The notes beneath the pieces are model-generated. The model saw nothing but the letters and a program-made list of their open reading frames with translations. It was not told the origin of the DNA and did not search any database. A DNA stretch of 64,000 bases from a virus, in IMG/VR virus record IMGVR_UViG_3300017971_000203; one strand, given 5' to 3'. Numbering within the stretch: position 1 is the first letter of the stretch; the number at the start of each line of letters is the position of its first letter. The position numbers were made by a program, and so were the translations under genes. Positions 1 to 64,000 of this stretch are shown piece after piece.

Positions 1-112
1 TCTTTACAGCGTTCTCTATAGGAGCTGTACCAGGCCCGGATTTTTTTGCTCTTGTCTCGTTTCTTTCTCGGACGGTTGCGTGGTCTTCTCTTCCTGTTAC
101 ATCTGTCCTTCT

Positions 113-754
113 TCATGCTGTCTCCCGAACGGTGACTCTTCGATTGCAGGCATCCCGGACGATGCGCACAAGGTTCCAGTCGTGCGGAGTCCCCACCAAC
201 GAATGAAAGAGCAGGGCCCGCACGTCTTCTCGAAGAAGACGCCCGGCCGCTACTTCTTCCTGGATCCGGTTTCCAATGTCGAATGCGAGGTCTTCCACCT
301 CTTCCGAAGAGAGGCGTTGCCTATTCCGAGACGCCCGTAGGAGCGCCCTGGAGAGCTCCGAGGTCATCTGTCCCAGATACCGCATGTAGTCCAGGTCGAC
401 ATCTTCGTAATCCCTGCCCCCTATGTAGAGCTCGGTGGCGCCGCTCACGTTCTGAGCTTCCATGTCTGGAAGCACTGTTTCCCCCATGACCTGGTCGTAG
501 ATTTCTTGGGCGAATTCAAGGTCGCCCTGGATGAGCGTTGCCCTGTAGAGATAGTCTGGCAGGGCCCTGTCTCCCTTCGCGGTCGCTTCCTCCAACATGA
601 CGCGATAGAGGGGCTTCACTCCTTCCCAGCCCCAGGCCTCGATGGCGTCGGTGTTGTGTCGCAGAAGTTCTTTCTGAGCCCACTCTCTGGCATAGTGGTC
701 CCCTTCGCAAAGGGCCCGCCGGAGGCGCCCAAGTCGGGCTTTGTCGTCCAACAT
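113..754 (-). CDS. Hypothetical protein with shared N-terminal RL..L...GD..A motif
   Basis: ORF with protein-like composition; start overlaps the upstream stop (TGATG). Confidence 0.7.
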   Translation of the reverse strand: MLDDKARLGRLRRALCEGDHYAREWAQKELLRHNTDAIEAWGWEGVKPLYRVMLEEATAKGDRALPDYLYRATLIQGDLEFAQEIYDQVMGETVLPDMEAQNVSGATELYIGGRDYEDVDLDYMRYLGQMTSELSRALLRASRNRQRLSSEEVEDLAFDIGNRIQEEVAAGRLLREDVRALLFHSLVGTPHDWNLVRIVRDACNRRVTVRETA

Positions 755-1125
755 CACAGCTTCCTTTCGTCCACGAGGCCACACGCAACCATGAGCTCTA
801 CTGGGATCTCGTTGTCAACCCGGTGCTCCTGTGCCGGTGCGTCTTTGGTCTCGGAGGGCTTCGGTCGTGGGGGTGGTACGAACTGGTCGACGAGTTGCTC
901 CCTGGGGATGATGTCAAACCAGTAGTACCCCTTCCGGTCCCTGATGCGCCCGGTCCACTGGGTGCCGTAGGGGTCCTCGATTGTCCAGACCCCCTTGCGG
1001 GACCACCGCTTCGCAATGTGGATGGCCTGAAACTCATGGATCCAGATGTCTCCAGGAATGAGCTCCGTGTACGTGATGCGCTCCGTGTAGAGCATCGGGA
1101 GCAGCTCCTCGATGCGCATACTCAT
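754..1125 (-). CDS. Hypothetical protein
   Basis: MSMRIEELLP...; TGATG coupling at both ends. Confidence 0.65.
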   Translation of the reverse strand: MSMRIEELLPMLYTERITYTELIPGDIWIHEFQAIHIAKRWSRKGVWTIEDPYGTQWTGRIRDRKGYYWFDIIPREQLVDQFVPPPRPKPSETKDAPAQEHRVDNEIPVELMVACGLVDERKL

Positions 1126-1205
1126 CAGATCACCTCGTAGAGCAGGAACAGCAAAGCCAAAATCACTGCCGCCCCAAGAATACTCAGTACGATGTCCTTC
1201 AGCAT
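1125..1205 (-). CDS. 26-aa single-pass hydrophobic peptide
   Basis: MLKDIVLSILGAAVILALLFLLYEVI*; SD-like GGGGG upstream; not in ORF track. Confidence 0.6.
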   Translation of the reverse strand: MLKDIVLSILGAAVILALLFLLYEVI

Positions 1206-1220
1206 GACAACCCCCGAAAG

Positions 1221-1316
1221 AGGTCTCCCAGGGATACGCCAACGACACAGAAGGTCGGTACGGAGGGCGAGGTGGAAGCACAAACTCTCCGTATGGATGC
1301 GCTCCCTGGGAGACCT
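1221..1316 (-). ncRNA. Putative structured leader RNA
   Basis: Perfect 14-bp inverted repeat AGGTCTCCCAGGGA/TCCCTGGGAGACCT enclosing TACGGAG/CTCCGTA stem, starting at the predicted TSS. Confidence 0.45.
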
Positions 1317-1322
1317 GTCCTG

Positions 1323-1351
1323 ACCTTATACGGTTATGTGCGGATTGTCAA
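1323..1351 (-). promoter_or_regulatory. sigma70-type promoter
   Basis: TTGACA-17-TAAGGT. Confidence 0.75.
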
Positions 1352-2109
1352 GCACCTTCTGGCGGGTTGTTGTGGGTGTGATCGCGCTCCTCGTCTCTCA
1401 GAGCGAACCAGCAGTCCATGATGTAGGCGCCTTCGGTCTCATCGTCGAAGACCCCCTGTGGAAACGTGTCCGGGCACCGGTCCACCTCTTTGGTTGAGTA
1501 CTCCAGGAAGTCCCGTGTCCTCGGGTCGTGAGGGAGATCCTTCACGAAACGTTCGTTGTGGCCCCAACCCTCTCGAGCGGCGCGATCGAGCCTCGCCCGG
1601 TCCCCGGTGCGGGGCACAGAGGGCGCTCCAGCGGTCAAGCAGCGCTCGACCTCTTCGCCTTTATCGTTGAGCAGGCGGTACGCGCGCGTGCGCGGGAGGA
1701 GGCTCCTGAGCCCGTCGTAGTAGCCCTGTGCGTAGGACTTCCGGCCGGCGGCGCCCACGATGTCCATCCACTTCTGAGCGCCTGGCAACCATGCTTGCAC
1801 TTGCCACATACCTGTCATGGTTTCGAACTCCTCTAGGAGCACATCCCGTCTTGCGAGAGCGGGCAGGACGAGCTCTTCTACGGCAGATTGGAAGGCGCCT
1901 CGCAGACCGTCAGCGCGACTGTAAACGTCTTGGCACAACGAAGCCGGATCCCCAAAGTCGAGGACCGCTCGCCACTGATCAGACGGCTCTCCCCAGAGAG
2001 GGTGCATGGAGAGGATGAACCGGAGATCCCCCGCTCTCCCGTGGCGCATGTAGTCGCACTCGAAGTCTTTCCAGGACGAAAACCACACCAGCTTCTTCGG
2101 TCTTGCCAT
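1348..2109 (-). CDS. Hypothetical protein
   Basis: 253-aa ORF in operon. Confidence 0.65.
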   Translation of the reverse strand: MARPKKLVWFSSWKDFECDYMRHGRAGDLRFILSMHPLWGEPSDQWRAVLDFGDPASLCQDVYSRADGLRGAFQSAVEELVLPALARRDVLLEEFETMTGMWQVQAWLPGAQKWMDIVGAAGRKSYAQGYYDGLRSLLPRTRAYRLLNDKGEEVERCLTAGAPSVPRTGDRARLDRAAREGWGHNERFVKDLPHDPRTRDFLEYSTKEVDRCPDTFPQGVFDDETEGAYIMDCWFALRDEERDHTHNNPPEGA

Positions 2110-2121
2110 GCACGCGCCTGA

Positions 2122-2409
2122 TCAGTGGACGGTTCCACCGGAATCGTCCTTGGCAAACAAAGAAACGGCCTCGGTCAGCTGCTGGGCGTCCAGGAAAACA
2201 CGCAGGAGCGCCTTGTACTGTTCTTCCGGTATGAGGTTCTTCAGCTCCGACTCGACACTGGTGGACAGGGTCCGAAGCGCGATGGCGCTGCCTACGAGCA
2301 CGATCGGCCACGGGATTCCTCTCTTCAAAAGCTGTTCGACAAACTCCTGATGGCACGCTGTGAAGGCTTTCATAACGGCCTGCATTTCGTGCTTCTCTTC
2401 CGGTGTCAT
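2122..2409 (-). CDS. Hypothetical protein
   Basis: MTPEEKHEMQ... after SD GAGGGG. Confidence 0.6.
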   Translation of the reverse strand: MTPEEKHEMQAVMKAFTACHQEFVEQLLKRGIPWPIVLVGSAIALRTLSTSVESELKNLIPEEQYKALLRVFLDAQQLTEAVSLFAKDDSGGTVH

Positions 2410-2635
2410 GAGCCCCCTCAGTCGAAGACCGGTTCGATCTCGTCCGGCTTTGCAAAGACCCGGCTCAGGTGAGGTCCCTGGGTGAGAACCACCCAGGGAG
2501 TGCCCTCCCGGTTCGGGCTGGCATACCGAGCATGGAGGACTTTCCACACGCGCCCCTGGTACTTCACATGGAGAAGCGGCAACCCGTGCTGTTCGGGATT
2601 GTCCACGATCTCTATGGTCTTCGGCTTCTCGTCTT

Positions 2636-3166
2636 CTACCATGGGTACGGCTCCAGGACTTCGGCGTCTTCGTAGTTCTCGTGCCTCTTTTCGATCTCCC
2701 GCTCCTGCTCCTGGGCTTTCTCGAGACACTTTCTCGAGCAGACAGCGTCGCGTCCGGTCCACTGGCTATTGTGCCAGAGCGGCCACTCGTTCTCACAGGC
2801 ATCGATGTGCTTGCGGCAGACCGTGCAGGAGCCCACGACGTTGGGCACGAAGTCCTTGCACAAGAAGGCGAGGGCGCGATTGTATGCGGACTCATTGTCC
2901 CAGGATTTCACCATCCCTTCAACGAACATCATGAGCTCTTCGAACTCATCCGAAGCGTCGTCGTCACGGTCGAGGTCACAGTAGCAGTGGTAGGGCACTG
3001 CAGGGGACCACGGGTCTTCCTGGTAGCCGCCGTCGTGCGCCGCATGAACGCACTGCTTACAAGAGCGGCAGTCACCCTTGCGCCGGAGCTTCTTCTGGAG
3101 CTCCTCGAGCGCGACACCGTCCCCGAGAAGAACGAGTTTGCGAAGTCTATCATGGTCCTGCTGCAT
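2636..3166 (-). CDS. Cys-rich hypothetical protein with shared N-terminal motif
   Basis: CxxC pairs; SD GGAGGGGG. Confidence 0.7.
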   Translation of the reverse strand: MQQDHDRLRKLVLLGDGVALEELQKKLRRKGDCRSCKQCVHAAHDGGYQEDPWSPAVPYHCYCDLDRDDDASDEFEELMMFVEGMVKSWDNESAYNRALAFLCKDFVPNVVGSCTVCRKHIDACENEWPLWHNSQWTGRDAVCSRKCLEKAQEQEREIEKRHENYEDAEVLEPYPW

Positions 3167-3205
3167 CGCCCCCTCCGTTGGTGGCAGCCTCTGGGAACTG
3201 TTCGT

Positions 3206-3234
3206 ACCTTATCAGGACACCGAAGGATTGTCAA
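3206..3234 (-). promoter_or_regulatory. sigma70-type promoter
   Basis: TTGACA-17-TAAGGT. Confidence 0.75.
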
Positions 3235-3549
3235 GAACCCTTTCGAAAGAGGCCTTCTCTCAGCTCACCCAGGATCTCGGCGGCCTGGGAGTAGAGGTCG
3301 TCGGTGGGGGTCTTGTCGGAGTGGAGCTGTGCCGGCTCGGACTCGGTGCCCCAGCGCTCCAACCCCTGGGTCTCCCGGACGTCTTCGATGAGTTGTTGGA
3401 TTCGGCTCATGGTCTCTCCCTTCAACGTGGGCTACTTCAGAACATGCTCTCTCCACCCTACCGGAGGGGCCTGCGGCGCGTCCAGTCTCCCCAATCTTTA
3501 GCGCGCGCATGTGCGCCCGGCGTGCGGGCGTGAGGGTCGAACGATCGTT

Positions 3550-3897
3550 TTACGATCGTTCGGCTTCGGACTGGAAGCCGCCTTCCGCCTCCCAGTTCCG
3601 AGCTTCTTGTTTGGCCTCCGTAGCCCGAGCTCTCTCTTCGGCTTTGCGCACCCATACGACCAGCTCTCGGACAGAGTCCCGGGTCAGTTCTTCGAGGACC
3701 AGCTGGGCGAAGCCGCCATCTTCGTAGGGACCGGCCACGAAGACGGCTTCGCACCCGTCACGTTCGACCCTGATGACCGCCTTCTCTTCTCCGAACTGCA
3801 TCTGGCGGAAGATGGTGAGTGCGTAGAACGTCTCATCAGGTATGAAGAGAGCGGTTCCCTCTCCGATAATCACGGTTCGTTCGGCTGTGTCTGGCAT
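3550..3897 (-). CDS. Hypothetical protein
   Basis: MPDTAERTVII... after AGGAG. Confidence 0.6.
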   Translation of the reverse strand: MPDTAERTVIIGEGTALFIPDETFYALTIFRQMQFGEEKAVIRVERDGCEAVFVAGPYEDGGFAQLVLEELTRDSVRELVVWVRKAEERARATEAKQEARNWEAEGGFQSEAERS

Positions 3898-4391
3898 GTT
3901 CCATCTCCTTGTAGCATTTGAATGGCCTTTCGGACGTGCTTGTCCTCGAGCCCTTTTTCCAGGCTGGTCTGTACAAGGCCCCTGCCCACAGGCCTCATGT
4001 CGCTGCCATCGTCGAGGATGACGAAGTGCGTCACCTCGGGGTGCAGCTCCAGCCACTCTCTGATTTCGTCGCCCCTTTGGCGGCTGACCATGGTGGGGTC
4101 GTTCCCGGTGCGTCCGATGATTTCCCCGGTGACACCGATCCCCTTGAGAATACCCTTGAGCGCTTCGTGCTCGTGGAAGAGCCGCCAGGCACTGGAGATG
4201 ACGATCTTTGCTCCGGTGGTGTTCGTGATCCGGTTCAACAGAGGAACGTGACGCACATCCAGCTCCCGTTCGGGGTGGTCGTTGAAGGTCTCCCAAAAGT
4301 CGTCCCGCTGGTTCGGATACTCCCGCTCGAGGCGCCGCCACATCTGCATGCTGTTGAGCACCCCGTCGATGTCCAGGAAGAGCACTTTCAC
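3870..4391 (-). CDS. HAD-family phosphatase (Swiss Army Knife RNA-repair type)
   Basis: VLFLDIDGVLNS, IVISSAWR, RGDEIREWL, FVILDD. Confidence 0.85.
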   Translation of the reverse strand: MKVLFLDIDGVLNSMQMWRRLEREYPNQRDDFWETFNDHPERELDVRHVPLLNRITNTTGAKIVISSAWRLFHEHEALKGILKGIGVTGEIIGRTGNDPTMVSRQRGDEIREWLELHPEVTHFVILDDGSDMRPVGRGLVQTSLEKGLEDKHVRKAIQMLQGDGTCQTQPNEP

Positions 4392-4524
4392 TTTTTCCTC
4401 CGTTTGCGCTTCCGGCGGCGAGCCGCCCGGGACGGGAACTTCAGCTGGAAGATCACGCACGCGCCCGCGCGGGTGAGACCGCACTGGTAGGTCTCTTTGA
4501 AGAACCACCCTTTCCTGCGGTCGC

Positions 4525-4986
4525 TCACGTCTTTTCCTGCTCCCGGATGGCCTTGATGGTGCTCTCGATGTGCTCTTCGATCAGGCGGTCGTAGACCAGT
4601 CGGGCAGTGTCCCCGACAGCGCTCCAGGAGCACGTGGGACAGTAGAGAGTGTAGTTGTCGTGAGGTTGGCTCTCTTCCATGACTCCCTTGCACCTGGGAC
4701 AACGCCGGAGCAGGAAGTCCCGCTCGTAGGCGCAGTCCACGAAGCCCTTGTTGGCCAGGACCGACACGATGCTGAGGTGCAGCTTCTTGACGAGCCCGTT
4801 GGGGACGGATTCCTCGAAGAGAAAGGTCTCCCCGGCGTTGACCACATGGAGCACGATGTCCTTGGCCTCTTCCAGGTCGGAGGCCCGTACTTCAATGCGG
4901 AAGACCCCGCCCCTGGGAATGAACACCGCGCTGTTGTAATCCGTGCGGATCACGGTGTAGGGCTCTTTCTCGGCTGTCATCTTCAT
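4525..4986 (-). CDS. Zn-ribbon hypothetical protein
   Basis: CPRC...CPTC. Confidence 0.6.
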   Translation of the reverse strand: MKMTAEKEPYTVIRTDYNSAVFIPRGGVFRIEVRASDLEEAKDIVLHVVNAGETFLFEESVPNGLVKKLHLSIVSVLANKGFVDCAYERDFLLRRCPRCKGVMEESQPHDNYTLYCPTCSWSAVGDTARLVYDRLIEEHIESTIKAIREQEKT

Positions 4987-5291
4987 GGTTCACCTCCTCT
5001 CGATTCCGAGAGGTTGGGCGGCTTCGTAGCCGTCACGTGTGTTCCGCATTTCCAGCAGTACTGGAAGTCTCGAGGGCTGCCGTTGCTCAACCACGCGAAC
5101 TCCAGCACCACGCCGCAGTCCGGGCAGGGCTTTCCTGACACCCCCGAACTGTACTGGTAGCGCAAACGCTCCGCGCCGTCCTTCAGGGCCCTCCTGACTG
5201 TGGAGCTCCGGCTCGCCCCCATGGCCGCTGCGAGGGCGTCCAGGGCGTCCAGGAACTCGTCCTCGACCACGATGTGGATGCGCTTGCTCAT
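4983..5291 (-). CDS. Ribbon-helix-helix (CopG-like) plus Zn-ribbon protein
   Basis: MSKRIHIVVEDEFLDALDALAAAMGASRSSTVRRAL; CPDC...CWKC. Confidence 0.7.
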   Translation of the reverse strand: MSKRIHIVVEDEFLDALDALAAAMGASRSSTVRRALKDGAERLRYQYSSGVSGKPCPDCGVVLEFAWLSNGSPRDFQYCWKCGTHVTATKPPNLSESRGGEP

Positions 5292-5607
5292 GGTTCCTCC
5301 TTCTCTACCCAGGGCGTCCAGATGTGCGGCGGCAGCCGGTGTGCGAGCTCGTAAGGCTTCTGCATCGTCAGGATGATCAGACGCCCGGAGAGGTGGTGGA
5401 GATAGACCGCCAGGCGGCGCAAGAAGAACTTCGTACCGGCCCGCAAGAGGCCTCTCGTGACGATGTACTTGAGCGGACGACACACGTACTTGGGGGGCAC
5501 TCCGTTCAAGATGAGCACTTTCGGCCGCTTCCCCATGCGCCTCTCCATGCACTTGGCACACGCACAGGGGGCGTCTCTCGAGCGCTCCGTGTGGACGTAC
5601 TCGATTT

Positions 5608-5982
5608 TCATGGCTTCGTGTCCTTGCAGTCGGGGTTGACGGCGTCGAACTTGATCACCTGACCCCCTGGATAGGTAAGCGTGACCTCCATGGACGGAGC
5701 GGGCCCGACCGGGTACCCGTCCAGCGTGACATACGTGACGTAGAGTCGGTTCTCCTCCGTCTGCGCTGCCAGGACGCAATAGCGGGCGTTGTACGGCTTA
5801 ACGTGGATGTAGGCGTCGCCAAGGTCCACAGCCATACCGTCCGCTTCGACCACCGAGATGGTCGCGTGTCCTGATTGCTTCTCCCGGTTGTTGCGCTTCC
5901 GCACACGATCGAGCTCCCACTGGGCAGAAAAGTCGCCGCCTTCGGCCAGCTTCCGCAGTCGTGCGAAGTCGTTGAACTTCAT
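5608..5982 (-). CDS. Hypothetical protein with shared N-terminal motif
   Basis: RLRKLAEGGDFSAQWEL. Confidence 0.7.
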   Translation of the reverse strand: MKFNDFARLRKLAEGGDFSAQWELDRVRKRNNREKQSGHATISVVEADGMAVDLGDAYIHVKPYNARYCVLAAQTEENRLYVTYVTLDGYPVGPAPSMEVTLTYPGGQVIKFDAVNPDCKDTKP

Positions 5983-6494
5983 GTTTCAAGCTCTCGAAGT
6001 CGGAGGGGGTTGGTTTCGACTCTCTTCATGCCTTCCAGGAGCAGGTCCCGGAGCGCGTCGTACATCTCACTGTCCCGTTCCTGGAGCGCGTGCAGACAAC
6101 GCTTGCAGGGAGGTCTCTGGCCCTCCTTGGGCTCCCTCCCGGTACCCTTCCACCACGGCCAGCTCATGTCTGCGGGGACGAAGTGAATCCACTCCCCGTT
6201 GATGGGATCTCTCCTACACATCGTGAGGTGCTTTCCGCCGATATCGCACAGGTGTCGGGAGTGGTTGGATCGTCCGATCCACTTCAACTTCAGGCCCCGT
6301 TCCCAGGTCGCGTAGTGCACGAGGACCTCCCGGATTGCCATGGCCGAAGTGGCCAGGTCAGTCATCGCTCGGTCCAGGGAAGCCAGGGCGACCTCGTTCA
6401 CCTGGCCCCTGCGCACGAGCGTGATCAACCTGTAGGCCGCTTCCACATCCCCTTGCTTGGCCAATTCGAGCAGTCTCTCGTGCTCTCTCTTCAT
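5979..6494 (-). CDS. Hypothetical protein with shared N-terminal motif
   Basis: RLLELAKQGDVEAAYRL. Confidence 0.7.
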   Translation of the reverse strand: MKREHERLLELAKQGDVEAAYRLITLVRRGQVNEVALASLDRAMTDLATSAMAIREVLVHYATWERGLKLKWIGRSNHSRHLCDIGGKHLTMCRRDPINGEWIHFVPADMSWPWWKGTGREPKEGQRPPCKRCLHALQERDSEMYDALRDLLLEGMKRVETNPLRLRELET

Positions 6495-6841
6495 CGGATC
6501 CTCGTTTCCAGAAGCCGGATGAGCTCCCGGGCAGCCTGGGGCCGAAGCATCAACTGCAAACGAGCGCCCTTCATGTTGACCCGTCTCGCCTCCACCTCGA
6601 TCTCAAAGCGCCCCAGGAACGTCTTGATGCGGTCTCCGTCGTTCTTCAGCGATGCGTCGCAGGGGCGGTACACCACCTGCTTCTTCGTCTCGGGCTCGTA
6701 GTAATAGTGCTGGTAGCTATACGTCCCGTCGCGTCTTCGGACCTTCACGCGGACGGGGTCCCGCAGAAAACCGCAGAAGTAGCAGCGGTCTCTACCCTCG
6801 AGAGCCTTGGACTCCCAGGAATGGTGGATCTTGTCAGCCAT
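6491..6841 (-). CDS. Hypothetical protein
   Basis: ATGA overlap with next gene. Confidence 0.55.
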   Translation of the reverse strand: MADKIHHSWESKALEGRDRCYFCGFLRDPVRVKVRRRDGTYSYQHYYYEPETKKQVVYRPCDASLKNDGDRIKTFLGRFEIEVEARRVNMKGARLQLMLRPQAARELIRLLETRIR

Positions 6842-7339
6842 TGAACGATGCCTTGAGCCGCGCCACGGTCCGCCTCATGAGAGTGCACTCATCACAATGT
6901 CCGTGGATGGGTACGAAGCCTCTCTCCCTCCTCAGTGCGCAAGCTGAACACAAGAGCTCCGAGTCTGGAGACCTCGGGGGAGGCGCTGGAGGGCGGGGTC
7001 GTTCCTGTTCCGGGTCTGGGAAGAGGTACTCACGGAGGTTCGCGCCGTAGGGGCTGCTGTACAGGAGCTGACGGAGCTCACTGCGAGGAACCCCGAGCGC
7101 TTCCAGCTCTTATATACGCTGCGGATTTCCGAAGAGGGCTTCTTCGGCCCGGGCCATGCGGTCCTGGAGCCTCTCATGGCGCATCTTGAGATCCGCCAGC
7201 TCGTAAACCACCTCCGTTATCCAGTTGGGATGAAGCACGCCGCCGCGCCTCAGCTCGGCCTTGAGTTCTTTCTGGAGGGTCTGGTCGGAGATCCTCTTGA
7301 AGAGCGCCTCGAGCCGCTGGATGTGCTGTACGCCCTCGT

Positions 7340-7912
7340 TCACGATCCCTCCTCCATGTCGGCTTTCGTGACCCCTTCGAAGGGGTCGTACAGCTTGGTT
7401 CCCACCGCCTGGATGCCGCACCGGAACACCACGCCCCAGCCGCTTGTCGTCATCGGTGTCCACACCCAGCAGTAGGGCGCGAACACGATGATTCGGACGG
7501 TCGTATCTTTGCCGGTCGCCGTCGCTGCCACGCCGATGTGACGACTCTGTGTCCCGATGGACAGGTTGTTGAGCCGGGTCTTGTCTTCCGTTCGTCCGTG
7601 CAGCCTGTAGGACTGAGCCTCCAGGGAGTAGGCCGAAGGGAGCCCGGGGACTTCTGGTGACAGTATGTGGAAATAGGACTCCGGGAGAATTGCCTCGTAG
7701 TCGCTCTGGTACCACACCTCGTCACAGCTCGCCGGAACCACCACGCGGTCTATGGGGAATCGCATGGGGATCACCAGCACGTTGTCCGTGAAGTACAGAG
7801 ACCGAACGAGGTAGTAGACGTCGCAGTCGGGAACAGGCTCCACCCCGTGCAGGCGCATGGCCGCGTGTGTCGCGAGGACCTGCTTTTCGAGAGCTTCGTG
7901 GTCGACGCTCAT
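7340..7912 (-). CDS. Hypothetical protein
   Basis: 190-aa ORF in operon. Confidence 0.65.
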   Translation of the reverse strand: MSVDHEALEKQVLATHAAMRLHGVEPVPDCDVYYLVRSLYFTDNVLVIPMRFPIDRVVVPASCDEVWYQSDYEAILPESYFHILSPEVPGLPSAYSLEAQSYRLHGRTEDKTRLNNLSIGTQSRHIGVAATATGKDTTVRIIVFAPYCWVWTPMTTSGWGVVFRCGIQAVGTKLYDPFEGVTKADMEEGS

Positions 7913-7916
7913 CGGG

Positions 7917-9236
7917 TTACACCTTCGTGAAAAGCCACTTGCGGGCGGCTTCTGCGATGCCCTTGGCGACTTGCTTCCACTCCAGTCCGGCCACTTCGAG
8001 CTCGGCTTCGCTCTCCTTGATGACGTCGGCGTTGAAGGCCTTCAGGAAAAGCCCGGTGCCGCGCTTCGTTGGAGCCTCGTCACCGAACACCTCCCCCAGG
8101 ATCTGCTCGCACCGGGCCTCGGTCACGAACATCTCGACGAAGCCTTCGATGCTCTCGGCCACCTCCGGTGCGATCTGGACCGGGGCCTTCTGCTGCACCA
8201 CAGAGTGCTTCTCACCCTTCGTCTTGAACATCAGCTCATGCGCCGGAAGGTACCACGGGAGTGGGTCACCGTTCCCACAGGACACTGGATACCAAACCAA
8301 CCCCTCGCCGACGCCCGAAATGCCGAACGTCTCCTTGACCCAGGTGTCCTCGGCCTCGACGCGCCTCACACAGCCCGCCATGAAACGAGCGTTCTTCTCC
8401 AGGGACTCGCTACTTCCGAAGTCAATCTCCACATAGGAGCTGTACCAGGGCAAGATGAACACGTCCGGGTGAGGCTGGGAACAGAGCGTTTCGATCACGC
8501 CCGGCTCCGTCACCATCTCCGCCTCGTGGTCGAAGCCAACCTGGACGCCGAAGACCACGAAGATCTTCCGGTCGAGCTTCGAAACTGCCATACCCCGCTG
8601 CACACCGGGGCCGCACCACTCTCCGAAGAACGTGAGAGGCTTCGGAGCACCGAGATACTGCTCCCAGTAGTCCCGGTTCTTTTCCACCCAGGCCCGGAAG
8701 CCCTTGTTGTCCTTCACCTCGGGCGTGAGGATACACTTACGGCTCTGCGCCGTAATCCGGCCACCGGCGATCTGAATCGCAGCGTTCGTCCCATGGAGCT
8801 TCACCTTGGCGCAGTAGGACACAACAGGAGGCTTGTACTCCGCACCGACGTGCTCCGCGATCCCCTGAAGGTTCCGAAGCACGTTGTGCAAGAGCTCGAT
8901 CGCTGGCCACTTCACGTGTCGAGGCTTCGTCTTCGGGGAGTAGTCGTCGTGACAGAAGAATTCCGTCAGGTCCGCTCCCTCCTCGTGGTCGGCCTTGTTC
9001 AGGATCATCCCGTAGGACGCCAGACCTCTGAACTTCGCTTTCTTCACCTCGGTACCGTCCCGCAGGATAGCACCCGGGAGCGCCACCGCGACGAGCTCCC
9101 CCTCCTCGTAGATGTGGTCCGAGTTCGCCACCACCTGGACCAACTTCGAATCACCCACAGCGAGGTCGTACACCCAGAGCGTGTCCGCGTTCGGGTGCTT
9201 CTTCCGGGTCTCTACTCGCATCGCTTTCACTGGCAT
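7917..9236 (-). CDS. RNA ligase (Rnl2/DraRnl-like) with N-terminal tRNA-binding OB domain
   Basis: KHPNADTL...VALPGAIL...FRGLASYGMIL (PheT/EMAP-like); ligase motifs KVKLHGTN, FGEWCG, GEGLVW, FKTK. Confidence 0.88.
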   Translation of the reverse strand: MPVKAMRVETRKKHPNADTLWVYDLAVGDSKLVQVVANSDHIYEEGELVAVALPGAILRDGTEVKKAKFRGLASYGMILNKADHEEGADLTEFFCHDDYSPKTKPRHVKWPAIELLHNVLRNLQGIAEHVGAEYKPPVVSYCAKVKLHGTNAAIQIAGGRITAQSRKCILTPEVKDNKGFRAWVEKNRDYWEQYLGAPKPLTFFGEWCGPGVQRGMAVSKLDRKIFVVFGVQVGFDHEAEMVTEPGVIETLCSQPHPDVFILPWYSSYVEIDFGSSESLEKNARFMAGCVRRVEAEDTWVKETFGISGVGEGLVWYPVSCGNGDPLPWYLPAHELMFKTKGEKHSVVQQKAPVQIAPEVAESIEGFVEMFVTEARCEQILGEVFGDEAPTKRGTGLFLKAFNADVIKESEAELEVAGLEWKQVAKGIAEAARKWLFTKV

Positions 9237-9825
9237 TGTCCATCTCCTTCTTGTTGGGGACACCCCCACCAACGCCCCGTGCTGCCCGGTGTACCCTAGT
9301 CTTCGGACCCGTCTTTCGGAGCGTACTTCTGAGCCAGCCGAGCCAGCTCCTCCCGTTCTTTCTGCTCCTTTGCCTCGGCCTGCTGCTTCTTGAGCTCCTC
9401 GAGCGAGGTTTTCCGAAGCGCCCTCACATCGAAGGTCCAGATCGCTCGGGCCTCGATGAGCTGCGCAACTTCGATGATGCTCTCATTCCGCGTCCAGCGG
9501 TCCCTATGTGCGCCGAGGAGAGACCATTCCGAGAAGTTGTAGTGCTCGAGCACGTAGGCCTCGGCCTCTTCCATGGTGTCCATCGGGAGCACTTCGAGGC
9601 ATTCGTTGCAGCCCCAGGGCGCGTGCTTGCACCCCTGGTCGCCCTTGATCCGGAGCAGAAACCGGTGCTCTGGCGGCTCGGGCTCAGGCGACTCGGACTC
9701 TTCTTCTTCTTTGGCCCGCATCTCTATCTGACCGATCCACTTCAGGATGCGCTTCAACCAGGTTCTGTCCTGGGTGCCCCAGTGGCCGAACTCCAGCTCT
9801 TCTTCGATCCGCTCCTCGAGCTCTT

Positions 9826-10329
9826 TCAGGTGTCGCACACCGCCTCCCTGGCCGCCCAACGGCGGTCCCGCTCTTCCTCCCACTCTTTCTCTTCGGCCTC
9901 CCACCGATCGCGCATCTCGGCAATCCGGGGGAACTTCTCCCGGAAGTACTCCTTTTCCTCCTCTTCCTCGTCCACGAACTGCACGTGTTCCATCAGGGTC
10001 GCGATGTCGTTCTCCTGCTGGAGGGTCTCCTTCACCCCCATGAACTCGGCCGGCACACCCAAGCCCGCGAGCAGACGTTCCCGGGCCAGGTCCAGGTCGA
10101 TCGGGAGCAGGTCTGCCGGTGTGACCGTCGTCGGAGGCGTCGTCAGAACGGTTTGAATGGAGAAGGCCGGATCTGGCGGACGCATGGGGGCTGTGTGGAC
10201 GTGCGTCTGGAACAGGACAGCCAGCCTCTGAACGGCGGCCTTCGTTTCCAGGATCAGCCCCTTCATCTCGCGAACAAAGTCCGGCTCGGTTCGGATGCTG
10301 CCGCGCTGCCGGATCACACTCCTACTCAT
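9826..10329 (-). CDS. Hypothetical protein with portal-like segment
   Basis: DLARERLLAGLGVPAEFMG. Confidence 0.55.
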   Translation of the reverse strand: MSRSVIRQRGSIRTEPDFVREMKGLILETKAAVQRLAVLFQTHVHTAPMRPPDPAFSIQTVLTTPPTTVTPADLLPIDLDLARERLLAGLGVPAEFMGVKETLQQENDIATLMEHVQFVDEEEEEKEYFREKFPRIAEMRDRWEAEEKEWEEERDRRWAAREAVCDT

Positions 10330-10856
10330 GGCCGAGCATCCTTGGAAGCCTGCACTGAGCTCCACACGAACTCCGCCTTGGCCCGGTTACATCCTAGCCT
10401 CTGCATGCACACAGCGACGCTTTTTTCGCGGTCGTCCCCGATCATGTCGAGGAGCTCCCTCCGGGACAGTCCGAACTCCGCCATACCTTCCTGAATGGAC
10501 GCCTCACGATCCTCCAGTTGGGCGACCACTTTCTTCATGTGCTCGTCGACGGGGTTCGAAACGCGGGGCACCTCGAGCTCCTGGACGAGCTCCGAGAGCC
10601 ACTCATCGTCAGGCAAAGTGTCCCGATAGCCGGCGACGATCTCTTCGGTGCTGTAACCCGGAGGAACGGCGCACCAGAGCGCCACTTTGGCCCGACTGAC
10701 ATCCCTATCGGTCTCGAGCCGCCAGACCTCTCCGGTCCACTCGGCGTAGCACAGGGCGTAGTTCGTGATCACCAGGGATTCGTTCATCTTCACGTAGGCC
10801 AACAGGCGAAACCCCGCCAGGGGCCGGTCCTTGAAGGTCTTCCAGTTCAGCTGCAT
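10326..10856 (-). CDS. Hypothetical protein
   Basis: 176-aa ORF; SD GGAG. Confidence 0.65.
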   Translation of the reverse strand: MQLNWKTFKDRPLAGFRLLAYVKMNESLVITNYALCYAEWTGEVWRLETDRDVSRAKVALWCAVPPGYSTEEIVAGYRDTLPDDEWLSELVQELEVPRVSNPVDEHMKKVVAQLEDREASIQEGMAEFGLSRRELLDMIGDDREKSVAVCMQRLGCNRAKAEFVWSSVQASKDARP

Positions 10857-11440
10857 TCTTCTGTCTCCTTTTCTTTCAGAGCCCTCTGAAGGGTGCCCCT
10901 CGGGATGCCTAGGAGCTTGCTCACTTTCCGTTGGGAGTAGCCCTTGCCAAAGAGCTCTTCCACGGCTTCTAGGTCGGTCTCTACCCTGGGACGCCCGACG
11001 TGTGTCCCGTTGGCCTTAGCGTGCTGCATACCGGCCTTGACCCGCTCCCTGATGGTGTCGCGTTCGAACTCGGCGAAGGCGGCCACGATGGTGAAGAACA
11101 TCTTTCCGGCGGCACTGGTCGTGTCGATGGTCTCCCGGAGGGACACGAAGTCGACGCTGTGCTCCTGGAAGGTCTCCAAGGCGGTCACGAGCTGCCGTGT
11201 GCTCCGGGCGAAGCGGTCGAACTTCCACACAAGGACTACGTCCAGCTTCCCGGTGATCGCATCCTTCATGAGCTTGTCGAGCGCCTTCCTGGAGGCCTTC
11301 GCACCGGAGACACCTTCGTCGACGTACTCCCTGTGCTTCCAGCCGTTGAGCTCCACGTACTTGCGGAGCTCCTCAAGCTGCATCTCGACGCTCTGATCCT
11401 TCGTGGACACCCTGGCGTAGATCCCGGCCCGCTTTTTCAT
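10847..11440 (-). CDS. Small serine recombinase (resolvase/invertase) with C-terminal HTH
   Basis: YARVST..Q...Q, DEGVSG, VWKFDRFARS, AEFERDTIRERVKAG, GRP, HTH. Confidence 0.95.
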   Translation of the reverse strand: MKKRAGIYARVSTKDQSVEMQLEELRKYVELNGWKHREYVDEGVSGAKASRKALDKLMKDAITGKLDVVLVWKFDRFARSTRQLVTALETFQEHSVDFVSLRETIDTTSAAGKMFFTIVAAFAEFERDTIRERVKAGMQHAKANGTHVGRPRVETDLEAVEELFGKGYSQRKVSKLLGIPRGTLQRALKEKETEECS

Positions 11441-12572
11441 GACGACCCCTCAGCTCTCTTGAGCAGCCGTGGCATCAACACCCAGCGCATCTGGGAGTCG
11501 GGGGCGACCACCTCTTCGTCGCGCCCCTTCGGGTGCTCGGCGATCATCTTGTCCAGGAAAGCCACCGCTTCACACTCCTCTTTGTGAGGAGAAAAGGCAG
11601 CGCAGAAGTCTCTGTACTCGCCCAGGGTCCCGGGACAGGGGTTGCCTTCTTCGTCTTTTCTCATCGTGTCCTCCGTTACACGTCCGACGCTTGGCGCGTC
11701 CGTTGATAGTCGGTCTCACGCTCTTCGACGTACTCGCCCCGGTGTTTCCGCCCCACGCGGTTGATCGTCCACCAGGGCGACCAGGGCTCGGAGCGCTTGT
11801 TGCGAAAGCGCACCTTGGCGTTCTTCTTCAGCTTGTCTGCCGGCAGGTACGTGGTCGTCCACCACGTCTCTTCGGTCTCGGGGTCGTCCCGGTACAGCGA
11901 ACACTGGCAGTAGTACTCATGGCGTGGCATCGGTCTCTTCCTTGCGCTCCCGGTACCAGACGAAGCCGCACTTGTCGTCGCATTCGGCCACACAGAGGGT
12001 CTCCAGGCGGTAGTGCATCGCAGGAGCGCAACCGCACTTCGGGCACAAGTCGCCACGGACACCCAGGACATCTTCGCTTCGGCCCCCGAGTTCCGGTGGT
12101 AGCCTGATGTAGTCAGGGGTGCCGATGAGCAGGGCGCAGGAGCCGTCCAGGTCTTCACGCATGGGGAGCTGTCCCGGGAACTTGTCCAACCAGAGTGTGC
12201 TCATGGCTTCCTCCCGTAGAAGAGGCGCGTGAGCACCTCCCATTCCGTTCGTTCACGGAGCTTCTTGATAGCGCGCGCGGGCGCGCCCAGGTACGTGTAT
12301 TCGAGGAGCGCCACGAGGGCCGCCTGGCTATTCTCTCTCAAGTACTGCCAGGTCTGGAGCCACGGGGGCTCGGCCTTGTTCTCTTCTTCGAGCTGCACCC
12401 GAAGGTCGAGAAGCGCCTGGATCCGGTGCGCGCTCGGCGAACCCACTTCCAGGAAGCCGTTCTCGAGCTCTTCCCGGACCTTCTCGTCGATTCGTCGCAG
12501 TGTTTCATGGCGGTGCATGGGTGTCCCCCTCCGTTGGAACTGCACACATCGTGTGTCGATGTGACACCACAC

Positions 12573-12601
12573 ACCGTAATAGGTCGCTATTCGATTGTCA
12601 A
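12573..12601 (-). promoter_or_regulatory. sigma70-type promoter
   Basis: TTGACA-17-TACGGT. Confidence 0.7.
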
Positions 12602-12900
12602 GCGGAAAAGAGGAAAAAGATCAGACGGAGTAGACGGGGGTGTCCGAGAGGACCATGGCGTCGAAGATGGCGAGCCCGATCGGGAGCTTTCTTCGGCGGC
12701 ACTTCGGACACTCGAGGCTACCTCCATCGGAGTCGACCATGTGCTCCCGGCACTTTCGGTCGGGACAGTCCGAGGGCAGCAGGGTGGACTGGTTCTCCAG
12801 GACGGTACTGTGGTTCAAGTCTGCTCGAGGCATGGCGCCCTCCTTCGGGTCCTCTCCCCAATCTTTTGTATACCCGGAAACGAACGCTTCCGGGCCACTC

Positions 12901-14106
12901 TCACCAGCTTCCATCGCGAACGGTCTCTGTGTCGACCACCTTCGGGGTGCCGCAACTGACGACCTCCTCGACCGGGGCGCTCGAATCGTCCTGTTGACCC
13001 TCTAAGCCCTTGTCCTTGTCCATCTCGGAGATGGTCTTCACCTTGCCCAGCGTCTCGGAGGCCTCCACGTCACCAAGGTCCTTGTCGTAGAGGTCGAACC
13101 AGGGGATCCCGGCCGCGAAGTACTCGTCCTTGCCGATGGGGCTCGGGGGCGGCGCTTCGCCGGTGATCTGCTGGTACATCTCCGCGTTCACCAGGTGGAC
13201 GAACACGCGCTGCTTGCAGTCCTGGTCCCAGACATGGACACCGTGGGGGTCGGGATAGACCTGCTGACGCATCGAGCCGCCCGCACCCATCCCCATCAGA
13301 GCCGCCTTCGGGGCGTTCTCCTGGAAGCTCCTCTTCGCGTGTCTCCGAATCACCGTGGGCTTGATGGCGTGCCTCATGAAGCCCTTGGCAACGCCTTCAG
13401 GGGCTCCCGCAGGCGCAGTGCTGCACAGGACCGCGCTCTCGAGGGTGTGCCCGCCGCTGGTCTTCACTTCCCCGGAGTAGCTCTCGAAGCCGTCGTCGCC
13501 GTCCCAGCCGAGGCTCTGCCCGGAGGCTCCGCCAGCAGTCGCAAAGCCGCCCTTCGCGACACCGCGGGAGCGCGTGCCTCTGCGCTTCTTGGGCTTCGGG
13601 AAGTGCTCTCGCTTGCCCGGGTAGACGGCCAGCTGCAGGCCGCCGTGCTTCTCCTCACCCGTGACCTGACCTTCCACGGTATAGCCCATGCCCAGGGGCA
13701 TCGCCACGAACTGGCTGACCTTGCCCTCTTCGGACTTGATGCCGTCGATCCACTTCTGGGGCGGAGCCACGAGGTAGTCCTGCTTGTCCTCGCTGAGACC
13801 GTCCTTCCAGGGCTCACCCGTGATGGCGTCGATCTTCCCGACGCCAACCTTCACGGCGCAGGGCGCGTGCGTGCGCAGTCCGAACTGGATCCACATCGCT
13901 TCGCGCTGGTGGAGCGGCAGGAACACGCCGCCCTTCTCCACCCAGCTGGGCGGCACCTTGTCCTTGTAGTCGTCGATGCGCTTGAGAGGGAAGCGTCCGA
14001 CCGAGCGTGGCAGGGGGTAGGTCTTTCCGTCCTCCGGGAGCCGGAAGGTTCTGTGGAAGACCACGATCAGGTTCTCTGTGTGCAGTTCATTGCCGATGAC
14101 TTTCAT
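12901..14106 (-). CDS. Conserved hypothetical protein (FxRTxRxPxDGxxYxLP family)
   Basis: FHRTFRLPEDGKTYPLP, QREAMWI, QDYLVAPPQKWIDG, QFVAMPLGMGYTVEGQVTG, GAGG, PWFDLY. Confidence 0.8.
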   Translation of the reverse strand: MKVIGNELHTENLIVVFHRTFRLPEDGKTYPLPRSVGRFPLKRIDDYKDKVPPSWVEKGGVFLPLHQREAMWIQFGLRTHAPCAVKVGVGKIDAITGEPWKDGLSEDKQDYLVAPPQKWIDGIKSEEGKVSQFVAMPLGMGYTVEGQVTGEEKHGGLQLAVYPGKREHFPKPKKRRGTRSRGVAKGGFATAGGASGQSLGWDGDDGFESYSGEVKTSGGHTLESAVLCSTAPAGAPEGVAKGFMRHAIKPTVIRRHAKRSFQENAPKAALMGMGAGGSMRQQVYPDPHGVHVWDQDCKQRVFVHLVNAEMYQQITGEAPPPSPIGKDEYFAAGIPWFDLYDKDLGDVEASETLGKVKTISEMDKDKGLEGQQDDSSAPVEEVVSCGTPKVVDTETVRDGSW

Positions 14107-14369
14107 GTCGTCTCCTCGTAGTGGCGGGGCCTCCGCCCCTGCAAACTCGAAAGCTCAAGCGGGTTACGAAGTCGTCTGTGGCCGCAAAGGAAGAGCGGTG
14201 CCCCGAGTGGAACTGGATATCGAGACCGCCGCGAAAGGTGCTGCCCATGACGATTCTGTGTGTGTCGTCCCAGTAGTGGACCCGGATGACATCTTCAGGA
14301 TCCGGGGCCTCAGTGAACTCGAGAGCCGAGAAGCCCTGAGACAGCTCTCTCCAGCGGAACGTGCCCACA
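14087..14369 (-). other. Cassette 14, terminal module in the continued linker frame
   Basis: ...HRIVMGSTFRGGLDIQFHSGHRSSFAATDDFVTRLSFRVCRGG... in ORF 14087..14998. Confidence 0.7.
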
Positions 14370-14583
14370 TCACCCCCGTGCGATCCGGAAGCCGACATCG
14401 CTGCCTGCTCCGATCTGGTGTTCGTCGAGGCGTCCATCGTGCTCGAGGAAGTCTCGGTCGTGGGTGCGCACGTAGATGACATTGTTGTAGCAGAAGCCTT
14501 TGAGGAGGGACTTGTAGGAGGCGGTCCGGGGCCTCGGTCCGTTCCCGAGGGGCCAGGGGTTCGGGATCTCAGGCCAAAAGTGG
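14370..14583 (-). other. Cassette 13, placed in 0 frame by a 1-nt insertion in its heptamer (CC[A]CTTTT)
   Basis: HFWPEIPNPW...LLKGFCYNN...SDVGFRIARG*. Confidence 0.8.
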
Positions 14584-17405
14584 CGGCGATCACCCGTAGC
14601 AGATCCGGAAGCCGACGATGTCGTGAGGACTCCCTGGGTAGAAGTTCTCGTCGTGGTAGTAGTTGGTCCGCTTGTGGAGAGTGCCGTCGCTTCTGTTCCG
14701 GTCCCACCAGGACCCGCCCCGGAGACTCCAAAAGGGCGGGGCTCACCCCCAGCAGATCCGGAAGCCCGTGAAGAAGATGCCACGTGGTCGGAGGCTCCCG
14801 TTCCGTCGTCCGAGATGGATCCGGAGAGCGTTCGTGAAGCGGGAGTAGCACTCGCCTCTTCGAACGCGGCGCCGAAAGGGCGCTTACCCTCTGCAAACCC
14901 GGAATCCGATGATGTAGAGCTTTCCTGTGATTCTCCATACCGTGCTGCATCTGCCGAGGGGTTGGAAGTCCTCTGAGAACCACGAGTTCCCTCGGCACCT
15001 GCTAAAGGGCCCCTACCCCCAGCAGATCCGGAAACCTTTGCCCCAGGAGTTGTCGGCGAAAGGTTCGGAGTCACGCTTCGCGACGCTGGCGACACCTCTG
15101 AAGAGGCTGCTGGCGAAGCCTCGCCCGGTCTTGGCGACAGGGAAGACGAAGTGTCGAAAGGGCGCTCAAGTACCTCCGTCGGATCGGACGATCCGGAATC
15201 CGAGCAGCTTGTCGGACATGGTTGTGAGCCCGGTTCCCCGGGCGTTGAGACGGAGGGAGACCGCGGAGCCGCCCCCTCGACAGATCGGGATCCAGACAAA
15301 GGGCGGCGCTCACCCCCAGCAGATCCGGAAGCCGGCGCTGGTCCAGTCCCCGAACTCACGCCCCTGTCTTCGGCGGGATGCGGAAGGCTGGAGTCGCATC
15401 CAGGACCCCGCTCGGACGACCCGAAAGGGACAGCGTCCTCCTCATCCTCGGCAGATCCGGAATCCGCGCCGCTGGTGGGCCCAGCTTCGTCGTGGGGAGA
15501 AGCACTTCCCAGACAGTCGCACGCGCGCGTAGACGGCGTCGAAACACCCTCCCCGGGGCTTGCCATACGGCTCCCGCCAGGGCTCCCCGGAAAAGGGTGA
15601 TCACCCCCAACAGATCCGGAAGCCGATATGATGGGCCCGGGTCCACATGGTGCGGGGGGTCTTTCTCCCGGGTCGCAAATTGTGGGGAGGGTACGGGTGT
15701 GCTGCATCGAGCCATGCGCCCCCTCGGAGGAAGCGGTCCCGAGGAAAGGGTCAGGAGTGTCCTCCTCGACAGATCCGGAAGCCCCAGCGGCCGGCTGCTC
15801 CTCTTCCGTATCCTCTGATGGAGAGCCGTCCGAGAGCGGGGGTAAAGAACTCGATGAGGTAGATCCCCCGCTCCCCGAGTCGAAAGGGCGATCAACCTCG
15901 GGCGATTCGAAAACCCTTACCAAATGAGGAGGAGGCGAAGGGCTCGGATGACCGCTTCGCGAGGCTGGCGACGCCCCTGTAGTAGACGCTGGCGAAGCCC
16001 CGCCCGACCTTGGCGAAGGGGCTCGGTCCTCGAGCGACCCGGTCGGCCTCTGTGGTCTCTCCCCAGGGACGAAAGGGCGGCGATTACCCCTGGGATCGGA
16101 CGATCCGGAAGCCGAGGAGCGTCCCCTTGTACTCGGGGTAGCTCCCAGGGCCTCGGTGGGCGATCCGGGCTCCGTGACCAGAGGAGAGTTCCCTGAACAA
16201 GCGTCCGCCTCGGAAGTTGGCACTTCGAAAGGGCGCCGTCTACCCCCGGCAGATCCTGAACCCTGGTCGAACGGTGTAGAAGACGTAGGTCTCGAGCTCG
16301 ATGTACCAGGACTTGAAGCCCTCGGGGTGTTGGTTCCCGAGCCACTCGCGGCGGGACAATCGGAGGGGTGGGTCGGGGTAGAAAGCGCCGCGGAGAGTGA
16401 GGGATCGCCGTGCCCAAAAGGGAGCTCAACCTCGGCAGAGCCGACGCCCTCGGGGTCCGGCTCGGGCGTCTGGGACGAGGCTGAGTCTGGAGAGGGGCAG
16501 GGGCCAGTCGAGAGAGGAAGTCGTTCGATCTCGAAATTGACCTCCGCGGGCTCTCCGCGCTGGTGCCGTTTCTTCGACGTCACCTGCCTCATGGGAGGGT
16601 CCGGCTTCTGCTCCGCCATAGTGATGTCGGGCTTCGCGTGCTTCATGTGTTCGGCGTATTCGTCCCAGCACCACTCCCAGACGTTCCCCAGGCAGTCGTA
16701 GAGGCCCCACCTGTTCGGAGCCAGCTGCCGAACCGCATGAGTCCGACCATCTGAGTTCTGGTCAAACCAGGCGATCTCTTCCAGAGACGCCTCGCGCCAC
16801 TCGACTTCGCCACCACACCGGTCGCACACCCCAATCTCGTACCGCGCACCGTCGCTGCCCGCCCTGGCGGCGTACTCCCACTCCACCTCGGACGGGATCC
16901 GGAAGCCCGGGCCCTCCTTCCACAGGTAGCCCTGCTGGCGGTCCCCGATGTACGCGGGCGGTAAACCGCAGCGCTCCGAGAGCGCGTTGCAATACTCGAT
17001 GGCGTCGTACCAGCTCACGCACTCCACCGGGCGCTCGAGAGGATTGTCGCCCTGCTGGAAGTGGCTGGGGTTCTTCCCCATCACCGCTGCGTACTCGGAC
17101 TGCGTGACCGGCGCAGAAGCCATCCAGTACGTGTTCTCGATCGTCACCTCGATCTGATGCTCGTTCCGCCACCGACCATCTTCGTCCGGCGGACTGCCCA
17201 ACACGTCCGTACCGGCAGGGATCTCCACCAGCTCCGGGATCACAACGCCCTCCAGACGTGCGAGGTCAAGGCGCGCGAGCACGTCCCCTCCCCGGCTGCG
17301 AAGCCGCAGGAACTCCCGGAGAGCCGCCTCGTCATTGTCCACCGCCAGCTTCCCCAAGCGCTCGAGCTGCCGCACGTTGGTCGTTGATTCTCTCGTTGTC
17401 TCCAC
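14370..17405 (-). CDS. FGE-sulfatase (SUMF1/C-type lectin fold) protein, 0-frame product with long Ser/Gly/Pro linker; parent of frameshift isoform array
   Basis: Motifs IPAG..LGSP, PVTQSEY, PVECVSWYDAIEYCN, RIPSEVEWEYAARAG, PNRWGLYDCLGNVWEWCWD; ends VGFRIARG*. GTG start at 17405 follows SD GGAGGGG. Confidence 0.93.
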   Translation of the reverse strand: METTRESTTNVRQLERLGKLAVDNDEAALREFLRLRSRGGDVLARLDLARLEGVVIPELVEIPAGTDVLGSPPDEDGRWRNEHQIEVTIENTYWMASAPVTQSEYAAVMGKNPSHFQQGDNPLERPVECVSWYDAIEYCNALSERCGLPPAYIGDRQQGYLWKEGPGFRIPSEVEWEYAARAGSDGARYEIGVCDRCGGEVEWREASLEEIAWFDQNSDGRTHAVRQLAPNRWGLYDCLGNVWEWCWDEYAEHMKHAKPDITMAEQKPDPPMRQVTSKKRHQRGEPAEVNFEIERLPLSTGPCPSPDSASSQTPEPDPEGVGSAEVELPFGHGDPSLSAALSTPTHPSDCPAASGSGTNTPRASSPGTSSSRPTSSTPFDQGSGSAGGRRRPFEVPTSEADACSGNSPLVTEPGSPTEALGATPSTRGRSSASGSSDPRGNRRPFVPGERPQRPTGSLEDRAPSPRSGGASPASTTGASPASRSGHPSPSPPPHLVRVFESPEVDRPFDSGSGGSTSSSSLPPLSDGSPSEDTEEEQPAAGASGSVEEDTPDPFLGTASSEGAHGSMQHTRTLPTICDPGERPPAPCGPGPIISASGSVGGDHPFPGSPGGSRMASPGEGVSTPSTRACDCLGSASPHDEAGPTSGADSGSAEDEEDAVPFGSSERGPGCDSSLPHPAEDRGVSSGTGPAPASGSAGGERRPLSGSRSVEGAAPRSPSVSTPGEPGSQPCPTSCSDSGSSDPTEVLERPFDTSSSLSPRPGEASPAASSEVSPASRSVTPNLSPTTPGAKVSGSAGGRGPLAGAEGTRGSQRTSNPSADAARYGESQESSTSSDSGFAEGKRPFGAAFEEASATPASRTLSGSISDDGTGASDHVASSSRASGSAGGEPRPFGVSGAGPGGTGTEATALSTSGPTTTTTRTSTQGVLTTSSASGSATGDRRHFWPEIPNPWPLGNGPRPRTASYKSLLKGFCYNNVIYVRTHDRDFLEHDGRLDEHQIGAGSDVGFRIARG
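14590..14736 (-). other. Cassette 12 (-1 frame, CCCTTTT)
   Basis: PFWSLRGGSWWDRNRSDGTLHKRTNYYHDENFYPGSPHDIVGFRICYG*; canonical RGGSW...GFR. Confidence 0.92.
14743..14880 (-). other. Cassette 11 (-1 frame, CCCTTTC)
   Basis: PFRRRVRRGECYSRFTNALRIHLGRRNGSLRPRGIFFTGFRICWG*. Confidence 0.87.
14884..15009 (-). other. Cassette 10 (-1 frame, CCCTTTA)
   Basis: PFSRCRGNSWFSEDFQPLGRCSTVWRITGKLYIIGFRVCRG*. Confidence 0.87.
15013..15162 (-). other. Cassette 9 (-1 frame, CCCTTTC), paralog of cassette 3
   Basis: PFRHFVFPVAKTGRGFASSLFRGVASVAKRDSEPFADNSWGKGFRICWG*. Confidence 0.87.
15166..15303 (-). other. Cassette 8 (-1 frame, CCCTTTG)
   Basis: PFVWIPICRGGGSAVSLRLNARGTGLTTMSDKLLGFRIVRSDGGT*. Confidence 0.85.
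15310..15429 (-). other. Cassette 7 (-1 frame, CCCTTTC)
   Basis: PFRVVRAGSWMRLQPSASRRRQGREFGDWTSAGFRICWG*. Confidence 0.9.
15442..15597 (-). other. Cassette 6 (-1 frame, CCCTTTT)
   Basis: PFSGEPWREPYGKPRGGCFDAVYARVRLSGKCFSPRRSWAHQRRGFRICRG*. Confidence 0.87.
15601..15750 (-). other. Cassette 5 (-1 frame, CCCTTTC)
   Basis: PFPRDRFLRGGAWLDAAHPYPPHNLRPGRKTPRTMWTRAHHIGFRICWG*. Confidence 0.9.
15751..15888 (-). other. Cassette 4 (-1 frame, CCCTTTC)
   Basis: PFRLGERGIYLIEFFTPALGRLSIRGYGRGAAGRWGFRICRGGHS*. Confidence 0.85.
15892..16077 (-). other. Cassette 3 (-1 frame, CCCTTTC)
   Basis: PFRPWGETTEADRVARGPSPFAKVGRGFASVYYRGVASLAKRSSEPFASSSFGKGFRIARG*. Confidence 0.87.
16084..16233 (-). other. Cassette 2 (-1 frame, CCCTTTC)
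   Basis: PFRSANFRGGRLFRELSSGHGARIAHRGPGSYPEYKGTLLGFRIVRSQG*. Confidence 0.87.
16240..16422 (-). other. Cassette 1 (-1 frame, CCCTTTT)
   Basis: PFWARRSLTLRGAFYPDPPLRLSRREWLGNQHPEGFKSWYIELETYVFYTVRPGFRICRG*. Confidence 0.85.
16426..16599 (-). other. Cassette 0 (-1 frame, degenerate entry CCCTCCC)
   Basis: PSHEAGDVEETAPARRARGGQFRDRTTSSLDWPLPLSRLSLVPDARAGPRGRRLCRG*. Confidence 0.55.
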
Positions 17406-17422
17406 CGTCCCCTCCGTTGGTC

Positions 17423-17722
17423 TCAGTTCTGAAGCCGCTGTCGCTGGCCCTTGAACCACAAGCCCGAGTCCTGCTCCTTTTGGTTGTCGTAGCTCTCCAC
17501 GTCCCAGTCGGCGTGGTAGAACGTGACCCGCACGAGGTTCTGCTCCTGGTGATCCAGGTTGAGCGGAAGGTCGCGCCACGAGATGCGGCACCCATACGGG
17601 TCCTTCGCCAGACGCTCATTGATAGCCACGATCACCGGACCCAGGTCCCGCTCCTTGTTCTTCTTCCACTGCTCACGCGCACTCACTGGCGTGATTGGCT
17701 CGACTTTCTGGTTGCTGCCCAT
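17423..17722 (-). CDS. Hypothetical protein
   Basis: 99-aa ORF directly upstream of the FGE gene. Confidence 0.6.
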   Translation of the reverse strand: MGSNQKVEPITPVSAREQWKKNKERDLGPVIVAINERLAKDPYGCRISWRDLPLNLDHQEQNLVRVTFYHADWDVESYDNQKEQDSGLWFKGQRQRLQN

Positions 17723-17737
17723 CGGTCTACGTCTCCT

Positions 17738-17962
17738 TCACCAATCCCCGTCATGTACTTCGAGGTCCTGCTTCGAAGCCTCGATCGCCCTCACAATCAC
17801 CTCCTCTCGGATCTCCAGGAGCTCTGATGCCAGCGCGTGCAAGACCAGCTCCGTGATCGCCTTGCTCCTGCTGATCCCGCCCCGATGCCGGCAGTACGAA
17901 TCCACCCGCTCCAGCATCGCCGTCAGGGTGTACAAGCACACCCGAGCTGTGTCACGCCCCAC
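17738..17962 (-). CDS. Ribbon-helix-helix protein
   Basis: LERVDSYCRHRGGISRSKAITELV. Confidence 0.6.
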   Translation of the reverse strand: MGRDTARVCLYTLTAMLERVDSYCRHRGGISRSKAITELVLHALASELLEIREEVIVRAIEASKQDLEVHDGDW

Positions 17963-18015
17963 GTCATACCTCCCGTCACCCTGATGTCACACCAGAGTAG
18001 GACAACAGTCACATA

Positions 18016-18043
18016 ACTATATCGGTCGTTCCCCGGTTGTCAA
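18016..18043 (-). promoter_or_regulatory. sigma70-type promoter upstream of the RHH/FGE-array operon
   Basis: TTGACA-16-TATAGT. Confidence 0.65.
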
Positions 18044-18046
18044 GGC

Positions 18047-18253
18047 CTATGTGTCGGGGAGCTCGTCTTCTCGGTAGAAACGCCACGTAGGCATCCCGTC
18101 CGGGTCGAGCGCATTCATTACAAGATAGGCCAACGCCGTCGCACGGCTGACCTTCTGAACCCCATGCACCACGCAGAGATACTTCGCCAGAAGATCCAGG
18201 CGATCAAGGACCTCCGGCAGCAAGCGAAAAGAGGTCGGCTTCGTATTGCTCAT
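18047..18253 (-). CDS. Ribbon-helix-helix-like protein
   Basis: TSFRLLPEVLDRLD...VSRATAL. Confidence 0.55.
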   Translation of the reverse strand: MSNTKPTSFRLLPEVLDRLDLLAKYLCVVHGVQKVSRATALAYLVMNALDPDGMPTWRFYREDELPDT

Positions 18254-18369
18254 CAGCAAGACTCCTGTTAGGGTGAGTGAGCTACATCGGTGTAGTACAT
18301 ACAAAAACGTACCCGATCCGAAGCGGGAAGGGAAGGGGTATCACCGAAAGAAGGGGAGCTTGTAGGAAG

Positions 18370-20268
18370 ATGGCGACACAACGGCGGAAACTGTTCCCGG
18401 CCCTGATTGTCGATCTGACCCCCATCGAACTGGCTGCGAAGGGCCTGGTTTCGACGCATACGTTCGGCCAGCAGTTCGAGTTGCAACCAACCACTCTCAC
18501 CGCATCCGCGGGCGCGAACTATTTCCCCGCGGTTCGGACCACAGCCAAGTGCAGGGACAAGCGCTACGCCTACCCCAGGGATATGCGTTGCTACCTGGCC
18601 AGCCACAAGTTCCACACGAAAGAGGGGGAGGAACCTGTGGAACTGCCCCAGGCGCTCTTCAATGACCCCTACGACCCCCCGGGAGGGTTCAAGACCCGCC
18701 TGGACTGGAACCCGAGCTCCTGGCGCGTAGGCGACCCGTTCCCGAAATTCGACTCGGGACCTGACCTGGAAGGCTGCGAAGAACTCGAGGGGGACGAGCT
18801 CCTGAAGAAGGCGGTGGAACTTCTGGACTTCGGCTACTTCCTGAAGGCCACCGGCAAGCTCCTTGGACGGTCTCCCACAGTGCTGCGCGAACTCCTGATA
18901 GACGCCGGCGAATGGCCCCGGAAAGACCTCGGAGGCCAGAAGACTCGTAAACGGGGCGTCGTCGAAGAACCAGAGCCGGAAGAGCCGGAGCCCGAAGCAG
19001 CTGCCGAAGAGCCGCAACCGGAGCCAGAGCCGGAGCCGGAAGAGCCAGAAGCCGAGGTCGTGGATGAAGACGAAGACCTCGGAGAAGACTTCAGAGACCT
19101 AGGAGAGCCCGAGTTCAGCCCCGAAGGCATCCTGACCCTCTATTTCGAGAATCACCCCTTCCAGCTGACCGATAGCAATACACACCCCTTCGTCATCAAA
19201 GATGCTTGTGATTACCTGGAGATCCAGAACGCCCGCCAGGCTGCCGATCGGCTAGACAAGGATGATGTATGTTCAACATATATCATCGACTCGCTGGGCA
19301 GACCTCAGAAAACGCTCACCTGCAACTTCCCCGGCTACCTGGATCTCGTGATGGGGGCTCGGTCTTCGGACCGTGCACGCCCCTTCCAGCGGTGGGTAAC
19401 ACACACCGTTCTGCCCACTCTTGCCAAACTGGGGACGTACACTCTGGGACAAGAACAGGCCGCTCATGGCTCGCCGCTGCCGGGGGACCTCGAGCGCCTC
19501 TTCATGCAGCAGGCAGAGATCAACGTCCAACAATCCCGGATCAACGCCCAGCACGCCGAGACCATCTCCACCCTGGAAGAGCTGGTCGGGAAAATGATGG
19601 GGGGCATCGACGACTTCGTGAAGAGTGCTTCGAAGCGCTTCGAAGAGGTCGAAGAACGAACGGACCAAGCTGAAGAGCGTATTTCCAACCTGGAAGAAAC
19701 CCTGAAGAACGCCCTGGAAGACCCGTTCCTCGGAAACGACGCTGCGAACCAGGACAGGCACATCTTGAACGCGATCGCCAAGGCCAGGGGCATGGCCATC
19801 TTCTTCGGCACCAGCGACGGTGCCCGGATCGAAAGACAACTCCGAATTTGTCCCGAGGGCTCTCCCGAACACGACAAGCTGAAGTCCGAGAAGTGGAAAA
19901 AAGCCAGACCCCACATCAAAGGTGTATACACGGCCTTCTACCGCTACCTGCTCCGCCATTCCCGGAACCCTGTCATCGACGTGTGCGCCCGCAAACGCAG
20001 AGATGTGGAGCTCGTCAAGAAAGCCAACGGCGCCAAGGCCGCCAAACGGTTCGAAGGGATCGCTCGTCTGATCGACTACATCAGAGTCGAAGAGATGCCG
20101 GAAGCGTTGACCCTCCTGGTTCGCTCCTGTCTGGAAGAAGGGTTCTATCCCGTGCTGTTCCACGAACAACCCCGCATCCGGGAACTGATACGGGATATCC
20201 GGTACAAGAAAGAAAACAAACCGCGTGGTTCCAACGGAACGCCGCCGGAACCGCCCCCGAGCCCCTGA
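18370..20268 (+). CDS. Bro-N domain (antirepressor-like) protein with PE-rich linker and coiled coil
   Basis: PFVIKDACDYLEIQNARQA...GYLDLVMGARSSDRARPFQRWVTHTVLPTLAKLGTY. Confidence 0.82.
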   Translation: MATQRRKLFPALIVDLTPIELAAKGLVSTHTFGQQFELQPTTLTASAGANYFPAVRTTAKCRDKRYAYPRDMRCYLASHKFHTKEGEEPVELPQALFNDPYDPPGGFKTRLDWNPSSWRVGDPFPKFDSGPDLEGCEELEGDELLKKAVELLDFGYFLKATGKLLGRSPTVLRELLIDAGEWPRKDLGGQKTRKRGVVEEPEPEEPEPEAAAEEPQPEPEPEPEEPEAEVVDEDEDLGEDFRDLGEPEFSPEGILTLYFENHPFQLTDSNTHPFVIKDACDYLEIQNARQAADRLDKDDVCSTYIIDSLGRPQKTLTCNFPGYLDLVMGARSSDRARPFQRWVTHTVLPTLAKLGTYTLGQEQAAHGSPLPGDLERLFMQQAEINVQQSRINAQHAETISTLEELVGKMMGGIDDFVKSASKRFEEVEERTDQAEERISNLEETLKNALEDPFLGNDAANQDRHILNAIAKARGMAIFFGTSDGARIERQLRICPEGSPEHDKLKSEKWKKARPHIKGVYTAFYRYLLRHSRNPVIDVCARKRRDVELVKKANGAKAAKRFEGIARLIDYIRVEEMPEALTLLVRSCLEEGFYPVLFHEQPRIRELIRDIRYKKENKPRGSNGTPPEPPPSP

Positions 20269-20961
20269 TCAACGGTCCTCCTTCCACAGGGTCTTGCCTG
20301 CCCCGGAACAGTACGAGTCCCAGGACAGGGCCGGTGCCTCGATCGGCTTCGGAAGGGGCGCCGTGAGCTCGGTCTTCTCCTTGTCGACCCCGTACTCTTC
20401 CAGGCAGCGTTTCTCGACTTCCTTCACGAAGTCCACCACCCAGTAGATCGACTTGCCGGTCAGATCCACGAGGAATTCGAACAGTATCCGGCATCGGGCC
20501 ACAGGGTTGGGATCGAGCTCCAGGCCCCACTCCGCCCCCAATCTGAGCCCCTTCTGCGTGATCGCCACGAAGCGCTCGTCGCAGACGAACACATCGGCGC
20601 CCCAGCAGATCTCGATCCCGAGACGGATGGACTCCATGGAAGCAAACACGAAGTGGGAGAGATCTCCCAGCTCGGTCGCCTGATAGGGGTCCAAGGTCTC
20701 TTCGCCATCTGCCTCCTGGAACACCCGCTCCAGGAAAGAGCCCTCGCAAGGCACAGAGAGATCCCCGCCCGTCCCCTCCCCCGGGAAGAACTCGCACGAA
20801 CGCATCGTGGAGGCCCACACGTTCGCCGTCTCGCCCTCCCCCATGGGCACCTGTATCAAAGGGACCTCGTTCGGGAGGTGCCCGAAAGAGATCCAGCGGA
20901 CGGGGAGCTCGAACTTGTTGCGCGCCCAGACCTTCTTCCGTCGTCGCTTTATCCGGCCCAT
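20269..20961 (-). CDS. Hypothetical protein
   Basis: MGRIKRRRKK... Confidence 0.6.
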   Translation of the reverse strand: MGRIKRRRKKVWARNKFELPVRWISFGHLPNEVPLIQVPMGEGETANVWASTMRSCEFFPGEGTGGDLSVPCEGSFLERVFQEADGEETLDPYQATELGDLSHFVFASMESIRLGIEICWGADVFVCDERFVAITQKGLRLGAEWGLELDPNPVARCRILFEFLVDLTGKSIYWVVDFVKEVEKRCLEEYGVDKEKTELTAPLPKPIEAPALSWDSYCSGAGKTLWKEDR

Positions 20962-21251
20962 CAGTCGTCGTACTCCCCGCGCATCAGGGACTTGACCCGC
21001 GAATTCTGGGCGGCGCCTACGACCCCGTGCAAAGCACCCCAGCACAGGAAGTGGACGAACAGCGACGCAAGGAGCCCGATCACCGGGAACTCGTATTCGA
21101 CGTTGGCGTCGCTCACCAGGTCGACCAGGACCGCACCGGCCAGCCACACGAAGAAGAACACAACGACCGCGCCCGAGAGGTAGTAGAGCCCCTTCACCAG
21201 CAGCGCGATCGGCAGCACGGCCAGCCAGAACCACTGTCGTAGCTTCTTCAT
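20961..21251 (-). CDS. Membrane protein
   Basis: 2-3 hydrophobic segments. Confidence 0.65.
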   Translation of the reverse strand: MKKLRQWFWLAVLPIALLVKGLYYLSGAVVVFFFVWLAGAVLVDLVSDANVEYEFPVIGLLASLFVHFLCWGALHGVVGAAQNSRVKSLMRGEYDD

Positions 21252-22456
21252 GGCGCCTCCCACACTCCGAGCTCTTCCAGACGGGCTCGGCTGCAGACTT
21301 CTCCCCTGCGAGCCAGGTCCAACACCATCACACCAGGCTCGACTAGCATGCACCACCCCGGGGAAGGTTCGTAGTCGAACCAGAACTCCCGAATGCTCTC
21401 CGGCGACGCCCCGCAGAGAAGCGTCTGGAGCTCCCTGGCCGTGCAAGAAATCACATAGGCCTGATCGCCATTGATGCGATCAAGGTTCGACGACAAATAC
21501 AGGAAGCGATGCTTCAGACCGGGCGCGTCTTGTGTCCCGTCGTATGGAGGGGGTGGATCGGACGATCCGGACCCGTCGTCCCCGCGTTCGTGTGCTTGTT
21601 CCACCACTCGAGCAGCTTGTCCTGGTTCGCCAACAGCTCCCGGCGCTGCTCCTTGGTCAGGCTGGCCAGCAGCTGCCCCTCCTCGCTCTCTAGGAGCCGC
21701 ATCAGAGACTTCCTCGAGCCCTTCTTCGGTCGAACCATCGTGTCTATCACTGCGTCCAGGTCCCTCTGAGACGGCGGCTTGTACCTTCCCGTCATCCCCA
21801 TCAGCAGAGACTGGTACCACGTCTTTCCTGAAAAGAGCTCCGAAGCCTTGTTCGAGCCGCGCGTCGTACTCTTCTTTCCCGAGAACTCGTTGCATCGTCG
21901 CTTCGTACTCATCGCGTTCACGAACCCCCTGGTCGATCTCGTAAATCCGGGTTTCCTGGTTCCCGATCAAGTGCCGCAAGTGGCCCGCAAGACCATCGCT
22001 TCCGGCCTCTTCCGCAAATCGACGTGTTTCCTGGAGTTGCGACAAGACCTTCTGCTCGAGAACCTTCTGTTTTAGAAGGTTCTCCTTCAAGGCGTCTTTG
22101 CCGTAGTCTACGATACCCTTCAAGAAAGCCGTCAGGGTCACTACCTGCCCTGTGTGGGGCTTTCTGATAGACGTCGACACCGTGAGCCCGTCTACAGGGG
22201 TCCTCAAGAACCCCACGACGTCTGTTCCATCGGGGCGCAGCGACTGAGGGGCTCGCGGAAGGAGCTCCCGGTTGACCCTCTTCACGAGGTCGTTGATGAA
22301 ACGGAGCTTCTTTCGGGCTCGGTCCTGGCAGCCCATCGCATATCGACAGGCGTCGTTGAGTGTCTCTTGCAGTTCGGTGTCGGCGTCTTCGAGCTCGTAC
22401 CGAATCTCACCGGCCAGCTCGCGCAGCTCCCGGTCGTGCTTCCGTCCTGCGTTCAT
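21248..22456 (-). CDS. Coiled-coil hypothetical protein
   Basis: N-terminus paralogous to C-terminus of upstream gene. Confidence 0.6.
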   Translation of the reverse strand: MNAGRKHDRELRELAGEIRYELEDADTELQETLNDACRYAMGCQDRARKKLRFINDLVKRVNRELLPRAPQSLRPDGTDVVGFLRTPVDGLTVSTSIRKPHTGQVVTLTAFLKGIVDYGKDALKENLLKQKVLEQKVLSQLQETRRFAEEAGSDGLAGHLRHLIGNQETRIYEIDQGVRERDEYEATMQRVLGKEEYDARLEQGFGALFRKDVVPVSADGDDGKVQAAVSEGPGRSDRHDGSTEEGLEEVSDAAPRERGGAAAGQPDQGAAPGAVGEPGQAARVVEQAHERGDDGSGSSDPPPPYDGTQDAPGLKHRFLYLSSNLDRINGDQAYVISCTARELQTLLCGASPESIREFWFDYEPSPGWCMLVEPGVMVLDLARRGEVCSRARLEELGVWEAP

Positions 22457-23790
22457 GTCACCTCCGCGATCTCTCGTATTTCCCGCAAGAGAGCTTCGAC
22501 GTCCCACGGCTCCTCATAGGCCGCTTCGACGAGGTCCTTGATCCGCCGAACCTTCAGGTTCAGCTCCGTCTTGAGGGGCTTGGTCGGAGGAGCCTCTTGT
22601 GGTTCCTCCTCTGCATCAACCGCCGCCTTCCAGACACGATCGAAGAGGTCTCTGAGGGGCTTGACGTTGGGCTGACGAATGTCCAGAGTGACACGGAAGC
22701 TGTCACTGTTGAGAAACACGAACTCCTCGGTGCCCTCCCTCAGAGACTCTGGCACCAACGGCAGAACCTCCTCGTTGACTCTCCTGATAATGCGGTTGAT
22801 AGGGGAGAAGATCTCCTCCCAGACCTTGTCCTGCGCTTCGCGTGCGATGTCGGTGCAATGGTTGACTTCTAGCTGGATCTCGTAAAGAAGGTCGTCAAAG
22901 TCATCTACGAAACCGCCGATGAGCTCGGCCGCCCTCGAGAGTTGGCTCTTCTGCTGGGCGGTCACAATGACAACCTGCTCCTTCATCGCCTTCGCGCGAG
23001 CGATCGCGTGCTCCTGGGAGTAGAGCGCCCAGCGGTTCAGGTCTTCGCTGGCATGGGGGTGGTCCGCCTCACAGCGGGGACCGATCAGATGCGTCCTCGG
23101 GTCGATCTGAACGTACCAGCCGAGCTCCCGGCACTCGGCGATCCCGGGGAAGAGCCCCGTCCACCGGGTCAGCTCCGGATCGTGCCCCTCGCAGTCGCAG
23201 ATCATCCGTTGCAGCATGCACTCCGAGCAGAACTCGATGTCGCAACCGTCGAAGTGCTGCTCCCCGGGAGCCACCCCGCAATCGGGACAGTTCCTCATCC
23301 CCTCCGTCGACATGAACGTCGCGAAGTCGTCGCCCTCCTGCTTGATCAGCGCCTCCCGGCAGCCCCCGCAGAGAGACATCGAGCCCTTGCGACCGTCTTC
23401 TCCGGGCTCCTTCTCCGTTGCGATGACGATGGGGGGATGCTCGCACCGCACCCGATACCCGTCGCGGGGGTTGCCGATCTTCCCGCCCATGGTGAAAGGA
23501 CCGTTCCCGGGCACGTCCGCCTGGCAGCGCTCCAGGTCCACCGGTTCCAGCTTGTTCGTCATTTCTGCTCCCTCCTCCGCGAGCTTGCTCCAACGCCTCT
23601 CTCCCGCCCACTCGTCCTTGGCGCCTGGCCATCGAGTGCCACAAGCAGGGCAGTAGTTGCAGGTGTATTCAGCATTCGGAGCAATAAGGATCAGCTCCCC
23701 GTCGCCTCCCTCGAACTGTGCTCGAGCAATCGCTACGTCGGGACAGCGATCGGGGTGTATATCGCAGTGGTACTCCAACTGCTGCTTCAT
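22453..23790 (-). CDS. Multi-Zn-finger hypothetical protein
   Basis: CPDCGVAPGEQHFDGCDIEFCSEC and further CxxC modules. Confidence 0.7.
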   Translation of the reverse strand: MKQQLEYHCDIHPDRCPDVAIARAQFEGGDGELILIAPNAEYTCNYCPACGTRWPGAKDEWAGERRWSKLAEEGAEMTNKLEPVDLERCQADVPGNGPFTMGGKIGNPRDGYRVRCEHPPIVIATEKEPGEDGRKGSMSLCGGCREALIKQEGDDFATFMSTEGMRNCPDCGVAPGEQHFDGCDIEFCSECMLQRMICDCEGHDPELTRWTGLFPGIAECRELGWYVQIDPRTHLIGPRCEADHPHASEDLNRWALYSQEHAIARAKAMKEQVVIVTAQQKSQLSRAAELIGGFVDDFDDLLYEIQLEVNHCTDIAREAQDKVWEEIFSPINRIIRRVNEEVLPLVPESLREGTEEFVFLNSDSFRVTLDIRQPNVKPLRDLFDRVWKAAVDAEEEPQEAPPTKPLKTELNLKVRRIKDLVEAAYEEPWDVEALLREIREIAEVT

Positions 23791-24242
23791 GAACTCACAG
23801 CAATAAGCCCTTCCAGTCCAGGACCGCGCGCTGGCGGACCAGCATCAACGTCCCCGGGGTCTTCGTCTCCCGAACGTCCAGGCGGAAGTTGTTCCAACGC
23901 TGCGCCCTCTGAATGGGGGTCAGCCGCTGGCGCCACTCCTCGTACAGGTCCCGGATCTCCGCCCGGGTGGCCGACACCTGGACCTTCTGTCCGTGCTCCA
24001 TCACAGCCGCCATCAAGCCGATCTTTTTCTCTTCCGTCATCGTCTGTCCACTCCGTTGGTTCGTTGTCTGCCACGCCCTCTCGCGGACCCTCTTGAGCAG
24101 GGCGGGGTCCGCCGGATTCTCCCCAGCATCGAGTGCCTTCTCCAGCTCCTCCATGTACACAGCGCCGTCTGCGCCCTCTTCGAGGTGCGTCAGAACCGTT
24201 CCCAGGAATCCTTCTGCTGTTTGCAGAAACTCGGTTGAAAAC

Positions 24243-24659
24243 TTAGTCATCGTCTTTTTCTGGTAGTGCCATACCCTCGATGGCTGCGATGATCTCGGTG
24301 AACCCGAAGCCCAGGCTGTAGCCCCGGTTCGGCTTGTTCGCGATGATGTTCTGATCCTGGAGCGCGCCCTGCTTCAGTCCGGGGATACGGAGATATGGTA
24401 GCCCCTTCGGGTTACGACGCTCCTCTAGGAGCGCCTCCAGCACCCCCGGCGTGTAGCGCACCCAGTCCAGGACTTCGTCCCACGTGTATTTCCCTGTGGC
24501 GTGACGACCGTCGCACCACAGACACCCGTGACAACAAAAGCGCGTAACAAGGGACCCCTCAAGGATCCCGCGGCGCCGTAGCTGCACCACCAGCGCCTCC
24601 AGGTCCTCCCGGGACCCGACCGAGTGGGCCATCTTGAGCAGCTCGGACACACTCTTCAT
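24243..24659 (-). CDS. Hypothetical protein
   Basis: MKSVSELLKMA... Confidence 0.55.
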   Translation of the reverse strand: MKSVSELLKMAHSVGSREDLEALVVQLRRRGILEGSLVTRFCCHGCLWCDGRHATGKYTWDEVLDWVRYTPGVLEALLEERRNPKGLPYLRIPGLKQGALQDQNIIANKPNRGYSLGFGFTEIIAAIEGMALPEKDDD

Positions 24660-25944
24660 CCGTCGTCCTCGTCGAAGAGACCCGCAGCGATCACCTGCTC
24701 CAGGCCCCGCTGTGCACACTCCTCTTCCAGGCAGTCCACACGCTCCTGCAGAGCGTCCCGGGCGAGCTCGTAGAGCGTCAGAGCTTCGTCCAGTGTCACC
24801 GGAGCGCTGTCTATCGCCTCCTCGAGCCGACGCACGTGCCGCGCGATGTTCCTCCCGTAGTAGTCCTGCATCACTCCCTCAGAAAGCTCCGACGCCGACG
24901 CCGCTGCACCCGCAGCTCGAAGGCCTCGGAAAGAAGGTCTATGCGGGTCTTCGGAAAGCCGTGAATCATCGCCCACAGCTCCCCCTCGTGCTCCACAGCA
25001 ACATAGGCGAAGAGCTCCCCGCGGCGCTCCCACCGGACAAGGACCTCCTCACCAGGTTGAACCTGCATATGGTCGACGCGCTTGCTCATGGTCAGTTTTT
25101 CTTGGTCTTCCCGCTGCCGGCCAAAGCTTCGACCAGACGAGCCGCCCCCCGTTGAGCCTCTTCTTCGGAGACAGGATCCGCCGCTTCGGTGAACCGATGC
25201 TTGCGCTCCCACTGATCGAAAGCCAGGTCGTCGCGCTTCCCGGCCCTCTTCAAATAGAGAGCCGCCCAGCGCTGCCCCCTTCCGGTCATCTGGTCCACCA
25301 GGTGGACCAGAGAGCGAACAACGCCGTCTGGACCCTCCCCCATGTCAGCGCCGAGCTCTTCTCCCAACTGCTGTCCCAGGGGGGTCAGGGGCATGAACTC
25401 GTCGTCCACCACCGCGGCATCGAGAGTGGGGTCTCGAGGGTCGAACTCCCCCTCCGTAAGGCGATTCAACAGAGCCCGGTTCATCGCTCCGACGAGGACC
25501 CGCTCCACATGCCCGAGAAGAGGCAGGGGGTGCTTGCGATAGGAACGCCCCTCCAGAATGCGGGCGACCAACCCCCTGGGCTCGGCCTCCAGGGTCGCTG
25601 TGAGAATCGCCGCCTGGCGACCGTCCGACACAGACACATGGTGAAGCGGGGTGTACCCTTCTGCACCCTCGTCTGCACGAGGCAGGTCCTGCCAGGAAAC
25701 AGGAAAGTCCCGAGCCTTCATGCGGGGTCTGCGTTTACGAGCCATTCCTCTCTCCTGTGGTCGACGCGCTTGCTCCTCAGAGCCCAGCGTTCGTGTGCTC
25801 TTCCGACACGCGGCTGCTGTGTGCTTCCGGGGAAGGCGGAACCCAAGGGCTTCGAAGGGACTGACAATTCGGCGGTGCTCCGGGCACGTTCTCCCGCGTG
25901 GCATAGATCCGTCTCCTATGGTGATGGCCCCCTCGCTGACAGGT

Positions 25945-25973
25945 ACCCTAATAGGTCAGTAGGGGATTGTCAA
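25945..25973 (-). promoter_or_regulatory. sigma70-type promoter
   Basis: TTGACA-17-TAGGGT. Confidence 0.75.
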
Positions 25974-26222
25974 GGATAGGATGCGCATAATCCATCGAAA
26001 ATATGCACCGGTGTAGCCCGGCGTGCTTTTTTCCAGGGACTCCAGAGGTCGCAAGTCCAGGAGGGGCGCGGTGTAGCGGATCGGGAGAGGCGAAAAGCAG
26101 ACCCTCTCAGACGCTCTTCTTTTCGGTTTGACGGGTCCGGGCACGTTTTGCGCGGAATCAGAGGGGCAGGGTATAGTCACTCTCTGCGGTGACTGTGACT
26201 CGAGTGTGAGTCGGGAGGGGGA

Positions 26223-26771
26223 ATGGACTACCAGAAGGCGAACGAGGTCCTGGGGGACATGAGAGAGTGGCTGCAGGAGGCCCGTGATATGGAAAGGCTC
26301 AAGCGCTTGGCTGCTATGGGAGACACCCAGGCGAAAAGAGAGCTCGAGAAGGCCCGAGAGCGCGGACGCGCCGAGGTCTTCGCCGATCTGCTCGAAGCAG
26401 AGATGAAGAAGTTCAAGGCGAGCGGCTTCTCCGTGGACATCGTCCAGGGCTACAGGGGGAAAAAGAGGGCCGCTTCCACCAGTGCCTGGGTGTCCATCAT
26501 CCCCAGAATCGGACGGGTGGACGTCGACTACTACCCGCAGAAGAACGAGCTCCGACTGCTCCGCTGGGGCGCCACCATACCAAATTCCTTCCCGAAGAGC
26601 GTCTGGACAAAGGCGGGGTGGACCGTAAACAACCCCTACGGAAGCTCCAGACCAGCCGGACCTATCTACGCCGACGGATCCATCCGCATCTCGGGCATCC
26701 AGACCAAACGAGCCGCCGTCAAAGCCGCCAGGAAGAACCTCGAGAAGCTCGCAAAGGCCGTCGGAACCTGA
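26223..26771 (+). CDS. Basic hypothetical protein with shared motif
   Basis: SD GGAGGGGG; RLKRLAAMGDTQAKRELEK. Confidence 0.75.
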   Translation: MDYQKANEVLGDMREWLQEARDMERLKRLAAMGDTQAKRELEKARERGRAEVFADLLEAEMKKFKASGFSVDIVQGYRGKKRAASTSAWVSIIPRIGRVDVDYYPQKNELRLLRWGATIPNSFPKSVWTKAGWTVNNPYGSSRPAGPIYADGSIRISGIQTKRAAVKAARKNLEKLAKAVGT

Positions 26772-26792
26772 CCCAAATCTTTCAGGATCGGC

Positions 26793-27554
26793 TCAGACCT
26801 CGCGCTGGTGAAGGTGCGGCTCCAGCATCCGGTAGATCGTCGCCATGGCCTTCCTCCGGTTGGAGCTCGACAAGAACCGACTCTTATCCTTCCACGTGTC
26901 GCTGCTCTTCAAGGCCTTGTCGAATCGCTTCCGCGGAGTCTTCAGCATCTTCCTGAAGAGCCGACCTCGGAGCAGCGCCGTCGAGGTGATGTCGTCCACC
27001 ACCTGGGCAATGAACGCAGCGTACTCCGAAGGCTGGTTCAGATAGCGCTTCAGCTCCGCCGGTGTCTGCTCACCAGGGTCGTGGTAGGTCTTCGCCAGCG
27101 CCGCCCCTGGGTCCACCACGTGCACTAGCTCGTGCACGAACGTCGACCGGATGAGCTTCGTCAGGTTGTGAGCTCCCACAGCGTTGAAGTCCGCCAAGGC
27201 CTCCTCGGCCGTCTTCCTCGCGTTCAGATACAACACCACACGCTTCGGCGTCTTCCCGCGCCGATACGCCCCGCCGATGAACACTTCGTCAGCAGGACCA
27301 CGCTGCGTCTCCAACGTCAAGAGCACATGCTCCACGTCCTGCGTGAACGGGTTCGTGATGCGCACCCCCTTCTGCCAACCACCACGCTTGATCTGTGAAC
27401 CCAGCGTCTCCGAAGGCGACAACAAACCCAGAGAGCTCCGTATCCACTCCACTGCCGTCGTCGTCACCTTGTCCAGCTCCTCCTTGTCCAACGAAATCGG
27501 ACGAGCCTCCAGAAGCGCACGGCCCTGCTCGATCAACACCTTCAATGACGGCAT
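26793..27554 (-). CDS. HEXXH (zincin-like) protein
   Basis: FVHELVHVVD ... YLNQPSEYAAF. Confidence 0.7.
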   Translation of the reverse strand: MPSLKVLIEQGRALLEARPISLDKEELDKVTTTAVEWIRSSLGLLSPSETLGSQIKRGGWQKGVRITNPFTQDVEHVLLTLETQRGPADEVFIGGAYRRGKTPKRVVLYLNARKTAEEALADFNAVGAHNLTKLIRSTFVHELVHVVDPGAALAKTYHDPGEQTPAELKRYLNQPSEYAAFIAQVVDDITSTALLRGRLFRKMLKTPRKRFDKALKSSDTWKDKSRFLSSSNRRKAMATIYRMLEPHLHQREV

Positions 27555-27575
27555 CACTACCTCCTGCGGACAGCT

Positions 27576-27923
27576 TCAGGGAATGGCGTTCCAAGGCAGC
27601 TCCTCGGGTCCGCGGAAGAGCTTCTTCGGTGGTTGGTTCCTGACCTTGTAGCGCGCGAAGGTCTTCTCGGTGCCCCCCGTCAGGTGGCCCGCAACAGCGA
27701 CCAGCCAGGACCAGGCCCGAGGTCCCCCATCGACACCCGCTGCAGAACCCCCCATGTCCGACACGTAGATGTTGGGCTTGCTCTTGAAGGCCTCACGGAC
27801 TTCGGACACTCGAAGACCGCTGACCTTCGTCTTCCCCTTGTAGACGTCTTTCGAGTAGCGGAAGTCCACCCTGGCGACTTCTTGGCCCTCATTGTCGTAG
27901 AACAGGATGCTCGCTGTAGGCAT
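27576..27923 (-). CDS. Hypothetical protein
   Basis: 115 aa, starts 2 nt after upstream stop. Confidence 0.65.
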   Translation of the reverse strand: MPTASILFYDNEGQEVARVDFRYSKDVYKGKTKVSGLRVSEVREAFKSKPNIYVSDMGGSAAGVDGGPRAWSWLVAVAGHLTGGTEKTFARYKVRNQPPKKLFRGPEELPWNAIP

Positions 27924-27925
27924 GA

Positions 27926-30004
27926 CTACTCCCTGAATCCGAACTTACCCCGGAAGATGGCGATCATGAGCGCGAAGAGCTCGGGGTCCTTCTCGTGCAG
28001 CTCCCGCGCGTGCTCCTTGTCCTGGAAGTGCTGGAGCCCCATAGAGATCACCTCGGACACACGATGCTCCTTGTAGATCTTCCCAATGTAGCTGCTCGAA
28101 AAGTCGTCCGGGACACTGATCTCACCGCTCCTGAAGCCTACGCACTTCTCGTGGTCCATCAGAGTTACCGTAGGCTGCCCTTTGGTTCGCTTCTCCAGGA
28201 AGTACGCTGTGGCGTCCCCCAGGCACCCGTTGCTGTATTCGAGGTAGTGCCCCAGCTCGTGCATCATCACCCGGGTAGCCGCTTCTTCGGATCCCCAGTT
28301 GTTGATGTCGATGTTGGGGTCGGCGGTGTGAGCCGTGGCGCAATGCCCTCGGCCCCTCTTTCCCTGGATCCGTACAGTGGCCTCCACGGCTTCCGGGGAT
28401 ACCTTCGAAACCACCCGACGTTTCGCATACGCTGGACCCCAAGCACCTTGCGGAACGAACTTCGACACGAGGTCCAGCCCTGTACGAGCTCCGCTCAGAC
28501 GCTCCCCATGCAAAGAAGAATCGAACTCGACCTTGTGTGGCAGTTTCGACTTCCCCCTGGCCACCAACTGGTCATACAGATGATCCACCGCTTCGCCGGC
28601 GCCCTTCTTCGTGACCAGGCGCTGGATGGACTTCTCCGTCTCGGCCATCTGCTGGTGATAGGCATCGGGCTTCAGACGCTTCTTGTACGTCGCTTCCTCC
28701 TCCCAGTCACGGGCACGCCGCGCACGGCTTGCTTCACCCGCTTCGGCAGCATTCCGCATTGCATCGCCGTCCTCGATGTACCTCTGGATCTGCTTGAAGT
28801 CCGGGGGACCATCGTCGTCCCAGCCCCACGGAGGCTTGAACATATCGATGAGCTTCTTCTGGATACCCCGAAGAACCGCGTCGCTCTGGTTGCTGTAGAC
28901 CGCATACTCGGTGAACTCGTCGTCGCTCATGAACTGGCTCATGCGCTCCGAGAGTGCACGACGCACCTCGGGCCGATGAGTGACCTGGAACCAGTTGTAG
29001 GCCGCCCCCTTCGAGTCCTTGGCCTTCTCTTTCTTCATGGACTTGATCAAGCCGTCGAACTTGTCCTTGAGAACGCGATCAATCCAGTTGCGACCAAAGA
29101 GCCCTACGACAGCCTGACCTACGGGAAGAGAACGCGGATCATTGACGATCTTCCGAAGAGCCTCGAAGCCACCAGCCTCCTTCATGACCTTGTGCAAGCG
29201 ACGAATGTTCGTTCTCTTGTCCGACTTGTGGTAGCCGCCCTGGCTGAAGTTGTAGTTGTGGACGTCCACGTAGGGCTCGAGCAGCTTGAACAGACGATCC
29301 GACGCCGTCGTCATCGGGGTGTTGTCCACCAGACGAGTGGTCTTGCCCTGCCCGTGCTCCAGGAAGAAGTCCATCGCCTTCTCCCAGCCCCCGCCGAAAA
29401 AGGTGCGCATCTTCGACCGGGCCTTGTCGCTGGACATGATGAGAGCCCGGGTAGCGTCCGCCTCCGCCTTCGTCTTCGATGACGCCGTGAGGGCCTTGCG
29501 CAGATCATGCGATCCGTAGGCGTTGTGGAACCTCTCGAGCTCAGCACCCTTCCCGACGACGGAACGCCAGTGCTTACCAAAGTGCTCCGAAACAGCCCTC
29601 AAGATCTCGGGGTCTCCCTCGATGCTCTTGATCATCTCCTCGGAGCCCCGGCGCTTGCGCCAGTTGTCCTCCGGCTCCGCATACCAACGGAGCTTCTGTA
29701 TCATCTCCGTAGCGGACTCCGCATCCGTCCCCTCGAAGCGAAACAGACGCCTGGCTACCTCGGCGTTCTTCGGCTCCTTGCCCTGGAGAGCCTTCGGAAC
29801 ACCCAGCATCGTGCCGTCCGGCTTGATGAGAACACGCCGGTTGAACTTCCAAACCCAACGACCATCCTTCACCTCCGCGTCGTCCTTGTCGAACTTCGTG
29901 TAGTACGTGTCGTAGTCACCCTTCGGGTCACGACCCGTCACCTTGTTCACCCACTCCGAACGAAGACGGCGACCCTCTCGAACCAAGCGCTTCAACGACG
30001 GCAT
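27926..30004 (-). CDS. Large protein with C-terminal HEXXH metallopeptidase-like domain
   Basis: MMHELGHYLE ... YIGKIY...SEVISMG; SD GGAGG. Confidence 0.75.
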   Translation of the reverse strand: MPSLKRLVREGRRLRSEWVNKVTGRDPKGDYDTYYTKFDKDDAEVKDGRWVWKFNRRVLIKPDGTMLGVPKALQGKEPKNAEVARRLFRFEGTDAESATEMIQKLRWYAEPEDNWRKRRGSEEMIKSIEGDPEILRAVSEHFGKHWRSVVGKGAELERFHNAYGSHDLRKALTASSKTKAEADATRALIMSSDKARSKMRTFFGGGWEKAMDFFLEHGQGKTTRLVDNTPMTTASDRLFKLLEPYVDVHNYNFSQGGYHKSDKRTNIRRLHKVMKEAGGFEALRKIVNDPRSLPVGQAVVGLFGRNWIDRVLKDKFDGLIKSMKKEKAKDSKGAAYNWFQVTHRPEVRRALSERMSQFMSDDEFTEYAVYSNQSDAVLRGIQKKLIDMFKPPWGWDDDGPPDFKQIQRYIEDGDAMRNAAEAGEASRARRARDWEEEATYKKRLKPDAYHQQMAETEKSIQRLVTKKGAGEAVDHLYDQLVARGKSKLPHKVEFDSSLHGERLSGARTGLDLVSKFVPQGAWGPAYAKRRVVSKVSPEAVEATVRIQGKRGRGHCATAHTADPNIDINNWGSEEAATRVMMHELGHYLEYSNGCLGDATAYFLEKRTKGQPTVTLMDHEKCVGFRSGEISVPDDFSSSYIGKIYKEHRVSEVISMGLQHFQDKEHARELHEKDPELFALMIAIFRGKFGFRE

Positions 30005-30172
30005 CACAACCTCCACGTGGTCGACAGTGAAGAGCATAGTCCAAGGCAAAGACCGTGTCAGCAACAGAAGGCCCTCAACGGCTTGAACAGGAGTACCCCT
30101 TCTGTACGTACACAACTGTCCCGGCGGGTGGGAGTGGGGTGAACCCACGGGAGAACCCCTGCGATAGACTCG

Positions 30173-30296
30173 ATATAAGTCAGTCGGATTGTCAAGGTTC
30201 CAGATCCTGGATCTCATTCTGTCGGGAGCAGAGCTCGGGGAGGGAGGAACCACGACAGGTTCCCTGCTCCATATAGGTCAGTCGGATTGTCAAGGT
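30173..30296. repeat. Direct repeat pair ATATA(A/G)GTCAGTCGGATTGTCAAGGT (tandem TTGACA elements on - strand)
   Basis: Copies at 30173-30198 and 30271-30296, 1 mismatch. Confidence 0.8.
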
Positions 30297-30887
30297 CCGA
30301 GATCACTGATCAAATTTCGGAGGGTGCGGGGCCGAGAATAGGAGAGGAAAGCTTCACGAAGCGGAGAGATCTGGCAGGAGGCCCCCTACCCTAATCTTGA
30401 GGGTCGGGAAAGTGTTGCACTGCGCGGACTTGCGGGACCGCGGGAAGTTGGCGTAGTTCGCCATTTTGCGGCGGCCGGAAAGTGGCGAATACCAACAGTT
30501 TCCGCGGGCTTAGGTCGCAACAGTTCAACCGTGTTCACAACTGCAGGACCGTGCCAGGGAGCTGGACTAAGATCGTGCCAGGTTCGGTGTGTGGAGAGAG
30601 AAAAGTGCATGCGTTGGGGGTGGCCCAAAAGGGTGCCCCTCGGCGGGTCTCGGATCCGACGCCATAGCTCAAGGCTGCCTGGCCCACAAGGCCGGCCCAG
30701 AAGTGGCCCACAAGGTAATGGTTCTGGGCCGTCTGTATGTAGGTCCGGCTCGCACCCAGCTTGGTCACTGCTTGGTCGCTCCCCCATAGGAGCCCGTACC
30801 CCCAATCTTGGGGATGCTGGTCTAGTTGCTCCTCGGACCCGGTTCGGTTACTGTCGTTCCATACTACTGTAACCCAGGGGGCGAATC

Positions 30888-31169
30888 GTGGAGTGGTGGG
30901 AGCGGGAACAGGCGAAATTGGCGCGTCGGAAGCAGGACACACAGTCTACCCAGGGATCCCGGTCCCGGCGGGTGCACAGCTTCCCCGTGGCAGACACAAA
31001 GACCAGGGCCAAGCTATTCGCCTTTTGTTACGGGGACATAGCGGCCTGGTGCGGCATCACAGAGGAGTCTATCCGCAGGGCCGTCTCCAAAGGCAGGCTC
31101 GATCCCATGGACTTCGACAGCCTGATGAACTACCGCCAGGGACTTCGCAAGGTTACAATAAAGCCCTAA
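30888..31169 (+). CDS. Small HTH protein (start uncertain)
   Basis: YGDIAAWCGITEESIRRAVSKGRL. Confidence 0.6.
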   Translation: MEWWEREQAKLARRKQDTQSTQGSRSRRVHSFPVADTKTRAKLFAFCYGDIAAWCGITEESIRRAVSKGRLDPMDFDSLMNYRQGLRKVTIKP

Positions 31170-31185
31170 AGGGGGGTCTGTAACC

Positions 31186-31779
31186 CTAGAGGTCCTCGGG
31201 GTTGGGCAGCATGACGGCCTTGGTCTTGCCCCCTGCCTTCCACTGGACCTTCTTCCGCTTGGCTGCACGGCGGCGCTCTGACTCGGCCTTACGCAGCTCC
31301 CTCTCCTCGGGCGTGACCGGCCATCTCCGCTGGTAGTCCGGGCTTCTCACGCGCCGTAGCCAGGCGTAGCAGATGCTTTCCAGGTCCCCCATGTCGAGCT
31401 CGCCTTCCTTACACAGGGTGCGGACTTCCACGTTCGTGACAGCCAGGAGCTCCGCCACCATGGCGATGCCATACCCCCACAGCTTCCGGGCCCCCACATT
31501 CGGCCCTGCTGGGAGGTCGATTTCGTTGACATGGACCTTCGCCCGGACCTTCCGAAAATTTTCCAACGAAAAAATGTGTCCCGAATCTCGGGCTTTCCCA
31601 CCCTTCTGCACTACATTCCCACCCTTCTGCACTACATTCTCACCCTTCTGCACTACATCACCGACCCCTTGCACTACACCCCCACCCTGTCCGGTCTCTT
31701 CCTGAGACACCTGTTTTGACCCTTCCAGGTGGTCTGTCTCCCTGGTCTCATCCCCTTCCACGGTGCGCCTTTCGTCCAT
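31186..31779 (-). CDS. HTH protein with 7-aa repeats
   Basis: VVQKGGN-type repeats x4; IAMVAELLAVTNVEVRTLCKEGEL. Confidence 0.65.
   Translation of the reverse strand: MDERRTVEGDETRETDHLEGSKQVSQEETGQGGGVVQGVGDVVQKGENVVQKGGNVVQKGGKARDSGHIFSLENFRKVRAKVHVNEIDLPAGPNVGARKLWGYGIAMVAELLAVTNVEVRTLCKEGELDMGDLESICYAWLRRVRSPDYQRRWPVTPEERELRKAESERRRAAKRKKVQWKAGGKTKAVMLPNPEDL
31597..31680. repeat. 21-bp tandem repeat (~4 copies)
   Basis: Unit CCCACCCTTCTGCACTACATT. Confidence 0.85.
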
Positions 31780-31829
31780 CTGGCTGCTTTGTATCTTCTT
31801 TTCCGGGGGTGCTTCTTTCCGGTCTACCC

Positions 31830-32351
31830 CTACTCAGTTGCTTCTTTTGCTCGGTTTTGATCTGTCCGATCCTGTTTTGCCTTGGTGCGGCCGGGGTCGA
31901 ATTTTCGGTCCCAGGTCTCGAGCCGGGTGTTGAAGCTGCCTCTGTCCTTCTTCCCGACCACGAGGACGACTTCTTCACAGGTGTCTGCGAGCGCGTCCGA
32001 TTTGACGTACATTTCGACTATCCCCTCTACGGGGTCCATGTTGCCGGGCTTGATTTCGAGGTCGTCCAGTGTGGGGTGGTTGAGGGGCTCGAAGTATCCG
32101 CCTTGGACGACGCTTCTGATGAGGTCGGCCAGGACCTCCCCTGTGCACCTCAGAAGCTGTCCCTCTGGTTTGTGTTTGTCGCGCGCGGCCTGTCGGGCCT
32201 GTTCGACCTTGTCCATGAGGCCCAGGGCGTGGATGACATCGAGGACGTGCTTGAGGTTCTGTATGGCGAGCTCTTGTGCGGTGGACGCGGGGTCTTTGAC
32301 CCGTTCGAATTCGGCAACGATCTCGTCGGGTGTCAGCATGGCTGTGTTCAT
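31830..32351 (-). CDS. Hypothetical protein
   Basis: SD AAGGAG. Confidence 0.65.
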   Translation of the reverse strand: MNTAMLTPDEIVAEFERVKDPASTAQELAIQNLKHVLDVIHALGLMDKVEQARQAARDKHKPEGQLLRCTGEVLADLIRSVVQGGYFEPLNHPTLDDLEIKPGNMDPVEGIVEMYVKSDALADTCEEVVLVVGKKDRGSFNTRLETWDRKFDPGRTKAKQDRTDQNRAKEATE

Positions 32352-32361
32352 CTCCTTGGGG

Positions 32362-32766
32362 CTACACCTGATCGACCTTGTCCGGCCGGTGCTCGTAGTG
32401 GCGTTTCAGGATGCGGTCCAGGCGCTCCTCACTGTAGGCCATGGACGTTCTCAGGGCGTCATTCAGCAGTGTGATCAGCTGGGGGTCGCCTTGTATGTGT
32501 GCGGTCTTGAACTTGATGGCGCCTTGTTCAGCGTTCGCGATGTCGGGGCGGTGGATGTAGATCTTGTCGCAGCGGTCGTTGAGCTCCACCCAGTGTGTGA
32601 GCCCGTCGACCTGTGGCAGCCATTCTTTGAACTCAGCGGGGTTCCAGGATCCGCAGTATCGGCACACCCTGTCGTCTCCTCGTTCTCTCCATCCGTGTGT
32701 CAAGCCTCCTTGCCATGTGGGGCACAGGGGGCATCTGGATTTGTCTTCTACGGGTGCGGTGCTCAT
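32362..32766 (-). CDS. Hypothetical Zn-binding protein
   Basis: CPLC, CRYCGS. Confidence 0.6.
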   Translation of the reverse strand: MSTAPVEDKSRCPLCPTWQGGLTHGWRERGDDRVCRYCGSWNPAEFKEWLPQVDGLTHWVELNDRCDKIYIHRPDIANAEQGAIKFKTAHIQGDPQLITLLNDALRTSMAYSEERLDRILKRHYEHRPDKVDQV

Positions 32767-34456
32767 GGGCGCTTCTCCAGCCAGACCTCGATCTGGTCAC
32801 TGGTCTTGATGGGCGTGTCGATGGTGACGAGGCCTCGGGCTCTCTTGAAGGGTGTCAGGGTGCCGTTGATGGCGAGGTGTTGTGTGCGGTCCCAGAGCAT
32901 GCTGCCGTTGCCGAAGGGCTCTCCTGGGGGCACGGGGCGGCTCATCCAGAACGTCACTCTCAGCATACCGGCTGACTTGTCCCAGTCCAGGTGGGCGGTG
33001 CTCATGGTGCGTCCTCGCAGACGGTAGAAGGTTCTTCCCAGGGCCACAGGATGGCTTCGCAGGCGCATTCGTTTGCGATGTTGTGCTCGATGCAAACCAC
33101 GTAGGGGTCGAGTGCTTCGAGGTCGGCCCTTGGGATGAGCAGGAAGCTGAGTACGATGGTGAGCTCTATCATGGTGCTTTCTTCCAGCAGGTCCATATCC
33201 CCTTGGCGGCGATGCGTAGCACGAGGCGGTCTCTTTCTTCGGGGTCTTCCACGTTCAGGGCATGGGGTCCGAAGGTGAGCGGCTTGTCGGGGACTTCGGC
33301 GAAGCCTTCTTCTTCCACGAGGGCTTGCACTTTCTTCTCTGGTCCGAAGACGAGTACCTGGTAGCTCATGGTGCGGCCTTTCAGTCAAGGGGTAGCCCGA
33401 GCTCTGCTCTGATGCGTTCGGCTTTGGTGAGGGCGTCGTCGTAGCGGTCTCCGAAGAGACACGAGGGGCAGCAAGCGTATCGAGCTCTGTCGAACATGTC
33501 CTTGGCGGCCTCTTCGTGTCTGACCAGGGCGCGGACTTTTCGGCGGACCTCGAGAGGCGGCATTCCGGGGCGGCCTTTGCGGCGGGCCTTCTCAGAGAGG
33601 GCGGCTTTGGCCTGCTCTTCCAGTCGCTGAGCGCGGCGCTGCCTGTCGAAGGCCCTGCGTACTTGGTGGAAGAGCTCTGTAAGGGCGCTCATGGGGCTAT
33701 CTCTTCAGTTGGCGCTCGGCTTTTCGGTAGAGCCGATGTAGCGCTTCGACCTTGTCTTCATCCATGAATTCTGGGTACAGGGCGACTTGAAGGACGGCGT
33801 GAAGACCGTCTCCGAGCTCCGTCCTGACGGCCTGGATGGCGTGGTAGTGCTCCCAATCGCCTTCGCCGAGGACAACGTTGTCGACGCCTTTGATCATCTT
33901 GATAGCGTCCATGACGACCTGGGCGTCATCGTCTTCGCGCTTGGGCTCGGTCAGGTACACTGTGAGGGTTCGTACTCGTTCTGTCATGGGTGTTTCCCTG
34001 CTATCCACTCGTTGAAGGCGGCTTCTATGGGGTCGGGTTCGGGTGGCGGGGCGTCCATGTAGGGGTCGCGGATCAGGGGCGGCTCTGGGAAGCCCTGGCA
34101 GACCGGGCAGGGCACAGTGCCTTCGAAGCAGCCGTATGGGCATGTCTCTTCGTCGTGTGTGTCCTGGCAGGTCTCGAGCTCGGGGCACGTCACCCAGGAG
34201 CTGCGCTCACATGGGCAGACCGGGTCGGCGTTGGCGTCGAACTCCTTGAGGAGCTCCATGCGCTCCAGCTCTTCCAGCAGACAGAGCTGTCTTCCCCAGT
34301 CCATGTCTGCGGCGGTGCATATGAAGATCTGCACGGGGCTCATGTCTCTTCCACCTTCAGGTACGTGCTCGTGGATGTCGTTGGGCTTGGTCTGCAGGAC
34401 CGAGAAGGTCGTCGGACGAACGATGTCGTGTGTGACCTTTTCCGTGGGTGCGTCCA

Positions 34457-34762
34457 TCAGCAGGATCCGAAAGCGAAGGTGATGAAGCCGTTCGGGTTCT
34501 CGGGGTACTCGTTGGGCTGGCCCGGGAAGAAGCCGAGTTTCAAGAGCTCCAGGCAGTCCTCTTTGGACACCTTGTCGGGGTGGATATTGACGTACAGGAC
34601 GTCGTGTTCGCAGTGGCAGGGGTAGGTGGGGTTGCCGTACTTGCGGAACAGCTGGAAGGCCTTGATCAGGGTGTCGAGGTCGACGTTCTCGGGGCAGTCG
34701 TTCTCGATGTCCTCGATCTCTTCGGGGGTGAGTTCTTCGGGGTAGTATCTGGGCTCTGCCAT
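34457..34762 (-). CDS. Hypothetical phage protein
   Basis: YPCHCEHDVLYV...FAFGSC. Confidence 0.65.
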   Translation of the reverse strand: MAEPRYYPEELTPEEIEDIENDCPENVDLDTLIKAFQLFRKYGNPTYPCHCEHDVLYVNIHPDKVSKEDCLELLKLGFFPGQPNEYPENPNGFITFAFGSC

Positions 34763-34980
34763 GGTCGTCTCCTATGATTCGAGGTCCTTGGGTTCGAGGT
34801 AGAGCACCCTGAGCTTGCCCTTGTGGCGATAGGCCACCGGGGTCACAGGGATGGCGTTGCGAAGGGCGTGTCTCTTCTGGGCCTTCTCCCGCTCGGCTCG
34901 GCCGTCTTCCCATCGAAAGAACAGAACGGCGAGGGCCGTGATCAGGGCGCCTACCACGAAGCCCAGGATGGCTGCGGTGC

Positions 34981-35565
34981 TCATGATGGAATCAGCCTCT
35001 TCAGGTGTACCCACGCACCGTTACTGATCCGCTTCATCCCTTGGGGCTCGGGACTTAGCGCACTGTGTTTGGTGGTGATGATCCGGGCCGGATACTCGTT
35101 TCCGGTTCTCGAGACAATGCGTCTCTCAAGGTACGGAAACAGGTCGATGCCGGGCCAGCGGTCGATGTTGTCGAAGACAGCGTGCACGAAGTTCTTACCG
35201 ACCAGGGACGCCGGTTCGGTGTCGTTATCGGCGGCCACGATTTCGATGTCTCTGGACGAATACCGATTGATGTAGGGCGCGATCCACTGCCCGTAGCCTT
35301 CCATGTGAGAAGTCAGGCCTCCACGGTCGTTGGTAATGAAGGCCAGGGCCAGTTGGTTCTTCTCACTGAGCCCGAAGGGCATTTCCTCCATACGGGCCAG
35401 GGTCATAACAGCATCCAGGGTCAGCAGCAGTGCCAGCATGGTCTTCCCGCTAGACAGCTCTCCGTGGATGGTGATGTTGTTCACTCCTGGCAGACGGCAA
35501 AGTTCGAAGGCCTCCCGAATGGGAGGGGGCACCTCTATGGGCACCAGATCAGCAGCAGTCTTCAT
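34981..35565 (-). CDS. Truncated P-loop ATPase, possibly terminase-like
   Basis: ITIHGELSSGKT; LVGKNFVHAVFDNID. Confidence 0.55.
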   Translation of the reverse strand: MKTAADLVPIEVPPPIREAFELCRLPGVNNITIHGELSSGKTMLALLLTLDAVMTLARMEEMPFGLSEKNQLALAFITNDRGGLTSHMEGYGQWIAPYINRYSSRDIEIVAADNDTEPASLVGKNFVHAVFDNIDRWPGIDLFPYLERRIVSRTGNEYPARIITTKHSALSPEPQGMKRISNGAWVHLKRLIPS

Positions 35566-35846
35566 GTTCCATCTCCACACATCTCCATGCGCAGGTACGC
35601 GCAGGCGTCTTGTTGTTCTTTCTGGGTCTCGAAGCAGTCGATGACGTACATCTTGTCGCTCTCTGAGGTCTGGTAGTAGTAGTAGGGCGCCGAGACCAGA
35701 CAGAACGAGCCGTCCACGTACTCCAGGAAGACGCCTACAGTGCAGCGGTCCTTGTCCTTGTCCACGATGTCCTGGGTGTCGTAGCAGCCCGTCAGAGCGG
35801 CTGTGAGGGCCAGGACCGCCAGGATGATCACGAATGCCCGGGTCAT
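35562..35846 (-). CDS. Putative lipoprotein
   Basis: Hydrophobic signal plus LTGC lipobox. Confidence 0.65.
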   Translation of the reverse strand: MTRAFVIILAVLALTAALTGCYDTQDIVDKDKDRCTVGVFLEYVDGSFCLVSAPYYYYQTSESDKMYVIDCFETQKEQQDACAYLRMEMCGDGT

Positions 35847-37229
35847 GGCTTGTCGTCTCCCTTGGCCTTCTCTGCCTTCTCCTTCGCCATGCACTCGGGG
35901 CACAGCAGCCGCCACTTGCCCCCCGGGTACTTGAAGCCCTCTCCTTTCCGCTTGCACGTGTTGCAGGTGTCGACGTAGGCGCTCAGCGGAGGCGCCGGGT
36001 TCGAGGCCTCGTTCATGTAGTCTTCCCAGCCCATCTTCGTCTCCTCTCAGCAGTCGGTGTCTTCGCACTTGGGGTTGCCGCAGCGTCGGTCTTCCACGGG
36101 TTGGATCGTCCGATCCTCATAGACCTTCCCGCAGACGTAACACTCGAAGAGGGCTTTTCCGGCGACGTCAATCTCGGCTTGTGCGCAGGCGTCCCGCTCG
36201 GCAGCGAAACCCCTGTGAAGGGTGCAGCCTTCGCAGTAGGTCTTCTCCGTGTCCGCGATCCCATCCCGGCTCCAACCTTTCGGGTTGTAACTGGTGAATG
36301 CTCGATTCATCTGCCGTGAGTAGAACCAGCTGACCGTCTCGACGGTCTTCTTTGTACCGCAGCGGTCGCACTCGAACAGGAACGGTTTCAGCTCTCCGTA
36401 GCTCATCAGGGAGTCCCTCCCAGAACGACGTTCCGAAGAACAGCCTCGGCTACGGGGTCCCCTGGGCATTCGGGGTGCGGGTGGAGCTGCACCTTCCCGG
36501 TCCCGTACACGATCAGGTTCGCCTCGGGGTACTCACCACGAACCCTGAGCACGAGCTTGTTCAGGGTCTCCACAGCCAGGGACAAGCTCCGCTGTGGGGT
36601 CATCTGGTCCGTAGACCCGGGCTCCTTCGAGAGCTCCTTTGCAGGGGTCTTCTCCTTCAGGAAGAAGTGGGAACCCAGGGCGCCACAGGGAGCCTCGACG
36701 TCCCAGCCCCTGGTCATGCAGAGGTAGAACAGGTCGTCCATCAGGGCCGGGGTCATGCTCTGGAAGAGCTCCTCTTTCAAGTCGACCCGGACAGGCTTCT
36801 TGAGGTCGGCCTGAGCGAGCAGTTTGTTGATGTGCCAGATAGCAGCCCTCACCAGGTTGGCCGGGTCTTTTCTCTGCTTGGTGGCGGCTTCGTGCGGGGT
36901 CATGAGGCGATTGTCTTTGGATGCCATAGGCTTCTTTCCTGATCCTTTGCAGAGGCAACAAACGAAGTTCTTCCGATGAGGGTCTCTGCCAGAGCCGTTG
37001 CAGCGCGGGCACCTGTTGCAGGTGCAGGCAGAGCCGCTCCAGGCGAGGCACTCGTAGCACCAGGTCTCCGCACACATCGGACAGAGGTGAATGCGGTCGA
37101 GGGGGCCAGACCAGCCTTCCGGCGGCTCCGGGAACTGATAGCCGCCTTTCACGGCTTTCGTATGTCCGCAGCGGTCGCAGTGGAACACGTACTGTGTGTG
37201 ACTATGAAGGCTCATATCCTTCGGGCTCC

Positions 37230-38072
37230 TCAGTAGTCGCTCCCAGGGAAGCCGTCGCCGGCCCCGTGCATCTTGTCGGGATCCAGACAAGGCTCGGGCT
37301 TGCGCCGCGGGTGCAGGAGGCTACGAAGCGCTTCCGGCATCTCTCCGGCCTCGACGTCGTTGTCAGAGGCTTCCAGGTGTCGGGCCCAGGCCCACTGCGA
37401 AATCTCCACCTGCGCCTCCTCGGACAGGGCCGCCAGATCTCTGTCGCTGGGGAGCGGCGGGTCGAGCACCAGGGAAAGCAGGTCGACGAGCGCGGCGATC
37501 GGCATGGGCTCAGCCGGGTCGACGCTCTCTCCTGGGGGCTCCTCGCCGTGGCACTGGGGGCACCAGAGCGTGTGGTTGAAGTGCCCGTCGTCCCGCTCCT
37601 CGGACGCGATGCTGAACAGGGTGCCGCACTTCCCGCACACGAGCGACGACCGGTAGATGATGAGGCACTGGTTGAGTTTCTCGTTGAACTCCCGCCACCA
37701 GTTCTCCGTGTTCGGCTCCTCCTCGATACCGATGCTCCTGGCCACGTGCTCGAGGTGTTCCTGCACGAAGGACCATGCGACCTCGGAAAAGGGCCCTGCA
37801 GCGCGGTACAAGGACCGGGCGGCCTCTCGGACGTCTTCCTCGGTGAGGGCGTCGTCCAGGTAGTAGCGGGCGCTTTCGCACCAGTCGAACCACTCGAAGT
37901 CGCCGTTGTCGTCGAACTCGAACTGGGCGATGGAACCGATCTCGGACACCGGGGTGTCTTCTCTGGCGTAGACGTCCCACTGCCCGTCTCGGCTCAGCTC
38001 GGCTTCGAGGAAGAAGCCTTTCACGCGGGCGTGGGCTGATCCTGTCACCGTCCATTCCGTTGGCTCTGTCAT
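37230..38072 (-). CDS. Acidic hypothetical protein with Zn ribbon
   Basis: 280 aa; SD GGAG. Confidence 0.7.
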   Translation of the reverse strand: MTEPTEWTVTGSAHARVKGFFLEAELSRDGQWDVYAREDTPVSEIGSIAQFEFDDNGDFEWFDWCESARYYLDDALTEEDVREAARSLYRAAGPFSEVAWSFVQEHLEHVARSIGIEEEPNTENWWREFNEKLNQCLIIYRSSLVCGKCGTLFSIASEERDDGHFNHTLWCPQCHGEEPPGESVDPAEPMPIAALVDLLSLVLDPPLPSDRDLAALSEEAQVEISQWAWARHLEASDNDVEAGEMPEALRSLLHPRRKPEPCLDPDKMHGAGDGFPGSDY

Positions 38073-38127
38073 TCTCCGTCTCCTTGTTTGTCGGCCCGGG
38101 CTGCCTGGAATACCCCAATCTTGAGGA

Positions 38128-38754
38128 TCATGTCGTCAGCTCGATGGTGACGCGGGACCTGAGCGGGTTGCCGATCTCCACCGCGATGACGTCGGTGCGC
38201 TTCTGGTTGTCCTGGTAGAGCTCCAGCGTGCGGTTCATCCACTCCGACTTCTCGTCCGGGGCGAAGTAGTAGATGTGGCGGCCGAGGTCCTCCACGGAGG
38301 AAGTCTCCCCGTAGTGCGTCTCACTGTGGCTGCCCTTGGTCAGGATGATGATCAGGTAGCCCTCGCCAGGGACGTCCTCCAGGGACTGCACGTGCAGGCG
38401 CGTGAGCTCCGGTTTGTCGTACCGGGCGCCGCTGTTCACGGTGTCCTTGCCCGTCACCAGGCGCCTCTTGCGCTCCTCCACGGTCTCCCTTCTGTCCGTG
38501 GAGCGGAAGCGGCTCTCTGTAGCGGCTACGCGCTCTTTGAAGCGGTCGACGTGCCTCTGTCCTGGGGACCTTTCGTGACGACGTTCCGTGGTCTCCCTCC
38601 GATCATCGCCCCCCATTGTGCCGGACGCCCTCTCCCCCAGCTTCTTTCGCTTGTCCTTCGGGGGACGTGGCTCGGGTGTGGTGCCCTCTTGGTAGTGGTG
38701 GCTCATGTCCGTCTCCTTGATCTCTCGAGGTCTGTAGTTGAGCTGCGGCTTCAC
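38128..38754 (-). CDS. Hypothetical protein
   Basis: 208-aa ORF. Confidence 0.6.
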   Translation of the reverse strand: MKPQLNYRPREIKETDMSHHYQEGTTPEPRPPKDKRKKLGERASGTMGGDDRRETTERRHERSPGQRHVDRFKERVAATESRFRSTDRRETVEERKRRLVTGKDTVNSGARYDKPELTRLHVQSLEDVPGEGYLIIILTKGSHSETHYGETSSVEDLGRHIYYFAPDEKSEWMNRTLELYQDNQKRTDVIAVEIGNPLRSRVTIELTT

Positions 38755-39609
38755 TGCCCGCGCCGCCTCGCCAAGGCCTCCTTGAACATCCGAGACCGGA
38801 TGCCCGGGGGCGTCTTCTTGTCCATCTGGATGTAGGTCTCACAGACGCAGCAGTCGGCCCGCAGACGGGGCTCCCAGGTCTCCCCGCCGTAGTGCACGGC
38901 TGTGTTGGCGACGTACAGGTCGCTCTTCTCCACCTCCAGCACAGCGCCGCAGGACTTGCACTTCACCCGCGCCTTCCACTGCCCGTCTGTCGAGCCCTTG
39001 ATGACCTTCATTTGTCTCCTCTCTTCGGCGGCCCGCTCTCGGCGTGGTAGGGGTCCTGGTGGATCGTCCGATCCAACCGACGCTGGAACGCATCGAGCTC
39101 CGTTTCGATGCGCTGTTCGATCTCTGCATCGACCTTCTCTATTACCCGGTCTGTGTGTTTGACCAACTCGATGAAGGCCTTGTTGCTCGGACCTCCACGC
39201 AAAGCCTCCTTCTGAGCCTTCTTCTCCTTCACGTAGGCAGACAAGGCGATCATGGGGTGCGGCTTCTGGGGTGCTTTGGTCACGCCCTCGAAGCAGCACT
39301 GGCAGAGGTCGTCCACCAGGTACTGCTGCAGCCCTCCGCACTGTTTGCAGACCTTCCGCCAAGGGGGTCCGGTCGTGAAACAGAGGTGGCACATGCCTTC
39401 ATGGAGATGCTCGGAGGGGGTCCCGCACAGCTTGCACGGCCTGCCCTGGCCCAGCTCTTTCAGAACCCTCTCGTTGTCCTTCCGGGACATCCAGTCGTTG
39501 CGCACGCCCCACTGGAAGAACTCCCACAGACTCCACTGGGCGAGGAACGCCCAGTGCACCACCGCAGGGAAGCCTTCTATGAACTGCCAGAGCATCACAG
39601 GGATCTCGG

Positions 39610-40377
39610 TCACAGCGACCTCCCCAGGAGCAGCTCCTGCTTGATGGTCTTGGCGTGGTTGCCGATGGGGTTGAGCACGACGCAGCGGCGCAGTTTGCGA
39701 GCCGTGACGCAGCGGTAGCATCGGCTGCAGGGTGTTCTCTTGGTGTAGTGCAGACAAGGTGCGAACTCGGTCTCCGGGTAGCGCTCCTGGAGCTCTCTCA
39801 TGTGGGTGATGGGCCAGATCACCGTGCCCCCGGGTCCGGGGTGGCCGCTCCTCAGCAGTTCGATGTGGTGCTCGCTCAGACGCCGCTGAAGGGCTTCGCT
39901 GTCCGGGATGCGTGTGTAGCCGTAGGCAACCGGCCCGACCCTTCCCAGGGCTCCTGCGACCATATCGGCGGCCTTACAGAGCCGGTCGAAGAGGTGCTCG
40001 TCCACTTTGCCTTCGAAGCACCCGTCTCCCGACACGAACATGCGTGAGGGACGGTCGTGTACTGTGAGCGACACCACACTGGTCGCAACGAAGGCGTTGA
40101 CGGCGTCTCTTACGCCCAGCGTCGCTCTCCGGGCGTGCAAGACCACGTAGCCCGAGAAGGCGTAGCAGCGGCGTCCTCCGTCCCTCAACAGGGGGCAGCT
40201 CTTCGGACAAGAGCCCCACACCCCAAGGGGACGATAGAAGCCTGGGAGCCTGGTCTTCGAGTCGCCCTCCCCCATGGGCAGGCACCACATATCACGCTTT
40301 CGAAAGGCGTCCCGGATCTTGTCCAGGGGGCGCTTCTCCTGGGCGTAGTGGACCGCTATTTCGAGGGCTTCTTCCAC
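39610..40377 (-). CDS. Cys-motif phage protein (Gp88-like)
   Basis: SCPKSCPL...CYA; SGDG; YGYT; C...CSRCYRC. Confidence 0.55.
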   Translation of the reverse strand: MEEALEIAVHYAQEKRPLDKIRDAFRKRDMWCLPMGEGDSKTRLPGFYRPLGVWGSCPKSCPLLRDGGRRCYAFSGYVVLHARRATLGVRDAVNAFVATSVVSLTVHDRPSRMFVSGDGCFEGKVDEHLFDRLCKAADMVAGALGRVGPVAYGYTRIPDSEALQRRLSEHHIELLRSGHPGPGGTVIWPITHMRELQERYPETEFAPCLHYTKRTPCSRCYRCVTARKLRRCVVLNPIGNHAKTIKQELLLGRSL

Positions 40378-40579
40378 GTCTTCCCTTCGATGCAGTCGTG
40401 CGGCTTCACAGGACCTCTCACACAGCCCTCCTGCAGTCCGAAGCGATGATAGCTACAGACGAAGCAGCGGCCCGGAAAACGCTGTGCAAAGTCCTCCACA
40501 GTGCGACGTGCCCAGCGTCGGGAGTGACGCTTCCACCAGAGCGTCGTCGCCATCGCCGCGACCGCGACGAGTACCAGGA

Positions 40580-41032
40580 TCAGGTATGTAGTCCCCATGC
40601 TCCTCTTCCATGTGGTTGGTGCTTGACATGTTGCCAGACGATGCTCCGGCAGTCTTTGCAGAAGCGGCGGCTGCTCAGGAACGGCACCGCCATCTCTTCC
40701 CCGACCTCCACGAGGCGCTTCGCTGCGTACCTGCAGATACTCCCGTTCGTAGTGCGCCCGAGATGTAGCACCGTGCGTCCTATGGGGGCCTTGATGACCA
40801 CGTAGAGCCCTGCAGCCTTGATGGCACTGTAGAGCTCCATGTAGCGGATATGGGCGTTCTGGACAGGTCTACCGAAAGCCTCCACCAGGCGGACGTCTCG
40901 CATGCGATCCCAGATGAGCCGCCACCCGAAGTAGTCGCCCCGCTTGTGACGACGCCAGAGCTCCTTCTGAGCCTCGGCGTCCCCCTGAGCGGCCAACCGC
41001 TCGAGTCGTTCTTGAACGTCATTGACGTGCAT
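40580..41032 (-). CDS. Hypothetical protein with shared N-terminal motif
   Basis: RLERLAAQGDAEAQKELWRRHKRG. Confidence 0.7.
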   Translation of the reverse strand: MHVNDVQERLERLAAQGDAEAQKELWRRHKRGDYFGWRLIWDRMRDVRLVEAFGRPVQNAHIRYMELYSAIKAAGLYVVIKAPIGRTVLHLGRTTNGSICRYAAKRLVEVGEEMAVPFLSSRRFCKDCRSIVWQHVKHQPHGRGAWGLHT

Positions 41033-41672
41033 TGCTACCCCAACAGAGGTAGGACGCTTCTCCGATCAGGTGTCCTGAGTCGTCTGGTCTTAGGGGGGAT
41101 GGCACGAAGCCCATCTTCATCCACATGGCTTGTCGGCCTTTCCAGAGCTCTTTCCGTTCTTTCGGGTCCATGCTTTTCATTTCCCCGTTCTCGAAGACCA
41201 TGGGCATGTTCTTCAGCACCACGAGGGCATCTCCCCCGAAGATCTGGATGAGTCTGACCAGAGCGACCCTTCCGACGCCTTTCCCGCGATAGCGTGGCTC
41301 CACCCCTACGAACATCACAGCGAGAACATTGCTCGGGAAGTCGTCGCAGAGGTCCATCACATTGTCGTGAATGTGCCCCGTACCGTCATAGACAGAGTGG
41401 TAGAGATCTTCTGTGTCCTCGCTGACGCAGTCGAACGAATCGAAGGGGTGTACACCATTGTTGAGCAGATCTCTTCCACGAAATAGCACCGCCTTCACTC
41501 GGCCAATCCTTTCAGGCCGTTCCCCGTCCGACTCGACCTCCCGGGTGATCGTACCGTGGATGTGAACCACGTACTCGCTATCTCGTTCCTCTACGAGAAG
41601 CTTGGGCCCAACTTCGAATGTCACCTCGTAAAGGAAGCCCTCTCCTTCGTTCTTCTCATCCATCAGTTCCAC
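41019..41672 (-). CDS. GNAT-family acetyltransferase-like protein
   Basis: VGVEPRYRGKGVG; WMKMGF. Confidence 0.7.
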   Translation of the reverse strand: MELMDEKNEGEGFLYEVTFEVGPKLLVEERDSEYVVHIHGTITREVESDGERPERIGRVKAVLFRGRDLLNNGVHPFDSFDCVSEDTEDLYHSVYDGTGHIHDNVMDLCDDFPSNVLAVMFVGVEPRYRGKGVGRVALVRLIQIFGGDALVVLKNMPMVFENGEMKSMDPKERKELWKGRQAMWMKMGFVPSPLRPDDSGHLIGEASYLCWGSNARQ

Positions 41673-41720
41673 TGTCCGTCTCCTGTGTCCTCATGTCAGG
41701 GGTGTGTGCCATTGCCCGCT

Positions 41721-42530
41721 TCACGAAGGCTTAGCCATCAGCTCTTCGAGGAGCCCGCCCACTTCGTCGGCCAGGCCGAATGCTGATTCTCTGTCTTCGG
41801 TGTTGACGAATCCCTGGGGTAGTACCCGTCGCAGAAACAGCTCGGTCTTCTTCAGCAGCACCCGCACCTTCTTTCCTTGCTCAGGGGTCACATGGCCCCG
41901 TAGGAGGCCCTCACAGGCCGAGCAGTTCTCCACGCCACCATCGGACGGGTGCAACCATATGAGGGCTCCACAGCGCGCACAGCGTGGATGAACGAGGGCT
42001 TCGGGGTCGTAGGTCCGCGACACAGCCAGCACGTGGTCCTTCGTCCAGGCCAGGACCCTGGTGTCCGCGAGTAGCTCTTCTCCCAGGTCTGGAGCCGCCC
42101 CGGCGTCGTCTCCGACGGGACCCTCTGGTGCCTGCTGCCACCACCACTCGAAGAGGTCGTCGTTGGACGTGTCCCTCTCGTCCAGGTCCTTCCAGGGGTC
42201 GTAGTGGCGGGCCACCTTCCACAGGGCTCCGGTACCCAGGGCGCCGCACCAACAGCAGGCGTCCCACTCGTCGTCCCAGCACTTGCAGTGCCCGTGTCCG
42301 TCCTTGCTCTTCGGGCAGTGGTAGGGCGACTGGGGCGCCTTGTCTGTCGGATGCTCCGAACCTCTCTCACACATCTTGGTCTCCTTGGGGTGCCACCTCG
42401 CCATGACAGCCTTGCGGGCGATGGCGCTCCTCTGCTCCGGTGTGAGCTTCTCCATCCTGGCCCTGCCGCCCTTCAGACCGCCCCTCCGTCCCAGCTCTCG
42501 GGCTGCTTTCTTCAGGTCGTCCTCGTTCAC
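41721..42530 (-). CDS. Protein with N-terminal KGG-type motif and Cys-rich domains
   Basis: LGRRGGLKGGRARMEKLTPEQRSAIARKAVMARW. Confidence 0.7.
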   Translation of the reverse strand: MNEDDLKKAARELGRRGGLKGGRARMEKLTPEQRSAIARKAVMARWHPKETKMCERGSEHPTDKAPQSPYHCPKSKDGHGHCKCWDDEWDACCWCGALGTGALWKVARHYDPWKDLDERDTSNDDLFEWWWQQAPEGPVGDDAGAAPDLGEELLADTRVLAWTKDHVLAVSRTYDPEALVHPRCARCGALIWLHPSDGGVENCSACEGLLRGHVTPEQGKKVRVLLKKTELFLRRVLPQGFVNTEDRESAFGLADEVGGLLEELMAKPS

Positions 42531-42586
42531 AATTCCAGTCCTCCTGGAAGACGAGCCGGCGCAACCGGCGCAGGAAGTGATCGAGC

Positions 42587-42865
42587 TCACTCCCCTGGAT
42601 GCACCTCATCAGGTCTGGGTTCATGGTCAGCCTCAGCGTCGGCGATGCTTTGCAGATACTCTTCGAAGCTGTCGATCCTCTCCATCAGGCGCTCGTCTTC
42701 GGAATAGAAGATCAAGCTGGCAGAGACCGCTCCGACAGGCATGGAAGCGCTGCGGTCGTAGCGCAGAACGCTCACCAGCAGCTGTCCGAGTCTCAGATCC
42801 GGATGCTTCTCCCAGAACTCTTGTATGCGCCCCAGGACCTTCGGTATGCGTTCGGGGTCTCTCAT
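42587..42865 (-). CDS. Small conserved phage protein (YihD/DUF1040-like)
   Basis: MRDPERIPKVL...WEKHPDLRLGQLL. Confidence 0.7.
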   Translation of the reverse strand: MRDPERIPKVLGRIQEFWEKHPDLRLGQLLVSVLRYDRSASMPVGAVSASLIFYSEDERLMERIDSFEEYLQSIADAEADHEPRPDEVHPGE

Positions 42866-43213
42866 TGTGGGGACTCCTCGTAGGTAGGCCTCTTCCAGTA
42901 GTCCGTGTCCCCGAGGACTTCGAGCTCCGGCTCATAGAGGTGCTTGTTTCTCCAGTTGCCCTTGAGGAGCCTCCCGAGCTGCTCCACGAACTTCACCTGG
43001 GCGACCTGAGAACGCAGGTCCTTCTTGATTACCCTGCAGAGGTCCTGGACCTGCTCGAGGAGGTCGTCGTCTTCGGTCGCATAGGCGTGCAGGATCAGGA
43101 CCGCCAAGCAGTGGTAGCCCCCTCCCCGGGCCATCGCCAACTGCTTTTCGAGCCCTGCCTTCTTCGGTCTTTCCTGTTCCTTTCTCGTCTTGGCCACAGC
43201 CCCCTCCTTTGGC

Positions 43214-43990
43214 TCAGGCTTCGGCGGACTCTCCGTTCGTCTTCGGCTTCATCCCCTCGACCAGGGCAGCTGCCACCGGGCGGGCCGGTTCCATGCGGGC
43301 CTTCCGGGCCTCTTCGTAGCGGGCTTCGACCTTGGCGATCTCTTCGTTCTCGGAGGCGTGCAGGGCGTCTCTGAGGTGCTTCCAGCCCGCTTCCATCATG
43401 TCGAAGAGGGCTTCGCCAACGGTCTGCTTCCAGGCCTCCAGGGCGACCCCGGCGCTCTTGTAGAGGCGCCCATCCACCTCCCATGCCTTCACGGGTACGG
43501 GTGGGGCAACGAGCTTTCGGTCGGGCGGGATCACTCTCTTCGAGGTCTTCTCCTTGGGCTCCACCTTGGGGGCTACAACATCAGGGTTCGGCATTCCCTT
43601 GTCCTCCACTTCTTCGGGCGTCAGCCCGTACTCGGCCAACGAGGCTTCGTTGACCTTCGTCGGAGACGGTTCGGCCAGCCCTTCCACGGCCTTCTTCTGC
43701 GCCTTCGCCCGCTTCTTCGCCTTGATCTGCTCGGCGCCTTCCACCACGTCCTGGCGCTGCCTCTTGCAACGTGCCCATTCCCTGGCGTTGTCTCCCCGCC
43801 GCTGGAACTGCTCCGCCTTCTCTCTGAGCTCTGCACGGTGGTAGAGCAAGAACTCCTCGCCTTTGTGCAAGATCCGCTTGGTCTTGAGCTTGCCCTTGTT
43901 GGCCCACCTCGACAGCACAGGCTGTGAGATGCAGAACTCCATCGAAGCTTCGTTCTGGCGCACGTACTTCTGTCGGTCGTAGAGCGGCAT
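43214..43990 (-). CDS. Protein with N-terminal HTH
   Basis: EASMEFCISQPVLSRWANKGKL. Confidence 0.6.
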   Translation of the reverse strand: MPLYDRQKYVRQNEASMEFCISQPVLSRWANKGKLKTKRILHKGEEFLLYHRAELREKAEQFQRRGDNAREWARCKRQRQDVVEGAEQIKAKKRAKAQKKAVEGLAEPSPTKVNEASLAEYGLTPEEVEDKGMPNPDVVAPKVEPKEKTSKRVIPPDRKLVAPPVPVKAWEVDGRLYKSAGVALEAWKQTVGEALFDMMEAGWKHLRDALHASENEEIAKVEARYEEARKARMEPARPVAAALVEGMKPKTNGESAEA

Positions 43991-44951
43991 ATCCCGTCTC
44001 CTTTGTCTCCTTGTGAACAGGTCGCGAAACACGGTCAGGTATCCCCCGGGTTCACCTGAGTCCTCCCGCACTGGGGGCAGTACCAGGGACCGAGGTCGTG
44101 CTGTGCTAGGCGGGTCTCTTCGGACTCCGGGCAGAACGCGCAGTGCGGGAGGGCTTCCCGGGCGGCTTTGCTCCGCTCCTGTCTGACCTCGTCCATCTCT
44201 CCGGTGGCAATCCAGCGCCTGAAGTAGGCGGCCTTCTCTTCCATGCCCTCGAGCGCCCTCTGCGCATGCTCGTCGCAGCAGTCAGCGTCGGCGCTCATGC
44301 CGTGGGACACCGGGCTGTCACCCTCCGGGGTGAGCTTGAAAGACACCCGGAACGTCACAGGCTTCCCACACACCCAGCAGGTCTTTCGTCTTCCCATGGT
44401 CTCCTCACAGGTCCGCGATGGCGGACTTCAACGGCGGGTCCAGGTTGGCCGCTTCGGGCGCATGCATCCCTTGGGGCCGCTCCCTGCGGTTGGTCATGTA
44501 ACGCTCCGCCCAGATCAGAGCCCGGATGTTCCGGATCTGCTTGGCGATGCCCACGGGGACCCTCTGGCGCTCCATCGTGTCGAGGGCTTTCTCAATCCGC
44601 TCTTCGAGGTACCAGACGCGCGTCGGCAGCCCCGAGCTCCGGATCCGGATCATCAGAAGGTTGTGTCGTGCGTTCAACGAACCCGCCACCCACCGGGCGT
44701 GGCCCCCTGGCTGCGGCCCCTTCCGAATCCCGTCCCGCAACCTCTCGAGAGAAGACACCAGCAGAAAGCACAGACTCAAGTCCCCTTGCGACGCTGCATC
44801 GACGGCATTCAACCAGCCCCGCCATATCGCCCGGTCCGCCGACACCGGCGGAACGTTGTTGAACAGCCGGTGCACCTGTGCTTCTGTGACCTTCTTCAAG
44901 ACCCCCTCCATTGGTCCAGGGCGGATCGTCCGATCCACCACAACGAGGGGA

Positions 44952-44980
44952 ACGCTATCAGGTCGCACGGGTATTGTCAA
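44952..44980 (-). promoter_or_regulatory. sigma70-type promoter followed by palindromic site
   Basis: TTGACA-17-TAGCGT; palindrome at 44923-44936. Confidence 0.75.
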
Positions 44981-45906
44981 TAGGTTTCTTCGGCGGCGAC
45001 GTCAGCGATGATCTCGGGCCAGTTCTTTTGAATGGTGTAGAGGAGGATGCTCCGAACCATGGAGCTCCCGAAGTCCAGGCCCGATTCGATCCGGGTCATC
45101 TGGAGGACGTCCTGGGGGCCTCCTTCGAACAGGGGGCCCGCCGCGAAGTTGAACTTGATGTCGCCCTCTTCGGGGTGTTCCCCGAGCCGCCAGTCGTGCC
45201 CGCTTCCATAGAGCTGCAGAGCACCGTTGAAGAACAGATTCACGTGCTCGGGCGGGTGAAGTTCAAGGTCGAACAGGTTCGCGGTCAGGGGTGCTACCGG
45301 CGGCGGCTCTGGTTCCTCGGGCCGGACCCGCACACCCCCCACATAGCGCTCAATCTGCCCGGTGAAGGCGTTCTCGATCTCGACCACACCCTCTTCGGGG
45401 ACCGCGGGTATCAGTGTCCGCGCGCCTGGATTGCGTGCCGCCTCCTGCATCGCGTCTCTACACTCCACCATCACGGCGTCGATGGGGGGCGGCCAGTTGC
45501 GTCTCTGCCCCGGAGTTGGTTGAACAGAGGCTCGAGCCCTGGCGTTGTCGTTGCCCTGGAGCGCTGCGACCCGGGCGAGGTCGATCCTGATAGTCCGATT
45601 TGTCGTGTTCTGCACCACGTCGCCAGATAAGGCGTGGTACGTCGAGCGCGGTTCCATCAAAACCAGGCGAGCCCGAGTGGGCTCGGGAAGCTCCGGTGGG
45701 GGCTCTTCCGGGCACTCTCTGGGCCCGTGGATGTTCTCCCCCGGCGACATTCGCCTCTGGACGAACGCCACGCTACGAACGATCCGGTGCTCCGGGACCT
45801 GCATCACCCCTCTACGCACGAGGGCCCGGGAAGCCTCTACCACGGCAACCCTGTCGTCCCGGACCGCCTTCCGAAGCAGCTTGAGCAATGTCGGATCAGC
45901 TTTCAT
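44977..45906 (-). CDS. Hypothetical protein
   Basis: 309 aa. Confidence 0.6.
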   Translation of the reverse strand: MKADPTLLKLLRKAVRDDRVAVVEASRALVRRGVMQVPEHRIVRSVAFVQRRMSPGENIHGPRECPEEPPPELPEPTRARLVLMEPRSTYHALSGDVVQNTTNRTIRIDLARVAALQGNDNARARASVQPTPGQRRNWPPPIDAVMVECRDAMQEAARNPGARTLIPAVPEEGVVEIENAFTGQIERYVGGVRVRPEEPEPPPVAPLTANLFDLELHPPEHVNLFFNGALQLYGSGHDWRLGEHPEEGDIKFNFAAGPLFEGGPQDVLQMTRIESGLDFGSSMVRSILLYTIQKNWPEIIADVAAEETY

Positions 45907-46217
45907 GGTTCCGCCGGTGGGGCTGGTTCTGGTTCGGTGCACTCATCGAGATGAGCCCGATCACACGAGGACCGTGTCGCGTAGCAACGCACATCGATGG
46001 GGATGTCACCCTCCTTCATGTCTCGGCACATCTGGGCGCACGGGGTGCCGTCCGGCAGGTCCTGGCCCTCTTCACAGCCCAGCTTGTCCAGGTGGGCGCA
46101 CATGGCCGGACAGAGGTCGATGTCCTTGCGGGGGTCGACTTCCACGGTAGGCTGGTCGCAACAACCAGCGACGGACAGGACGGCTGCGAAAGCCGCCAAC
46201 GCGATGATTCTATTCAC
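45903..46217 (-). CDS. Cys-rich lipoprotein
   Basis: Signal peptide plus VAGC lipobox. Confidence 0.7.
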   Translation of the reverse strand: MNRIIALAAFAAVLSVAGCCDQPTVEVDPRKDIDLCPAMCAHLDKLGCEEGQDLPDGTPCAQMCRDMKEGDIPIDVRCYATRSSCDRAHLDECTEPEPAPPAEP

Positions 46218-46585
46218 GATTCCTCCTCCTGTTCCCTAATCTTGGCCGCCATGAAAGCGACACGTGCTTCTGATCCGATGAGCTTGTACAGGCTGCCCGG
46301 ACTGTAACGCAGGTCGAAACGCACCTCGGCTACTTTCCTCAGCCCCCTGAATTCCGCCCGCAGCCAGTCCTCGGCATAGCCATGACACTGTGGGCACAGC
46401 GCAATGCCGTTCTCCGGCACGTAGCCGCCCCCTGGCATCTCCGTGCGTGGTGTGATGTGGTGAGCGTCAAGCTTCCAGTCCAGCGAGTTGTTGTCCAACC
46501 AGCCGCACAAGCGGCACTGGTAGCCGTCTCTCTCCAAGACGGCCTCCCGGAAGCGGCGTCTGATCTCCTTCTTCCTCTGGCTCAT
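46214..46585 (-). CDS. HNH endonuclease
   Basis: ERDGYQCRLCG...AHHI...NGIALCPQCH. Confidence 0.88.
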   Translation of the reverse strand: MSQRKKEIRRRFREAVLERDGYQCRLCGWLDNNSLDWKLDAHHITPRTEMPGGGYVPENGIALCPQCHGYAEDWLRAEFRGLRKVAEVRFDLRYSPGSLYKLIGSEARVAFMAAKIREQEEES

Positions 46586-47018
46586 TCGCCGCCCTCCGAT
46601 GGCACGAAGAACCAGTAGGAGTCTTCCAAGAGGCCCCCTCCCTCGGGGTGCGGATCGTGAACCAAGACGCCGCCCTTCCCGACCCCGGCGTGCCGCAGCC
46701 CTCTGGGCCCCAGCCCTCCGATCAGGTGGTAGACCCCGGGCGGCACCCACGTACCCTTCGAAGGGGCTCGGACCAGGCACAACCCGTGATGCTCCTGGAG
46801 CCACTCGAGGAGAGTGGCCCAGAAGACATTCATGTCCGTCCGCATCGGCGCCATCACAGGCACGTCTTCCAGGGGGATCCCCAGGTAGGACGCGATGGAA
46901 GCCTCGAAGCAGTTCCCCTCCGGATCTCCGAACTTCGTCTGCATCACAGGCTTCACACGGGCTCCTTTCTTCCTCTGGCTCATGACGGCTCTTCCAACCG
47001 CGCCACGGCCTCGCGCAT

Positions 47019-47843
47019 TCAAGGGGAAGGGGCCCACGGCTCGAAGCCGCCGGTGATGGTCCAGAGGTCCTTGGCCTCTTCGTCCATGATGTGCTCGGGG
47101 GAAGCGTAGAAGAAGCCTCGGTGCCCCCAGTTCTTCCCCCAGCTGTTCGCGATCACGAAGCAGCCGCCCTTGTGGTCGTGCAGCCAGCCCACGATGGTCA
47201 TGGCGTGGCGGCCGACGATCCGACCCTCACAAGCCCCCACGACCGAGTGCCTGTCCACGTTGAAGAAGTTCTTGTTCAGCGCGGTCCCGTAGATCACGGG
47301 GTTGCCGGCGTGGAGGTGCAGCAGGACATCACTCACCCGGTCGTGCCCGGAGCTGATGATCCGGTGGTGGCTCGAGATCTTGTGAAGGGCCGCCTCGCGC
47401 AGGGCTCGCATCGGAGGCGTGTGCTTGAACTTGTCTGGGTCGTAAGGCCAGGTCTCTTCGAGGCATACCCCAATCTTGCGTAGGGCGTCACAGGCCACGC
47501 TGATGTGGGTACCGCTGTCGAGCTGCGTCTTCGGCGGGTCCATTCGGGCCCGGGCGATGAAGTACAGATGCAGCGTCGACAAGTCCCTGTGCGCATCCCG
47601 TCCGTGTTCCTGGATCCGCTTGAGCTCGTTCGAGAACGCGAGTGCCTGAGCTACACACGACCCGAGGCGCCGCTGGTCCTGGATGGGACTGCAGTACTGC
47701 CGCAGGTCGGCAGAGCCGAGGTCACTCCACCACGAGGCCCGGTCTCCACCCACCTCGAGCAGCAGGCTCGCCTTGAGCGCGTCGTTGGTCCAGTGCTCGG
47801 CCTTGATGGGCTCGGGCATGTATCCGTCAAGCTTCGGTGTCAT
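47019..47843 (-). CDS. Papain-like C1A cysteine peptidase
   Basis: QDQRRLGSCVAQA, GRHAMTIVGW, IANSWGKNWGHRGFFY. Confidence 0.92.
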   Translation of the reverse strand: MTPKLDGYMPEPIKAEHWTNDALKASLLLEVGGDRASWWSDLGSADLRQYCSPIQDQRRLGSCVAQALAFSNELKRIQEHGRDAHRDLSTLHLYFIARARMDPPKTQLDSGTHISVACDALRKIGVCLEETWPYDPDKFKHTPPMRALREAALHKISSHHRIISSGHDRVSDVLLHLHAGNPVIYGTALNKNFFNVDRHSVVGACEGRIVGRHAMTIVGWLHDHKGGCFVIANSWGKNWGHRGFFYASPEHIMDEEAKDLWTITGGFEPWAPSP

Positions 47844-48090
47844 TGTCGTCTCCCTATGATGTAGTCGTCGTTGGTTGTCGCCTGACAGGACTCGGGCCGA
47901 ACAATCCCCAGCGGCCAGTAGCTCGGAACAACATACCACTGGTAGCCAGAACGGTCGCAGTGGGTTCGAAAGCGCCGCCCACAGTCACAGAAAAGGCGCT
48001 GCCCCACATGGAGCACCGCACCCTCCGCCACGAGCGGCCTCCCGCAGTAGCACTTCAGGACCTCCGGTTCGACCTTGAACTCGATCACGA

Positions 48091-49071
48091 TCAGTCCTCG
48101 TCCTCCACGCCGTTGCGCTCTTTCCACAGCTCGTAGCAGGCGCTGCACAGAGTCACCGGGTGAGCGGACCAAATGTCGACGTCCCCGGTGACTCGATGGG
48201 CGTCCCCGGTGACTCGATGGGCGTCCTTCTCGAAGGTCTTCGCGCCGCAGCCGTCGCAGTAGTTCACCGCGGCTTCGACTTCGGGATCGTCGCTATAGGG
48301 ACCCGAGAGCTCGGGCGCCCATTCCATAGTCTCGTAGTCCTTGTAGCGCTCTTCGATCTGCTGTCGAGCTTCGTCGAGCGGGATGTTGCAGCAGCCGTCG
48401 TTCTCCAGGACATTTCGTCTCATGTCCAGCTTCCCCGGAGGGACGTCGCCGGGCTTTCGGTCGTCCCGGATCTCGATGAACTCGGAGCTTCGATCTTCCA
48501 TATTATCCCGGACGAACTGCTCGAGCAGGGCGCTCGGATCGAGCAGCTTCAGGAGGGTCTCGAGCTGCGCCTTGATGTCGTTCCGGGTATCGTACTCGGC
48601 CTGACGTCGGAGGGTCTCGAAGACGGTGATCCTCTCATCGGAGTCGAAGCGCTGCGCGTTGATGTCCAGGCTCTTGTGGAGGTCCCCGTTCGGACTCCGC
48701 CGGATCGCAGCCCGCCAGTCGCAGTACATCTCCACGACATCGACCAGGGACATGCCCTGGAGCCCGAAGAACCAGCGCTTCACGGGCTTGAAGTAGTAGT
48801 GCTCCGGGTGGTGGCTGTTCCTCCGGTAATGAAGCTCGATGCAAGGGCTTTTCAAAGCCTCCTTGTACATCGGGCTTCCGTAGGGGACTGCCTCGAGCAC
48901 ACGCAGGATACGGGCGAAGCCGTCTGCTTCATCCGGCATGAACTTGCTCAGGTCGTGCAGGACCGCCCGCACAAGGAGCTCTTTCACGAAGCCTCCCAGG
49001 TAGTAAGCCACCCAGGCCTTGTGCTTGGCCGTCTCGTAGAAATGCTTCACCAGGCTCCGGCTCTTCCTCAT
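48091..49071 (-). CDS. HD-like protein (DUF5662-type)
   Basis: HDLSKF, HYRRNSHHPEHY, MSLVDVVEMYCDW. Confidence 0.8.
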   Translation of the reverse strand: MRKSRSLVKHFYETAKHKAWVAYYLGGFVKELLVRAVLHDLSKFMPDEADGFARILRVLEAVPYGSPMYKEALKSPCIELHYRRNSHHPEHYYFKPVKRWFFGLQGMSLVDVVEMYCDWRAAIRRSPNGDLHKSLDINAQRFDSDERITVFETLRRQAEYDTRNDIKAQLETLLKLLDPSALLEQFVRDNMEDRSSEFIEIRDDRKPGDVPPGKLDMRRNVLENDGCCNIPLDEARQQIEERYKDYETMEWAPELSGPYSDDPEVEAAVNYCDGCGAKTFEKDAHRVTGDAHRVTGDVDIWSAHPVTLCSACYELWKERNGVEDED

Positions 49072-49333
49072 TCGTCTTCTCCGTCTCGGTGCACAGTCAC
49101 AGTGACCTTCGGGCGTCCGCCCATCTTCGCCCACACCATCTCGAGCGCGGCCTCTGTGAGCTTCAGGGCGGCTACATCCAGCGGTGTCCGTGCCCGTCCT
49201 TTCATCTGGTTCACCATGTGCTGCAAACGGCTTCGGACCTTCTTGAACGACCCTGGAGGCGCCTTCGCCAGCGCATCCACGAACTCACAGAACTGACGGG
49301 CCAGGGCTCCAGCCTTCTTCTCCCGGAAGGCGT

Positions 49334-50335
49334 TCAGAAGCTCTTCGTCCAAACCTGCGGCTCTCCCGTACATCCCGTCTCCTTATGCCTCAGAGCCTGC
49401 ACGGCGTGCCTGAAAATAGAGTGGGCATCGAGCTGCTGCATCAGCGCCTTGACGTCGAATGCCGGCCCGAAGCGCTGCGTCCTGTATCGGCCCTGGATCA
49501 GGCCTCGGAACTTGCTGGCCACCGTGACAAAGAACGACTGCCGCAAGCTCTTCTCGAGCCTCTTGATATGCGACACCCAGGCGTCCGCCTCGGGACCCGA
49601 GACGTTCGTCACACCTGTCCACGACCCTCGGTCATGTCCGTTGAAGACGAAGCGGTCATGCAACGCCCATGCGATTCGATCGGCGTTCCTCTCCTCGTCC
49701 TTCCAGTGCATGGGGAGCACCCGCCAATGCTCCCACGGTGGTAGGGAGCCGGGCGGCGACGGGATCCAGGCGCGAGCTGCCCGATCGGCCTGTTTCCGAG
49801 TGCACCCCAGGAGAACGGCGATGTCCGAGGCCCGCAGCCCGTAAGGCCAGGCGGATCGAATGCAACCGTAGGCAGCCTGCTTTCGGCTCTCCGCCTCGTA
49901 ACCCTGGACGAACCCGTTGCAGAAGGAGTCGCTCAGGTTCATGCCGCTGGAATACGGCAGCCCTGGAGCGAAGAACCGGATGTCCTCCCGGGTCGCCACC
50001 GCGTAGCGGGCCTTCACCCAGGCGGGGAACCAGGCCCGAAGAGGGGGATCTATCGAAGGCTTGTGCACAGTGCCCTTTGCAGGCGCTCTGAGCCGCAGGA
50101 AGAGCTCGGCCGCCCTGGCGGATAGCTCGGAACCCCCCTCCCTCAGAGAGCCCTCATAGAGCTCCTGGGCGTGCTGCTTGATGGGTTCCCACCGTCCTTG
50201 TTCACGGAGCTCCTGGACGAGTCCGTTGTAGTCGTCGCTGTCACGACGACGGAGCTCATGGAAGTACATCCGGGCGGCGTCATCGTCTCCGCCTTCCAGG
50301 GCGTCCTGCTTAATGCGACGCAGATCAATAGGCAT
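49334..50335 (-). CDS. Hypothetical protein with shared N-terminal motif
   Basis: LRRIKQDALEGGDDDAARMYFHELRR. Confidence 0.6.
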   Translation of the reverse strand: MPIDLRRIKQDALEGGDDDAARMYFHELRRRDSDDYNGLVQELREQGRWEPIKQHAQELYEGSLREGGSELSARAAELFLRLRAPAKGTVHKPSIDPPLRAWFPAWVKARYAVATREDIRFFAPGLPYSSGMNLSDSFCNGFVQGYEAESRKQAAYGCIRSAWPYGLRASDIAVLLGCTRKQADRAARAWIPSPPGSLPPWEHWRVLPMHWKDEERNADRIAWALHDRFVFNGHDRGSWTGVTNVSGPEADAWVSHIKRLEKSLRQSFFVTVASKFRGLIQGRYRTQRFGPAFDVKALMQQLDAHSIFRHAVQALRHKETGCTGEPQVWTKSF

Positions 50336-50697
50336 CGGCGTCTACCCTCAGACGTCCAGAACTTCTTCTGCCGCTTTCAGGGCAGGATCGGGAGACGGGT
50401 GGGCCGCTTCGTCTGCGAAGATTGACATCTTCTGCGTCAGGTTCGCCGTGATGTCGAGCGCCTGGGACTGCCTCCGATTCATCTCCAGCTGCAGGGTCGA
50501 ACGCACGATCTCGACCATCATGGGCCCGGCCACAACAGGGTCCCGAACATCGAGCTCCTCGGTCGCTTCCATGGCGCCCCTCATGAGGGCTACCACCCGA
50601 TCGAAACTGTCGCGCATCTCTTCGGGTACGTGCTCACTCACTTTCGCCTCCTTCCGTGTTGTGTACCGCCCCTGGATCGGACGATCCAGACCTCGGC

Positions 50698-50726
50698 AGC
50701 CTATCCGGTCGGAAACGAATTGTCAA
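50698..50726 (-). promoter_or_regulatory. sigma70-type promoter followed by palindromic site
   Basis: TTGACA-17-TAGGCT; palindrome at 50674-50687. Confidence 0.75.
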
Positions 50727-51139
50727 GCAGCTTGTGAGCGCCCGTCCGGCCAGATGATGAAGCACGTCTTCTTCTGGCGCCGCGCTTCTCGGATGGTGGC
50801 CCAGGTACCTGAACGGAGTTCTTCTGCGAAGCTCTTGGGAGTGGCAAAGAGGACGTCGCAACACCGAACGATGTCCTTGTTGCGCTCGAGGTAGGGCTTC
50901 TCTGGATATTCGTAGTCTGCTCGGCAGAAGGCGCGCTTGTTCGGGATGGACGGTGGATGCAGAAGCACCGAGATGTCCAGTTCCCGGGCCACAGCGTGCG
51001 CTTGTTCGTCCGCGCCGACACAGTCCCCATGATGGAGCGCCTCGATTCTGAGAGCCGCCAGGAGCTCTCTGAGGCGCTTTCCCTGGGCCCTCGTCATGAA
51101 GGCCTGGGTGCCTGTGAAGCCTGCGATCACGGGACTCAC
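50723..51139 (-). CDS. SLOG-superfamily (YspA/DprA-like) protein
   Basis: GFTGT, HHGDCVGADEQAH, RNKDIV, SGTWATIREARR. Confidence 0.78.
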   Translation of the reverse strand: MSPVIAGFTGTQAFMTRAQGKRLRELLAALRIEALHHGDCVGADEQAHAVARELDISVLLHPPSIPNKRAFCRADYEYPEKPYLERNKDIVRCCDVLFATPKSFAEELRSGTWATIREARRQKKTCFIIWPDGRSQAA

Positions 51140-52315
51140 CAGTCCTCGTCTTCGGGAATGACCTCGTACTCGGCGCCGCACTCCCCGCAGTACTCCTCCC
51201 CGGTCCCCCACTCGAGCTCGATGTGGGAAGCCGAGCAGCAGTCGCAGATCCACTCATTGCAGTCGAGGCACCGCCGTACACCGGACTCGTTGCAGAACGC
51301 GCACTCGTGCACGGGCTCTTCCGGCTCGGTGGCAGGCTCGGGCATATCCACCTTGGCACCGAGCGCCTGTGCGAGCAGGGCGTGGAGCATCGGCACCATG
51401 TAGGGGCGCGTTGCCACACCGCGGGCATCGCTCTCGAGGAGAGCCTTGACCTGCGCGGCGATCTCATCGATCTCGTCCACGCCGGACCCGTAGGGTGCAT
51501 CCATGTTCGAGCACTGACACTCGAACCAGTTACCGCCGCACGCCGAGCACTCTTTCTGTTCCCACGTCATCTCAGTCTCCTGCCGGCGCCGCAGGGCACC
51601 GGACATCGGTCAGGGCCATTCGATGTGGATGATCTCCCCGAACTCGATCGGGGTGTCGGGCCCGATCACGACCGGGGGCTTGTCCGCCGAAGGCACCAGG
51701 CGGAAAGACCCGTTCGGGGCACGGTACTCCCCGTTGGGCCCGGGGAACGAGTTCCCGGGGCGGGACTGGTAGACCCGACACAGCTCGGGGTCGCCGCCGT
51801 CGACCTTGCAGACGTGCAGGTCGCCGTTCCCCAGGAACTGGGCCGGACGGACGGTGAGGATGGTGTTGAAAGCGTTGAGTGTGTAGGTGTTGTCGGTCAT
51901 CGTGTTCCCCTCCGTTGGAACGGTGAACGCGCCGAAGCGCGTGGAAGAGCTCAGGACCCGAGGGCCACCTGAGCGATGAGGTGGGGGTTGCGGGCCCCCG
52001 CGGCAATCGCCTGGAGCGCGAACGCCCGGACACGGGCATCGAGAGCCTCAGCGTCGCCGTGGAGCCGGTTGGCCGCGTCGTGGCGGCCCTCGGAGCCCTC
52101 CCGGACACCCTTGGTGCGCAGGAGCATGATGGCGCGCTGCAGGTGCAGCACGGTGGTGTGTGTGACGCTGACGCGGTCCTCGTGCGCGTTCATGATAGCG
52201 ACCGCGACGCAGTAGACGTCGTTGTTGCGGGTATTGGCGACGATGGTGGTGTCGGTAGTAGCGTTCATGGTGTGTCTCCCCTCCGTTGGAGTGTTCGCCG
52301 CGTCAACTGAGGCTA

Positions 52316-52343
52316 AGTATACGCCTTCCGACGCGAGTGTCAA
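52316..52343 (-). promoter_or_regulatory. sigma70-type promoter
   Basis: TTGACA-16-TATACT. Confidence 0.7.
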
Positions 52344-52367
52344 CGGGAAAATGAAAAAGATCGCTCT

Positions 52368-53267
52368 TCACCGCTTTCTCTTCCAAGTGCGCATTTTCAC
52401 TACGTTCGACACGGTCGTCCAGTTGACGCCGAAGGCCAGGGCGAGGTTGCTGATGAGCATCCCCTCCTTGTGGCAGCGTCGGATCTCGTCCACGTCGTCC
52501 CAGGTGAGCTTCGCCCGGCCGTGACGCTCCCCGGAGGCGTTGCGTCGGTTCTTCACGCGCTGCTCGAGGGCTTCCTTGTAGGTACCGGCCCGCAAGTGTC
52601 TCGGGGTGACGCACCAGGTGTTGCCACAGGCGTGGTAGACGACCTGCCCCTTCTCGAGGCGCCCGACAAACATCTCATAGGAAGCTCGGTGGGCCCGGGG
52701 ACGGTCTCCGTCCACCCGGATGAACTCCCCGAAGCCGTCCCGGCTCAACGAGAGAGGCCAGCGGCAGCAGTCATTGAGCCGCAGAAACTGCCCCTCCTTC
52801 TCCGGGTCCACTCCGATGATACCGAGGAACTTGCGACGGTTCCGGTCTTTCAACCACAGCACCGCTTCCAGGACCTCTTTCTCGTGCACCTGGTAGGCGT
52901 AGTGTGCCCAGTCCATGCTGCAGCGGGCGCGCTGGGCTATCTCGACCACGTCCGCCATGTCGATCTTGATGGGCCTTCGGGGGAGCTTCGGAGGCGTCCG
53001 GTACGTCCACGGGGTCGGCAGCCCTCGGATGATCCGCTGCTTCTCGGCTCTGGGGAGCCGTTTGAAAGCGTACTCGGATCGTAGCGCTTCACTCTTCGTC
53101 CCACACTTCTGCGACCACACCAGCTTCACGGGGCGCCTCGAGCGGGTGTACTTCGCGCCCCGCTTGGCTGTGTTGTGAGCCTCTGTGCGTCGGATGGGAT
53201 CAGTGCTCACCCCGGCGTAGTAGGTTCCGTCCCGGCACAATAAAACATATAAGTACCAGTCCTCCAC
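52368..53267 (-). CDS. GIY-YIG nuclease fused to HNH-like domain and HTH
   Basis: WYLYVLLCRDGTYYAG...RGAKYTR; RAHRASYE...HACGNTWCVTPRHL; GERHGRAKLT. Confidence 0.85.
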   Translation of the reverse strand: MEDWYLYVLLCRDGTYYAGVSTDPIRRTEAHNTAKRGAKYTRSRRPVKLVWSQKCGTKSEALRSEYAFKRLPRAEKQRIIRGLPTPWTYRTPPKLPRRPIKIDMADVVEIAQRARCSMDWAHYAYQVHEKEVLEAVLWLKDRNRRKFLGIIGVDPEKEGQFLRLNDCCRWPLSLSRDGFGEFIRVDGDRPRAHRASYEMFVGRLEKGQVVYHACGNTWCVTPRHLRAGTYKEALEQRVKNRRNASGERHGRAKLTWDDVDEIRRCHKEGMLISNLALAFGVNWTTVSNVVKMRTWKRKR

Positions 53268-53735
53268 AGCGTCCTCACGGAGCACAGGTGACGACGTAGA
53301 ACCGGAGCGCGAAAATGCCCACGATGATCAAACCGTAGAAGAAGAGCACGATCGCAGCTTCTCTGAACAAAGCCTTCCGCGGCCGCTTCATGGTTCAGCC
53401 CTCGTCGATGAAGAGGTCCCTCAGCTCATCCCCCACTTTCGTGAGAGCGTAGCAGACTTCCGTTCCCGGCATGGACAGCTTCGCCGCAGCACAAACCTCG
53501 TCGTAGACCCGCCGCACCCCCTCCTGGAAAGCGCCCCGGGGGTCCTGCGCCGTGGGAGCCTGGTTCACGTCTTCGCCCCAGTGCCCCACGCTCAGGTCCG
53601 GGTGGTGCTCCTCTTCCAGGTCCTTGCCGTCGAGCAAGTACTCCTGGACGAGGGCTTCGGGAGCGGTGTCGTTGGCGTTGATGAGCCCGTACTCGGACAT
53701 CCACCTGGCGAACTGCAAGAGCGTGTCCCTCTCGG

Positions 53736-54878
53736 TCATCGAGGCCTCCTGTGGTCCGGGTAGCCGGGTGTGCTCCGCACCAGGCGCGTAGCGGTGCACC
53801 ACCGGCAGTCGCACTCCGGATCCGGGTCGTCGATCATGCCCTGGTACTCGCACTCGTCGTTCTCGCAGTAGGCTGCCAGCGCGTCCACGAAGTCCAGACG
53901 CAGGCTCTTCCGCTGAAGCTTGTCTTCCAGCTCCTCAACTTCGGCCGGCGTGGGCTGCGCTATCCACGCCTCCACGTTCTTCGGGGGCGGAGGAGGCTCG
54001 ACCGAGCAACCCATCGAAAAAGCCCGCTGCATCGCTGGCGGAGACGGCTTCGCGACCTCCCGGACTCCTTTTCGCACTTTGAGGTACTCGTCCACCCTCC
54101 AGAGCGCCCGATCTGCCCACGCGCGATCCGAGTCTTTCTCCTCTTCGGACAGGTCGACGTAGTCGGTGTCGATTTGCTCCCGCCAGCGCAGAACACAGTC
54201 GAGCTTTTCGAAGTCCTCCGAATACGAACCACCAGAGCGCTCGTGAGCTCTACAGAACGGGAAACTCGCTACGATATCGTCGCGAAGACTGTCCAGCATG
54301 CACTGTGTCCAGTGCGCCCACTGGTCGTGCTCGAGCGTCGCAAACGTCTCCCGGAGGTGTTCCCTCGCCGCCTGCTCCATCTCCTGCATCCGAAACGGAT
54401 TCGGCGTGCCGTCTGCTCGAAGGATCGGCAACGGGGCCACATCGAAAGACACGTTGGTCGCCGCGAAGTCGTCCTGGACCACTCCGTCCTTGACGCTCCC
54501 GTAACCGTCGAGTCCTGCACGTATTTCGTACTTGCACCCGGCCTCGTCGTAGGCGGGCAGCGTCCTTTCGAGTTGACGGCGGAGAGCCCTGCCATCCGGG
54601 GTGTCCAGTACCTCCGAAGTACAACGGACCACACCGTCTTCCTCCAGGCGGAGGTCCGCCACCACGAACGCGACTTTTTCCATCTTCAGCCGCCCCCCAA
54701 CAGGCCCGATCGTACCGAACGCTTTCCGGGCCTCTATGTTCGGTTGCCATTTCTCGATGGCCTGCTCGAGACACTCCCGTGTGAAAATGCGTCCACTCAC
54801 ATCCCGGGGCTTGTCCGCTTCCAGGACATCGAACGTGAAGAAGAGCTTTTCCCCGTCTTTCTTGGTTTTCACCGGCAT
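53736..54878 (-). CDS. T4 gp21-like prohead protease homolog (catalytic residues apparently lost) fused to RyR-like domain
   Basis: GRIFTRECLEQAI, EVLDTPDG, GYGSV...VQDDF...FDV; EHDQW...YVDLSEEEKDSDR. Confidence 0.7.
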   Translation of the reverse strand: MPVKTKKDGEKLFFTFDVLEADKPRDVSGRIFTRECLEQAIEKWQPNIEARKAFGTIGPVGGRLKMEKVAFVVADLRLEEDGVVRCTSEVLDTPDGRALRRQLERTLPAYDEAGCKYEIRAGLDGYGSVKDGVVQDDFAATNVSFDVAPLPILRADGTPNPFRMQEMEQAAREHLRETFATLEHDQWAHWTQCMLDSLRDDIVASFPFCRAHERSGGSYSEDFEKLDCVLRWREQIDTDYVDLSEEEKDSDRAWADRALWRVDEYLKVRKGVREVAKPSPPAMQRAFSMGCSVEPPPPPKNVEAWIAQPTPAEVEELEDKLQRKSLRLDFVDALAAYCENDECEYQGMIDDPDPECDCRWCTATRLVRSTPGYPDHRRPR

Positions 54879-55684
54879 GGCGACCTCCTATGCTGTCGAC
54901 TCTCTGTTGAGAGGGCACCACGAAGGCGCTTTGCGCTCCCCCAGGCCCCTGATGACCCTGTTCGCCCTGTCGCAGAAGTGCACCAGGGAGGGGTCTGCCC
55001 GTGACAGCGCGGTCAGATCGTGGAAGCCACAGTGCTCGCACTCGTGGGGGCCTTCTTTCAGCTTCCGGGCGTAGGCATTGCCCAGCTCTTCCCGCAGCGC
55101 CCCCTCCCGCAGGCCGGTCCCGTCGTCTTTCCCCAAGAGCCCCCGAGCCCAGACGTTCCAGGCACGCAAGGCTCCCTTCAGGCGCTTGACCTCGGCTTCG
55201 AGTTTCGAGATCTGTACCCGCGGACTCTGTTCCATCGTTTTGTCCCACTCCCGCCGGAACTCTTCATCCGACATGGAACCGCCGTCGCTGAATCCATCCG
55301 ACATGTCAGACTCCTATGCCTTCTCTTTCGGACGGGCCCGCTGGACAGCGTTGAGGATCTTGAGCGAGAGCTCGATCTCCTTGAACGTCTGAGCCTGGAC
55401 CCGGGTGAAACTGACCTCGCTGCGGACGCACATGCGCAAGCGGTGCATCTGCAACTGGTAGAGCTTCACGAGCTCGTCTTCCAGCCCGAAATCGCCCTCG
55501 ACCGGCTTCCCCATCTCCATGAGGAGCTTCAGGAGGTCCCTACGGATCTCGTCCGGGGTGGGCTTCTCCTCTTTCTTCAGCATCATCCGTCTCCTCGAAG
55601 CGCCGTTTCACGCGCTCCATGATGTTGTCGTAGATACGCTGTGCTGCTTCAGCGTCTGCTTGGGGCTCGCCTGACCGGAAGGGC

Positions 55685-55996
55685 TCAGTCGTCGGCCAAC
55701 GGGTCCTCGAACTCATTGGTCTCCTCTTCCCAGAACTCGATCTTGCACTGCGGCTTCCCGTCTCTCATCGGAACGAAAAAGTCTTCACCAAACTCCGGGA
55801 TCTCCGTGCCCTTGTAGTGCTTCCTCACGTTCTGCAGGAGCTGGTGTGCTTCCATGGGGGGCCGGTTGCCGACCTCCACGTAAAAGACCCGCCGCCGAAC
55901 GGCCCCCTCCAGGGCCTCCAGGTGGTGCTCTTGCACGAGATCGTCCTCACCTTGCGGGGTGGACGCAATGACCTTCATCTTCAGCTTCCTCGCCAT
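55685..55996 (-). CDS. Stand-alone T4 gp20-like portal clip-region protein
   Basis: RRVFYVEVGNRPPMEAHQLL...EDFFVPMRDGK. Confidence 0.7.
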   Translation of the reverse strand: MARKLKMKVIASTPQGEDDLVQEHHLEALEGAVRRRVFYVEVGNRPPMEAHQLLQNVRKHYKGTEIPEFGEDFFVPMRDGKPQCKIEFWEEETNEFEDPLADD

Positions 55997-56961
55997 CTCC
56001 GAACTCCTCACGCAAGGCTTTATCGAGCTCTGCTTCCAGGGCCACGCCCTTGGTCATCCAGGTCTTGATGTTCCGTTCGATCACTTCCCAGGGCACCCCT
56101 CGGGAGTCCAGTTGAGCCGCTGCCCGTCCCAGCTCGATGGACAACTCCCGGAGCATTCCCCCGACTGCGTCCGTGTCCAGGGTTGTTGGGTTGTAGACCT
56201 CCTTGAAGGTACTTCTCAGGGCCATGTACGGCTTCATCCAACCCTCGGGGGCCAACACCAAAAGGCGGTCCCGTAACGCCCAGGACCCTTCCCGAGCCGC
56301 TCTTCGACGCTCTCTTCGAAGCCCACGTTCTCGGTAGTCAGGTCCTGCCCCCGGAAAAACACCCGGAGAACCACTCGGTCCTCCCTGTCCACGGCTATCA
56401 CCAGGGCCGCGAAAGGACCCTCGTAGCTCGTCCGGTTCAAGGAGTCGCGCCTGTAGTAATGCACTATTAGTCCGACAGTCGGCTTCACCTCCACCTCCCT
56501 GCGTCCTGCGGTCTCCTGGTCTGGCGCCGTCGTTCTCTACGATGCAACCAGCGCAACGTATCGTGCTTTGACGTAAGCCCTTTCGGTAAGTGCCTGAGTT
56601 TGAACGGGGGAGGTGCAGAGCGCCCGTACACCAGCGGATGGAAGGCTCCGTAGCCGGTCCCTCTGTCCCGGTGGAAAACCGTCTCTGTACGACCGTCGCT
56701 GTGGATTCTGACAACCAGGGTGCCCAAGGTCGCCGTGCCATTGACCCACATCACGAAGCGTTCTCGGCGACGCTGTTCACCAGAGCCGACATGGAATCAC
56801 CCAGCACAGCCATGGTCGCTTCCAGCCGGCCCACATCCGGGATCACGGCGTCGTCCAGCTCACCCAGGAGTGCCTGCAGCTCCTCCAGGTGGACCTGCAA
56901 CGCCATGCATGTCTCGTAGAGTTCATCATGCCCCACGAGGAGCATCTTCTTGAGGAAGGGC

Positions 56962-57396
56962 TTAGTCTCCATGTGCGTATACCCCAATCTTGCAGCCCGT
57001 AAGAGAGCGCCGCACCGTTCGCGTGGCCTCTTCCACGAGGCGCTCGTTGATGTCGTTCCGCTCGCGCCCGGCCCGGTACATCCGGCTCAGCACCCCTGGG
57101 ACAAAAGGATCGATGAGCTGGACCTGGGGGAGTCTCCCGATGGCGTAAGGGTCCAGGATGAACCTGTGGTCTCCGTCCGCGATCACCAGCCAACTGTGGT
57201 CGACAATCCCGAAACAACCATCTTTCACAAGCATGTCCCGGTTCGGGTCCAGACAGTTGCGCACGATTCTCGCCACTTCGTGGCACCGGATCCAGCCCTG
57301 CTTCAGGTCTGGGATGTACCTCACCACCCTCTCGGCCCATTCGAGCTGCGCCAGCGCCCTCAGCGTGAAGAGCTCCATCTCGGCGTAGTTCCTCAC
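56962..57396 (-). CDS. Hypothetical protein (transglutaminase-like C/H/D spacing)
   Basis: RCHEVAR, HSWL, ILDPY. Confidence 0.55.
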   Translation of the reverse strand: MRNYAEMELFTLRALAQLEWAERVVRYIPDLKQGWIRCHEVARIVRNCLDPNRDMLVKDGCFGIVDHSWLVIADGDHRFILDPYAIGRLPQVQLIDPFVPGVLSRMYRAGRERNDINERLVEEATRTVRRSLTGCKIGVYAHGD

Positions 57397-57754
57397 CGCT
57401 CACCCTCTGGTGGATGGAGAACGAAGCGGGCCTTCACATCGTCCTTCCCGTCCTTCACCTCGATCACCTGAACGTTCATCAACTGGCGGAATAGATCGCC
57501 GAACATGGTCGACAGAAGCACCTTCGTGTGGTGATGGGCTTCCAGCTCCCCCACAGTGGGCTCGGGACAGACCTCTTCGAAGATAACATCCATCATGATG
57601 TCGAAGCCCGCGGCCGACATCCACCTCTTGGTCGGGATGCCCTTGTGCTCGGCCACGAAAGCCTGCACCTTCTCTTCCAGGCGCTTCCCTATCTCGGCCT
57701 CGTTGTCCCGTATGATCGCGACGCACTGGTCAGGATGCTTCAGCAGGGGCATGG

Positions 57755-58159
57755 TCAGTTCCTCTGGATGGTGTTGCGGAGCTCCTGGACCTTGATCTCC
57801 CCCTCCATCCCCTGCAGGAACGAGGTGAAGTGGTCCTGCCCCTTCTTCTTCGCGAAGAGCAGCAGGGCGTTCATCTCTTTGGGGGTGCCGCCCTCTGCCA
57901 AGAACATGCTCTGCCAGAAGCACATCTCGGCACAGAGCGCCATGAAGATCGAAGCGCAGTGCTCAAGGTGGTAGTCCTCCGGGACAAGGCGCTCGGTGAT
58001 TTTCTGGACCTCTTCCGCGTAGGTCCCCGCGAACTCGAGCCGGGCGGAGAGCCGAATCTGCTGCTCCTCGTCAGTCTCATCATCCCTACGGATGGGCAGC
58101 TGAAAAGCCTCCGGCTTCTCTTCGACCTCTTCCTGGCCGTCTCTCTCTTCGTCACTCAT
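57755..58159 (-). CDS. Hypothetical protein
   Basis: 134 aa. Confidence 0.6.
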   Translation of the reverse strand: MSDEERDGQEEVEEKPEAFQLPIRRDDETDEEQQIRLSARLEFAGTYAEEVQKITERLVPEDYHLEHCASIFMALCAEMCFWQSMFLAEGGTPKEMNALLLFAKKKGQDHFTSFLQGMEGEIKVQELRNTIQRN

Positions 58160-58505
58160 CGCCGTCCCCTTTCCGAAGAGGTACCACCTTTAGGTGCGTA
58201 CTCTTCTTCGGTTCCTGTGTTTGCTCCCAGAGCTCTGTACGGTGCTCGGTGAAGTCTACCACGGGAGGCGGTGGGCGCCGACCTGGCTCGAAAACGGACA
58301 CATCACACGTGAGCTTTTCCCACACGAGCTCCATCGCCACTTGAGCCTCCCCACGAGTCCCCCGAAACACGATGACACCGTTATCACTCTCCCCTTGCAG
58401 CGACACCCTGAGAATGTAGTAGGCGTCTCCATCCCAAATTGTCGCCAGGGTCTCGTTTCCCCCAACGGTGTGGATGTCGCCGTCTTGGTCTCTCAGAATG
58501 AACAC
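58152..58505 (-). CDS. Hypothetical protein
   Basis: SD GGAGGT. Confidence 0.6.
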   Translation of the reverse strand: MFILRDQDGDIHTVGGNETLATIWDGDAYYILRVSLQGESDNGVIVFRGTRGEAQVAMELVWEKLTCDVSVFEPGRRPPPPVVDFTEHRTELWEQTQEPKKSTHLKVVPLRKGDGDE

Positions 58506-58536
58506 GACACCTCCAACGTAGCCAGCCGCCCAAGCA

Positions 58537-59019
58537 TCAATTCACCTCCAGCCTTGGCCCGGAGTAAGCCGCGTCAAGCCCGGCTTGGAACTCAGCTCGG
58601 AACGTGGCCTTGAGCTCTTCGTCCTGGAGCCCCCTCAGAACGCGCTCGAGTATGGTTCTCCCCCAGACGTTGGGACTCCCCTCGCTCATCTCCCACAGCC
58701 CCGGGTTCCGGCCAGAAGCGTATCCGAGGCCGGCTTCCGTGAGCGGTAGCGGATCACCGTCCAACCACAGGACGTCGACCGCACCCGGGAGGAACATGAA
58801 AACCGCCATGAAGAACTCTTCATAGGATACTTCAGCCCACCTCACGGGGTGTCTGGCGAAGGCCTCCATGTCGCCTTTCACTTCATCGGCCCAGTCCGAG
58901 CGGGGCTCCACGGTGGTATAGCCCACCCGGAGCGTGCCGCCGTCCTCGGTAGCCATCACCGAGAATACCGCCTTCCCCTCTTTGGTCTGCTGCACCCAGA
59001 CACCGCTTTGTTCATCCAC
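58537..59019 (-). CDS. Hypothetical protein
   Basis: SD AAGGAG. Confidence 0.6.
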   Translation of the reverse strand: MDEQSGVWVQQTKEGKAVFSVMATEDGGTLRVGYTTVEPRSDWADEVKGDMEAFARHPVRWAEVSYEEFFMAVFMFLPGAVDVLWLDGDPLPLTEAGLGYASGRNPGLWEMSEGSPNVWGRTILERVLRGLQDEELKATFRAEFQAGLDAAYSGPRLEVN

Positions 59020-59785
59020 GTCCGTCTCCTTTGATAGGACCGAGGGCAGCCCCGCCGAGGCACCGGGCCATATAGTCCCTGTGATGCACATCCACACATC
59101 CACGCAGACACTGCACGCGAAAGCCCTCGGACACCCCTACGACTCCCAGGGAGGCACCGCACTTCCAGCACCGTAGTATCAACGGCTGCAAGCGGGGCGG
59201 CTCCTTGTCTGGATCTCCGCCCATCACGCACTCGAAAGCGCGCTCGGCCCACTCCTCGAGCATCACCAAGTCCCGCCGGGGAAGCTTCTCAAAAGGCTCC
59301 CCGAGCCCTCGGAAATCGATCCCGTGGAGATTTTTCGCGAACTCCGTAACAGACCCTTCCAGAAACTCGTAGAAAAGACGCTGGAGCTTTTCGATTATGG
59401 GGGGCACCTGCTCCGCCGGCGGATCGTCCGATCCACCTTCGACCTCGGCTTCGAGGGCCCGCTTCAGCTCTCCGAAACTGAAAAACACGGGGATCCCGAG
59501 TTCCTTGGCCCGTTCCACCTCACCAGAACCACCCGCGGAGTAGCCTCCGATCCGGAGCACAGCATCGCAACGCTCCACCCACTCGTAGGACCATTCCACC
59601 CAGTACTTCTCGGGCATGGGTGTGACCATGTTCCACAGAATGCCCGTGTGGGGCACGAACGGGATCACGTTCAGTTCCATGAAGATCCGCTCGCCCACCA
59701 ACATCGCCTCGCGGCAGTTGATCTCCCGCGGAGTATCCCCGTCCCCCTGGATGGGGCCAGAAACGTACACGTACTTGATGCCCAC
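59012..59785 (-). CDS. DUF4406/nucleoside 2-deoxyribosyltransferase-like protein
   Basis: YVYVSGPI, PFVPH, RCDAVLRIGGYSAG...E...AKELGIPVF. Confidence 0.8.
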   Translation of the reverse strand: MGIKYVYVSGPIQGDGDTPREINCREAMLVGERIFMELNVIPFVPHTGILWNMVTPMPEKYWVEWSYEWVERCDAVLRIGGYSAGGSGEVERAKELGIPVFFSFGELKRALEAEVEGGSDDPPAEQVPPIIEKLQRLFYEFLEGSVTEFAKNLHGIDFRGLGEPFEKLPRRDLVMLEEWAERAFECVMGGDPDKEPPRLQPLILRCWKCGASLGVVGVSEGFRVQCLRGCVDVHHRDYMARCLGGAALGPIKGDGRG

Positions 59786-59814
59786 GTAGAACCTCCTCGT
59801 GACAGCCGATCAGG

Positions 59815-59843
59815 ACGCTATCAGGTCAAAGCAGGATTGTCAA
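59815..59843 (-). promoter_or_regulatory. sigma70-type promoter
   Basis: TTGACA-17-TAGCGT. Confidence 0.75.
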
Positions 59844-60094
59844 GAGCCCTTGTTCTTGAGCCTCTCCGCCCTTGTTCTTGAGCCCCTCCATTGTCGCACA
59901 GAGAAGCTTGTAGAGCTCCTGTCCGAGCTCCTGGAGGTCTTCGGGTGTCGACCCCTGGGGGACACCTGTCCCAGCGGGCACGTTGCACTCGGGACAACGC
60001 AGCTGCATGGTATCGCCCCCTCCATCCGAGTCATTCGTATGGAAGCTGAAGACGGTCCGTGTGCAGCAGCTCGGGCACAGCAGAGACGAGCCTT

Positions 60095-60475
60095 CTACAC
60101 GGGGTCCCTCGGCGGTATCAGGGACGGAGTCAGAAGAGCTCTCTCGAAAGGCCATCCTTTCTTCATCCTATGGATCAGGGTCGTCCGGGCCACTCCACAG
60201 CGCGGGTCCCTCGCCCACTCTGCCAGGGTCATCCGGTCCCCCTCGTACTCGTAGAATCGGCGCGGCTTGGTCAGGGGGCGCTCCTCGCGTTTCCGTGGGG
60301 ACGGAGCCCGCAAGATGGCAGGATCGAATCGATGCCTCCCCCGGATCCTATAGTTGCCGCTCTTGAGGCGCGTCCGCAAGCGTTTGTAGCCGATCTCACA
60401 CCGCGGATCCTTCGACCACTCGTGGAGCGTCTTGCGCTCTCCCTCGATCTCCAACCGTCTCCATACGCCGCCCAT
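60095..60475 (-). CDS. Two-repeat DNA-binding protein (homing-endonuclease C-terminal type)
   Basis: EGERKTLHEWSKDPRC / EGDRMTLAEWARDPRC...GWPFERAL. Confidence 0.75.
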   Translation of the reverse strand: MGGVWRRLEIEGERKTLHEWSKDPRCEIGYKRLRTRLKSGNYRIRGRHRFDPAILRAPSPRKREERPLTKPRRFYEYEGDRMTLAEWARDPRCGVARTTLIHRMKKGWPFERALLTPSLIPPRDPV

Positions 60476-60495
60476 CGGGCACCTCCTTGGAGCCT

Positions 60496-60523
60496 AGTAT
60501 AGGCACCTTGACGGAAGTGTCAA
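60496..60523 (-). promoter_or_regulatory. sigma70-type promoter
   Basis: TTGACA-16-TATACT. Confidence 0.7.
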
Positions 60524-61209
60524 GCGCGTACTACACAGACTGCTCGGGTTCTTCGGACTTCTCGGGCTCCGGCGGCATGGGTGCGGAACCGGCGATCCTC
60601 TCCTCGAGACTCGAACGGTGCGGCGCCTCCCTATCCTCCGCCTCCCGCTGCTTCCTCCAGAAGTTCTCACGTGTCGCCTGCTCCACATCCATCTGAACGA
60701 TCCCGGGTCTCCCTCCAGCCGACAGGTCCTCCGGGGTCACATCAGGATGAGGATGGGATACGAGCGTCGTTTTCAGCGGTACTACGCTGTAGGGAGCCGG
60801 CGTTGAATCCTTTATGAGGTCCACGGTACTCTGAGCCATCTCAAGGGAGAGCCCGGTGTGAAGGGCCAAGGTCTCCGCGGCACGGTCTCCGTCAGCATCG
60901 CGCTCGCGTCGGAAGATCAGCCGCCCGTCGTTGACGAGAAAGCGTTCGAACCCGGACGCTTTCGCGAACTCCACGATTCGATGGAGATCGTCCATGGGGA
61001 TCGCGCCCTGGACCGTCATCCGGGCATCCGTGCATTCGATTGTGTAATCCCTGCTCATTTTGTCCTCCAGAAGGGCCAACGCCCCGGAAAAGTCCACTAC
61101 CCAGAAGCTAATAGGACAGCGCCAAATCGTCAAGTGCATAGGGCTTCGGTCGTGCGACACGCGGCTCTCTGGTAGAATTTTATGGGACATAAGACTTGGG
61201 GAGGGACCC

Positions 61210-61779
61210 ATGGCGACCGAACAAAAGCAAGGTGGAAGAAACGAAAACGGAGGAAACGGAGCAGCCATTCACAAAGAGGCCACCAGAACTGTTGCGCGCG
61301 CCTTCCGATCCAAGCCGGCCCAAATTGTCGCCATCATCGTGGCCTGCGCCTTCATGCTCTCCCTGCTGTCCACTGCGGCCTGGTGGGTATTCGACACCGC
61401 CCTCGACATGAGGGAACGCCTGGCAGAGAGCGAAAGGAAGCTCAAAGCGGCCGAAGAAGAACAGGGGAAGACGAAGGCCCAGCTCCAGAAGAAAGTCGAC
61501 CAGGTCGATAAGCAAGACCAGGAGCTCGATGAAGTCATGACGGCAACGGAAGACTCAACTGCCATCCAGGACGCCCGGCTCGACTTGCTGGCCATCGAAA
61601 TCGAGGAGCTGAAGGCCGAGATCGCCGCTCTCCGGGGTGAAACGACTATGGTTGACACTTTGGTAGCCCCCCTGAAGGACATGGAGCGGGAGGCACGGAA
61701 AAAAGCCGCCGAGGAAGCGCCCCCGAAACCACGAAGCGACCGAGTCAGAGCAGACGGGGTTGTACAGTTCAAAAAATGA
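61210..61779 (+). CDS. Single-TM coiled-coil protein (i-spanin-like)
   Basis: TM IVAIIVACAFMLSLLSTAAWWVF followed by heptads. Confidence 0.6.
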   Translation: MATEQKQGGRNENGGNGAAIHKEATRTVARAFRSKPAQIVAIIVACAFMLSLLSTAAWWVFDTALDMRERLAESERKLKAAEEEQGKTKAQLQKKVDQVDKQDQELDEVMTATEDSTAIQDARLDLLAIEIEELKAEIAALRGETTMVDTLVAPLKDMEREARKKAAEEAPPKPRSDRVRADGVVQFKK

Positions 61780-61902
61780 ACAGGATGTCCCTGGAGATGA
61801 TGAGGGCATCCTTATCTAGATCCTACTGCACCCGCCCTTTTGGTTTTGCGGGTTGTCGAAATGCCGCCTCGCTGTCCATAATGAGCGAAGGCGCCCGGGG
61901 AG

Positions 61903-62256
61903 GTGTCGATGATGAATGACCGCGACCGTGAACTGTTGCGAGAAATGACTGAGGCCTATCACAAACTCGGTCTAGCTCTTCGGGAGCTCTCAGTGCTGCA
62001 GGACTCACATAGACAACAGCTGGACGGACTCGAACAGATGTTGTTCCGGGGTTCGTGCTCGATGCAATCGAAAGTAGCCATCCTGGAGACGCGCATGGAG
62101 GAGCAACAGCGCGTATGCCAGGAAACCAGGACAAAATCAAGCACACATTCAGCAGCTCGCATCGGCAGCAAAGCAACGGTCCTCGCCGCCTGGATCGGCG
62201 GCACCATCACCTTCCTCGTGGCTCTGATCAGTCTCATCATCCAACTCAAAAGCTGA
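61903..62256 (+). CDS. Coiled-coil protein with C-terminal TM
   Basis: VLAAWIGGTITFLVALISLII. Confidence 0.65.
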   Translation: MSMMNDRDRELLREMTEAYHKLGLALRELSVLQDSHRQQLDGLEQMLFRGSCSMQSKVAILETRMEEQQRVCQETRTKSSTHSAARIGSKATVLAAWIGGTITFLVALISLIIQLKS

Positions 62257-62473
62257 AGGAGCCTCCCATGGCGCCCTCCCGTGAGGAAGAAGGTATGTCC
62301 AAGCCGCGCAAGCTGTCCGAAGACGCCCTCGAACACTTGAGACGTGCACGGCGCATGCTCGGCGTTCCAGACTCCCAGCTGGAACAGGACGAACGGAAGG
62401 CAAAGAGGGAGTTCGACAATTCAAACTTCGAATTCCCTGAGCTGCAGAGCGCCTGAGCGATCACGGAGCCGAC

Positions 62474-62980
62474 ATGCGAAAGCGCACCCCCGACGAAATC
62501 AGAGCCTTCGTGCGCGAGCACAAGGTCCAGATCCTTCCGAAAAAAGCCTCCTGGCTCATGCGCGCCTGTGCGTGGTTCCTGTACTGGACCTGGATCAACC
62601 GGGATTTCATGGACCGCTACACGACCACCGTCGGGAAAAAGATCTACTACCGAGAATCCTGGGGCGACTTCGACATCAACAGCGACACCCACGTGCGGCG
62701 ACACGCCAGCACCCTCGAGCACGAGTTCGTCCACGTGCTCCAATACAAGAAATGGTGGCTCCTCTACCAGTTCACCTACCTCCTCGTGTTCCTGCCGCTA
62801 GGCTTGGCCTGGTTCCGTTTCTACTGGGAGCGCGAAGCCTACCAGGTAAACCGCCTCTACGGCAGAAACATCGAGAGCTGCGTGGACGCCCTGTGGAGCT
62901 ACGGCTGGCCCTGGCCGCGCTCCCGCATGCGTAAGTGGTTCGAAAACCACCCCGTGGAAGACACCGCCCTCGCAGCCTGA
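62474..62980 (+). CDS. HEXXH protein (DUF4157-like)
   Basis: TTTVG, LEHEFVHVLQY, WEREAY. Confidence 0.75.
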   Translation: MRKRTPDEIRAFVREHKVQILPKKASWLMRACAWFLYWTWINRDFMDRYTTTVGKKIYYRESWGDFDINSDTHVRRHASTLEHEFVHVLQYKKWWLLYQFTYLLVFLPLGLAWFRFYWEREAYQVNRLYGRNIESCVDALWSYGWPWPRSRMRKWFENHPVEDTALAA

Positions 62981-62991
62981 CGGAGACCGAC

Positions 62992-63264
62992 ATGGCCAAC
63001 ATGGACACCTTCAACAACATCTGGACCAAGCTGGGCGGCAGGAAGCTGATCGCGTTCATCCTGGGGCTCGCTGTCTTGGTTCTATTGGCGTACTTCGATA
63101 AGCTGACCGACAATGCGCTCTGGGGCGTGCTCGGTCTCGCCAGCCTCTTGACCGGAGGTAACACAGCAGAACACATCGCATCAGCCTGGAAGAGTCGAGC
63201 AGCGGCCTTCCTGGGAACCTCACCAGACACAAAGGTGGAAGCGGAGGAAAAAGAGGATGGATAA
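62992..63264 (+). CDS. Holin-like two-TM protein
   Basis: GRKLIAFIL...; second TM; GN motif. Confidence 0.6.
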   Translation: MANMDTFNNIWTKLGGRKLIAFILGLAVLVLLAYFDKLTDNALWGVLGLASLLTGGNTAEHIASAWKSRAAAFLGTSPDTKVEAEEKEDG

Positions 63265-63958
63265 GCACACCGAGATTACCGAAGGGATCCTGGGAGGCAT
63301 CGAAGAGGCCTACGATTGGGCCGACATCATGAGAGCCGCCGAGGTGAAGCAGAAAGAGGGCCGAAAGAGGGGTAAACAGAACAAGGTCAAGGACATCAAG
63401 CCTCTCGGACGCTTCAAGTCCCTCGAGATTCCGAAAGACGATGAACCCGAAGCGAAATCCGGCACCAAGCCCAAGGCCACTCGCCGCTACTCCGGGCTCG
63501 ACTACAAGGGACTCACGGCATCCGAAAAGAAGGCCATGGAAGTCTTCGTCAAGAAGACCTGGGGGAAGAAGGGCCCAAAGGGAGACATCAAGCGCTTCCT
63601 CAAGACCCGGAAAAAGATCAGCATCGTCCCGCACAAGAACGACCCTTCCATGGTAGTCGTGCGCCTGCTGGGCACCTCCACAGCGTCCCGCAAAGACATG
63701 GAGAACTTCCTCACCGTGCTCGGAGCCCCTACCAAGGGCGTCCGGGTAGGCTACAAGCGCACCATGGCGTTCATCTCGAAGGAGATGATCCCCATCATGA
63801 AGGCAATCAAGGAAGGCGTAGAACGCTTCGGAGACATGCTGATCGAAGCACTGAAAACCGACGTCGGGGTCCTCAATGAGGACGACCAGAGCACCTGGAG
63901 AGACGCACTCGACGGCCGCACACCACCCCAGGAGAAAGCCCCCACAGCGGCACCCTGA
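63257..63958 (+). CDS. Basic hypothetical protein
   Basis: 233 aa, Lys-rich. Confidence 0.7.
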   Translation: MDKHTEITEGILGGIEEAYDWADIMRAAEVKQKEGRKRGKQNKVKDIKPLGRFKSLEIPKDDEPEAKSGTKPKATRRYSGLDYKGLTASEKKAMEVFVKKTWGKKGPKGDIKRFLKTRKKISIVPHKNDPSMVVVRLLGTSTASRKDMENFLTVLGAPTKGVRVGYKRTMAFISKEMIPIMKAIKEGVERFGDMLIEALKTDVGVLNEDDQSTWRDALDGRTPPQEKAPTAAP

Positions 63959-64000
63959 GGAACAACCAAGGAGACGGGCAGCATGGACGAGATCATCTAC

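Follow-up and report, generated by a model that had tools for sequence, protein, structure and literature searches.

Hidden-frame cassettes in a probable phage gene with a truncated lectin-like domain: divergence of cassettes 3 and 9 and a possible serial frameshift mechanism

Organization of the locus

The window, a 64-kb stretch of a viral genome of more than 150 kb, contains on its minus strand an open reading frame of 1011 amino acids that is probably a phage gene (Table 1). The leader CCAACGGAGGGG lies directly 5' of the GTG start. The identical protein is present on five public contigs, where it is called from an upstream GTG with a length of 1029 amino acids. A full-length PF03781 match was found in no single frame: frame 0 lacks model positions 205-255, and its product carries the FGE-sulfatase / C-type-lectin-like fold only as far as the WEWCWDEY strand. 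In an AF2 model of the frame-0 product, residues 1-240 were modelled confidently and, after 760 disordered residues, the final ~10 residues were predicted with a pLDDT of 73-81. This gain at the C-terminus is weak support, because the MAFFT alignment used had split the C-terminal piece of the homologues across the linker and the rise in confidence was confined to those ~10 residues.

Table 1. Positions of the gene, its truncated domain and the cassettes in the window
Feature	Position	Strand	Remarks
Frame-0 ORF, 1011 aa	14370..17405	-	start GTG 17405, end TGA 14372-14370
Truncated FGE-sulfatase / C-type-lectin-like domain	16623..17237	-	PF03781 positions 3-204 of 255, E 2.6e-37
Array of 12 cassettes, -1 frame	14590..16422	-	CCCTTTN start, ...GFR(I/V)xxG-stop end
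Heptamer, first C, cassettes 1-6	16422, 16233, 16077, 15888, 15750, 15597	-	
Heptamer, first C, cassettes 7-12	15429, 15303, 15162, 15009, 14880, 14736	-	
Cassette 2	16084..16233	-	LLGFRIVRS tail, contiguous with cassette 3, common to cassette 8
Cassette 3	15892..16077	-	CCCTTTC 16077-16071; 61 codons + stop; paralogous block 16020-15895
Cassette 8	15166..15303	-	LLGFRIVRS tail, contiguous with cassette 9
Cassette 9	15013..15162	-	CCCTTTC 15162-15156; 49 codons + stop; paralogous block 15141-15016
13th cassette, frame 0	14373..14583	-	GFRIARG-stop end; would-be heptamer degenerate, CCACTTT 14583-14577
Orphan 14th module (RIVMGSTFRGG...SFRVCRGG)	14130..14257	-	+1 frame, past the gene's stop

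All twelve heptamers of the array are phased so that frame 0 reads C_CCT_TTN, and each is the exact start of its cassette. The -1 frame is open for 39-61 codons per cassette and ends in GFRxxxG-stop, with 0-12 nt between this stop and the next heptamer. Elsewhere on the same strand of the 64 kb, CCCTTT occurs only six more times. The heptamer is degenerate only at the 13th cassette, which is already in frame 0. The invariant glycine of GFR is encoded by all four GGN codons. A G-rich, SD-like run (GGAGG, GGGGG, GAGGT or GGGGT), identified by its presence in the sequence, begins 10-17 nt upstream of all twelve heptamers, including site 1, which has no preceding cassette. Folding of the RNA downstream of the heptamers gave z values between -2.8 and +1.1; the shuffles were beaten at sites 4, 9 and 10 only, downstream structure was overall no better than in shuffles, and no consistent structure was predicted across the twelve sites. 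The locus presents, by sequence, three elements of -1 PRF: an in-phase X_XXY_YYZ, an open coding -1 frame and an upstream SD-like element.

Homology of the cassettes and search for relatives

The cassette modules follow the pattern RGG...R..R...P...GFR, and their profile aligned to the last ~40 columns of the FGE alignment (columns 242-280/284; hhalign E 2.6e-6). Among 14 modules scanned singly against Pfam, cassette 5 alone had a match (PF03781 positions 214-253); the orphan 14th module had none by itself. Cassettes 3 and 9 alone aligned weakly to the FGE C-terminus (hhalign E 0.014, probability 3 %), the alignment spanning A.R...P...GFR only.

A single close relative, P0132, with 60 % identity, was present among 1.84 billion representatives. 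This protein, known from its protein sequence, is truncated at the same motif as the frame-0 FGE domain; its tail is Ser/Thr-rich, has PF every 40-103 residues and ends in frame with RAVRGA...GFVRS. In viral contigs, neither the N-terminal domain nor an alignment of two family members as query retrieved close homologous loci, and the DNA pattern 'GFRI tail - CCCTTT - next GFRI' had no match. Twenty-seven loci in metagenome and genome contigs with a single pattern match were rejected; because none has at least three tandem GFR-stop modules, they are regarded as chance matches or ordinary FGE genes. The one match to a GFRIC(R/W)G-stop pattern (L028), situated inside an unrelated high-GC coding sequence, was likewise rejected as chance. 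A tblastn search of phage records returned only distant FGE domains (~35 % identity) of Microcystis phages and others, and a word-based search of longer proteins for cassette 9 gave no match. Full-text literature searches turned up no account of alternative frameshift exits arranged in series, nor of any frameshifting in genes of the FGE/lectin fold.

Divergence of cassettes 3 and 9

The original prediction held that cassettes 3 and 9 are paralogous and under purifying selection in the -1 frame. Both quoted peptides are present exactly, one base behind the long minus-strand ORF, and their DNA aligns ungapped over 126 nt with 35 differences (72 % identity). An independent repeat search found the same pair as a direct repeat of 139 nt and 72 % identity (15004-15142 / 15883-16021). 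In the best 60-nt window the two cassettes are 82 % identical; every other cassette pair reaches at most 55 %. The ten synonymous codon pairs listed earlier all occur, together with ccc/cct, tca/tcc and ggt/ggg. Sixteen of the differences are transitions and 19 are transversions, the latter of every kind; adenine is the base at 6 of the 35 differing sites in cassette 3 and at 10 of 35 in cassette 9; the earlier statement that the differences are not adenine-restricted, and hence not DGR-like, was correct.

Thirteen codons of the -1 frame changed synonymously only and 12 with a change of the amino acid. The Nei-Gojobori estimate of dN/dS was 0.355 in this frame (dS 0.72, dN 0.25; 30 of 42 residues identical), against 1.03 in frame 0 and 1.49 in the +1 frame (19 and 18 of 41 residues identical, respectively), in agreement with the predicted selection. 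Bootstrapping placed the -1-frame ratio within 0.11-0.91 (95 % interval); without the common GFRIxxG tail, dN/dS was 0.44 with an interval of 0.125-1.35, which includes 1. When the same 35 substitutions were placed at random, 20.7±2.05 residues of the -1 frame stayed identical, and none of 20,000 trials reached the observed 30 (P<5e-5). Conservation in frame 0 was no better than random (P=0.94). The changes cluster in a small number of multi-hit codons, which lie behind the RG motif, in the interval from P to GFR and behind GFRI.

The -1 reading of the pair evolves like protein-coding sequence, a conclusion that these tests support, whereas frame 0 and the +1 frame do not. The evidence for purifying selection comes from one pair and 42 codons and is of moderate strength; such selection would have kept the scaffold residues of the -1-frame module. 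No other place in the locus allows a direct measurement of selection in the hidden frame, which makes this pair the main evolutionary evidence for the -1 modules as protein.

Growth of the array was the other subject of the original prediction, which ascribed it to duplication. LLGFRIVRS is indeed shared by cassettes 2 and 8, and a single segment, from the tail of cassette 2 through cassette 3, matches the tail of cassette 8 through cassette 9. The bodies of cassettes 2 and 8 and all other pairs share ~50 % DNA identity, and only one duplicated or converted segment is demonstrable in the array. The junction repeats among the cassettes are conserved, with 36-mers up to 97 % identical.

Character of frame 0 across the array

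Frame 0 is free of stops through 610 codons. It had been proposed that frame 0 changes freely, never gains a stop and is selected only to stay open. The absence of a stop in either copy of cassettes 3 and 9 carries no weight, because 48 % of the random substitution sets were equally open. For the whole array, the proposed shuffling of the cassettes was performed: frame 0 stayed open in 8.8 % of the trials with synonymous shuffles of the cassettes' own codons, a marginal result, and in 9.7 % after permutation of the codon order. The +1 frame as control also had fewer stops than own-codon shuffles predict (P 0.016-0.038). Openness alone is not significant, because of the P values of 0.088-0.097 and of a control frame that is stop-poor as well. 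Synonymous resampling from the codon usage of the window gave another outcome, with 7.4 stops in frame 0 and none of 3000 trials free of stops.

The anomaly is the codon usage of the cassettes, which is sharply distinct from that of the N-terminal domain of the gene and yields a stop-free, PAS-like frame 0. The cassettes use CTC 28 times and CTG twice, GTC 17 times and GTG once, CCC 26 times and CCG four times; in the N-terminal domain, CTG provides 8 of 20 leucine, GTG 12 of 17 valine and CCG 9 of 14 proline codons. This skew makes frame 0 rich in S/P/T/A/G (67 %, null 55±1.7 %), poor in hydrophobic residues (11.5 %, null 21±1.5 %) and stop-free. The shift in composition arises from the codon bias; frame 0 therefore has the look of a flexible linker that is translated, and not simply of a frame kept open.

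Proposed mechanism and alternative explanations

We consider it likely that cassettes 3 and 9 represent a translated module in two copies that have diverged, equivalent to the last ~40-60 residues of the FGE-sulfatase / C-type-lectin-like fold and reached by serial frameshifting. The missing C-terminal piece of the fold, its ligand-facing part in relatives, would be supplied twelve times in the -1 frame, each time directly after a C_CCU_UUN heptamer, and a 13th copy in frame 0 would serve as the default ending. At a heptamer, a frame-0 ribosome may slip by -1, read that cassette and stop; a ribosome that does not slip would continue in frame 0 through the cassette as a Ser/Pro/Thr/Ala/Gly-rich linker to the next exit. 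One mRNA could so give up to 13 proteins with a common body and different tips. A point against the proposal is that modules from the late exits would have to dock with as many as ~650 linker residues in between.

Amino acids kept in cassettes 3 and 9 despite the drift of their DNA support the idea of one probable phage gene that makes many versions of a lectin-like binding protein via 12 successive frameshift sites. From computational evidence throughout, gathered at a single locus, we infer frameshifting at the heptamers, folding of the product across the linker and different ligands for each tip. The chances are about even for the wider interpretation as a translational generator of diversity, in which 13 hard-coded ligand-facing tips on a lectin-fold protein would be chosen by serial -1 frameshifting from dual-coded DNA, and cassettes 3 and 9 would reflect a duplication followed by diversification of ligand contacts under scaffold-preserving selection.

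Purifying selection in the cassette frame would also be expected of a silent library, in which untranslated donors reach an expression site by copying or recombination, in the manner of vls or pilS, and are selected through occasional expression after recombination. The tandem, co-oriented cassettes with their conserved junction repeats fit such a library, the similarity of the cassette 2-tail/3 and 8-tail/9 segments could be a conversion tract, and a serine recombinase gene lies ~3 kb off (10847-11440). We nevertheless hold a library to be unlikely: no in-frame acceptor cassette follows directly after the truncated domain, and recombination between junctions leaves the frame problem unsolved because all junctions are in one phase. 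A library would also leave unexplained why the heptamers are in phase, why frame 0 is stop-free and PAS-like and why the codon usage is skewed; furthermore, the protein does not differ among the five contigs and joints were absent from two DNA runs, which yielded identical assembled contigs of 35,829 nt and possibly represent one data set or source data. Decay of duplicates, quite unlikely in our estimate, would make the cassettes dead C-terminal fragments from tandem duplication and frameshift mutations, and the pattern of cassettes 3 and 9 chance or a mutational artefact. The lack of individual Pfam matches for most cassettes, the orphan module outside any reachable frame and the bootstrap interval that includes 1 without the tail are in line with decay, but twelve independent frameshifts would all need the same phase, CCCTTT is perfectly conserved at every junction against ~50 % identity of the cassette bodies, and every cassette is free of internal stops in the frame in which it is read. 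Random substitution did not match the observed residue identity in any of the 20,000 trials, the GFR glycine is encoded by four codons, and the layout is kept in the 60 %-identical relative.

Two further explanations are concerned with the route of expression. The needed frame change (-1, equal to +2) is in principle possible at the RNA level, by transcriptional slippage or RNA editing, or by +2 shifting at the same motif. Polymerase slippage is known on A/T runs of 6-9 or longer, and CCCTTT is too short for it. Such routes are very unlikely, the more so as the motif has the canonical X_XXY_YYZ form for tandem slippage and is phased exactly as this requires. Internal initiation of each cassette as a separate small gene could draw on the G-rich SD-like element 10-17 nt before it; the cassettes, however, start with CCC TTT and have no ATG, GTG or TTG in their frame at that point, and peptides of 39-61 residues would be only the last part of a fold, so that we give this explanation hardly any credence.

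Comparison with known systems

The proposed frameshifting resembles bacterial and phage -1 PRF (dnaX tau/gamma, IS3-family orfAB, lambda G/GT, T7 gene 10A/10B) in its zero-frame X_XXY_YYZ and in an alternative C-terminus from one mRNA; dnaX likewise has an upstream SD-like element. In contrast to these cases, the gene would have twelve successive alternative exits instead of one, each exit delivering another version of a common structural module, and the zero frame between the exits overlaps the modules and reads as linker, with no consistent downstream RNA structure predicted. The CCCUUUN heptamer was not found in the text of the review of Atkins 2016 (PMC5009743). Genes with many obligatory frameshifts are known, among them mitochondrial genes with 10-12 shifts and genes of Euplotes (PMC5009743); they share many recoding sites in one gene, but their shifts are needed in series for one product, whereas here each shift would be an optional exit to a different product.

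DGRs acting on variable proteins of the FGE/C-type-lectin fold (PMC5758913) vary the same C-terminal ligand-facing segment of the same fold. No RVT family was detected when the 35 ORFs of 230 aa or more in the 64-kb window were scanned, nor was a TR-like template repeat found in the window. The differences between cassettes 3 and 9 are not adenine-specific, and the variants of this locus are hard-coded, so that the choice among them would fall to translation. Borrelia vls and Neisseria pilS have a comparable tandem array of diverged partial copies beside an expressed gene, but the cassettes here lie inside the gene's own transcript and ORF, each after a slippery site, and no variation was seen between the contigs. 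The cassettes all share one orientation, and the array yielded no inverted repeats of the sort that would be sought for invertible-segment systems (shufflon, Gin/Cin/Hin). As in overlapping, dual-coding genes both frames appear constrained, one as sequence and the other as composition, yet the second frame would here be a low-complexity linker of the same polypeptide rather than a separate protein.

If the cassettes are translated, one gene would give several binding proteins that differ in their tips from unchanged DNA, a route to receptor or ligand breadth unlike DGR mutagenesis, invertible tail-fibre segments or cassette recombination, and an RT-free counterpart of DGRs. The dual-coding signature, with one frame conserved in sequence and the other in composition, could help to detect further genes of this kind. 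In addition, the serial sites would provide a natural test bed for the tuning of frameshift efficiency by heptamer variants and SD spacing.

Evidence of purifying selection in the -1 frame of c3 and c9

The cassettes c3 and c9 of the minus-strand array align without gaps over 126 nt with 35 differences, and both peptides quoted in the original prediction were found letter for letter. An independent repeat search recovered the same pair (139 nt, 72 %). In the best 60-nt window c3 and c9 are 82 % identical, every other cassette pair at most 55 %; beyond the common tail, no other pair shows real similarity of DNA. The ten codon pairs predicted to be synonymous in the -1 frame, one base behind the long open reading frame, were all present together with three more, giving 13 synonymous-only, 12 residue-changing and 17 identical codons. 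The dN/dS ratio (Nei-Gojobori) was 0.355 in the -1 frame (dS 0.72, dN 0.25; 30 of 42 residues identical) and thus not near 1, against 1.03 in frame 0, the frame of the long ORF (19 of 41 identical), and 1.49 in the +1 frame (18 of 41). Synonymous and non-synonymous counts differed with P=0.011 (Fisher), and the codon bootstrap of the -1-frame ratio ranged from 0.11 to 0.91 with 1.6 % of the replicates at or above 1. Without the seven tail codons common to all cassettes the ratio was 0.44 (0.125-1.35). Random re-placement of the 35 substitutions on c3 left 20.7±2.05 identical -1-frame residues, 30 being reached in none of 20,000 trials, while frame 0 and the +1 frame were slightly less conserved than under random placement (P=0.94 and 0.96). 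The signal of purifying selection is real, though derived from a single pair of 42 codons; the predicted expression of the -1 modules as protein gains support of moderate strength from these ratios and placements. Part of the signal is a clustering of changes in few codons hit more than once, which follow the RG motif (VYY/SLF), lie between P and GFR (S/D, SS/DN, F/W) or follow GFRI (AR/CW). By analogy with the lectin-fold proteins targeted by diversity-generating retroelements (DGR), these segments would be expected to face the ligand.

A truncated domain and its proposed alternative ends

The ORF that holds the array encodes an FGE-sulfatase domain (PF03781, ORF residues 119-323, Pfam E 2.6e-37), the match spanning only model positions 3-204 of 255. 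In ordinary relatives the WEWCWD motif is followed by RVxRGGSW...RxAxR...P...GFRxVR, a continuation absent from the frame-0 protein. The -1 frame holds 12 short open segments of 39-61 codons that start exactly at CCCTTT and end with ...GFR(I/V)xxG-stop; a 13th segment of this kind lies in frame 0 and closes the gene. The profile built from the 13 cassettes matched an alignment of 17 single-domain FGE proteins over its last ~40 columns (hhalign E 2.6e-6, probability 89 %), and cassette 5 by itself matches PF03781 positions 214-253 (Pfam E 0.0015). The cassettes are therefore alternative versions of the piece that the frame-0 domain lacks. Searching 1.84 billion representatives exhaustively with HMMER yielded a single close relative, P0132 (60 % identity), encoded on a 5,781-nt contig of the Logan assembly. 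Its protein is truncated at the same WEWCWDEY, followed by a Ser/Thr-rich tail with PF at residues 251, 313, 369, 409, 478 and 581 and an in-frame RAVRGA...GFVRS piece at the C-terminus.

Two further observations concern the domain borders. Ahead of the FGE domain, protein residues 1-51 form three predicted helices (RL..L...GD..A..L-like) that are conserved in P0132. Just past the truncated domain, RHQRGE in the frame-0 stretch …KKRHQRGEP… was aligned by MAFFT to RVxRGG of ordinary FGE proteins; it may be left over from an original C-terminal piece in frame, or reflect an artefact of the alignment. The 12-mer preceding the likely start codon occurs five times on the minus strand of the window (17405-17420, 52289, 51918, 12537 and 3181) and probably serves as a translation-initiation or regulatory leader shared within this genome.

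Positions of the array gene, its parts and other features in the window
Feature	Position	Strand	Basis
Serine recombinase	10847-11440	minus	Pfam
Orphan 14th module, +1 frame	14130-14257	minus	
Long ORF containing the cassettes	17591-14370	minus	ORF listing
Degenerate motif CCACTTT, 13th junction	14583		
c9, aligned part	15141-15016	minus	
c3, aligned part	16020-15895	minus	
c3 leader	16021-16077	minus	
Tail-like sequence ahead of heptamer 1	16423-16446	minus	
RHQRGE stretch, frame 0	16560-16640	minus	
Predicted helices	17250-17400	minus	
Likely start GTG	17405	minus	4 bases after 12-mer CCAACGGAGGGG
775-aa ORF	27926-30253	minus	
66-nt direct repeats	30169-30234, 30267-30332		
21-nt tandem repeats	31574-31678		
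Papain-family protease	47019-47939	minus	Pfam
GIY-YIG plus HNH homing-endonuclease-like ORF	52368-53285	minus	Pfam

Proposed serial frameshifting

Canonical slippery heptamers have the form X_XXY_YYZ. At the cassette starts all 12 CCCTTT read C_CCT_TTN in frame 0 and conform to it; only six other CCCTTT occur on the minus strand in 64 kb. The 13th junction, which needs no shift, has a degenerate form of the motif. A -1 stop precedes each next heptamer by 0-12 nt, and a G-rich Shine-Dalgarno-like (SD-like) run begins 10-17 nt upstream of all 12 heptamers, including site 1, which has no preceding cassette tail. As read from the sequence, this anatomy fits serial -1 frameshifting: the in-phase heptamers, the -1 stops ahead of the next heptamer and the upstream SD-like runs would support the successive exits, and cassette 13 in frame 0 would be the final default ending. 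RNA folding downstream of the heptamers was not consistently better than for shuffled sequences (z -1.9 to -2.8 at sites 4, 9 and 10, between -0.8 and +1.1 at the others). No description of such arrays was found in full-text searches of the literature. Genes with 10-12 obligatory shifts are mentioned in a review (Atkins 2016, PMC5009743), a situation different from the array here. The c3/c9 pair is best regarded as one line of evidence, open to measurement, for a putative and so far undescribed design of serial frameshifting.

Several irregularities of the array were noted. Just ahead of heptamer 1, the sequence (…GCCGAGGTTGAGCT) resembles the tail of a cassette, including an SD-like GAGGT and a -1-frame TGA, yet no cassette lies upstream, which suggests that the SD-like run is retained in its own right. 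Beyond the stop of the gene lies a 14th, orphan module (RIVMGSTFRGG...SFRVCRGG) that is closer to the canonical form than most; together with the degenerate 13th motif it fits a one-base insertion that would have put cassette 13 into frame 0. The c3 leader, 19 residues absent from c9, contains an internal CCC TTC (…GPSPFAK…) exactly at the start of the c9-type body, which may once have been a heptamer, or may be what is left of a cassette since lost.

Constraint on frame 0

Across the array frame 0 comprises 1833 nt and 610 codons with zero stops. That frame 0 never gains a stop was confirmed for c3 and c9, but is uninformative for the pair, since 48 % of random substitution sets stay open too. 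Synonymous shuffling of the pooled cassette codons gave a mean of 2.0 frame-0 stops with 8.8 % of trials stop-free, permuting the codon order per cassette 1.9 stops and 9.7 %. The openness is thus marginal under shuffling, and the argument drawn from it did not hold on its own terms. Both nulls are somewhat liberal because the control +1 frame is also stop-poor under them (4 stops vs 9-10 predicted, P 0.016-0.038), and they retain the cassettes' own codon usage, which is itself abnormal. With synonymous codons resampled from the usage of 22 long ORFs of the window, the mean was 7.4 stops and 0 of 3000 trials were stop-free.

The cassettes use CTC 28 and CTG 2 times for leucine, GTC 17 and GTG 1 times for valine, and CCC 26 and CCG 4 times for proline, whereas the N-terminal domain of the same gene has CTG in 8 of 20, GTG in 12 of 17 and CCG in 9 of 14 of the respective codons; third-position C amounts to 51 % against 37 %. 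This bias exceeds stop avoidance. A third-position C of the cassette is the second-position C of a frame-0 codon and yields Ser, Pro, Thr or Ala. Frame 0 contains 67 % S/P/T/A/G (null 55±1.7 %) and 11.5 % hydrophobic residues (null 21.3±1.5 %). In c3 and c9 the S/P/T/A/G content is 73 % in both copies despite only 19 of 41 identical residues, while random substitution in the pair lowers it to 62-66 % (P 0.02 and 0.12). We read frame 0 as translated and maintained as a flexible, non-sticky linker. Selection only to stay open, as originally proposed, is accordingly replaced by a frame kept both stop-free and linker-like through strong synonymous-codon bias. The synonymous sites of the -1 frame are then not free and dS is depressed, so that the modules are probably under stronger constraint than the value of 0.36 implies. 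AF2 modelled the 1011-aa frame-0 product with residues 242-1002 disordered, in agreement with a linker; order was limited to the N-terminal domain and the final ~10 residues (GFRIARG, pLDDT 73-81, a short strand), and the underlying alignment was imperfect. The model is consistent with the terminal strand reaching back over the linker to dock onto the domain.

Duplication and DNA-level alternatives

Variation by a diversity-generating retroelement would restrict the differences between copies almost entirely to template adenines. The differences between c3 and c9 comprise 16 transitions and 19 transversions, and adenine is the c3 base in 6 and the c9 base in 10 of the 35 sites, in line with the original statement that they are unlike DGR template/variable-repeat pairs. 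A reverse-transcriptase domain was absent from all 35 window ORFs with a length of 230 aa or more, and no template-like cassette copy was found elsewhere in it. Rearrangement at the DNA level would still need a change of frame, because all junctions lie in one phase. Five contigs from three sources carry the protein in identical form, and two sequencing runs, possibly one data set, gave identical contigs with no joints in the array.

The LLGFRIVRS shared by the tails of c2 and c8 was verified. From the last ~27 nt of c2 and c8, which encode this peptide, c2/c3 and c8/c9 resemble each other through the junction and the heptamer to the ends of c3 and c9, with a 36-nt indel within the c3 leader; the bodies of c2 and c8 could not be aligned at the DNA level. 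This demonstrates one event, a duplication or conversion that spans about 190-230 nt. As for the predicted growth of the whole array by duplication, the common origin of the remaining cassettes is visible at profile level only.

Genomic surroundings

Most neighbouring ORFs have no family assigned. Pfam matches in the window also include a Bro-N/anti-repressor-like protein and a weak head-maturation-protease match. Contigs bearing the gene reach 153-220 kb and derive from sediment and seawater metagenomes, which fits a large phage as a possible source. At the 5' end of the 775-aa ORF is a pair of 66-nt direct repeats with 76 % identity, 98 nt apart. An intergenic-looking stretch holds four to five copies of a 21-nt tandem repeat (TTCCCACCCTTCTGCACTACA), possible iterons or operator repeats.
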